DNA from: Paragordius varius
Taxonomy: Eukaryota; Animalia; Nematomorpha
Direction: 5' to 3'
Assembly (NCBI GenBank): GCA_964247055.1
Contig: OZ176054.1
Span: 3,100,001 to 3,164,000 of the forward strand
DNA length: 64,000 nt
Part shown: positions 1-64,000 of the stretch, piece after piece
How the letters are laid out: each line of letters starts with the position of its first letter
Numbering within the stretch: position 1 is the first letter of the stretch
Notes under the pieces: generated by a model
Databases searched by the model: none
The model's input: the letters and a program-made list of their open reading frames with translations, nothing else
What the model was told of the DNA's origin: nothing
Position numbers and translations under genes: made by a program

Positions 1-15
1 TAAAATACTTTTATA

Positions 16-200
16 TGGCAGACGCCAAAATCGAATTGGTAAATAATTTAAAATACTTGGGCGATGTCATACATTGCCTAGGTAGAATAAACCAATCAGT
101 TAAATATAGATCCCAACAAGCTGGGGTAAAATATCATTAACTTAAATTTATGTTTAAAAATAAACACATATCAGCAAAAAACAAAGGTTTGATTAGAGTT
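16..200 (+). mobile_element. Degraded non-LTR retrotransposon (RT C-terminal region) remnant
   Basis: Translation ADAKIELVNNLKYLGDVIHCLGRINQSVKYRSQQAGVKYH*LKFMFKNKHIS resembles the post-YADD 'FKYLG...RI..A...F..L' region of LINE RTs; in-frame stop; boundaries approximate. Confidence 0.45.
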
Positions 201-1763
201 GTTGATAAGCGACAATAGTTTAAATTAAATGAAACGTTAACGACAAAAAACAATAATTTAACCGAAGAGACGATAACTCAAATTAAATTTATAAGAATAT
301 ATGGTTAAAATTATTAAAAATATAATTTAGTATATGAGGGTGCTTTCCTTTGATTTCCCTGTGGCATACGTACTGTTCCCTACACAACTGAAATTTTATG
401 GGTCATTCAACTTTAATTAAAAAAGAATTCATTTCTGAGTATCGTAAAACTCCATCAGGGTAATAAGCTTCTTTAGATTTCACTCTTGACAAAGAGGGAA
501 TCATCCATATCCCTAAATATATATATAATGTATTTGATGAAATCAAGGTGTGTTCTTCTCTTATCCAAAAGGCATTTTTCCGATTCAGAATTCAATTACA
601 AATTTATATAAGAATCATTGTCCATTTCATATTATTTTAAAATATTTAAAAATGAAGCAAACGAATCAACATATCTGACACCATATATGGTCAAAATTTA
701 AAAATTTCAGATGAAAAAATGAAATTAGTATTTACAGCTGAGTAAATTAAATCATTTTTTACATAAAAAAAGCAACAAAAAAGCTGTAAAAATTAAATTT
801 ATTTTTAAAAATAAAAGTCCACAAAGCTATTTTACAAAGTGATATTTATATTTAAACAAACATTATTAACATCCAAGAACATATAATAAAGTTTGTTTTG
901 ATTTAACAAATTGATAAAAAATATTTGTGTGAAAAAATGTCAAGTTACCCAATTTTTGAGGGTTTTTGGCCCCTAAAACAAAAAGTATTGGATATTTTGA
1001 GTAAATTATTTTTTTATTTTAAAGATAAATTGGTAATTTATTGTAAAAATACTTATGTAAGCCACATATTATTTGTTTACACAGCAAAAAATATTTACGA
1101 ACAAGAAAATTTTGGATATGTCCAAATATGGAAAAAGTCCCATATCTCGAAAACGAGCTGGGTAAGTAAAAAAAATTTTTACGCAAATCTGATCACAATA
1201 CTATAAGGAATCAGAAAATATTTAGAAAATCGAGTCCAGAAAAAGTTGTGTCACAGTGTAAGTTTCGATGTTTTTCAGAAAATCGATTTAGCTAATGATT
1301 GTTCAATAACGTTTAAAACGCTGCGCAAAAACGGAATGAAAGCGCGATTGTTACCCACACATTTCGTCATAATTAAAAAATTACTATTGACATTGGAGTT
1401 GACCTGTTGGGAAACATGCTTCAAATGGATCTTGGGAACTGTATTCTTTAAAAAAACCATATTTTTAAACCGAGCAAGGTAATAGTAAGGAATTAAATTA
1501 AGTCAGTCGCGCTAAAGGCATTTATAAATGAATAAAAAATCTGTAAAGTTTGGGGCCCACACGTTTTTCTAAAATTGCTCAAAACCATTGATTTATAAAT
1601 ATTTCTTGTATTTTAAATTCGTTAAAACTAATACTTCATTTAAAGAAATAAATGGTCAATAGAGATTTAATATAATATAATTATAATCATACATTTATTA
1701 AAGGCAGCCTTTAATCTACAATTTTATCGCTTCGTATGATTATAAGAATGTACAATAAACTTT

Positions 1764-4700
1764 ATGGCTGATTTAGTGACAAAATTTACTGAAGTTACGA
1801 ACTGTAAAGCCGAAACCGCTCTTTCATATCTATCAAAATACGAATGGGACTTTGAAGTTAATCGCTCTATCTATATCCAGGAAGCTTTAAGTCATTTTTT
1901 TGAGGATGGAGGTAATGAAAATTTGGATTTTAAATTAACTTCGCTTGAAAAAACAACAAAACCAGCTGCGAAAGAAGGACAATCTTCCTCTAAGTACATA
2001 TTTTATTAATTATAAAGGATTAAAACATTCAATACTTTGAAACATTCTAGTGATGAGGAGGATGATGAAGATAAACAAGCATTTTATGCAGGGGGTTCGG
2101 ACAAAAGGTTAGTTCTAGCATAATATTTTAGTGGACAATTAATTTTGGGCCCATCGTCTGATCATTTTCACAATAAAAAACAGCCGGATAAAGTTATTGA
2201 AGATTTATTTAAAACTGCGTTAAAGTTATTTAAATCATAATTTCATTATAGTCACGGTGCCACCCAAATAACTCCTGAAACGCTCCGCAAAGCATTTCAA
2301 AGTCAATTCCAGCAAACTGAAAAATCATCGAAACCTAAACCCTTTTCAGGGCAGGGTTACGTTTTAGGAGGTATAGTATTTTATCCAAAATTATAATAAC
2401 AAAACAAAAGGTAAAAGACCAATTTTTTTATTAAGCACATATTTTGTAAACACATTTAACAGTCCATTACCTTTTGGCGTATTTTTGTATCCCAGAGCGA
2501 TTTGAAATTTGACTATCTTCAAAAGTAACCAAGGTATACGGTCTAGTTTAAAAATATGCTTTCTTTAGTCTTTAAGGGCATTATAGAAATTTTTAAAATG
2601 TCATATCCCAAATATTTTAGCAGCCATTTTTTTCCATAAATTTTTTTAAATCGCTAATTCAACCGCAAATAAATATATATTATGGTTAAAATGTAAATAA
2701 TTAACTTCAAGAAGCTTTCAGGCTACATTTTAAAAGCAAAAGCGATATATTTTAATTTAGCTGTCAGTTTCAATCCTGTTTTGGGGTGGTTCCAATTTTT
2801 AACTCTACTGTAAAAATATAAGATATAAATGATGACAAAGTTCGATAATTAAATTTTTATTAAAAAACTTTTAAAAATCTAAATTATTTACAAAATTGAA
2901 CTATGTGATATAAAACTACCCCAAAAATTACGCTAGGACAAAAAAGTGATAGGGTAATGAAGTGTTAGAATTAAGTATATAGATGTAAATGAATAGTTAT
3001 TAATTTTATATCTGACATAATTTATATGGGACTATCGGAATATAAAACATAGGAAGGCTTTAAAATAAACATTTTAATATAAAATTATTAATATTTATAG
3101 AAATGAATTTTTATATGCATTTAGACAATGCTAATGTTGCAAACCAAAACGATGGAAAGAGTCAGGAAAGTAAATCCGCTAATTTGACAAACGAGGATGA
3201 ATTGGGAAACCGGAGGAATTCGTTGCTAACAAATAAATTTATAATACTCAAACTTTGGAAAGATGGTATGGTAACTAATTAATTTATATATACTTAACTT
3301 TTTTGCTTTAATAAATGTAAATAATTAAAAAGAAGATAAACATTATATATAATATAGAATACTACGTTTTTTTATGTACTGAAAAAGTAAAAATTTTAAA
3401 TTATGCGGCCCATTTAAAATTCATTTCCCAGGGTAGTTTCAAAGAAAATAATTAAAATATTATTCTGGTATAAGTTTGTCATTTCTTTGTTTTTCTGTAT
3501 TTTTTAGGTTACACAATACATTTGCCTAGCAGTTGTCATTTAGCACCTAATGATCCATTTGCCAGCACTAATTTAAGGTTATATACTGTGTCAGAAAATC
3601 AAACATTTCTCAACACTCTCATGCGAGGGTAAAACAATATTTTATCCTTCCCTAAAATTTTTATTTTTTTTTTCAATGATTATAACCGCATTATTGTTTA
3701 TAAAAAGATATTTTGTATTGAAAATCTTTGATAGTGTGGGCATATTTTTGTTTTTTTCTAAAATTTTACATAATTTGTCTTTAATTTAAGCAAGAAATAA
3801 GGTAAATTCATACTTTGCCAGATTACCATTCAAATTAAAAGTACTGTAAAACTAATAATATAGGATTTTACAATATTTGGCCGAGATGCATAAAATTTTT
3901 GCTATAAATTAAAATTATCCAAATTAATTTCACCACAAATGTTCAATAAAATGTCTCTTTTATGCTGTATGTAGGGAAATCCCACCAGAATTAGTGAGTC
4001 GAATTAATCAGGCTCCTGATATGTTGGTATCCAATAATTCCAACTTTAATAACACAAACACCTCTGAAAATAATGAGAAACACAATAATAAAAGTCGAAG
4101 CAGTCAACATCACATTAATATGGTTATGGAAGATTATAAAACTGTGACTTATGAACAAGGACGCATACTAAATCTAACTTCTACAACAAATGATAATATG
4201 AATATGGAGAGGGGTAATGCATCAATTAACAATTCTCAATTCACCATGTTTAATCCCCAAGGAGGCACCAGTAATTCCGCGAATAATGTATCAGCTTTTT
4301 CTGGCCAGGGATATATGCTAGGAAGGTGAGTTTATAGATGATACAGTAAATTTTACAAATTTTGTTTTACACGCATATATCCATACTTTATAAACTTTTA
4401 ACGGTAAAATAGTAAGAACTGTATATTGCTTTTAGTCCAACAATTATTGTTAATCAGGACTCATTATTTTGTAAAAAGTTTTGTTTCTATATTTTAACAA
4501 AAAAGAGGTCAATGGTTTAAATTAGTTTTTCTGGTTTTAATAATTTATGAAAATGATAATTAATATTTAGATTTAATAAGTTTGAAATGTAAACGATATT
4601 GATTTTTGTTAATATCTATGCAAAGGATCAAAATTTATTATTAGCGGTCGGGCTAAATTACGGTTCGACCCAACCCTATCCATAATATTTTTATTTGACT

Positions 4701-7537
4701 TACATTTTTTATTACCCTAGTTCTAAAAATATTTATCACTGGAATGATTATTCAGTTCTAAAATAACTATTTATTTTCTAAATACACTATTTTCTCGTAA
4801 TTTTGACCTACTTCTATTCTTTAATTAAAGATTTTTTAATTATCTTTTAATTAAATGCTATCCATTATCGTGATTTAATTAAATTTTGTAGACCGACTTT
4901 AGCAACCATAAATTGCGGATATTTTTTATCTTTTTTTACTAAATTTTTATGAATCCCGGACCTATATAATCGACAATATTAATCAAAAAATAACTATTTG
5001 CATTATTTTAAATGCGTATATCTATCCATTTTCCCAAATTTTTCATTTAATGTATGTGTGTTGAAAATATATGCAATAAATGTATCAAATTACAATTTTC
5101 ACATACATATTTAGCCCTAGTCCAGATATTAAAGATTTCCCAGATACTTCTCAAAGTACCCTTAATAATAACGCAAATGTCGGTGGTGGTATTTTAAAGA
5201 AATCGGCCTCAGATTATAATAATAGCAGCCAAACTTTTTCTTTTATGCCACAAAACGCATCATCAGGAGGTAAGGGAAGTTTATCAAAAAATTCTGACAT
5301 TCTTGAGGTTGAAGGATTGAATGAAAACGAGCCTAGTACAATCATTCAATTCCGCGTACCGGATGGGACAAAGTTTTATATTTTATTAATTTATAATAAG
5401 ATTCGTACAAGATGAATATAAAAATACTTTTATTAAAATCTCAAATATATCTTCACACAAAAGCATCGTCCGAAATTGTTTAAAAATAAGCTTAAAATAA
5501 TTTAAAAAAAATGAGATTTTAATAAATTTATTTATATTTTCTTCCTTATTAACAACGTATATCGGAATCTTATTTAACAAAACCTTCGTCGTTACCCACT
5601 TAATTTCATTTAATTAAAGTATGGAGGTGTGTAAAAATCAAAATAGAGTGAGTTTAACCGATTGTTAATGCAGTCATAACCGAAATGTGACCCCTTATAA
5701 ATCAAATAAAAAGTTTTTTGTTTATTACGTTATTCAATTTTATATAAATTAATATATTTTAAAAACGATTAAATTTTAATTTATTTTAATCCTTATTTAT
5801 AATTTAATCATGGTAACTACCTGTGGCTCCAACTGCTAGGACCAATTTTTATGTGATTTATTTGCATAATATTAAACAAATTTTTACGGTTTATAAATTA
5901 GTATTTTGGATTTAAGCATTATATAAATTTATTCATGTAGGATATCTTTCAAGTGTAATTTAACTCACACAATCGGTGATTTACGAAGAGCCATACAAAG
6001 GTACAATTTTATGTTTATACAATTTATGTATGCTTTTATTTTTATGTTTTTATTTTTATGTGTGTGTTATAAGCTATTCATGTAGTGACTCTTGGCTTTC
6101 TCATAAATTAATGCTCTCCATTTTTGACGATCCTGTAATTCTCTCAACAATTGAGGAAGAGTTCGGTTTGTTATTGATTTGAGAATGTCGATCCACCCCT
6201 TTTTGGGTCGGCCCCTTCTGCGGATGCCATCTACCAACCCAAAAAGTATGCTTTTTTCTAGCGAGTCGGATCGCAGGATATGACCCAGATATTTTAGCTG
6301 TTTGAAGATTATTAAATCGTGAAGTCGGGTTTGATAAGGTTGAGGATATAAGAATTGGAGATGTGGGCTTTCCAGGAGATTTTTAATATTTTCCGAAAGC
6401 ACCACATTTGAAAAGAGTTTATGCGGGCTTTGTCAATGGATTTGCATATCCATGATTCGGACCCATAAATTGCCACGGGGTATATCATCGCCTTCAGGAT
6501 GGCAAGTTTGGTTGGAAGTCTTATGACCGACGAGTTCCAAATTTTGGACAGTTTACCCATAGTAGCATGTCCTATGCTAGCCGCGCTCGGATGTCGGGAT
6601 CCGAGCTACCGTCGGATGTAATTATGGAGCCTAAATATTTACAGTGTTCAATTAGTTCGATGGTGGAGTTATTGATTGTAAATGGTAGTTGTGGAGCGTT
6701 TAGGATCATTTTAGATTTAGCTGGGTTCAGCTTAAGACCCATCAAACTTGCTTCGATGGTGAGATTGTTTAAAAGATAGGTCATGTCCGTGTGGGATTCT
6801 GACAAGAGAATAGTGTCGTCGGCGTACAGGAGATTGCAAATAGTAAGACCACCGATCTGTGCCCCAATATCTTTAAGAAAGTTACAATTATATCTGGGTC
6901 ATATCCTGCGATCCGACTCGCTAGAAAAAAGCATACTTTTTGGGTTGGTAGATGGTACCTGCAGAAGGGGCCGACCCAAAAAGCGGTGGATCGACATGCT
7001 TAAATCAATAACAAACCGAGCTCTTCCTCAATTGTTGAGAGAATCACAGTATCGTAAAAAATGGACAACATTAATTTATGAAAAAGTCAAGAACACACAC
7101 ATTTTTATAATTTACAAAAATATTCTATTTTTTCCCAATTTGTTATTAAAATCATTAGAAAATTAAAAATTAAAACCATTATTTAATTAAATATCATTTT
7201 GGTTTGCGAAATATGGCATAAAGATGTAAATTGGTACCATGTTTTATTTTATATTTCACTGTAATCGTGGATCTAAAACCATTTTTTTTATTTTTATATT
7301 ACTTTTTATGTTTCTTATCATTTTAATTTTACATGACATATATGATTAATTCTATTAAAAAGTATTCAATAAATATTTATTATTTTCAGTTATTTACCCC
7401 AATATGAAACTCAACCATTTGTTATGCTTTTAACCTTTCCTCGCCAAGAATTATCTGATAATGACTTAACAATCGAAGGTGCAAACCTTATGAATTCTGT
7501 CGTTATGATCAAAGATGGAGTGACACAACACCAATAA
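1764..7537 (+). CDS. NSFL1C: NSFL1 cofactor p47 (UBA-SEP-UBX, p97/VCP adaptor); exons 1764-1856, 1881-1993, 2018-2107, 2132-2224, 2252-2370, 3125-3265, 3508-3628, 3975-4325, 5115-5372, 5941-6000, 7390-7537
   Basis: All junctions GT-AG and phase-consistent. Spliced protein has UBA-like start (EWDFE|EALSHFFEDGG), FYAGGSDKSGQLILGP, SEP motifs LKLWKDGY and GEIPPEL, two FSGQGYxLG (SHP-type) boxes, and UBX (STIIQFRVPDGTK...HTIGDLR...FVMLLTFPRQEL...TIEGANLMNSVVM). Confidence 0.92.
6058..6871 (-). mobile_element. 5'-truncated RTE-clade LINE (RT C-terminus to 3' CA-repeat tail) in NSFL1C intron 10
   Basis: Minus-strand translation LLYADDTILLS...CKYLGSIITSDG...AIYGSESW...FQMWCFRKILKISW...LGHILRSDSLEK...RRRGRPKKGWID; frameshifted; ends in an AACACACACAT tail. 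Confidence 0.85.
6872..7102 (+). mobile_element. Second 3' end of the same RTE family, inverted relative to 6058-6300
   Basis: YLGHILRSDSLEKSILFGLVDGTCRRGRPKKRWIDMLK plus the AACACACACAT tail; near reverse complement of 6058-6300. Confidence 0.85.
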
Positions 7538-7937
7538 AATTAGATAATTTTGTGACAAAAATATTTTATGAAAATGAATTTAAGCTTAAATTAATTTTTT
7601 TATTGTATATATATATATATATCATTACTTTTACAAAAAGGGTGTGATGATTATAATGTGGTGATTAAATAATAATTAAAAATAGTTGAATTGATTCTTT
7701 ATAACTCAATAAATGTTACATATTATACTATATATTGCCATTTATATATCTTTTTAAATATTCTATGGATATTTTGATAAAATAAAATTTTTAATATATA
7801 TTATGTATATTGATTAGATTACGTTATCCTAAATAAACTAAACTCTAAAAGGGTACAAGTTAATCAAAATTTTTAAAGCGCAAAAGAAAACAACACTCTT
7901 CTTTTAACTTCGAATTGATTGAAATGTAAAATTTTAG

Positions 7938-10900
7938 CTATTTTTTAGCGTCAGGTGTTTTTCCCATTTCTATTTCCACGGTACAATCTTTAGGCATTAT
8001 GGCTTTAAGTTCATCTTTAAAGGCGGGTTTGGGGTTTTGTGGGACATTTCTTAACTTAAGTTTTTGTAATTTATGTAAGTTAGGTAGGTATTTGAAAAGA
8101 CCCTCCTGAGTTATTTCATAACAATCTGAGATAGTTAGAGTACGTAATGACTCAGCAGAATATTTTGCAATTTTTTGCAAACATTCATCCGTAACATTGG
8201 GCGAAAACATTAGGAAAATATCTTTGAGATATATAAGGCCATTCAGGTATTCGAACCCGGAAGCATCGACGCATGATTCGTTAGTGTTGAAGGCTTCGAT
8301 ATACATATTGTCTGTAATATTAAATTATAAAATTTATGTAATATAAATATGATAATTTAAATATAAAAAACATTATTGCTAAAAGAATATAGAATAGTGG
8401 TACTCATAAAGCGGGCCGCATGCGACCCTAAGAGTGCTTTAAAGTTGCCCTATGACCATATTGATACTTAAATTATTTTTTTATTGATGAATTTTTAAAT
8501 TTTCTTTAGATTTAATATGGTAATTTTTATTTTTTACCAATTTGAAATGTAGAAAATTTCCCTACATTAAAATGATTTCAAAATTTTGGCACAGATTGTT
8601 TCTGTTTCTGCATTCTATTTTCTTTTCTATATGAAATTTTATTGCATTCCTTTTTTGTATTTAAGCAAGCCTTTCCCACAAACTTGCATATACACAATCT
8701 TTTCATTGCTATCATATTTCAAACTCATTCCCATAAAATATTTTTCAAATCAACATCATTAAATTTGACCTGTTTTTTCATAGCATAATTCAAAAGACAT
8801 TATACAATCCATCATTCTCATAAATTACCAGAAAATCATGAGGAAAAAAATGAAAAATATAAAAAAATTAAGGAAATTATACCAAAAAGAAAAATTTATT
8901 ATGTCCATAGCTTTCTCCCAGGAAAAAGCTGTAACATTAGTTTCGTATGAAATTTGCTATATTATAGGAAAAAATGTGAAACCGTTTACTGAATCCCAAC
9001 TGATAAAAGAATGTCCAATAAAGGGTTGCACTTTTTTATTTGATAAATTCCATAATAAAGATCAATTCATGAGGCAAATTAAAAAACTTTAACTTTCTGA
9101 TTCAACATGTGCTCGACGCATTGAAGATATGTCTAAATATATTTTTAACAATACATTATTGGCTCTGAAAAACTCCAATAATGCTGTTGATTCTAGCACT
9201 GATTTTAGTTCAACACCTCAATGTGCCCTCTTTGTGAGATTTAGCAACGACAACATAATCCACGAAGAATATTTATAATTTTGGCCAATGAATAATACCA
9301 CGAATGAAAAAGATCTTGAAATAATTTGCACATTTTTCGATAATAATGATATATCTATGAAAAAATTGGTTTCGATCTGCACTGTCTGTCCCTCTATGAT
9401 TGGGATTTATTACTCTTTTGAAAAACAAATATAACTGCAAAATATTTTATCCTTTCACTGCTTTATTCATCAGCAAAACTTGGTTTCGCGTGTAAAAAAT
9501 AAATCACCATCCGTGGCAGAGAATTCAACCGCTTCAAATTCAAAAACCTTCCGTAAGCTATCCACAGGAAGTTTCATGATACTCTTTGTACACCGCTGTG
9601 AGATGGCTAAGCCTTAGCAAAGTATTAAATATATTTTTTGTTTTTAGACATGAAATTTTATTATTCATAAAAGATCAGAAAGTTTGACGAGGATATTAAT
9701 AGTGACAAATGGTGGGTTATATTTAAGGTGACCAGATTTTTTGAAGGAAAAAGCGGGACAAATCTGAGAAGGGGGGGTCATTGGGGGTACAACCAAAAAT
9801 TATACAAAAAATTTATTGTAATATTTATTTATTTTTAACACAAATACATTATAAATATAAAAAAATTTGTACCTTACAGGTTGTTTGTACCTTATTCAAT
9901 AAATTTACATGTGCACAAACAAAGGGTGAAGTGATTGTAAGATTCTGGAAAAAAATAATAAAGACGAAATCATCACAAAGTGCGCTGGGTGATGCAAGAA
10001 GCGGCACAAAAAATATTTTTAACAATTTAGCGAAGAATGTTAATCAAAACATTATTGGCAGATACACAACGCTATTCAAACAGCTACTGATTTGTTACCC
10101 CTGGATGTGGAAAATATAGATGTTAAAATGCTTGGATATTGTAGAACTGTTGGTTAGCTCTTTTGCCAGCGATTGAAATATTTATAAAATTGTGATCTTC
10201 TAGAATCCTATTTTTTATCACAGGACAAAGGTCAAAATTCCAAGTCAAAAAAGATTAGAAAATAATTTTATACCATAACCTAATTGGAATATTATAAAGC
10301 ATCCAGAAAAACAAGGCTCAATGAATAGCCAGGATATAAAAATGTTTTATACAAACTGAAAAGATTATTTGGAAGACATTCAGTGACACTTTTTTATGAA
10401 GTATCATTATTAAATAAATATATTGATAATGAAAACTTAAATTATGGAAAGAAAAAATACAGTAGAATATAAATGGTTTAAAATAATCATTTTTGAACAA
10501 ACTATATTCCATACAATAATATTTTGAAATTACCTGGAACCACTGCTATTGAACGCGTTTTTCCACAGTAAATCAAGTGTCGACACGGAAATTTAAATGT
10601 TGAAACTTTAAAAGCCATTTTATGTGTTCAAATATAATTTGACAAATTATTATGAAGACTTATACAATATTTTAAGTAATTTTTATTTTTTAAAACAAAA
10701 ATTTATAAATATAAGAAAATATTTTATGCTTTGGTTTATTATTTATTTGAGTGAATGCGTTTTAGCAGATTGTCATCATTTTTTAAAATATTGTAGAAGT
10801 CTTCACAAGCATTTGTCAAATTATATTTGACAGATAAAACGGCCTTTAAAGTTTCAACATTTAAATTTGATTTTTCCGATGCCCACACATGATTTACTGT

Positions 10901-13900
10901 GGAAAAAACGCGCTCAGTAGCAGCGTTGGTTCCAGGTACACATAGTGCGAGTTCCACAATTTTTAAATCAAAACGATGAAATATTTCCAACCATTTCTTT
11001 TCTACTGTATATTTTTCTTTTGTCCATAATTTAAGTTTTTCATTATTAATATATCTTTTAGCTAATGTTACTTCAGAAAAAAGATCATTTTCTGAAAGAT
11101 TACTTTTTAAGAATTTTTGGGAGCAGATATAATCAAATGATTTTTGTACATCGCACCAATTAAATTCTGATTTTAATGTTATCCAATAAAAATGATCAAT
11201 TTCATTGAATTGCGTCCGGTTTTCCAAATCATCTTCAGTTTGTATAAAACAATTTTATATGGTACAGGATATCGATTTATTAAGCCTTGTTTTTCTAAAT
11301 TATTTATTATATTACGGATGGTTAATGGTATAAAATTATTTTTTAACCGTTCTTGACATTGGAATTTTATTTTACTAACTTCATTGGCTACTTCAATTGC
11401 CGAAATTTTGTCACCTTCTATAAATTTAATATTTTGAAAGAGAGAAGCTTGATTATGTAAGAATTCTAACCATATTTTTGAAAAATCACTTTCAATTTTT
11501 TAAAGTTGTAGGACATTTGTCCTGTGATAAGAAAAAGATTTTAAAGGATCATACATTTTTAAAATTCTTTCGATAGCTGGCATATAAAAGCTAACCAACG
11601 AGTTTTACAATATCCAAGCATTTTTTGATATTGAACTTCTGCATTTTCACAGAATTCTTTAAGCGTTTCAACACGTACCGTGTATATATAAAAATAGGAA
11701 TATATTTTAACAACTACATTTTCTACATCTAGGGGTAACAAATCAGCAGCTGTTTGAATAGCGTTGTGTATTATATGCGTGCACACCCAACGCCAATAAT
11801 GTTTTGATTAAGATTGTCTGTTAATTTATGAAAAATATTTTTTGTTCCCCTCCTTGCTTTTCCACCAAAGTTCGTATTGGTTTTGTCAGCGCAAATTTTG
11901 TCTTTTGAATTATTTTTTTCTAGAATATTCATTATTGAAGTAAAAATTATGTCGGAATTTTCACCGGGTAGAGAAATAAAATCTAAAATTTTGTTTTTTA
12001 ATCCGGTTTCTGGATCAAAATATCTTATTGAAGTTGAAATAATTTTGTTTCCTTGTGATTTGATGCATTAGAGTATAGCGATATGAAGTTAATTTTCAGC
12101 AAATCTTTTTGTATTTCAGAAAATGCATGTGGCGAAAGGACATTGCATACAATGGTTTCAGCCTTTGTACGGGCACATGTAAAATTTTTATTGTAAGGTA
12201 CGAATAACCTGTGAGGTACAATCCATAGATCTAAAGGAATGATTGTGATTAACGGCGTGAAAAGATAAAACGCCTTCAGCTAGTGCCAAATTCTTTTCTT
12301 CCTCTCCAAAAGCGGTTTTTGTATAAAAATCGCTTATTTTTTAAGATGATGCCGCCTTATCCAAACATTTTTTATGTTTCTGTGTTTCCATATGCTTTGT
12401 AATATCATGCTTGCCGCCATGTGCTAGGGTGAATACCCCCTCGCATATAAGACATTTAACAAATGATTCATTCTTTGTTTTTTTGATAAAAAGAATTTTC
12501 ATCAATTCATCGTTGAATTTACAACCTCTTTTTGTGCTCATATTTATAAACTTCTATTTATAATAAATAGTATAGTACCTTAATTTTCTGGAATAAACGT
12601 GTAAGGTACCGATTTGTCGTATCAATTTGTCTTTTAAGCTACCGATTTGTGGTATTAATATGGCTTTTTAATAATGTTGGCAAGTAATTAAACTAAAATA
12701 TTAGTATAATAAATTTTATATTATTTAATTTTCTGGAATAAAAGTGTAAGGTACCAATTTGTGTTATCAATTAAGTCTTTTAAGCTAACGATTTGTGGTT
12801 AACTTGGCTTTTTGATAATGATGACAGTAGAAGTAGGAAGCAAAGTGCATAATCATATGATATAAATTCTAAAAAAATAAATAATTTTAAATTAAAAATA
12901 AAAAATTTTAATTTAAAATTGATATAGATTTTAAAGATATTTAATGATAAAAAATTTAAACGGATAAAAAAAATTTATTTGTATTAAAAATTTTTTTTAT
13001 GTATAATCGTGAAAAATCGTGACATTTTAAAAACGTAGCGGGACGCGGGACAAAGTGTGAAAAAGCGGGACGTCTGGTCACCTTAGTTATATTATACCTT
13101 TGCGTCATTACTTATGAAGTTTACAAGGGAGCATAATAATATCTATTTGCTAAGCAAATATTTTCTTTTAAAGAAAAATTAATATTTTATAAACGAGATT
13201 ATTTAAATTAAACACTCCTAAATTTCCCAACGCTTGATTCATGAAGAAAATATGGAATTTACCGCGGAGATTAATTTAATAATAAACAATCATTTAATAT
13301 TATCAAATGCGATGAAATTGAGATTTCAAAAATTAAGAAATAGTAATAATTGCTTAAAGCTCGTTGAAAATCCATGGCATAAGGATACATCCAATATTAA
13401 GCAACTTGAGCATTTCCGTTTTGATCAAGTGCATAATCGTAGATTTAAAAATTGATTCCAATTTGGATGCTATATTCAAGGAGATACGTAGAGAAGAAAT
13501 ATATGTAGTGTTTCGGCAAGATGTGCCAAATAAATATGAAAATAGAAAAAAATGTGCTCAAGTAATCCTAACTGTTTTTCCCTCAACTTACACGTGTGAG
13601 ACGGCATATTCACTGAACTATATCAAGAATACGTATAGAAATCGAATAACCGATGATACGACGTTAAGATTGGCCTGTCATGAGGCGAAACCAAATTTGT
13701 GAATTCCAGAAAATTAAATAATAATATAAAATTTATTATACTAATATTTTAGTTTTATTACTTGCCAACATTATTAAAAAGCCAAATTAATACCACAAAT
13801 CGGTAGCTTAAAAGACAAATTGATACGACAAATCGGTACCTTACACGTTTATTCCAGAAAATTAAGGTACTATACTGTTTATTATAAATAGAAGTTTATA

Positions 13901-16900
13901 AATATGAGCACAAAAAGAGGTTGTAAATTCAACGATGAATTGATGAAAATTCCTTTTATCAAAAAAACAAAGAATGAATCATTTGTTAAATGTCTTATAT
14001 GCGAGCGGGAATTCACCCTAGCACATGGCGGCAAGCATGATATTACAAAGCATATGGAAACACAGAAACATAAAAAATGTTTGGATAAGGCGGCATCATC
14101 TTAAATAATAAGCGATTTTTATACAAAAACCGCTTTTGGAGAGGAAGAAAAGAATTTGGCACTAGCCGAAGGCGTTTTATCTTTTCACGCCGTTAATCAC
14201 AATCATTTTTTTAGATCTATGGATTGTACCTCACAGGTTATTCGTACCTTACATACATGTGCCCGTACAAAGGCTGAAACCATTGTATGCAATGTCCTTT
14301 CGCCACATGCATTTTCTGAAATACAAAAAGATTTGCTGATAATTAACTTCATATCGCTATACTCTAATGCATCAAATCACAAGGAAACAAAATTATTTCA
14401 ACTTCAATAAGATATTTTGATCCAGAAACCGGATTAAAAATTAAAATTTTAGATTTAATTTCCCTACCCGGTGAAAATTCCGAAATAATATTTACTTCAA
14501 TAATGCAAAAAAATAATTTAAAATACAAAATTATCGTATATTGCGCTGACAACACCAATATGAACTTTGGTGGAAAAGCAAGGAGAGGAAAAAAAAATAT
14601 TTTTCATGAATTAACAGTTAATCTTAATCAAAACATTATTGGCGTTGGGTGTGCAGCGCATATAATACACAACGCTATTCAAACAGCTGCTGATTTGTTA
14701 CCCCTAGATGTGGAAAATGTAGTAGTTAAAATATATTCCTATTTTTATATATACACGGTACGTGTTGAAACGCTTAAAGAATTCTGTGAAAATGCAGAAG
14801 TTCAATATCAAAAAATGCTTGGATATTGTAAAACTCGTTGGTTAGCTTTTATATGCCAGCTATCGAAAGAATTTTAAAAATGTATGATCCTTTAAAATCT
14901 TTTTCTTATCACAGGACAAATGTCCTACAACTTTAAAAAATTGAAAGTGATTTTTCAAAATATGGTTAGAATTCTTACATAATCAAGCTTCTCTCTTTCA
15001 AAATATTAAAATTATAGAAGGTGACAAAATTTCGGCAATTGAAGTGGCCAATGAAGTTAGTAAAATAAAATTCCAGTGTCAAGAACGGTTAAAAAATAAT
15101 TTTATACCATTAACCATCCGTAATATAATTAATAATTTAGAAAAACAAGGCTTAATAAATCGATATCCTGTACCATATAAAATTGTTTTATACAAACTGA
15201 AGATGATTTGGAAAACCGGACGCAATTCAATGAAATTGATCATTTTTATTGGATAACATTAAAATCAGAATTTAATTGGTGCGATGTACAAAAATCATTT
15301 GATTACATCTGCTCCCAAAAATTCTTAAAAAGTAATCTTTCAGAAAATGATCTTTTTTCTGAAGTAACATTAGCTAAAAGATATAGTAATAATGAAAAAC
15401 TTAAATTATGGACAAAAGAAAAATATACAGTAGAAAAGAAATGGTTGGAAATATTTCACCATTTTGATTTAAAAATTGTGGAACTCGCACTATGTTTACC
15501 TGGAACCAACGCTGCTACTGAGCGCGTTTTTTCCACAGTAAATCAGGTGTGGACATCGGAAAAATCAAATTTAAATGTTGAAACTTTAAAAGCCGTTTTA
15601 TCTGTCAAAAATAATTTGACAAATGCTTGTGAAGACTTCTACAATATTTTAAAAAATGATGACAATCTGCTAAAACGCATTCACTGAAATAAAAAATATA
15701 CCAAAGCATAAAATATTTTCTTATATTTATAAAGTTTTTGTTTTAAAAAATAAAAATTACTTAAAATATTGTATAAGTCTTCATAATAATTTGTCAAATT
15801 ATATTTGAACACATAAAATGGCTTTTAAAGTTTCAACATTTAAATTTCCGTGTCGACACTTGATTTACTGTGGAAAAACGCGTTCAATAGCAGTGGTTCC
15901 AGGTAATGTCAAAATATTATTGTATGGAATATAGTTTGTTCAAAAATGATTATTTTAAACCATTTCTATTCTAGTGTATTTTTTCTTTCCATAATTTAAG
16001 TTTTTATCAATATATTTATTTAATAATGATACTTCATAAAAAAGTGTCACTGAATGTCTTCCAAATAATCTTTTCCGTTTGTATAAAACATTTTTATTTC
16101 TTGGCTATTCATTGAGCCTTGTTTTTCTGGATGCTTTATAATATTCCGATTAGGTTATGGTATAAAATTATTTTCTAACCTTTTTTGACTTGGAATTTTG
16201 ACCTCTGTCCTGTGATAAAAAATAGGATTCTAGAATCACAATTTTATAAATATTTCAATCGCTGACAAAAGAGCTAACCAACAGTTCTACAATATCCAAG
16301 CATTTTAACATCTATATTTTCCACATCCAGGGGTAACAAATCAGTAGCTGTTTGAATAGCGTTGTATATCTGCCAATAATGTTTTAATTAACATTCTTCG
16401 CTAAATTGTTAAAAATATTTTTTGTGCTGCTTCTTGCATCACCCAGCGCACTTTGTGATGATTTCGTCTTTATTATTTTTTTCCAGAATATTACAATCAC
16501 TTCACCCTTTGTTTGTGAACATGTAAATTTATTGAATAAGGTACAAACAACCTGTAAGGTACAAATTTTTTTAGATTTATAATGTATTTGTGTTAAAAAT
16601 AAATAAATATTACAATAAATTTTTTGTATAATTTTTGGTTGTACCCCCAATGACCCCCCCCCTTCTCAGATTTGGCCCGCTTTCCTTCAAAAAATCTGGT
16701 CACCTTACATATAGGTCAAACATATTTGCCATCATAAGGTTCAAGGCCCTCGAAAAAAAATATATTTTATTTGGCCCGTCAATATTTTTTGGTGAGTAGC
16801 ACTGATATAGAATATCAAAAAATTAAAATAAAAGATAAATATCTCAAAGAAATCCAGATTAAATATTTAGTTTCAAAATTTCGATTTATAAAATGGATTT

Positions 16901-17434
16901 AGTTACTATATTTTCTATTATAAATTAATATGTAATCGATGTTAAATGAATTCCAGATATTTTTATAATTTTAGATTTTACGAATCAAATAATGATTTAT
17001 AAATCGTGACTATTAAATTTAAATTTTAAAGACAAGCTTTTAATATTGATGAATCTTTCCAAACAGGTAGAAAATAATTAATTTAAAAAGATACATAGTT
17101 GCCAATCATTTGGAAAAAAGCAAATAAAGAACTCTAACATATAATTTGGTTAAACATGATATAATTGTTAAGTGAAACCATATCGTGACGAGGTAATCAG
17201 GGAATAATCTGTTATCCATTCTGGATATTCAACAAATTTGACCGATGCACCACATCGCAATAACCATTGAGCGGCTGCAATGTTGGGCCCAACTTTTTTG
17301 GTTGTTTCAGTATCGTAAGAATTCCATATTTTATTTAGCCAAGTCCAAAATTGTCTTGCTTGAATTGTATTTTGCTGGGAAATACTGCATGCAATTTTTG
17401 GCTTTAGGAGAGAATTTAAAATCAAACTAGTCAT
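7938..17434 (-). CDS. DMAC2L: Mitochondrial ATP synthase subunit s / coupling factor B (LRR); exons 17434-17179 and 8311-7938, 209 aa
   Basis: Exon 1: N-terminal presequence then FWTWLNKIWN...GPNIAAAQWLLRCGASVKF...WITDY. Exon 2: IEAFNTNESCVDASGFEYLNGL and LRR-like CLQKIA...LTISDCYEITQEGL...LQKLKLRNVP. Phase-1 GT (17178) joins AG (8312) in frame. Matches ATP5S as recalled. Confidence 0.85.
9724..13085 (-). mobile_element. hAT family B element (BED zinc finger transposase pseudogene) nested in family A
   Basis: 13-bp TIR TAAGGTGACCAGA at both ends; 8-bp TSD GTTATATT (9716-9723, 13086-13093); BED finger CLIC...KHMETQKH, CADNTN, HIIHN, TRWL and TERVFS motifs split by frameshifts. Confidence 0.92.
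12581..12830. repeat. Imperfect ~140-bp tandem duplication in the 5' subterminal region of hAT-B
   Basis: Two units beginning TAATTTTCTGGAATAAA.GTGTAAGGTACC.ATTTGT at ~12581 and ~12727. Confidence 0.7.
13702..16709 (+). mobile_element. Second hAT-B copy lacking its 5' end; inverted duplicate of 9724-12738
   Basis: Reverse complement of the first copy, with shared frameshifts and only scattered substitutions (compare ORFs 13904/12341 and 15208/10739); ends in the TIR TCTGGTCACCTTA at 16709. Confidence 0.92.
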
Positions 17435-17502
17435 ATCGAAAAATATCCCAGATCCTTCCCCTTTCTTTGTTAAACCGCGTATTGAACAGATAAAAATTAA
17501 AC
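17435..17502. promoter_or_regulatory. Putative bidirectional promoter/5' UTR interval shared by ATP5S and CDC5L
   Basis: Divergent ATGs at 17434 (-) and 17503 (+), 68 bp apart; no motif confidently assigned. Confidence 0.6.
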
Positions 17503-28380
<10,878 letters not shown>

Positions 28381-29175
28381 ATTAATATACTGTGATTCCA
28401 TATAAATGCGCTTGTTTAAATTTTGTTACATATATTTCATTTTCAATTAATAAAATATTTATATTTAACAGTTTATCGATTTAATATTTTCACATAATTA
28501 TGGTTTTTGTGAACACAAATGCCCGGTAAGGTTAAATATTTAATGTTTGGGATACAAAGTAAATGAGGTTTGCATTCATTGACATTTAACAGGCTAAGTG
28601 ATTGCTTAAAATCATTACATTCTTCCCCCATGTCCTATGAATAATAATTTTTAATAGTTATAATGAAAACTAATCATTTTCAGAGAATAGAGCGTAATAC
28701 AAGCCACAAATATTGGAATTTTCAGTATATTTAGATTTTGAAGTGGCACAATCTGTTTTGCGTTTATTTAAAACAAAATGGATCCTATTAGGAAAGTTAA
28801 AAATCTGATCTCCTTTAAGCTTACACACAAATATTAAATTCAAATAAATATTGTCTTTCTTTTTAATATGGTTTATAGTAGAATGAAGCATTAGCCTCAT
28901 CAAAAAATGTTATTTAAGATAATGTGCGCTAATATTGCAATTTATAATGTAATCATTAAAAATTGATATATCTTTCCTAAATGATTCCGAAGGCCCTAAC
29001 AGCACCATTTACATTTAATATAAATTTCTATCAAAATTTATTTATCAGGATATTTTGTGTGCAATGCACAATGTATTGGAAATAAAAATTTAAGGCTCTT
29101 TTTTAAAATCATTCTGGCTTGGTATTAGTCGCTAAATAATATGCGTTGACTATTTTAGAAAAAATATGAATTCAG

Positions 29176-29708
<533 letters not shown>

Positions 29709-29915
29709 ATCTTATAGATTAAAAAGGGTGATTGTTGTTTCAAACTTATATATGTATATTAAAATATTTTTTAATCCAAGATTAAATCAATCTTGGATTA
29801 ATGGTAATTATACCCTGTTTTTGTCGATTCGGATATTATCATTTGTTATTAGCCATTTTTACAATGCTTTTGTGCAACGAAAATGTCATGTAAGAATATC
29901 ATATATGTATATATA

Positions 29916-32690
29916 TAAGGTGACCAGACATCCCGCTTTTTCACACTTTGTCCCGCGTCCCGCTGCGTTTTTGAAATGTCCCGCTTTTTCACGATCAAAT
30001 AAAAAAAAAATTTTTAACATTTAAATTTTTTATAAATAATTTTTTTTATCCGTTTAATTTTTTATCATTAGAGTTATCTTTAAAATCTGTATCAATTTTA
30101 AATTAAAGTTTTTTATTAAATATTTATTTTTTTCAAATTTATATCATATGATTATACACTTTGCTTCCTAATCCTACTGCCAACATTATCAAAAAGACAA
30201 ATTAATATCAAAAATCGGTAGCTTATACGTTTACTCCAGAAAATTAAGGTAATATAATATTTTTTATATTAATACTAGCGTAAATCTCGTGCTGCTACGC
30301 AGCCCGAGAAAGTCCTTCGGACTTCTGGGGGGGAGGGCTATTTGAAATAAGGGACAATAAAATGATCCACATATGTGGATTATTTTGGACCATTATTTAA
30401 TAGATATGATTTTATAGGAATTTTAAAACGGAGCATTCATACTAATATATTATTTAATAGGGCGAAAAATAGATTTAAAAAATTATTTTTGTGGATTTTG
30501 TTTTTTGAAAAAAATGGCATTTTACGAAGGGAGCGGGTAAAAAGAGGGACTAAATCAAAAAAGCGAGACGACTATGTTCGGCGCAATCGAAAATAAGTAA
30601 ATTAAATGATCCAACACTTTCTCCAGAAAATTGTCTCAAAGACACGATTGAAGCTATTGTCGGGGCATTCATTAATGATTATATTTTTTCGAAGTTTGGA
30701 TTTGGATGGGTCTACCAGTTTTCCGATACCAGATCACAAAGCCAGCATTTTCCATTCTTATAAATATATAGATTACTTTAAAATATGAGTACAAAAAGAG
30801 GTTGTAAATTTAACGATGATTTAATGAAAGAATTTCCTTTTATCAAAAAAAAAAACGAAGAATGAATCATTTGTTAAATGCTTTATGTTAGGGGTTCACC
30901 CTACCATATGGCGGAAAACATGATATTACAAGGCATATGGAAACGCAGAAACATAAAAAATGTTTAGATATGGTGGTATCATCTTACAAAATGAGCGATT
31001 TTTATCGTAAAACCGCTTTTGAAGAGGAAGAAAAGAATTTGGCATTAGCCCAAGGCGTTTTATCTTTTCACGCGTTAATCACAATTATTCCTTTAGATCT
31101 ATGGATTGTACCTCGTATGTTATTCATGCCCGTACAAAGGCTGAAGCCATTGTATGCATTGTTCTTTCGCCACATGCATTTTCTGAATACAAAAAGATTT
31201 GCTGAAAATTAATTTCATATCGCCATACTCTGATGTATCAAATCAGGAAACAAAAATATTTCCCATGTATATAAAATATTTTGGTCCAGAAACCGGAGTA
31301 AAATTAAAATTTTAAATTTTATTTCTCTACCCGGTGCGAATTCCGACATAATTTTACTTCAATAAAAAAAATAATTTAAAAGACAAAATTATCGCATATT
31401 GCGCTGACAAAACCAATACGAACTTTGGTGGAAAAGCAAGGAGGGGAACAAAAAATATTTTTCATAAATTAACAGACAATCTTAATCAAAACATTATTGG
31501 CGTTGGGTGTGCAGCGCATATAATACACAACGCTATTCAAACAGCTGCTGATTTGTTACCCCTAGATGTAGAAAATGGAGTTGTTAAAATATATTCCTAT
31601 TTTTATATATACACGGTACGTGTTGAAACGCTTAAGAAATTCTGTGCAAATGCAGAAGTTCAATATTATAAAATGCTTGGATATTGTAAAACTCGTTGGT
31701 TTCTTCTGCCAGCTATCGAAGGAATTATAAAAAATGATCCTTTAAAATCCTATTTTTTCATCACAGGAAAAATGTCCTACAACTTTGTAAAAGTTTTTTG
31801 AAAGTGATTCTTCAATATGGTTAGAGTTCCTACATAATCAAGCTTCTCTCTTTCAAAATGTTATTAAATTGATAGAAAGTGACAAAACTTCGGCAATCGA
31901 AGTAGCCAATGAAGTTAGTAACCCAAAAATCCAATGTCAAGAAAGGTTATAAAATAATTTTATACCAATAACCATCCGCAATACTATAAATAATTTAGAA
32001 AAACTCGCTAAGATATCCTGTACCATCTAAAAATGTTTTATACAAACTGTAAAGATTATTGGAAGACGGACGGTGCAATTTAATGAAATTGATCATTTTC
32101 ATTGGATAACATTAAAACCAGAATTTATGCGATGTTCAAAAATCATTTCTGCATCTACCAAAAATTCTCAAAAAGTAATCTTTCAGAAAATATATTTTTT
32201 CTAAAATATCATTAGTTATAAAATATATTAATAGAAAAACTTAAATTATGGACAACAGAAAAAAATACAGTAGAAAAGAAATGGTTAGAAATATTTTATC
32301 ATTTTGAAACAAACTATGTTCCATACAATATTTTAAAAATTGTAGAATTTGCATTATCTTTACGTGGAACCAACGCTGCTACTGAGCGCGTTTTTTCCAC
32401 AGTAAATCAGATGTGGACATCGGATACCATTTTATCTGTCAAATATAATTTGACACATTCTTGTGAAGACTTCTACAATATTTTATAAAATGATGACAAT
32501 CTGCTAAAACGCATTCACTCAAATAAAAAATATACCAAGGAATTAATTATTTTTTATATTTATAATGTATTTGTGTTAAAAATAAATAATACAATAAATT
32601 TTTGTATAAAAATTTTTGGTTGTACACCCCACCTCATAACCCCCCCTTCTCATTGTCCCGCTTTTTCCTTCAAAAAATCTGGTCACCTTA
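29916..32690 (+). mobile_element. hAT family B element with both ends (transposase pseudogene)
   Basis: TIR TAAGGTGACCAGA at both ends; TSD TATATATA (29908-29915, 32691-32698); MSTKRGCKFNDDLMKEF start near 30786 with many frameshifts; carries a nested Helitron. Confidence 0.92.
30275..30772 (-). mobile_element. Non-autonomous Helitron (~498 bp) nested in hAT-B
   Basis: Minus strand starts TCTATATATTTATAAG after A and ends CTAG before T; GC-rich hairpin CTCG.GCTGC-nnn-GCAGC.CGAG (30286-30308) 7 nt from the CTAG; no TSD; absent at the equivalent site of the other hAT-B copies. Confidence 0.85.
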
Positions 32691-34540
32691 TATATATAGG
32701 ATCAAAATTTTTCTAATTTTTATTATACATAATTTATAAGATTAAGTTTTGATAAGCTTTGGATTGAATAATTAATTAAAGCGTACAAAGTTTTAAAATC
32801 AGACTTTTGTGATCTATATTTAATAAGTGTACATAGGGTTAAAGCACACATAAAATATAATTACGCTTTAGTCTGGAAAAGTTTTTGTACGCTAACTTCT
32901 TGACTTTTTGTAATAAAACATGTGTTTAACCCGTTCGGTATAGAAATATAATTAAAGCGTTTTGAAATTTATAACTATCTTTTGATAAAATTTACATATC
33001 AACTCCATGAGCGTTTCCATAATTTAATCTCTTAGAGACAAATACCAATGATCGATCTTCATATAAAATTTAAAAGGAAATACTTAAATTAATACATAAG
33101 TAATTTTTCTATAATTTTTATAACACAATAATTTATTAAATATTTATAATTGTCCGTAAATAATTTTTCATATTTCCTGCTGTAAAGGGGGTTTTATATA
33201 AAACGATAAATAGTTTTTCTAAAATAATTGGCTTATGCGCTTTTCTAGGTCTAAAAATTTTTTATGAAATGTTTATAAATTTTCACAACTTCAGATCAAC
33301 GACGGAACTAAAATATTCACAGGGTATCACAAATACAAAGAACTCTTTCGGCCTGAGGATGCAATTTTTTACATTTTATTCATTTAGCTAAATTATCTCA
33401 ATTAGGATTTTGTGATTTAAATCAAATTTTTTATTGGGATAGTAAGGATTAAATATTTCTTTTAGAATTATAACGGTTTAAGTTATGGCATTTAAAGAAA
33501 ATTGGCTTATTGCAAATAAATTAGTCTTAATATATTTCAATAATATATTTTGCTAAAAACATCGCTTTTCCCAAAATATAATATAGCAAGCGCAGATTGT
33601 GAGTTCGATTTCATATGGTTTATCATTATAAAATCAATGAAAAGTTATAAATTAAAAAGTTTTTGGTGCAACAAAATATAATTATTTTAAACAATTGTTG
33701 AAATTCTTATAACTAATGATAATTTTAATTATATATTACGGCACTTATTTGGTGTAGAAAATTTATTGGCGATTATATGGTGTTTGCAATAAAATTATAA
33801 ATGTGCAGAGTAAATATGTATAAAACGTAAGTAAATATTATCATTTTCATAAAGCAAATTCCATACAACAGTTATTGTAACTTCTTTGTAAATTATATCA
33901 TATGTATTGTGCCTGGCAACTATGGTTTTTTTAATTTAGCTGTTAATGAAATCGGGAATCGAAATATGACAAATTCATTAAACGGTAAAGGAAAAATGAA
34001 AACCGTTTTTGTTAATTTTTGAATATCATTTTTGAAATGGTTGATTTCACCCTATAGTTGGGCAATTTGCAAAATAGTAGTGTATGGAAAAAAGAAAATA
34101 AAAAATTGTGTTTTCATTTTGTTGTTCTTTTTCCATACACTGCTGTGTTGCAAATTGCATAACTCGAGTGTGAAATAAGCAACCATTAAAATGCAAACTG
34201 TATGTTAATGGTTTAATTTTAATGTTTACACCGTCGTTTATAATAATGAATAAAGCATTTCCAGTTAAAATTTAAAAATATATAAACAAAACTTATAAGC
34301 TAAAAAACAAATAATATTTTATAAACCTTGATTTTTCCACAAATCTATTCAATTAAAATTTATAGATTACAATTTAAATCTTATGCAACGCAAAATTATT
34401 AGATATTTATATAAATCAGATTAATAAAGTATAATGATAGATGTTTTTAAAAAATATTTGTCTTTTAGTTTTAAGTTTTGTCTGTATTTTATTATATAAT
34501 GAAAAACTAGTAATTTATACTTAGTCATATTGTATTACAA

Positions 34541-34801
34541 TCAAACAATGAATTGGGAACATAGATTATTATATGCGCAAAAAATGTTACGATATCGTGT
34601 GTCATGTGCGTGGGAATATTTTTTCGTGGATTTTTTTGGTTTTTCTAGACCCGGAATCTCAAAGAAGGTCTCAAGCTTCGGAATTATCGGGTAAGACAGA
34701 ATATATGGACGTCCAGCAATTTGATGTTTAGCCAAAAAGCTTATATTAATTAATATCACTATAAAACTCCATGTAATGATGTAATGTGACCGCATTATCA
34801 T
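34541..34801 (-). CDS. Candidate small secreted peptide ORF (86 aa), unidentified
   Basis: True ATG, hydrophobic N-terminus (IITWSFIVILINISFLA), KK sites and a C-terminal C-x5-C; no family recognised. Confidence 0.25.
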   Translation of the reverse strand: MIMRSHYIITWSFIVILINISFLAKHQIAGRPYILSYPIIPKLETFFEIPGLEKPKKSTKKYSHAHDTRYRNIFCAYNNLCSQFIV

Positions 34802-37472
34802 TTTTGTGATGTGTTAGAATTTTTCAAACTCCAAAAAAAATTATGGTTAATAAAGGTATAAAATAGATACTATAGGGTAGTATTTTTTATATGTTTTTTT
34901 TTCCTTTATAATGTAAGAAATACTTCATTTGCATTTTTGTCATTTATCATTATATTAATCCAATTCATAAACACCTTAATTTATTGGTTACAAGAGTTTT
35001 TTATCGGACAGTATGGAAAAATACAAATGTAAAATATAGAAAAAACATAATATAATTTTACATACTTGATTTGGACATAATGTGTATCAAAACAGGCTAT
35101 AAAAACTCTTTACTTCTATCACAAATATTAGTATATTATTCTCTGTTTACCAATTCAAATATATAAATTAAACAGGGCTTTCCCTTAATTACATATTCTA
35201 CAACATATTTGTAATAAACAACATCAATCATAAACCTAATTAAATGTTTTTTACAATTGACAGAATCCTGCGGCAATATGAGGTCAAAATTATTTCTTTA
35301 TCATATTAATAAAATTATGCCCTTTTGGGAAAATAAAAGGTTGGAAATTTTCAAAATATATGAAAAAATCGCCATATCGGGGTATTTTACTAATATTTTA
35401 GGAAAACATTACATTTGAAATATTATAGATAATCTTTTGTTAAATATACTGTTAATACCTACTTTTTATAAGTATTTCTAACCGAAGGTGTCAGAAAAAT
35501 GGATATAATAATAATAATTAAAAATATACACTGAAATTAAAAAATTAAACTTATAACCATGATTTTTTGCGCTCTTTGTTATACCAGTAAAAACTGAAAA
35601 TTAATATATATTTTGGTTAAATATAAAATAACTCTTTTATTATATTTTGGCTGTAAATTTAATAAAATATTGATAAAATTAGCCTGTTCGTTTTCGTTCA
35701 TAAATTAATAATAATTATAAATTATTTTATACCAAATTTAACCCATAAGGCAAACGACCTCTTTAGTAAATTCTTAAATAATCATAGAATTATATAGAAA
35801 AAGTGTTTATACTTCAAGTGTTTTTTACCGTTTTTACCATATTGATATACCATACCCTACACCTCAAAATTTTGCACATATTCTATTTTAAATTACCATT
35901 TTTCCGTATTTTATGTCAAGGTTTTGCATATATATAAAGATTTAATTCAAAACCGCCTTTTCGCCTTCATGTTAACATGACTTGCCAAAATATATTATTT
36001 TGCCTTTTATATGTAGTTTATGATATATTTAAGCGATATTTTTCGAAAGGAAGAATTAGCTTCGCCAGAACAAATTATTTAGACAAATTTGCGGAATTTC
36101 GCCATTTTCAAATAGCCCACTACATAAGTCCACACACTCTTAAATCACTCTTAAGATCCAAAACTAAAAGCACCCCATAATCTTGATACATTTTTCTTTT
36201 TAAATATATATTTTTATTCAGATATTTTTCATGGACCAGTGTAGATATAATCTGCCAAATTTAAGATTATTTTAATTAATTTTTATAGAGCTATGAGCCA
36301 TAAACAAATTAGGTGGTATTGCATATAGGTTGAATAAACCAGGCAACTGTTTAGCAGTAACTGTTTAGAGAATTCGTTACAAAATTATATTATAAATCAT
36401 AAACTTTAATTAATAAATAATAGCAAATTTTAAAGCATCTGTTTCGATAAATTTAATATTTTTATTTATAAAAATATAACATATGATTTTGCAGAATTTG
36501 TATTTGGGTGTAAATGGATAATAAATAAAGCATCAGTCTCGTAAAAACCAGTTTTTGCACACTGGCATTTAGTGTCATAAAAATGTGATTAATCCGGCGG
36601 TTTTGGGAAGATTTTATAATTAAATAAACTAACCTATTTTCTCTAAATTATATTTTTTTATATTTTAACACTTATATTCAAATTTTGGTATCTAGGTACC
36701 CCAGACTATATTTAATTTGGTAATTTTAAAAACTTTCAAAAGAAACGGTTCCAATTAAAATTTAAGCTTCTTTTCTAATAAATTAGCCAAAATATTAAAA
36801 AATTTAGTTTTGTAAAGTTTCATATCAAATTACATCTTCATAACATTTTTGCAAAATATCCTGTTTATTTGATTTTAATTCTAAAATTAAAGCTATTTAT
36901 TTTTAAATCACATCTAACCTCGATAACAGGAAAAGTGGCTTTTTTTTATAATATTTAGCTAATAGACACATGTAATGCATTGACCAAATAATGATGTTTA
37001 TTTAGATAAGAGATATAAATTAAATGAGCTGTTTTTATATTTCGGTGCATCTATGCTATGTATTTAAGCAGGCCTGAGGTCGATGAAGACACTTATTTGC
37101 TAAAAGGGGCTAAAAAGAATGCGTTGCATTTAAGTGTTAAGCACAATTTTGCAATACTTTAATTAAAAGGTATAATTTAATATATTCATTCATTTACCAA
37201 ATTGGGTCTATTTTTTACAGTTAACTCACTCGTGTGCAAAAATTGGAGTTTAAGAATAATGATCCAATTTAATTCAAAAATAAATAAAATTTAATTTTAA
37301 AAAAATTATATTTTTCCTCACCAATTTCTAATTTTGATGGCAAAAATAGAATAATATACGCAATAGTTTTGATGGGAGTAAGAAAAAAAATAATTATTTG
37401 TAAAGGTATAGCTATATTTTTATAAAGTTATCTGTTTTATTAAGTGTCAAGTTTTTAATCTAATTTTCACTG

Positions 37473-37847
37473 ATATACCATTTACAGTTCAAATTCACCT
37501 TTGAATTCAAATTCACCCTCGAACAATTCAAAATCACCCTTGAACAATTCAAATTCACCTTTAAACAATTCAAATTCCCTTCCAAAAATAAATTATGTAT
37601 TTTCGAACTAATATAACTCATTATTAATATGAATATATGTTTATGTTATAGTTCATTATTTTTTCAGTATTATTTTAATTTAAAAAAGTATTTATTTTTT
37701 AAAATATATAAAAATATTGGTAATTTTTAATCTTAAAAAACATATATTTTATTTGAGGGTGAATTTAAATTGTTCGAGGGTAAATTTGATTTGTTCAAGG
37801 GTAAATTTGAATTGTTCAAGGGTGAATTTGAACTGTAAATGGTATAT
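37473..37847. mobile_element. Foldback/MITE-like element: inverted arms built of 21-bp tandem repeats
   Basis: Left arm ATATACCATTTACAGTTCAAATTCACC followed by ~5 units of TTGAACAATTCAAATTCACCC; right arm (~37750-37847) is the reverse complement; AT-rich core. Confidence 0.8.
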
Positions 37848-37935
37848 ATCTATAGTACATAAAATTATCACCAAAAAAATATTTTATTATAACATCAGTT
37901 AATCACATTTTCGTTAGTATCATATTTTTCCTGCA

Positions 37936-38403
37936 ATGGTTCAAAGATTGACTTTGCCCAGAAAGCATCCCTATAACACAAAATCAAATAGAAAGAAAAT
38001 GTAAGTGACATTATTTATTTTAGTGTAAAAACTCCTGGTGGAAAATTACGTTATCACTGTATTAAGAAGCCTGGATCTCTACCTAGTTGTGGAGATTGCA
38101 AAGAAAAATTAAAGGGGGTAATTTATGTATGTAAAATTTTAGATTACAGCGGCTAGACCTCGCGAATTGAAAAATTTGTCAAGGAGGCATAAGAGAGTTA
38201 CTAGGGCTTATGGTGGGAACTTATGTCCAAAATGTTTACGTTTAAGGTTGTTAAATATAAATATTTTTAGAATCATACGTGCATTTTTAATTGAAGAACA
38301 AAAAATTGTAGTTAAAGTTATGAAAGCAAGACAATTGGCTGAAAAACAAGAGCAAAAAGCGAAATCCCAAGCATTGAAATCCAAATCAAAGAAAAAGAAA
38401 TGA
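37936..38403 (+). CDS. RPL34: 60S ribosomal protein L34; exons 37936-38000, 38024-38117, 38143-38246, 38271-38403
   Basis: [18 protein letters not shown]...KTPGGKL...[11 protein letters not shown]...[14 protein letters not shown]...[16 protein letters not shown]; introns of 23, 25 and 24 nt. Confidence 0.97.
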
Positions 38404-40605
38404 TTTGTATATTTTTAGTATCAATTAAATAAATAATTTATATTATATAGGTATCTTATAACAACACATTAAAAATTATAATTTTGTACCAAAAAATATT
38501 TTGATTTAGTCTCAAAAACTTTATATTTTGTCGTATGTATATATTAGGGTAGTCATATCTATACCACAAATCTATAACAAAAACATAATCCCTAAAAAGA
38601 TAAATATTAAATACGAATCATATATATGCGCTACAATTAGATAAAAAAGGATAATACTCGTGGGCTATTTCATGAGGCCTTATCCGTATAAGGACATCAT
38701 TAGCCTAGAAAACACACGATTTGACATTTTAAATTAGGAATATGGAATAGTTTCATCAAATGTTGGTTGTATTTTAAAATGCATTTTGATCTAAAATATG
38801 GTGAAAATGCCAGTCGAGGTATTTTTCTAGATTTATGGTAACGATGTTACATCAGTGGCATTCAGGTTTCTTTTTATGGCTTGAAAGTTTTATTAATTTT
38901 TTTGATATACCAATTTAGTACATAACTATAATATGAGCAAACAGTGAAATATTTAATGGTTATTAAGACAGAAATTTTTTTTCGGCCCTTTAAATCAGTT
39001 ACACTCATATTTTGTAGGGCCGCATAAAATTTCTTATTTCACGGGCCGTGTTATAACACTGACTTAATATTTTATTGCTATTTTACTCTTTTACAGATAT
39101 TTATATTCCAAATAAGAATATCAAAAATTAATAATTCCAGGGACATAAAAAGGCACTTTTGGGCAGCATATGGCCCCTGGGCCTCGGCTTGAATATCATT
39201 GCATTAGAGTGTATTCAATACAATATTATTTAAATCTGTCTATATTTAGTTTTGAATTCTTATCCTTATTCCGCCCGATCTCGCTGGTTTAAAAAATTTA
39301 TAAATATTTTATACTTACTAATTTATACATGGGCGTGATTTACAAAAATTAAAATTATAGTTTACACACGACAACATAATCCATTAAATACTCGTTTTTA
39401 CAAACAAAACAAGGCTTTACCCAATATTAAAATGTATAAATGTTCTAATTTCGATTAAAGATTGTAAATAATGATAATCGATTTAGGTTGACTTAACTCA
39501 AGAAATTTTATTAAAAACTTGTATGTTCAGCTAAAGATTGTTAATGTGCTAAATATAATATAGGGCAAATAACATTGAATTTTTCATTAAAATAATTACA
39601 AGCTTCCGATAGCTGGAGAAACAACGAATGTTGAATATTTTCCAAAAACTACTTCTCGGCAAATTTTTAATTCATTTTATACATAGTATTTTCATAATTT
39701 ATGGTTTCAATACAACATAACAGTAATTATATTGGTATAAAAGATTATCGATTGCAATTTTTTTAACACATTAAGATCTTTTTGGCTATATTTATATCCC
39801 AGAGCCATGATTTCAATATATTTGAAAGTATTGGGGTGAATTTATAATATGCTTCCTTTAGCTTTTTAGGCGCATTCTTCATAAAATCCTTCTATATAAT
39901 AAATCTTAATCTCAAACCTTTCGCCATTTTTATTTAAATCGCTATTACATAAGGCATATTTTTATTAGAACAAGATGTAATAAATTAATTTAGTAAGGTT
40001 GATTACATTTTACCAGCGAAAATATTGATTTTATCATCAGCTGTTTTTTTCCGTGTTTTAAATCCCGATTTCGGACTCTAGATGTTACATTACTGTAAAA
40101 AAATAACCTTTTTTTACGAATACAGGAAAACAATGTTTAATAATTAAATTTAAACCAAAATAACTTTCAAAACAGTAGTTCATCTAAAAGATTGAGCTCT
40201 GGTATAAAAAACTTCCTCAATATGTTATCGCGGACAAAAAAATGAAAACAAAAAACGTTATATTGCTCTTTAAAAAGGATTTTGCGGGCCGAATACAATA
40301 TTATAATGCATTAAGGGCTGTACTTTGTTAGATTATGATGCAAATATATATGCCCCCAATTTTTGCGGTTTACACATAAATCTCAACTAAAATGCCTCTT
40401 CCGCTATTTAGTTAAAAAAAAATTTTTAATGCTAACATATAAAATAGAAGTATTTGATATTAATCAACAACTTAAAAATTGGATTAATTTGATAACAGGT
40501 CGATCTAAATTTGTCATTTTTTAATATGGCGCCTTGTATGTGTAGATTAATGGGAATCACTAAGGATATCTTAGCATAACCTGACCAGATATTTTGAACT
40601 TGGAC

Positions 40606-42050
40606 GCAGTACAAAATTAAAACATAGTTTGCCTGTTTTTGGCACCATCGTGTGGTATAATACACAGTTTCCACAAAACATCCTGATTAAATATATATAT
40701 ATTCTGATAGAAAATATCAGGATTATCATGGTGATTTTTGTTTTAACCTTTACGTATTAGAGAAAGTTATTTACAATTTTGTGGTAGGTGCTCCGTTTAA
40801 AATTGCAAAAGGTGCGCAATTCTTTCAAATATTTTTTGGTGGTGAAAGCTAAATGCTTTTTAAAAAATTTTAATTTTTACATGTGGGCTCGGACTGTTCT
40901 CTTAAAATAAACATAAAAATTCCGACATTGTCCAATAATTTTAAATATATACTAAATTTTGATATCAACTAAATATATTTTTTAAAAAATCACACTTTCA
41001 AATTTTTTAGCAAAATTTTGTAAAGCGTATTATTATTTTGACCATGATGGAAACGATATAAACGGTTGAGATGTTATAAAATTTTATGTATAAAATTCGA
41101 TAATGCTAATTATCAATCAAAATTTTGACCGAAATATTAGTTCGTTTTCAAATATATGTTAAATAAAAATTGTGTTTTTTTACAAAAAACTACCTAAATT
41201 TGCAAGCAAACAAACCTTTAAATTAAAATTCTGAACCTATAGTAATGTTCAACATCATCGAATTATTTAGAAAAAGGGATTTATTATATCTTAAAGCGTT
41301 AAACCCGCTTCTGACCCTTCAAAATCGTTAAAAGTACGCTTCAACAAAATATCTGAAATTTGTTTATGCAAAAAATAAGAAAACTAATAAAAATTAAAGT
41401 TTAGGAAAAAAATTAAGTAATATCATACCTCCCACCTAATGAAAATACAAAATGTAAAAACTCTTAATATTCGAAAAGGTTATTTCGAAATCATACGCCA
41501 TAAATAATAAATTTTATATAATATGTTACGGGAATAACAATTTTCTATATAATTTTCCGTTTGATAATAATTATAACAAAAAATTAACTTTCTAAACTTG
41601 ATCAAACATTTATTAAAATATTATATAATAATTTTGTTACTTTGAAATTTTGAGCCACCTCTTTTTGCGGAAGCCCTGAGTGAAAGATTAGCCATTAGCC
41701 AAATCTTATGGTGTGGAGTTCGAGATTTATAGTTTCGCCACTGCGCGAAAGGCTGCAATCCTAAGTTTTATGCATAATTCAAGCAGAAAATAAAATATCA
41801 ACCAATTTAAATAGGCCAATCCTAGTTTTTTTACAGCAAAATGAACCAATTCTCTACAAATTATGGGGTTAATTTTACTCAGGGCTATATTAATTCTATA
41901 ATTTTTTTAAATAAATAAAAGGTAATTAATATATATTTATAAAGAATTTTTTAATTTCATAAAGCAGTACAAAAGTAGGCGCAGTACGGGCGCAGTTTTT
42001 TTCTGAAAACCCAGTACTGTGCTGCGAAAAACAGCCTATCTGGTCACATT
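40606..42050. repeat. Unclassified dispersed repeat (copy 1)
   Basis: Shares with 58087-58670 the blocks CGCAGTACAAAATTAAAACATA, TTTGCGGAA.CCCTGAGT, CGCCACTGCGCGA and AAAGCAGTACAAAAGT...GAAAACCCAGTACTGT.CTGCGAAAA; boundaries approximate. Confidence 0.6.
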
Positions 42051-42437
42051 ATCTTAGCATTTATTTTATTTTGGCATATTTTGCCAAATTCAGTGCTAAG
42101 ACGCATATCAAAAGCTATTGCCCATTAAAAAAGCGGATTCTTAGCAAATACGATTTTCCAATGGGAAAATTAATCACCAAAAAATGTTAAAATAAAATCC
42201 TATTTCCAATACAAATCAATGAAATGAATCAAAACTACGAGTTATCTGAAATTGATAATATTCCAATAAATTTAATAATTCAGTGCCATAGTACTTTTAA
42301 GTCCGCATGAGTTATAAGAAAAGATTCATGTTGTGCTATTTCGGATACCGTTCCTATTGACATTAATATTTATTTTTAATTAACGTAGATGTTCCGTTCA
42401 GAGGCCATGCTTATTGCAAATCGAAAGCTATCTAAAA

Positions 42438-44856
42438 CAGTGATACTCAAACCGCGGCCCGCGGGCCGCATGCGTCCCTAAGTGTGCTTTAAAAATGCAG
42501 TATGAGACTGATATTTAATTTTTTTACCCAATTTGAAATGTAGAATTTCCCTACATTAAAATGATTTTAAAATTTATGATTTATGGGCACACGTTGTTTC
42601 TTTTTCTTTTCTTTTTGAAATTTTTATTGCATTTCTTTTTTTGTTTTCACCCATTGCACATACATTTCATTTATCCTGCATCATTTTTAAAACTCATTCC
42701 CATAAAATATTTTCAACTCAATATCATTAAATTTCGACCTATTTTTTATAGCATATTTCAATTTATATTCCTATTTTTTTACATAATATTTAAACATAAA
42801 TTCAAAGGATGACATCTAATGCCAAAAAACGTAAATTATCCGATGAAAATCGCTCCTTTAAAAAAGAATGGGAAATTTTTGTCCTTTTAACAATGTTGCT
42901 ACCTGCCTTATATGCAAGGACAACATAATTATAAAAAAATACAATATTGAAAGACATTAAAATCCATCATTCTCATAAATTACCAGAAAATCTTGAGGAA
43001 AGAAATGAAAAATATAAAAAATTTTAAGGAATTATACGAGAAAGAAAATATTATGGCCATAGCTTTTTCCCAGGAAAAAGCTGTAACATTAGCTTCGTGT
43101 GAAATTTGCTATATTTTAGGAAAAAATATGAAACCGTTAACTGATTCCCAACTAATAAAAGAATGTTTAATAAATAATTGCACTTTTTTATTTGATAAAT
43201 TCCATAATAAAGATCAAATCATGAGGCAAATTAAAAAACTTCAACTTTCTGATTCAACATGTGCTCGACGCATTGAAGATATGTCTAAATATATTTTTAA
43301 TAATATATTATTGGCTCTAAAAAATTGCAAATACTTCAGTATTGCAATCGATTCTAGCACTGATATAAGTTCAACACCTCAATGTGCGCTCTTCGTGAGA
43401 TTTTGCAACGACAACATAATCAACGAGGAATATTTGAAATTTTTACCAATGAATAATACCACAAAAGGCAGTGATTTTCTTGAAGTAATTAGCACCTTTT
43501 TCGATAATAATGGTATATCTATGAAAAAATTGGTTTCGATTTGCACAGATGGCTGTCCCTCTATGATTGGAATAAACAAAGGGTTTATTCCTCTTTTAAA
43601 AAACAAATATAATTTGCAAAATCTATTATCCTTTCACTGCTTTATTCATCAGCAAAACTTGGTTTCGCGTGTAAAAGATGAATCACTAAATTTAGTAATT
43701 AAAACGGTTGTGGATATAGTTAACTACATCCGTGGCAGAGAATTCAATCACCGTAAATTCAAAAACCTTCTGAAAGATATCCACAGTGAGTTTGATGATA
43801 TTCTTTTGTACACCGCTGTGAGATGGCTAAGCCTTAGCAAAGTATTGAATAGATTTTTTGAATTAAGTAATGAAATTCTATTATTTATAAAAGATAACAG
43901 AAAGTTTGACGAGGAAATTAATAGTGACAAATGGTGGGTTTTATTAGCCTACCTTTGCGACAATACTTATAAACTTAGTACTTTTAATACAAGTCTTCAA
44001 GGGAGCAAAATAATAACCCAATTTGCTAATCATATATTTGCTTTTGAAGAAAAATTAATAATATATAAACAAGATTTTATAAATAAAACACTCCTACATT
44101 TTCCATCACTTAAAACGATTCATATAGAAAATATGGAATTTACTGCAGATATTAATTTAATAATAGACAATCATTTAACATTTTTATCTAATGAGATGTA
44201 ATTCAGATTTCAAGAATTAAAAAATATAAAAAATTGCTTAAAACTAGTGGAAAATCCATGGCATATGGATATATCCAACATTAAGCAACTTGAGCTTTTC
44301 GGTTTTGATCAGGCGGTTATCATTGAAGAATTCGTTGATTTTAAAAATGATTCCAATTTGGAAGCTATATTTAAGGAAAACCGTAGAGAAGAAAGATATG
44401 TAGAGTTTTGGCAAGTTGTGCCAAATAAATATGAATATAAAAAATGTGCTCAAGTTATCTTAACTATTTTTCCATCAACTTACACGTGTGAGACGGCATA
44501 TTCAAAAATGAAGTATATCAAGAATACTTACAGAAATCGCTTAACTAATGATCATATGGACGACGTATTAAGAATGGCCTGCCATGAGGCGAAACCAAAT
44601 TTGTCAAAAATTATTGGTTAATATTAAAATAAATGTTGTTATCAATATATTTTAATTTTTAAAACTAAATGGTGCAAAACGAATTTTTAGCTGGATTTAC
44701 ATGCGACTCGCAAAAAATTTATTGTGTTGATTTAGAGTATAAATATGTGCGTATGTGTCAAATAGCTATGGAATATTTGCCATTATAAGGTTCATGGCCC
44801 TCGAAAAAATAATATGTTTTATTTGGCCCGTCAAATTTTTTTGGTGAGTACCACTG
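42438..44856 (+). mobile_element. Full-length hAT family A (Buster/GTF2IRD2/EPM2AIP1-like), 2419 bp
   Basis: TIRs CAGTGATACTCA / TGAGTACCACTG; TSD ATCTAAAA (42430-42437, 44857-44864). Confidence 0.95.
42809..44621 (+). pseudogene. hAT transposase, inactivated (5' frameshift/stop near 42880-42960, nonsense TAA at 44199-44201)
   Basis: MTSNAKKRKLSDENRSFKKEW start; AIDSSTD, CTDG, HCFIH, VRWLS and ETAYS motifs; ORFs 42993 and 44247 are in one frame separated by a single stop where the other copy has AAA. Confidence 0.9.
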
Positions 44857-45240
44857 ATCTAAAATATGCTAATCTTTAATAACCTGTTATCGCCTATCTC
44901 CTCATAAATGTCGCATATAAATAAATCTTTAGAATTTAGGTGAAAAAATTAAGTATTTACATTGCAGAGATCTGTAAAAAAATTTATTGTTATGGTTACA
45001 TAAGTGATAAGATATTAAATATGGTACATGGATATTTTAGGTATTCGATTTCCTAAAAATATCACCTATCCGATTGCAACTCAAACTGACTGATAGAAGC
45101 ATGATAAACAGTATCTAAGAATTTAAATATATTTGAAATAAACTTGGCTAAAAACCTATCCATCTTTAAACTCTAAAAGATTTTTGAGTTGTGTCGTGTT
45201 TGTTATTAACCTGGTAAATGAGATATATAATGCAATACTG

Positions 45241-45507
45241 TTATTTAGTGCATTTTAGGTTTTCAAATTTTTGGATTTCCCCGTCACACAGTTGAATTTC
45301 CTTTTTCAGTTTCTTCTGACAATATTCTTGAGGTAGTTTGATGAATACATTGGCAACATTAAACCAAATGTGAGACGGATATGTGAGTCTTGGTATTAAC
45401 GAGTAAGTTTACTTCAAAGCAGCTTTCGCAATTTCACGCTTGTTATGTAAATCAAAAACAACGTTATTAGGGATAGCATCTTTCATATTATTAATTTGCG
45501 TATACAT
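45241..45507 (-). CDS. PDRG1-like prefoldin-beta subunit (PAQosome), 80 aa; exons 45507-45413 and 45388-45241
   Basis: 24-nt GT-AG intron (45412-45389) removes an in-frame stop. Protein VVFDLHNKREIAKAALK...WFNVANVFIKLP...LKKEIQLCDGEIQKF resembles recalled human PDRG1 IVDLDTKR...FGNMFIKMP...LDKEIEKL. Absent from the ORF track. Confidence 0.6.
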
Positions 45508-45594
45508 ATTTCCCCTGAAAAATGAATACGCAGTTTAATAATAATGAGAAAAATCGAACATAGTCACGTGATTGCGCGATATAAACATACATTC
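45508..45594. promoter_or_regulatory. Putative bidirectional promoter (PDRG1-like / DUF3715 gene) with palindromic TCACGTGA E-box
   Basis: 87 bp between divergent ATGs; TCACGTGA at 45564-45571 followed by TTGCGCGAT. Confidence 0.5.
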
Positions 45595-48500
45595 ATGATG
45601 AAAATTAATTATACGATACCGAAAAAAGAAAATATTGGTAAATATAACTTATTATAAACAAGGTTGTACTTTAGCAATCAATGAAACAAGCTACGAATAC
45701 AAAGAAATTCTCAATATAATTACGAAGCTATGTTTTATTGATAAAAATCCATTGGCCAATCTTAAATTACACCAGGTAAAATGTGTATAACGTTTCAAAG
45801 GCGATGCTTATAACAAATAAAAAATTGGAAAGTAATTACAACGAAAAAAAGATAGCTATGAAAAGGGACGGAAATGTTTTAGAAACATACGCCTTTTTAT
45901 TCTGTACGCAGTCACAAGCAGAAACTATAGCTAAAGATGGAATGAAGTGTTGCAACATCGGCAAATCTATTTTAGGTGACAATATTAAAGGTGTACATTT
46001 GTATCGTTTTTTGGACATATGTACGCTCGATGCAATCACAGATAATTGGTTTAATAAAGTTTGGAGTTATGGCGATAAAATCTCTGACATCAAATATGGT
46101 GCATTAGTCATTTTTAAAGTTTAGTATAAACGTAATCGTAGGTTTTATTAGGTAAATTATTCCCGGTTAATGTCAATGAGCAGTTAAATAATATTGAGCC
46201 TTCACCATTACATGATGCCCATGTTACAGATAGCAAACCAAATATTAAAGATAAAGGTTTTGTTAAACGCAATAAGTCATTGGTAATATCTTTTTTAATG
46301 TTTAGATATATTTTTACGAATACGATTTGGTAACTATGACCACAAAAGATTATCCTCGCCAAATCCTACCTTATGCATATCTCAATTTTATTAAACCTGC
46401 CCCACCTTCCTATAAGACAAAAGAGGAATCCATATACAATCAAACTATTAAGAAACCAGTTATGGCACCTATTCATAAAAAAGAGACGACGTTACAAAAG
46501 ATACCCGATGCAGAAATCATTTCGAGCAGCGAAAAAGAAATTAAAACTATTGAATCTCCCACAGAAAATGACGATGATATTAATCCTGATACCGATTATC
46601 GTTTTTATGATAAAACCTCATCTACTAATGAACCTGAATCCTTTATTAAGCAAGAAACATGGAGTGTAAACCACATGAATGGCTATCCAGACAATGAAAT
46701 GATTGATAGGTAGTGTAATATATTATTTAATTTCCATACAAATCGGTGTTTTTGCAAATAAGTATAGATAAGACATAAAATTATTTAATGAATTATTAAT
46801 ACAAGAAAGTTAAAACTCCGATTTGGCTGTCATATATCTATTTTTTTAAATGGATGCATGATATATATTTATAATTAAGCGCAAAAAATATTTTAATATG
46901 TTATTAAGCTAAACGGTATTTGTATACTCATCGATTTTATAATCCAAATATAATTAAATACACAATCTTTCAATTTTGGCTAAATATGAAAAAAATTAGT
47001 TACCGTCAACATTATAAATATTCATTAATATGTTCATCTCTGTAATTTAGGTGTTTCAATGAAAATTATTAAAAGAACATCATAAGTTTTAAAAATAAAT
47101 AGAATGGAATTTGACATTTTTTAAATCATCTATTTCATTATTTAAGGAAATTAATAGATTAATAATACTAAAAATATATTTTCTGGACAACAAATTTTTC
47201 TGCCACTCGAGTTTTTTGCATTTTCTGATATTTAGTATCATGTTAACAGTAAATCTAAAATAAAATTTATAACTCCACGCAAGAATTTTTTATAATTTGA
47301 TGAATTTGATTATGCGCCCTCAAAATTTTACTAAATTTTTTTTGAAAATATACAAGTAATGCCCATATGTAATATATCACGAAAGAGTAATAAAAACTCT
47401 ATAAAATGCATACTAGTATGTATTACATCGACAGTTAATATTGGACACAGAGAGCGACAAACGCGCGAAGCGAGAACATTTTTCTAAATATATTTTTAAA
47501 ACTAATGGATGAGAATAGCTTAAACTTTGTCTAGATGGTGATGAATGTCAAAATAACACAAGAAAGTTTTTTGATTAAAACATTTTTTTATTGCTTTTAT
47601 GTCACTCAAAACAGCCATTTTTAAGTTTTTTGTTTTTTAAGAATTACCATCTCATCAATATTAATTTAATTTCTTTACGAGGCTGATAATTTCGAAATTT
47701 TAAAGATAAAAACAAAGTTTAAGGTATTTTTGTTCTTTTATAGCCATTATGTAATAAAATTACAGTTATGACTATACATTTTTTATCCACTAGGTAATAT
47801 ATATGATAATAATAATTTTTATTAAAAAAGCAAACCAAAAGCTTTTTCAAACATTTTTCTTAAATTTAATACTAATATAGCCTTAATAATAATATTAAAA
47901 TAATTTATATGATTTTCAAATTAGTTTGTCTGTGAAAATTTATTTATTTAAGGATTGAAGATTTCGACCATATAAATCCAAAAAACTTTTACATCCGATT
48001 GATTTAAATGATTTACTACCTTTTTTGCGCTCTCTCGAATAATATAAAATGCATAGCTTCATAAACTTTTAATTTTCTGAATTTCGAGTTTAATGTTAAA
48101 TCGGGACCAAAAATTATCGATAAACTCCAATATAAAAAATTCTTGGGTGTTAGACCAATTTTCTTTTCAGATATAGTATTTATGTACTTTAATGAAATAA
48201 TTTTTAAATTTACAAGAATGGCAGTTGAAAAGTCAAAATTTGTGGTCTAGTGTTATTTGATTAAATTAATAGATTAATAATACTAAAAATATATTTTATT
48301 TTAAATTATTATATGGTCATATTGCTTAACAAGAAAACAGGTATGATTTTACGAGCTTTTGTTTTTAACTGTTATATATAAAGAATAATTATACACATAT
48401 TATTCATCTTTCTTTCTCCCGTTCTAGGCAACAAACTGAGGTACGTATGAATTACATCAACCAAGTTTTTCAACGCTTTATGTGTGATTTACGGATGGAA

Positions 48501-49394
48501 AATTTCAATTTTTGCCACTTTTTATACTCGTGTATGCTCAAACTCATGACCATACTATCGGCCAAAGTTGACAATGACAAAGATAAATTTGCCCTTGATC
48601 ACACTATAACTCTGTTTATGGATTATGTCCTTTCATGTCACAAACGGGGCAATCAGGTCTTCACGGGACGTGATCATTTGAATCATGAGTTGCTTAACGT
48701 CGTTAGTGATATCATTGATGGAATCATGATGAACAACAATGCAAATTATAACCACGTAAAAAGTGAGTATATTCATGGGGTAAATCATCATCAAATAACT
48801 CCTTCGAATCCAAATCAATATGGTTTTGGAGCGGGGCCGTACGAATCTCTTGCATTACATACCAACACAACAATAAGTTCTATTTTACAATACCCTGTGG
48901 ATGTTACTAATAGATTATATACACCTCATCAACCAGCAACATTCATGAATCATTTAGATAACAATCCTATCAATATTAAGGATCCACGTATTGCAACTAA
49001 ATTGTCAAAAGATCTCACTAATAATACATTAAGTTCGGAGGATGAAACTTCCAAACTCACGATAGATATTGGATCTCCCCCTACCGTTGAATCAATGACA
49101 ACACCAATAAATAACTCAGGCATTTTGCCATCGGCAATTTCACCCATAGATAACACTGCTACTAATTCAAGTAGCTCAGAACTTATTTCAAACATAAAAA
49201 GATTGAAAACATCGATAAAAAATCAAAATGCCGATTTTCATGGCCGTACCCTAAGGTATAAAGAACTTCCCTTTATAATACCACCCAATTCTAGATCAGA
49301 CATGCATGATCCTAGAACAGTGCTCAGGGGTAGGCAAAATCCACCGTTGTTAACCAAACAATTTGATGCTGTAAAAGTTGTATACTCGAAATAG
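45595..49394 (+). CDS. DUF3715 (PARP-like) domain protein, TASOR/TASOR2/TEX15 family; exons 45595-45637, 45663-45775, 45801-46118, 46142-46282, 46306-46709, 48428-49394 (661 aa if 49394 is terminal)
   Basis: Spliced YTIPKK...SYEYKEILNII...AMLITNKKLESNY...ETYAFL...LGDNIKGVHLYRFLD...LVIFKVLLGK...EPSPLHDAHV...IYFYEYD...YPRQILPYAYLNF is colinear with recalled TASOR FQIPRK...SREFEDVVNIL...ACLVHNELLEKEF...ESYAFL...LGSPSMGVYLSRYAD...VVIFKIMKGK...DPTPKHECHV...YYFYEY...RPRHVCPYAVVSF. All junctions GT-AG and in phase; 3' end uncertain. Confidence 0.82.
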
Positions 49395-51080
49395 TTTTTG
49401 GATATTGCTAATAGATGAATGTATTTAAAATGTGTCAATAGATTTTTCTCAATCACATTTAGCATATCAGACCAGGGGAATATGCTTATTATGCCTTTCA
49501 CATGAATTATTATTGTTTATACTTAATATATATTTGTATATAATGATGAATATATTAAATGATGCTTATAGATTAAACAATTGATTGATGTAATTTTAGG
49601 ACTCCTGCTATGATGTTTTTTTACCTCATATTATACTTTATGGATAACTGACGCGATTTTTCATATAGCCATTTGGTATACGGCTAATGATTTTTTAGAT
49701 AATTAGGACTGGCCTTTGTTGTTAGAACACTTTCATCAAGCCACCGCCACAGAGACAATAAATATATTTATGGGACAGATATATTTTTTTTTCAAAATGG
49801 AATAAATTCGTAATATCCCAAATGCCATCACAATGCACATTATAAAGCAAATGATATTCATTTCTAGCAAATCTCTAGATACTTTAAGACGAGTTTTGAT
49901 ATATCTGTGATTTATCCAAGCCCATATTTTTATGATGTTAAAGTTATGACCCGATTACGCTCCATGCCAGAAGAAAAAGATTCATTACCATTTATATTGC
50001 GTTTGTGAACAATGCAGTTATTGGTTTATAGAATTTTATCTGAATCTTTCATACGTTGTTGTGGTTCGAGTTAAGATCAGAAAATTTGTTTTATAAAATT
50101 TTGATTGTCATGTAATTTCTAAAAACAGGTGGGAGGTCTTTATTAAAGTAGTATCGACTGCGAGACTATTTATGTGACAATAGTTAAAATAATTTTTACA
50201 ATCCCTAGTAAATACGAATTTGAATTTATAAATAATTGCATATTTCTCTATTAAATTTAACTTTAAAAATTTTGGTTCTTAACTTCATGTGCTGATTAAG
50301 CGTATTTTGAGGAATTATTCGGAAATACAATACTTTATCAACAAAACTAATCAAATTACTTGCCGTAAAATTTCATTCCAAAATTTCTATTTTTCATCAA
50401 ATTATCAGCTAGAGTTAGGATTTTATAGATATACATTCTATATAATTATTGATTTCAAACTAGCCTGATGTAGTCACCGGCCTAATTTATATCGAAAGAC
50501 ATAACTTAAGTTTTAGAATATTTTTTACAACCATAACTTGATAGTTTAATTTTTGGGCCATATTTTCGCTTTTGGCAGATAAATTTACATGTATATACCA
50601 AAATATTGACTTATTTATTCTTTATTTTATAATTTTATATCTTTAAAATTTTATTGTTTTTATAAAAATTTGTCTAAGTATAAGAGACTGGCATATTGTT
50701 TTATGCAAAACATACCATTTTTATCATATATATATATATATATGTATATATGGGAAGATGTGCTTTAAAATAAAAGTTTATTAAAAAACTTATGAAATAA
50801 AAAAATAAACTTTAAATAAAAACCTATATTTTTCAAATATAAAAAAGTCATATTATTTAGAATGTAAAAACATAAAAAAAATAAACTATGCCAAAATATT
50901 TAGACCCATTTGCAAGCTCAAAAACTTAGGGTGAATATAGAATATCTGAATTAAATAAAAATTTTATTAATAATGTGATCCTGATATGCTTTGGATCGGT
51001 TTTAAATAATTGCAAAAAATATGTATAATTTATTAACAGATGTTTTAATTAATAGGTATTTCAACAATTATTGATTATTA

Positions 51081-52585
<1,505 letters not shown>

Positions 52586-53621
52586 TTATTGAATAACGGT
52601 ATCTTAATAGGTTTAGCGATATTTGCACAAAATCGAGGTATAGTAATATTTGCAGAGACATGTTATAATTATTACATATTGCAAATAAGATAGCTACCTT
52701 GATAATTTATATATTTTCTAATTTAAAGGCTGATGTGTTTAATTTTAAGCTTTATGACCCATTGAAAAATATTCTCAATTTTGTGGTAATGTCCATATTA
52801 AACTTTTGTAATAATTACACCATATCTAATCGAAAATAATTTTGGTGGGAAGTAGATTGGGTACTCTCGTAGACTTCACAATTGCATCAGCGGCGATCGG
52901 AAGCATTACATTTATAAAGCAATCGGTAGTGGTCTAAGAGCAATTGTTACTGATAAATTCAGGAGATAAACCCATATGAATTTCAATTAAAAATTGTAAA
53001 GTTACTTGCGAATTCTGTCTCAAAGTCATAAAAGGAAATCATATTTGCATTGTAAAAGGTGATAAAAAGTGGCCAAAAAGCGGAAAAAATTGTACATTCA
53101 AAGCCTCATCTAGTACGGAAGCCGAATCGTTTCGACAAAAAACATACACTGTTCTAGTGGAAACGGGATTGAATATTTTCAACTTATGACGCTCGGTTAA
53201 ATCGTTAATAGACATCGTCATCGCGTGATAAAATTTAGGAGTATATACTGTATACAATATAAACTTGTTCGTGGGCCACTTTTCGAATCTTAAAAATCGG
53301 CTGTGCCTTTATAAATATTCAATTAAATTTCTAGCTAAGACTGTAAATAAAAAACAGCATGGCACAACAATTCGTTCTAGTTTTTGTGTGAGATATATCA
53401 ATTTTATTAAGATTTGAGCATATTTTACAAATTATAGATTTTCAAAATTTTCGCGGTTTGTACATAATGTAGGGCCGACGGCCCGCGGGTCACCTCCGAA
53501 ACCATAATTAAATTCGAAAACTATGGCTACATGACATTTTGTTTCACACAGCAAAAGCAGTGAAGGAGAGCTTGTCTTTTTAATAAAATAACCTTCGCAT
53601 TATTTCAATATGAGTAATTAC

Positions 53622-54546
53622 CAGGGCTTGGAACCGGAACCGCATGGAACCGGAACTTGGTTCCTGGGATTGTAACAAGAACCGGATCCATTGGGATGGA
53701 ACCAACGCGGTTTCGGGTCCACTTCTCGCGGAACCACCCCGGTACCGATCCAAAATTTCAGGAACCATCTTGGTTCTATCTATAAATTTTTAGGAAACAA
53801 CCCGGTTCCGGTTCCACCCCTTTAATTACTGGTTCCCATATGATTTTATATAAAAATTTTATTTTATTATTTAAATTTGATTGTACTATATATTACATAC
53901 TTTAAACTTTTAATCTAAAACTAAGCGCCTAATATTATATTAGCGATACTCTCTGAATTTTGGGCGATTCAACTGTTCTAAAAAAACTAATAGTCATAAC
54001 TCAAGTTTATTTAAACATATGTTCATATATATATAGGTGTCCGTTGAAAGGTGTTTTCTCATCCTTAATTTTCTATTTTCAGACTTGAGAAACAGTTTGA
54101 CCAGCGAATTGCTTGGTCCAATATTTTTTAAAGTTAAATAAAGATTTTTGTAGATGCCATACCTAATTTAACTCTCATTTTATACCTTTGTACTGATATA
54201 TTTTCCAATTATATTTTTATAATTTGGTTCATTTATTATGCTACATATTTTTCTTTCGCTATCATTTGGCAATATATAATAAATTGTTTGATTTATAATT
54301 GTTAATATTTTGGTTGTATTATTATAATAATAATTTTGTAAATCATTTAATCAAAGTCAGGGACCGAAAATGGAACCGGTTCTAAATGTAAAGAACCGGT
54401 CCCGGTTTTTAAAAAACATACTCGGTTTCGGTTCCACCACCTCGGTTCCGGTTCCAAAATTTCAGGAACCGCCCGGTTCTATTTTTAAATTCTTAAGAAC
54501 CAACGCGGTTTCGGTTCCACTTTTTTTGAACCGATTCCTAGCCCTG
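53622..54546. mobile_element. Non-autonomous hAT (family C), 925 bp
   Basis: TIR CAGGGCT(T/A)GGAA; palindromic 8-bp TSD GTAATTAC (53614-53621, 54547-54554); dense GGAACC(GG)/(CC)GGTTCC subterminal repeats; AT-rich non-coding core. Confidence 0.92.
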
Positions 54547-57500
54547 GTAATTACCATAAAAATGATACATTTCTCAAATATTCATCAGTCTAAAAGCACC
54601 ATGATTTGATACATATTTTACCAGAATATATCATGTCCGTAGAATTGTTTAGTAGAACCCCATGACATTCGAAAATTAATTGATTTGACTATTTATATAG
54701 AGAAAATAATTTGTTAAATTAATTTATCTATGAGTAGTATAAAATCCATTGAATTATCTAAAATCGCTCATTTATTACCTGCGAATATATAATAATGCAA
54801 TATTTATAATTTATCGCTTTCCTGCTTTAGTTCCCATCTCTGATAAAGTTCAGTTAATTTGTACACATTTTCTGAATATATTATCTGCATAAAATAAAAT
54901 TAATCATAAATGCCATTAAATAATTAATGCTTATATTCCTGTTAATGTTTAGAGTATTTCTCCTTTTTCGTGTTCAAGCTCTAGATGCTAAACCGCTATG
55001 CTGGGCGATCGGTAATTTGCGTATACATAAATAGAGTAAAATCATTGAACGGTGGTGGGATACAATTAGCTGTACCTCTCAAAAAAATGTTGCATAGAAT
55101 ATATGGCTATTTATTGCCATCTATCTTTTTTAAAGGCTAAGAAATATTTTGTTTTGTTCTTTAACAAATTCTCTGATGATTATATAATTAGTTTTAAGAA
55201 AAAAAGAAGTTGTTTATAAGCGGGGCCTTATTGTTTCTTCCCATGAGGACGGATTTTTTAACTGGTTAGCATTTAGAGAAGTTTTATTAAATTTATATTC
55301 AGCAGCTATAACCACCCATTATTATCTAATAATATTTATAAATTTTAAATATTGATTGATAGAGTTGCAAGAAAAATTTAACATATCCCCCTTCCCCCAA
55401 AAAACAAAATTTATTACGCTTTTTACACCAAACAAAATTTAATATAACAACTTAAAATTTTACACATTTGTGTAACTATTGGGAAAATATAGTGGATATT
55501 TCCAATCATCAGAGTACCGAAGAGGTAGGCATCTCCAGATATATTAAATATTTAATGTAAAATTCAATAAAAACAAACGTTTAGACTTATGATCGACTCA
55601 ATATTTGAATATTGCTTTTTGTCTCAATTCCATCTCTACGGCTCTCGCTCTCAATTATAAACACAGGACGATTCTAACATGGATATTAAATAAACTTTTT
55701 TAACTTAAATTAGTGTTTTATATAGTAGGGAGGAATGACCTATAATAGCAGGACATGTATAATTAAAGTGGCTATGGCGGAAAGGGATGCTAATCTAATG
55801 ACCTAAAAATTGTATGAACAAAGAAAAACATTTTTAATTGTTATATGACATTAAGGGAAAAATAAAGGCAACCAGAAAGAATTTCATTAAAATATTTTAG
55901 ATGTACTTACCTGAGCTTTAACTCTTACCAAATAAATGTTAATTAATTTTTAGCAGGTAGATGTTATAAAAATTAATGTAAGCGTAAATATGGTTTATAT
56001 GAGATTTGTACAACTTTGGCAACTATTATCAAGTAAATATAAAAAGACAACCCAATGTTGGCCTATTGCAGATATCGAATCCCTAGGTAGTATAATTTTA
56101 ACGAGTAAATGTGTAAAAAAATTTAACAAAATAAAAAATTGCTCGCAATAATTTAAAGTCTCTTTATTGTCTTATTTGGATAGAGAGGCATTTTGATAAA
56201 TTAATTTGTTGTGTTTGTTCAATCGACCATTCAACAGCGAATTCCGATTTTTTACCGTTTGACAATAATATGGCTAAGAATAAGGGAGTTATCTTTGGAA
56301 TACCCTTACAATTATTTTTTTATATAAACAGAGCCTATAAATAACAACAGAGTTTTGCACCACCCCATTTTTTGGCATTTTCTGTCACCTAATGGCATGG
56401 AATGACCAAAAAATTGAGGCCGCTAACAGGATTATTTTAAATTTAATTTTAAATTTTGTATTTAATTTTAAAAAACAACTTTTCCTCGACATATTTAAAT
56501 ATTTAAACGAACAAGTCGATACAAGTGGTATTCCAAAGCCAGGTCATTCATTATAATTTTAGAACGAGAATGCAAAAAAGATCCAAATATACCAGCCCCA
56601 GCATACGATACCGCAAAAGATTTTTTTTATTAACGAAAACTCTACAGAAAATGTTATTGATGATCCATATAATAGAACTTTATAAAAATGTCGCCGATTT
56701 TTATATTAAAATATAAACTGCCCAAAATCACTGCTTAATGTTTGTTATATCTTTTGCACGAAAAATACGTCTTATCGAGCGGGATTGTTATTCGACATAG
56801 AAATAGACAATATACAATAAATAAATAAATATCACTTATTGATATGTTAATTAAAAATTCTATGTATTAAATAAAAGAGGAACCTTTAAGAATAGAGAAT
56901 TAAAATATATTTAAGAGCCAAAGAGTTTTAAAAATTGAAAAGGGCTAATATATGGTGTCATATCACGTCGGCTTTCACAATTTCTGCAAAAATCCCCCAA
57001 GCAATCCTATATTTATGCCAGATATGACAAAGGTATAAATAATGAGGTGATTAGAGCCCGGTAGGAGAGACCTGCAATATAACGTAGTTAACTTCAGCAA
57101 TATCCATGGAAATTGACATGTCAAATTAACCGATTCACAGAATAGAGTTAGACAAAATTGACTATGAAATCGGATAAGAAGATTAGATTCAAGTCATAAT
57201 ATTGGTTCATAAAATTATGGTAGTATATTATCCATAATCCAGGTATTAAAAGTGGCAGCCCAACATCCATCTAAAATTGAAATTATAACGCCAATCATCA
57301 AAATAAATAATATCCACTAGGTATAAATAACACGATTTTTTGTAAGAATCAAACGAAGAGAAAAACCCTAATAAGTACTAAATAACCAAAAATATCAAAC
57401 AAATATAGCCTATCTGTAAGCCGAATTTTCAAACTACAAAATTCCTCGTTTAGTATTTTTTAATATAAATTTATACGTGTTCAAAATTAGAAACACTAAA

Positions 57501-58086
57501 TTTTACCATTTATACTCCTACTATTTTTTACTCCCTAATATTTAAAATGACATTTATATTCAAAAGATAGAGTTTAAACGCTTTGTTAAATAATTTTAAT
57601 TTTATAATATAATAAGTTTTTATTATAAAGTTTAATTGATTTTCTGCCTATTTTTTCTTGTTTTTGAAAAATTGAAAAACCTCTAATATCTCAAAATTTC
57701 TGATTGGTGAATCAAAATTTTTCAGGTTCGGTTTTAGCATAGTAAAATCAGTTAAAATTTGAGGGATATGCTCGAGAGAGTCCAAATTGTCGACTTGTGT
57801 AATTTAATTAATTCATGCTGATCATCATCCACTTTCCCGATCTTCGTGAGATTTTAGTTTTTAAGTTAAACATTTAAACTGAATTATAAATTCCTACGAA
57901 CTTTCTAGTTTTTGTGAGCATTTGTGCCCATAATTAGCCAAAAATAATTATTTATATATAAATTTATTTAATATTTTATGAATTACTGTAAAATAATAAA
58001 AATTACTATATATTTATTAATAATTATTTTAATCAAAAAACTTAATATAAAATTTAAAAAATGGAGCTGCTCTGCATATAATATGG

Positions 58087-58670
58087 CGCAGTACAAAATT
58101 AAAACATACAACTTGCCTATTTTTAACCAAATCTTTGCTGCGGTTTATCAGATGATATAGTTCTTTACTATTTAGCTTATTAAAAACAATTAAAATATCC
58201 CACAATTAACCAAAACAAATGAAACAAACATTGAACTTCTGAATTTGGATCAAAAATATCATAAATTCATTTTGTGTTTATTTTATATTTTGAGGTTGCT
58301 TTTGCGGAAACCCTGAGTTAAAGGGCCGTTAACTTAAATCTTACGGTTGAAAGAATTATTTCCGCCACTGCGCGACTGTCGTTAAGCTGTTTCACCGGTT
58401 TGCAACCCGATTTCATGTATAACTCAATCAAAATAAAATTTTGACCAATTAAAAATAGGTCAATATTAGTATTTACCGAAAAATAAACCTTTTATTTTTT
58501 CCAAATTATTATTTTAAATGATAGTCTATACATTTTCTACATTATTTTATATAAATAAAGGTAATTATTATATTTACAAAAATAAAAGCAGTACAAAAGT
58601 CAGGGCAGTACAGGCGCAGTTTTTTTTCGAAAACCCAGTACTGTACTGCGAAAAAAAAGCTATTTATACA
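58087..58670. repeat. Unclassified dispersed repeat (copy 2, internally shorter)
   Basis: Same block order and orientation as 40606-42050. Confidence 0.6.
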
Positions 58671-59289
58671 CATTAATTATGGGGGTCTACAGTAGTTTAA
58701 AATCGCTATATGATCCTTAAAGTTACCTTATGAAAAATTTTAAATGCTCTCCTGTTTCTTTATGTTTTAAAACATGGCGTGAATCCAGAATAACATATTT
58801 TAAATTCAACCAAATTACTATATTCTTGCTTTTGATAACTATTTGAAAACCGTTATAAAGGGTTTTTCAAAACCTCTTATGGTTAAAAACGACTATGGAT
58901 AAATTAATTAATACTTATGTTTTATTGTATTTATAAGTTACGGAGAACTCAAGGTTATATGGACCATTTCCAAATATTTTGAAAAATGTTTAAATATATA
59001 TAAAATTTGTCGATTATATTTTAAACAAACTAGTACAATATATGGCTCTTATACAAAGTATAATTTAATTTTAGCGTTAAATAACCATATTAGTACCAAT
59101 ATTAACAATAAAAAACATGATATATGTAGGATAATTTATTAAATTATTTTAATTAATAATTCCTTGTAATAGTGATAATTTGAAAATGAACATTGTTTGA
59201 ATGCGTTCAGGAGATCAGGTTTTTTTCAGTTTTGGTAGCATTCTTACACTTCCTAAAAAAGCCATAAATATAAATAAAATTATTTAAAC

Positions 59290-59546
59290 CAGAGGGTGTC
59301 CAAAACAAATGGCTTGGGCCAAATTCGAAATATATATATATTATTCATAATTAATTTATTAGATTCAAACATAAGACTTTTAAAACGGAATGCAACAATT
59401 TTTCTCGTTCTTGCTATTTGAATTGACTTATTTAGAAAAAATAAACTAAGGAATATCCATTTTACCAAGATTTTAATAATGTGTTTTTGCAAATTTCTCA
59501 CTGGTCGCATAGAAAGTCACGGAGGGTCGTATGTTGGCCACCCCTG
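59290..59546. mobile_element. hAT MITE (family E), 257 bp
   Basis: Imperfect TIRs CAGAGGGTGTCCAA / TTGGCCACCCCTG; flanks ATTTAAAC / ATTTAAAA (7/8 TSD match). Confidence 0.7.
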
Positions 59547-59762
59547 ATTTAAAAATTATTATGAATACTTAATTGAGTGGGGGTAGTAACGACGAGAGTT
59601 TATAATGTAAATGAAGTGGAAACCGTCGTAAAATAACTTTAATATTATTTTTTTTATTATTTTTATTAATTTTATATATTTTATTTATATTATATTTTGA
59701 AAATAAAATATAATTTTATTGGTTATCAAATTTTCGCCATAGGCATCATCAGGAGATATTAG

Positions 59763-59766
<4 letters not shown>

Positions 59767-59816
<50 letters not shown>
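59767..59816. repeat. (TA)25 microsatellite
   Basis: Uninterrupted TA run. Shorter runs also occur near 7606, 27737, 50727, 63494 and 63686. Confidence 0.95.
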
Positions 59817-59817
<1 letters not shown>

Positions 59818-61423
59818 CTCTTTGCTTTTATAGATAAGGCAATTTTGTTCAAATCCCATATATAATTTACGAATTCACAAAATTATTTATCAATTATGTA
59901 AATAATAATTTTATTCAACATGGTTTTAACTATCCTATTTTATTGTTTTCGATCTATGCCTTCTAATAAATAGGTTTTGGAATTCAACACTATTGTATAG
60001 ACCTTTTAAAGCATAACAAAATATGCGAAAATACTGCGGTAAATTAAGATGAAGTAAAATAAATATTGATTCCTGATTTTTAGCTCACGAGATTTCAATA
60101 AAAAAAGGGAAAATATATAAAAGAAAATAACGAAATACAGTAAAAATTAGTAAATACGGACAAAACGTGAAATTAAAATCTTATATTTTTTTCTAAAATA
60201 CAACCATATCTTTTTAATCTTGATTTTAAATATAACTGATTGTTTCAAACTACAAAGTATGTAAAATAGAATTCTATATTGGTAACACAATCAATTATAT
60301 ATTTTACGATTGTGATTAAATATATAGCAAAAATTAAGGAAAAGTATGGTTGTCTTTTGTCTTTATATTATTACATTTTGTCCGTATAATTTCCATTTTT
60401 ACTGTAAATCTCTTTACAAGCTTGCAAAAATTTGGATGTCAAAAATTCAAGTTATAAAACCTTGTTTTGTCGCGATCTTTTGCATTGCCAAAAAACCCGA
60501 TGTTTCCCAATCAAATAAGAAGAAAATATTATTTATGATACATTTTTGTCTTAATACAGGTATGTGTTCTCTCAGCTTTTAAAATTATGTATGAAATTTG
60601 GTTTTAAAGGGAAAATATCCTTTACTATATATCTTTTTTAACAGTTTAAAACAGAATGAAGAAACAAATGAGACAAATATTTAGATTTATAGGCAAAAAG
60701 ACAAGAAAATTGGAAAATATAAATAAAATTCGTGATAATTTCTAAATATCAATAAATGCAATCATGGGTGTAACATCTGAAACTCTCTCAAATGGAACGT
60801 CAAAATATAAAGCTTTAAACAAGAGGCATACATACATCGAAATCAATATTTTTTAAACACTAAGACATAATTTTTTTTCGAAAATTGGAATCACCAGACA
60901 TAGATTGAGAATTAATATAGAAACTCCCTTTTTTAACGCTTATCCGAGGTGTGGATGACCACTTAAAAAATCGAATTAAAAAGAGCTATTACGTATTATT
61001 ATGCGCACTTAAGCCCAATTTTTTAAATTGTTTATGGCGTGTTATAATATATTTGATTGGTTAAGATCAGGAAGGATTGCTTTCATAAGCGGCAAATACC
61101 GGTTCTTATCTGATCGGGCGAAAGAAATCAACCCTTGACTACCCAATATTTAATTAAAATATTTAAAATATTAATTACATTTTGCTCATGCATTCAACCA
61201 AAGATAGGGTTAGTGATTTGAGAATAAAGGTCCAAAGATCTACTTAAATACTTCAATTAATCAAAACACTATTTTATTATAAGATTACTCAGCAGGACAC
61301 GGCTCCTTATAACCCAATGCCTATTCTAAATTGCATCTAAAAATCGATTGTCTAACAGATTTAACATTTCCGCTTTTAGAATGTCAATAATAAATAAATA
61401 TAAATAAAATGCAGAATAAAAGG

Positions 61424-62757
61424 TGGCGAAACTACGGGGAGCTAGGGGGAGCAGTGTGGGGGGCCCAAGGCAAAAAAGGGGCCCTTTTTTATTATTTACA
61501 TTAAATTTGGACCCCCTTTCTATTTTGCGAGAAGGGGGGGGGGGGGGGGGGGCAAAATTTATTACCTTTATTTTATTTAGAGATAGATATGTAAGTAATG
61601 ATTGCCTGATTGTAAGTATACTGGCAAAGAATAAAGAGAATTATTATTAATAGAAAGGTAGAAAAAGCGAAAAAATGCATTTTTTCACTTATCTCAATAA
61701 GCGGTTTTATTACAAGTTGATAATTAATAGACACCTTTATCTCTCCACAGAGCTCGAAAATTTAAATATAAACTTATTAAAATTATATAACCGCAAAAAA
61801 AGATGCCATGGAAATGGCAATAAAATGGGGCATTATTAAACCTGTTTTTAGTGAAAAGAGACATAAAATTATTAAAAGACATATTGATGAACTTGCCGAT
61901 GACTATAGATTTTCTAATTTAGAGAATAAGTTTAGAGTGAATGTTTTCAATAAAATTTTAGATATTGTATTTTTCAGTTAAAAAACAGATTCGGCAGTTT
62001 TTATAGCGTAGCGGATATGTTTTTATTTCTGCTTCCAAATTATCAATTCAGCTAAAAATTTAATAATTTGATTATCCAAACGATTTGAGTGAATATTTTC
62101 CGATTAAAATAGTGTCAGTTTCTAATTCGCTTAAAAATAAGATCGCTCAAATTAACAATGTCAGGTAATTTGCAGAGCTAGTAGTTATTAATCACCCAAC
62201 AGTTTCAGCCAGTTGTGATGAAGTTATAACATGCTTATTGTTTTTGACTTTACAAGTTACGGTTGCTACAGCGGAACGTTCATTCTCAAAGTTAAAAATA
62301 ATTAAAAATAACATTAGAAGCACGATGGCTGAAAAAAGATTGAGCATTTTATCATTACTATAATTGAAGCCGAGATGGCGGATCAAATGGATAAAAAAGA
62401 TATAATTTGAAAATTTGCTCACGCAAAATTGAGAAAACGAAATTTTAAAACATGATTTTCTGAATAATAGATGCTCTTAATAAGTTATTAATCATTTTAA
62501 ACTTTAAAAATGAACGTTAAGATTAAGGAATTGGCGGTGGTTAGGGTCAGCGGGTGGCTGTTAATTATTATATATAACTTTTAAACTCAGGATGCCAAGT
62601 AATGTAAACATTATCATTTTTAAATATAATATTTCTTTACGAATCTAAGTGATGCGCGAGGTGAAAAGCTAACTGCAAATAATTTTTTGGGGGGGAAGGG
62701 GGGCCAGTATTTAAATATTTCAGGGGGGAGGGGGCGCAATCTATAGTTCCGCCACTG
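61424..62757 (+). mobile_element. Internally deleted hAT (family D, ZMYM1-like transposase C-terminus)
   Basis: TSD ATAAAAGG (61416-61423, 62758-62765); right end TAGTTCCGCCACTG, left end TGGCGAAACTA lacking the terminal CAG; dimerisation-domain remnant VTVATAERSFSKLKIIKNNIRSTM. Confidence 0.85.
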
Positions 62758-63732
62758 ATAAAAGGTAAAAAAATTATCATCAATGATATGGTTTTGAGTT
62801 GGGGTAACTTTTTCTAATCTCTTATAAATCAGTTAATTTAATTAAATATCCCATTATTCCTTAATTTGAAATCGAGCTTTCACAGTTTACTTTAATTTTG
62901 AGTTTTTATCATATTGAAACATATATTTTTTCACATGAACAACATATGTTAAAATTTAAATGGCCATTATTATTAATTTTATAAGCGATCACAGTCACAC
63001 CCCTTTTCATAGGGTTTAAGCAAAAACTATTTTGATTATTCATAATAATTTATTTGTAATTTTTATCGGAACGATTTGATCATCGCGCTATCACAGCTAA
63101 AAAATAACTAAACCTTATTTTGATAATTGAAGTTTATGGTTGAGAGGGCGTTAGGTAATTTATATTTAGCTAACATTTTGGCATAGTTAAATGTTTTGGT
63201 GATAAATTTAAGCGTGAAAGTTTTTTTATTAGAGTTTTCCAAGTATTATTTTACATATATAATATATTCGCCTTTATACTCTATACATCCTGGCAAAAAT
63301 TAGTCCTTTAACAACAAAATATAATGTCATACTTTATATTGGCAAATTATTAAAGTTTTAACGTTCAATCAATTACTAAACTACATAAATAGTTAAACGA
63401 ACTTTAAAAGATATATTGATTCAAAAAAATTTTAAGGATAATCAAATAAGTCTAATTATTAATATAAATTATGGTTGGTCTTAAAATTAAGTTATATATA
63501 TATATATATATATAAGTAAAATTGTAATTGAGATTTATAAGGGATCTTAGATAGACTGTTACGTCTGTCCTCTATATAAAACCGCGGTCATTAAACCGGT
63601 GGTCGAAAAGAAAAAAAAGGAAATTGTACTCGAGTGGTCCGTTTGTTTGGTTATTAAAAATATAAATTTAATTTAAAAATATTATTTATATATATATATA
63701 TATATATTTATTCGAGCCAATATACTTTAACT

Positions 63733-64000
63733 CAGTAGGTTCCCAACCTTTTTTTGTTCACGCCCCACCAAATTGAAAATAAAAATTCTGGCGCCCTTTC
63801 TCAAAAAAATTCAAGATATATAATATTATGAAAATCCTATGAGATCCTTATATCTGCATTTTTTGAAATATTTCCTCCAGATCTGTAACAATTCTTAATA
63901 ATTCGCACCTGAAATCCTTAAATTTGCTTCTAGTATTTTTTTTATTGCCAGATTTTTCGCCCCCCTAGATTATTCTACGCCTCTCTTTTGGGAACCACTG
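63733..64000. mobile_element. hAT MITE (family F), 268 bp
   Basis: TIRs CAGTAGGTTCCCAA / TTGGGAACCACTG; right TSD lies outside the window (left flank CTTTAACT). Confidence 0.7.

Follow-up and report, generated by a model that had tools for sequence, protein, structure and literature searches.

The DUF3715 domain, also called RDTS, is a PARP fold without catalytic activity that is found in the vertebrate transposon silencers TASOR and TEX15; what it does at the molecular level has yet to be worked out for HUSH as well as for piRNA-directed silencing. Human TASOR is approximately 1,670 residues long. In LINE1 silencing, the TASOR domain and those of TEX15 from human and zebrafish can stand in for one another (PMC10578480). 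TEX15 has been reported as vertebrate-specific; TASOR-like proteins occur throughout Metazoa, and the origin of DUF3715 has been placed in early eukaryotes (Schopp et al. 2023, PMC10578480). DUF3715-only proteins have also been described in 21 of 28 cnidarians in a 2026 preprint (10.64898/2026.09.07.749791). Our survey of the literature found no functional test of an invertebrate DUF3715 protein.

Here we describe a DUF3715 gene located in a 64,000-nucleotide window of the genome of the nematomorph (horsehair worm) Paragordius varius. The only relative found with HMMER among 1.84 billion representative proteins was a 715-residue protein of the horsehair worm Gordionus, P0001. Word-index searches returned only P0001 and one mammalian DUF3715 fragment (P0002), which we take to be the N-terminus of TEX15; as these searches are constrained by sequence length and database composition, their failure to turn up further relatives says little. 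P0001 (LOC135927156) and P0003 (LOC135927155) are uncharacterised proteins of the orthologous family in Gordionus sp. m RMFG-2023, in which two near-identical paralogues lie in tandem, as opposed to the one copy in the window; their dN/dS of 0.17 and the intact frame of the window gene speak for selection. The PCNA gene that neighbors the locus in the window was absent from the 8-10 kb Gordionus flanks, and synteny was uninformative.

Positions 45595-49394 of the window (+ strand) constitute a single intact protein-coding gene of six exons and 661 codons. This length was obtained arithmetically from the coordinates, and the database searches were run exon by exon. The features of the gene are:

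45595..45637, + strand: exon 1, with the start codon; 14 codons plus 1 base
45638..45662, + strand: micro-intron 1, 25 nt, GT-AG; position common to the Gordionus gene
45663..45775, + strand: exon 2, DUF3715 N-terminal helix; tblastn match to P0001 residues 26-47 at 50% identity
45776..45800, + strand: micro-intron 2, 25 nt, GT-AG; the Gordionus intron at the same protein position is 8.9 kb
45801..46118, + strand: exon 3, pseudo-PARP core, carrying YAFL and GVHL
46119..46141, + strand: micro-intron 3, 23 nt, GT-AG, with an in-frame TAG inside
46142..46282, + strand: exon 4, DUF3715 VLLGK...EPSPLHDAHV block; 42% identity to P0001 residues 177-228
46283..46305, + strand: micro-intron 4, 23 nt, GT-AG; a 1.1-kb Gordionus intron lies at the same position, KS(L/M)|IY
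46306..46709, + strand: exon 5, last DUF3715 strands (IYFYEYD...YPRQILPYAYL), then an acidic linker of ~105 residues
46710..48427, + strand: intron 5, 1,718 nt, GT-AG
48428..48740, + strand: exon 6, first part, conserved block of ~100 residues with four predicted helices
48741..49394, + strand: exon 6, remainder, disordered N/S/T/P-rich tail ending in the stop codon TAG

A single reading frame is kept once the four micro-introns are removed, and the N-terminus encoded by exon 1 matches that of P0001 by eye (MMKINYTIPKKEN and MKLTNFIIPKKE, respectively). In the P0001 gene, residue 15 is followed by an intron, matching the end of exon 1. The tblastn frame switches at micro-intron 3, whose position (FK|VLLG) is common to Gordionus, and the ends of the tblastn segments against P0001 coincide with introns 3 and 4. 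All five intron positions are shared with the P0001 gene, that of the intron preceding the C-terminal exon among them. The introns differ in length, with the matching Gordionus introns ranging from ~46 nt to 8.9 kb compared to the 23-25 nt of the micro-introns; the Gordionus counterpart of intron 5 is ~50 nt long and lies just upstream of the helical block. The four introns of 23-25 nt proposed in the first-pass annotation are thus borne out by their GT-AG borders, their lengths of 25, 25, 23 and 23 nt, the preserved frame and the positions common to Gordionus. The coordinates given there for the gene also stand, but they span a 1,718-nt fifth intron (46710-48427) that was not mentioned. Intron 5 contains a 45-nt direct repeat, the copies of which are 1,115 nt apart.

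Exon 3 alone matched the crystal structure of the TASOR pseudo-PARP domain (PDB 6TL1) with an E-value of 2.9e-6 and P0001 with an E-value of 2.7e-8 and 41% identity. Its match to the Pfam DUF3715 model (PF12509) was sub-threshold for this single exon (E 0.036, 14.5 bits), while exons 4 and 5 fell below the length needed to get through the filters. P0001, already present in NCBI as an uncharacterised protein, clears the PF12509 cut-off of 28.5 bits with a score of 44.2 and spans residues 5-210 of 6TL1 (E 2.5e-15), with its residues 20-130 aligning to 6TL1 residues 5-115. Exons 2-5 are collinear with P0001 in tblastn, with a summed E-value of 4e-27, and identity over the DUF3715 exons is 33-50% (36-42% in the three largest). 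Based on these sequence matches, we assign the first ~235 residues to the DUF3715/RDTS domain, homologous to that of TASOR over its full length. The first-pass annotation had recognized DUF3715 in the N-terminal ~230 residues, a reading that the exon 3-6TL1 match and the PF12509 score of P0001 both confirm. A single-sequence AlphaFold model of P0001 had a pLDDT of 30, too low to confirm the PARP fold. In a rough three-way comparison, P0002 and TASOR scored 101 bits, P0001 and P0002 68 bits, and P0001 and TASOR 59 bits, which suggests that the hairworm domain either lies outside both vertebrate paralogues or is fast-evolving.

Several motifs link the hairworm domain to its vertebrate relatives. 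The essential Tyr305 of TASOR, in the β8-β9 loop, is retained: alignment via P0001 places IYFYEYD...YPRQ against TASOR YYFYEY(305)GFDELRRRPRH, so that both the YEY motif and a PR-containing extended β8-β9 loop are conserved. The (D/E)P(S/T)P.H(D/E).H motif is likewise common to both proteins (EPSPLHDAHV in Paragordius, DPTPKHECHV in TASOR), and P0002 shares the exact motifs IFKVLLG(R/K) and Y.YEY. At other positions of TASOR the hairworm residue has changed, with Ile at the site of Leu130 (exon 2) and Arg at that of the pocket-plugging Tyr295.

Downstream of the domain, the Paragordius and Gordionus proteins have the same order of elements: linker, helical block, DPR, FHGR..LP.IIP and DPR, P0001 being collinear with exons 2-6 when the domain is included. 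The acidic linker of exon 5 is not conserved, having no tblastn match to P0001 residues 285-435. It gave no Pfam or PDB match, and AlphaFold predicted almost no structure for its unrelated P0001 counterpart. Matches of exon 5 to NleB-type effectors (E 0.11) fall within the disordered linker and were dismissed as chance. The exon 6 block aligns collinearly with P0001 residues 436-493 (tblastn E 0.016). AlphaFold predicted helices at exon-6 residues 2-20, 26-46, 50-73 and 81-101 with pLDDT values of 43-55 (overall 36; three-row alignment), and the same helix pattern appeared in the P0001 model (overall 30). The C-terminal block of ~100 residues is therefore conserved with four helices predicted, these low-confidence models leaving the bundle structurally unconfirmed. 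A match of the C-terminal part to 1VMG, a MazG-like four-helix protein, in the PDB profile search (E 0.65) left the acidic metal-binding residues unaligned and was also attributed to chance; a search of the ESM Atlas with the same part gave no usable match. The tail, ~24% identical between the two genera, includes the conserved motif FHGRTL..ELPFIIP (FHGR..LP.IIP in both). MAFFT alignments that included exon fragments misplaced the C-terminal pieces and were left out of this comparison.

Pfam models detected no SPOC domain in either exon 5 or exon 6, nor in P0001, and no TEX15-family domain at E-values up to 10 in the exons or up to 1 in P0001. All three elements that the first-pass annotation described after the domain, namely an acidic linker, a block of helices and a tail rich in N, S, T and P, are present, and the lack of SPOC that it reported holds in the Pfam scans of the exons and P0001. 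TASOR differs in that the 661-residue hairworm protein has no SPOC, DomI, DomII or PIN domain after DUF3715, and has instead a lineage-specific helical block with short motifs. TEX15, as represented by P0002, shares an N-terminal DUF3715 without a following SPOC, but TEX15 itself is far longer and carries one or two TEX15 domains of its own. By sequence, the C-terminal architecture is unlike that of either vertebrate protein. The cnidarian 'truncated Tex15 homologs' (bioRxiv 10.64898/2026.09.07.749791) are likewise invertebrate proteins with DUF3715 as the sole domain detected.

The tail contains two DPR tripeptides, IKDPRIA at exon-6 residue 185 and HDPRT at exon-6 residue 294, both collinear with DPRs of P0001 at residues 606 and 684. 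In 20,000 shuffles, two such tripeptides arose by chance with P = 0.0012 in exon 6 of the window gene and P = 0.0036 in P0001. DPR is a published WDR82-docking motif that is required for WDR82 binding in SET1A (PMC9911701) and likewise in S. pombe Symplekin. HUSH has been linked to WDR82, and TASOR has been noted as carrying a DPR (PMC13710762; PMC7619638). As in SET1A, ZC3H4 and S. pombe Symplekin, the conserved DPR is embedded in disordered sequence and has a hydrophobic motif close to it. The hydrophobic L..LP.IIP block adjacent to the second DPR differs from theirs, however, as by eye it has no exact fit to the WPL/I, LI-like or LxxPxF patterns, and WDR82 binding is only predicted. A tripeptide motif is by itself weak evidence. 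By analogy with these proteins, WDR82 and the termination machinery would be the most concrete candidate partner.

We considered whether the locus might instead comprise two separate genes or a decaying gene, with a short DUF3715 gene that stops at the TAG at 46711 and, unrelated to it, an open reading frame that begins with the ATG at 48447. Unspliced exon 5 does read into a TAG (46711-46713), an ATG is present within the last exon, and 1.7 kb separate the two parts. However, both parts align in order with one Gordionus protein, whose gene is interrupted by an intron at the same position, the splice from GT 46710 to AG 48427 preserves the frame, and both C-terminal motifs are conserved, making a split locus very unlikely. 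That the single gene encodes an active ADP-ribosyltransferase is, in our view, barely credible. The fold family is that of the PARPs, and the His found at the Tyr217 position could be read as a change in the pocket, but the PARP His-Tyr-Glu triad is degenerate at both confidently mapped positions (His and Tyr; the Glu was not placed). The site of the catalytic His (TASOR L184) is Leu within the YAFL of Paragordius and Ser in Gordionus, and that of the triad Tyr (TASOR Tyr217) is His within GVHL, so that the NAD+ site is degenerate as it is in TASOR; the nearest relatives are the inactive domains of TASOR and TEX15. The replacement of TASOR GVYL by GVHL, already remarked on in the initial reading of the sequence, holds up and falls at Tyr217 of TASOR, and is probably of little consequence because TASOR carrying Y217A remains functional (PMC7532188).

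With an intact gene and a pseudo-enzyme domain, we hold with moderate confidence that this nematomorph DUF3715 gene, with a C-terminus unlike that of TASOR or TEX15, encodes a non-enzymatic adaptor that works in the nucleus in co-transcriptional repression. Judging from the vertebrate relatives, transposons would be its most plausible target. The pseudo-PARP domain would supply the same still-unknown effector step as in TASOR and TEX15, and partners would be brought in by the helical block and the short motifs of the C-terminal region. A HUSH-type complex should not be assumed, because SPOC-DomI, which assembles HUSH around TASOR, is absent. A less likely alternative is a genuine DUF3715 protein that has only the pseudo-PARP module in common with TASOR and TEX15 and plays another role, for instance in meiosis or in the general regulation of RNA processing or transcription termination. 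Even in mammals it is not established what DUF3715 does at the molecular level, the regions connecting TASOR with HUSH (SPOC-DomI) and TEX15 with its pathway are both absent, and DPR motifs are also known from general transcription factors, SET1A and ZC3H4 among them. Weighing against such a role, all DUF3715 proteins studied to date function in the RNA-directed silencing of transposons, the domain can be exchanged between distant relatives with function retained, and the equivalent of the essential Tyr305 is kept. Within the adaptor reading, a more specific version, which we regard as doubtful, is a minimal silencing adaptor that dispenses with SPOC-DomI, MPP8 and Periphilin, its DUF3715 being wired directly to WDR82 through the two DPRs and the small helical domain. 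If true, HUSH-type co-transcriptional surveillance would exist here in a pared-down or ancestral form, pointing to the connection between DUF3715 and WDR82 as what is conserved at its core.

The novelty of the locus is modest, as metazoan TASOR-like and cnidarian DUF3715-only proteins are already published and the family is known throughout animals. The initial interpretation of a DUF3715 protein with a C-terminus distinct from TASOR and TEX15 stands, but its surprise at finding the family outside vertebrates was overstated (PMC10578480; 10.64898/2026.09.07.749791). The gain from the locus lies in two features and is otherwise limited, with invertebrate members already described and function here proposed by analogy. 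With the domain and the essential Tyr retained and all else replaced by a small helical block and short docking motifs, this compact invertebrate protein of 661 residues could ease the search for the direct partners of DUF3715, and the conserved DPRs offer a concrete, testable link to WDR82 that has hitherto only been suggested for TASOR. A DPR, within KDPRLL, likewise occurs after the DUF3715 domain in the mammalian fragment P0002.

The DUF3715 (Pfam PF12509) gene was read from the sequence as six putative exons on the forward strand.

Exons of the window gene (window coordinates)
45595-45637, +, exon 1
45663-45775, +, exon 2
45801-46118, +, exon 3
46142-46282, +, exon 4
46306-46709, +, exon 5
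48428-49394, +, exon 6

Together the exons make up 1,986 nt, which by arithmetic on the coordinates corresponds to 661 codons and a stop. All five introns begin with GT and end with AG; introns 1-4 measure 25, 25, 23 and 23 nt, and intron 5 measures 1,718 nt. The genome is rich in AT, with a G+C content of 25-33% across the window. Each exon was used as a separate query in our searches of the window gene.

Among 1.84 billion representative proteins, a full HMMER search found a sole match for exon 3 (E 2.7e-8, 41% identity): P0001, an uncharacterised 715-aa protein from the horsehair worm Gordionus sp. m RMFG-2023. When the window was searched with P0001 by tblastn, exons 2, 3, 4 and 5 were matched in order (summed E 4e-27), with segment ends that coincide with introns 3 and 4, and exon 6 was matched by two collinear blocks (E 0.016 and 0.06). 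Mapping P0001 onto its own locus, L001, revealed five introns, after residues 15, 54, 177, 224 and 424. These positions are those of all five introns of the window gene, including the one directly before the C-terminal helical block. Agreement at five positions excludes chance, and rules out the reading of 45595-49394 as two separate genes. The four introns of 23-25 nt proposed in the first-pass annotation are thus confirmed by their conserved positions, and have GT-AG ends.

Gordionus introns at the positions of window introns 1-4
L001 8046-8102, at the position of intron 1
L001 8220-17147, at the position of intron 2
L001 17517-17563, at the position of intron 3
L001 17705-18823, at the position of intron 4

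While these introns span 23-25 nt in the window, their sizes in Gordionus are about 46-57 nt, 1.1 kb and 8.9 kb, so the size of a micro-intron at a given position varies between hairworm genera. Intron 5 of the window gene has no second copy within the window. It contains a 45-nt direct repeat (47138-47182 and 48253-48297, 93% identical, spacing 1,115 nt), which could have arisen by local duplication or mark where an insertion begins and ends.

Exon 3 alone matched 6TL1, the crystal structure of the pseudo-PARP domain of the HUSH subunit TASOR, with an E value of 2.9e-6. Its match to the Pfam DUF3715 model was sub-threshold (E 0.036, 14.5 bits); the domain is spread over four exons, which puts the cut-off out of reach for any single one. 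The orthologue P0001 passes PF12509 (44.2 bits, cut-off 28.5), and it aligns with residues 5-210 of 6TL1 at E 2.5e-15. The exon 3 match to 6TL1 and the PF12509 score of P0001 bear out the earlier assignment to DUF3715 and make family membership secure.

We derived 6TL1 numbering from the published construct, residues 110-332 with 261-269 deleted (PMC7532188). At the PARP catalytic His site, L184 in TASOR, the window protein has Leu and the Gordionus protein has Ser. Tyr217, the only NAD-site residue left in TASOR (PMC7532188), is replaced by His in both worms; in the window this is the His of the GVHL sequence already noted in the first pass. The substitution is probably of little consequence, as Y217A has no effect in TASOR (PMC7532188). 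Both worms have Arg in place of Tyr295, which plugs the TASOR pocket (PMC7532188). Mutation of Tyr305, a residue of the extended beta8-beta9 loop of TASOR, abolishes silencing (PMC7532188); the equivalent Tyr is retained inside a Y.YEY motif, and the loop and its PR are present. The residues at the mapped PARP and NAD sites identify the predicted domain as a DUF3715 pseudo-enzyme rather than an active PARP.

Downstream of the domain, exons 5 and 6 gave no Pfam match for SPOC, TEX15 or any other domain at E up to 10, nor did P0001 at E up to 1, in agreement with the earlier remark that a SPOC domain is lacking. Exons 4, 5 and 6 had no meaningful match among PDB sequences. The remainder of exon 5 is an acidic linker of about 105 residues to which tblastn found nothing corresponding in P0001 residues 285-435; given its length and lack of conservation, it could not hold SPOC plus DomI. 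Exon 6 opens with a block of about 100 residues conserved between both hairworm genera, in which four helices are predicted in the window protein and P0001 at a pLDDT of only 40-55, followed by a disordered N/S/T/P-rich tail. Both genera share the order of tail motifs: a first DPR, FHGR.L then LP.IIP, and, some nine residues beyond these, a second DPR. The probability of two DPRs arising by chance is 0.0012 for window exon 6 and 0.0036 for the C-terminal part of P0001.

DPR is required for SET1A binding to WDR82 (PMC9911701), and in a crystal structure with S. pombe Symplekin a DPR occupies a pocket of WDR82. WDR82 and the termination machinery have been tied to HUSH (PMC10915761; PMC7619638). 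P0002, a mammalian DUF3715 fragment that is presumably the TEX15 N-terminus, likewise carries KDPRLL downstream of its DUF3715 domain. With these precedents, docking of WDR82 through the tail DPRs may be offered as a concrete hypothesis and a lead, although the hydrophobic motif near the hairworm DPR falls outside the published patterns of WDR82-binding proteins.

DUF3715 originated in early eukaryotes, and TASOR-like proteins with a DUF3715-SPOC-DomI arrangement occur throughout Metazoa (Schopp et al. 2023, PMC10578480). For 21 of 28 cnidarians, proteins have been reported in which the sole detected domain is DUF3715 (2026 preprint, 10.64898/2026.09.07.749791). Taken alone, the presence of a DUF3715 gene in an invertebrate is therefore nothing new. 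Unlike the TASOR-like proteins, the hairworm protein has no detected SPOC after DUF3715, and we found no published description of its architecture of DUF3715, linker, helical block and DPR tail, which is common to two hairworm genera. TEX15 is reported to be vertebrate-specific, and TEX15 domains can replace the TASOR domain in LINE1 silencing (Schopp et al. 2023, PMC10578480). Rough pairwise scores were 101 bits for P0002 against TASOR, 59 for P0001 against TASOR and 68 for P0001 against P0002; on these figures the hairworm domain either lies outside both vertebrate paralogues or is fast-evolving. By analogy with the vertebrate DUF3715 proteins, we infer that the protein would act as a non-enzymatic co-transcriptional repressor, with transposons as its most plausible target.

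A tblastn search with P0001 revealed one gene copy in the window. In Gordionus the gene occurs in at least two copies, arranged in tandem some 20 kb apart and 97% identical, and their dN/dS of 0.17 (dS 0.081) indicates that both are maintained by selection. The two paralogues (L001 8001-20346 and L002 10001-20463) differ at 53 codons, 42 of them within the first 305. Their 3' halves scarcely differ, a pattern suggestive of gene conversion or of a history of uneven duplication.

A hAT-type transposase remnant (42993-44621, +) precedes the window gene by about 1 kb. The transposase is apparently divided between two ORFs, one of 402 aa that matches DUF4371 weakly and one of 124 aa with a hAT dimerisation domain. 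An exon for a PCNA N-terminal domain (52286-52567, -; Pfam E 3.7e-33) follows some 3 kb downstream of the gene on the minus strand; it did not turn up in the 8-10 kb of sequence flanking the Gordionus loci. In translation, window 23718-24104 (-) is about 37% identical to part of an intron of the second Gordionus paralogue (L002 16659-17050), probably through a transposon family common to both.
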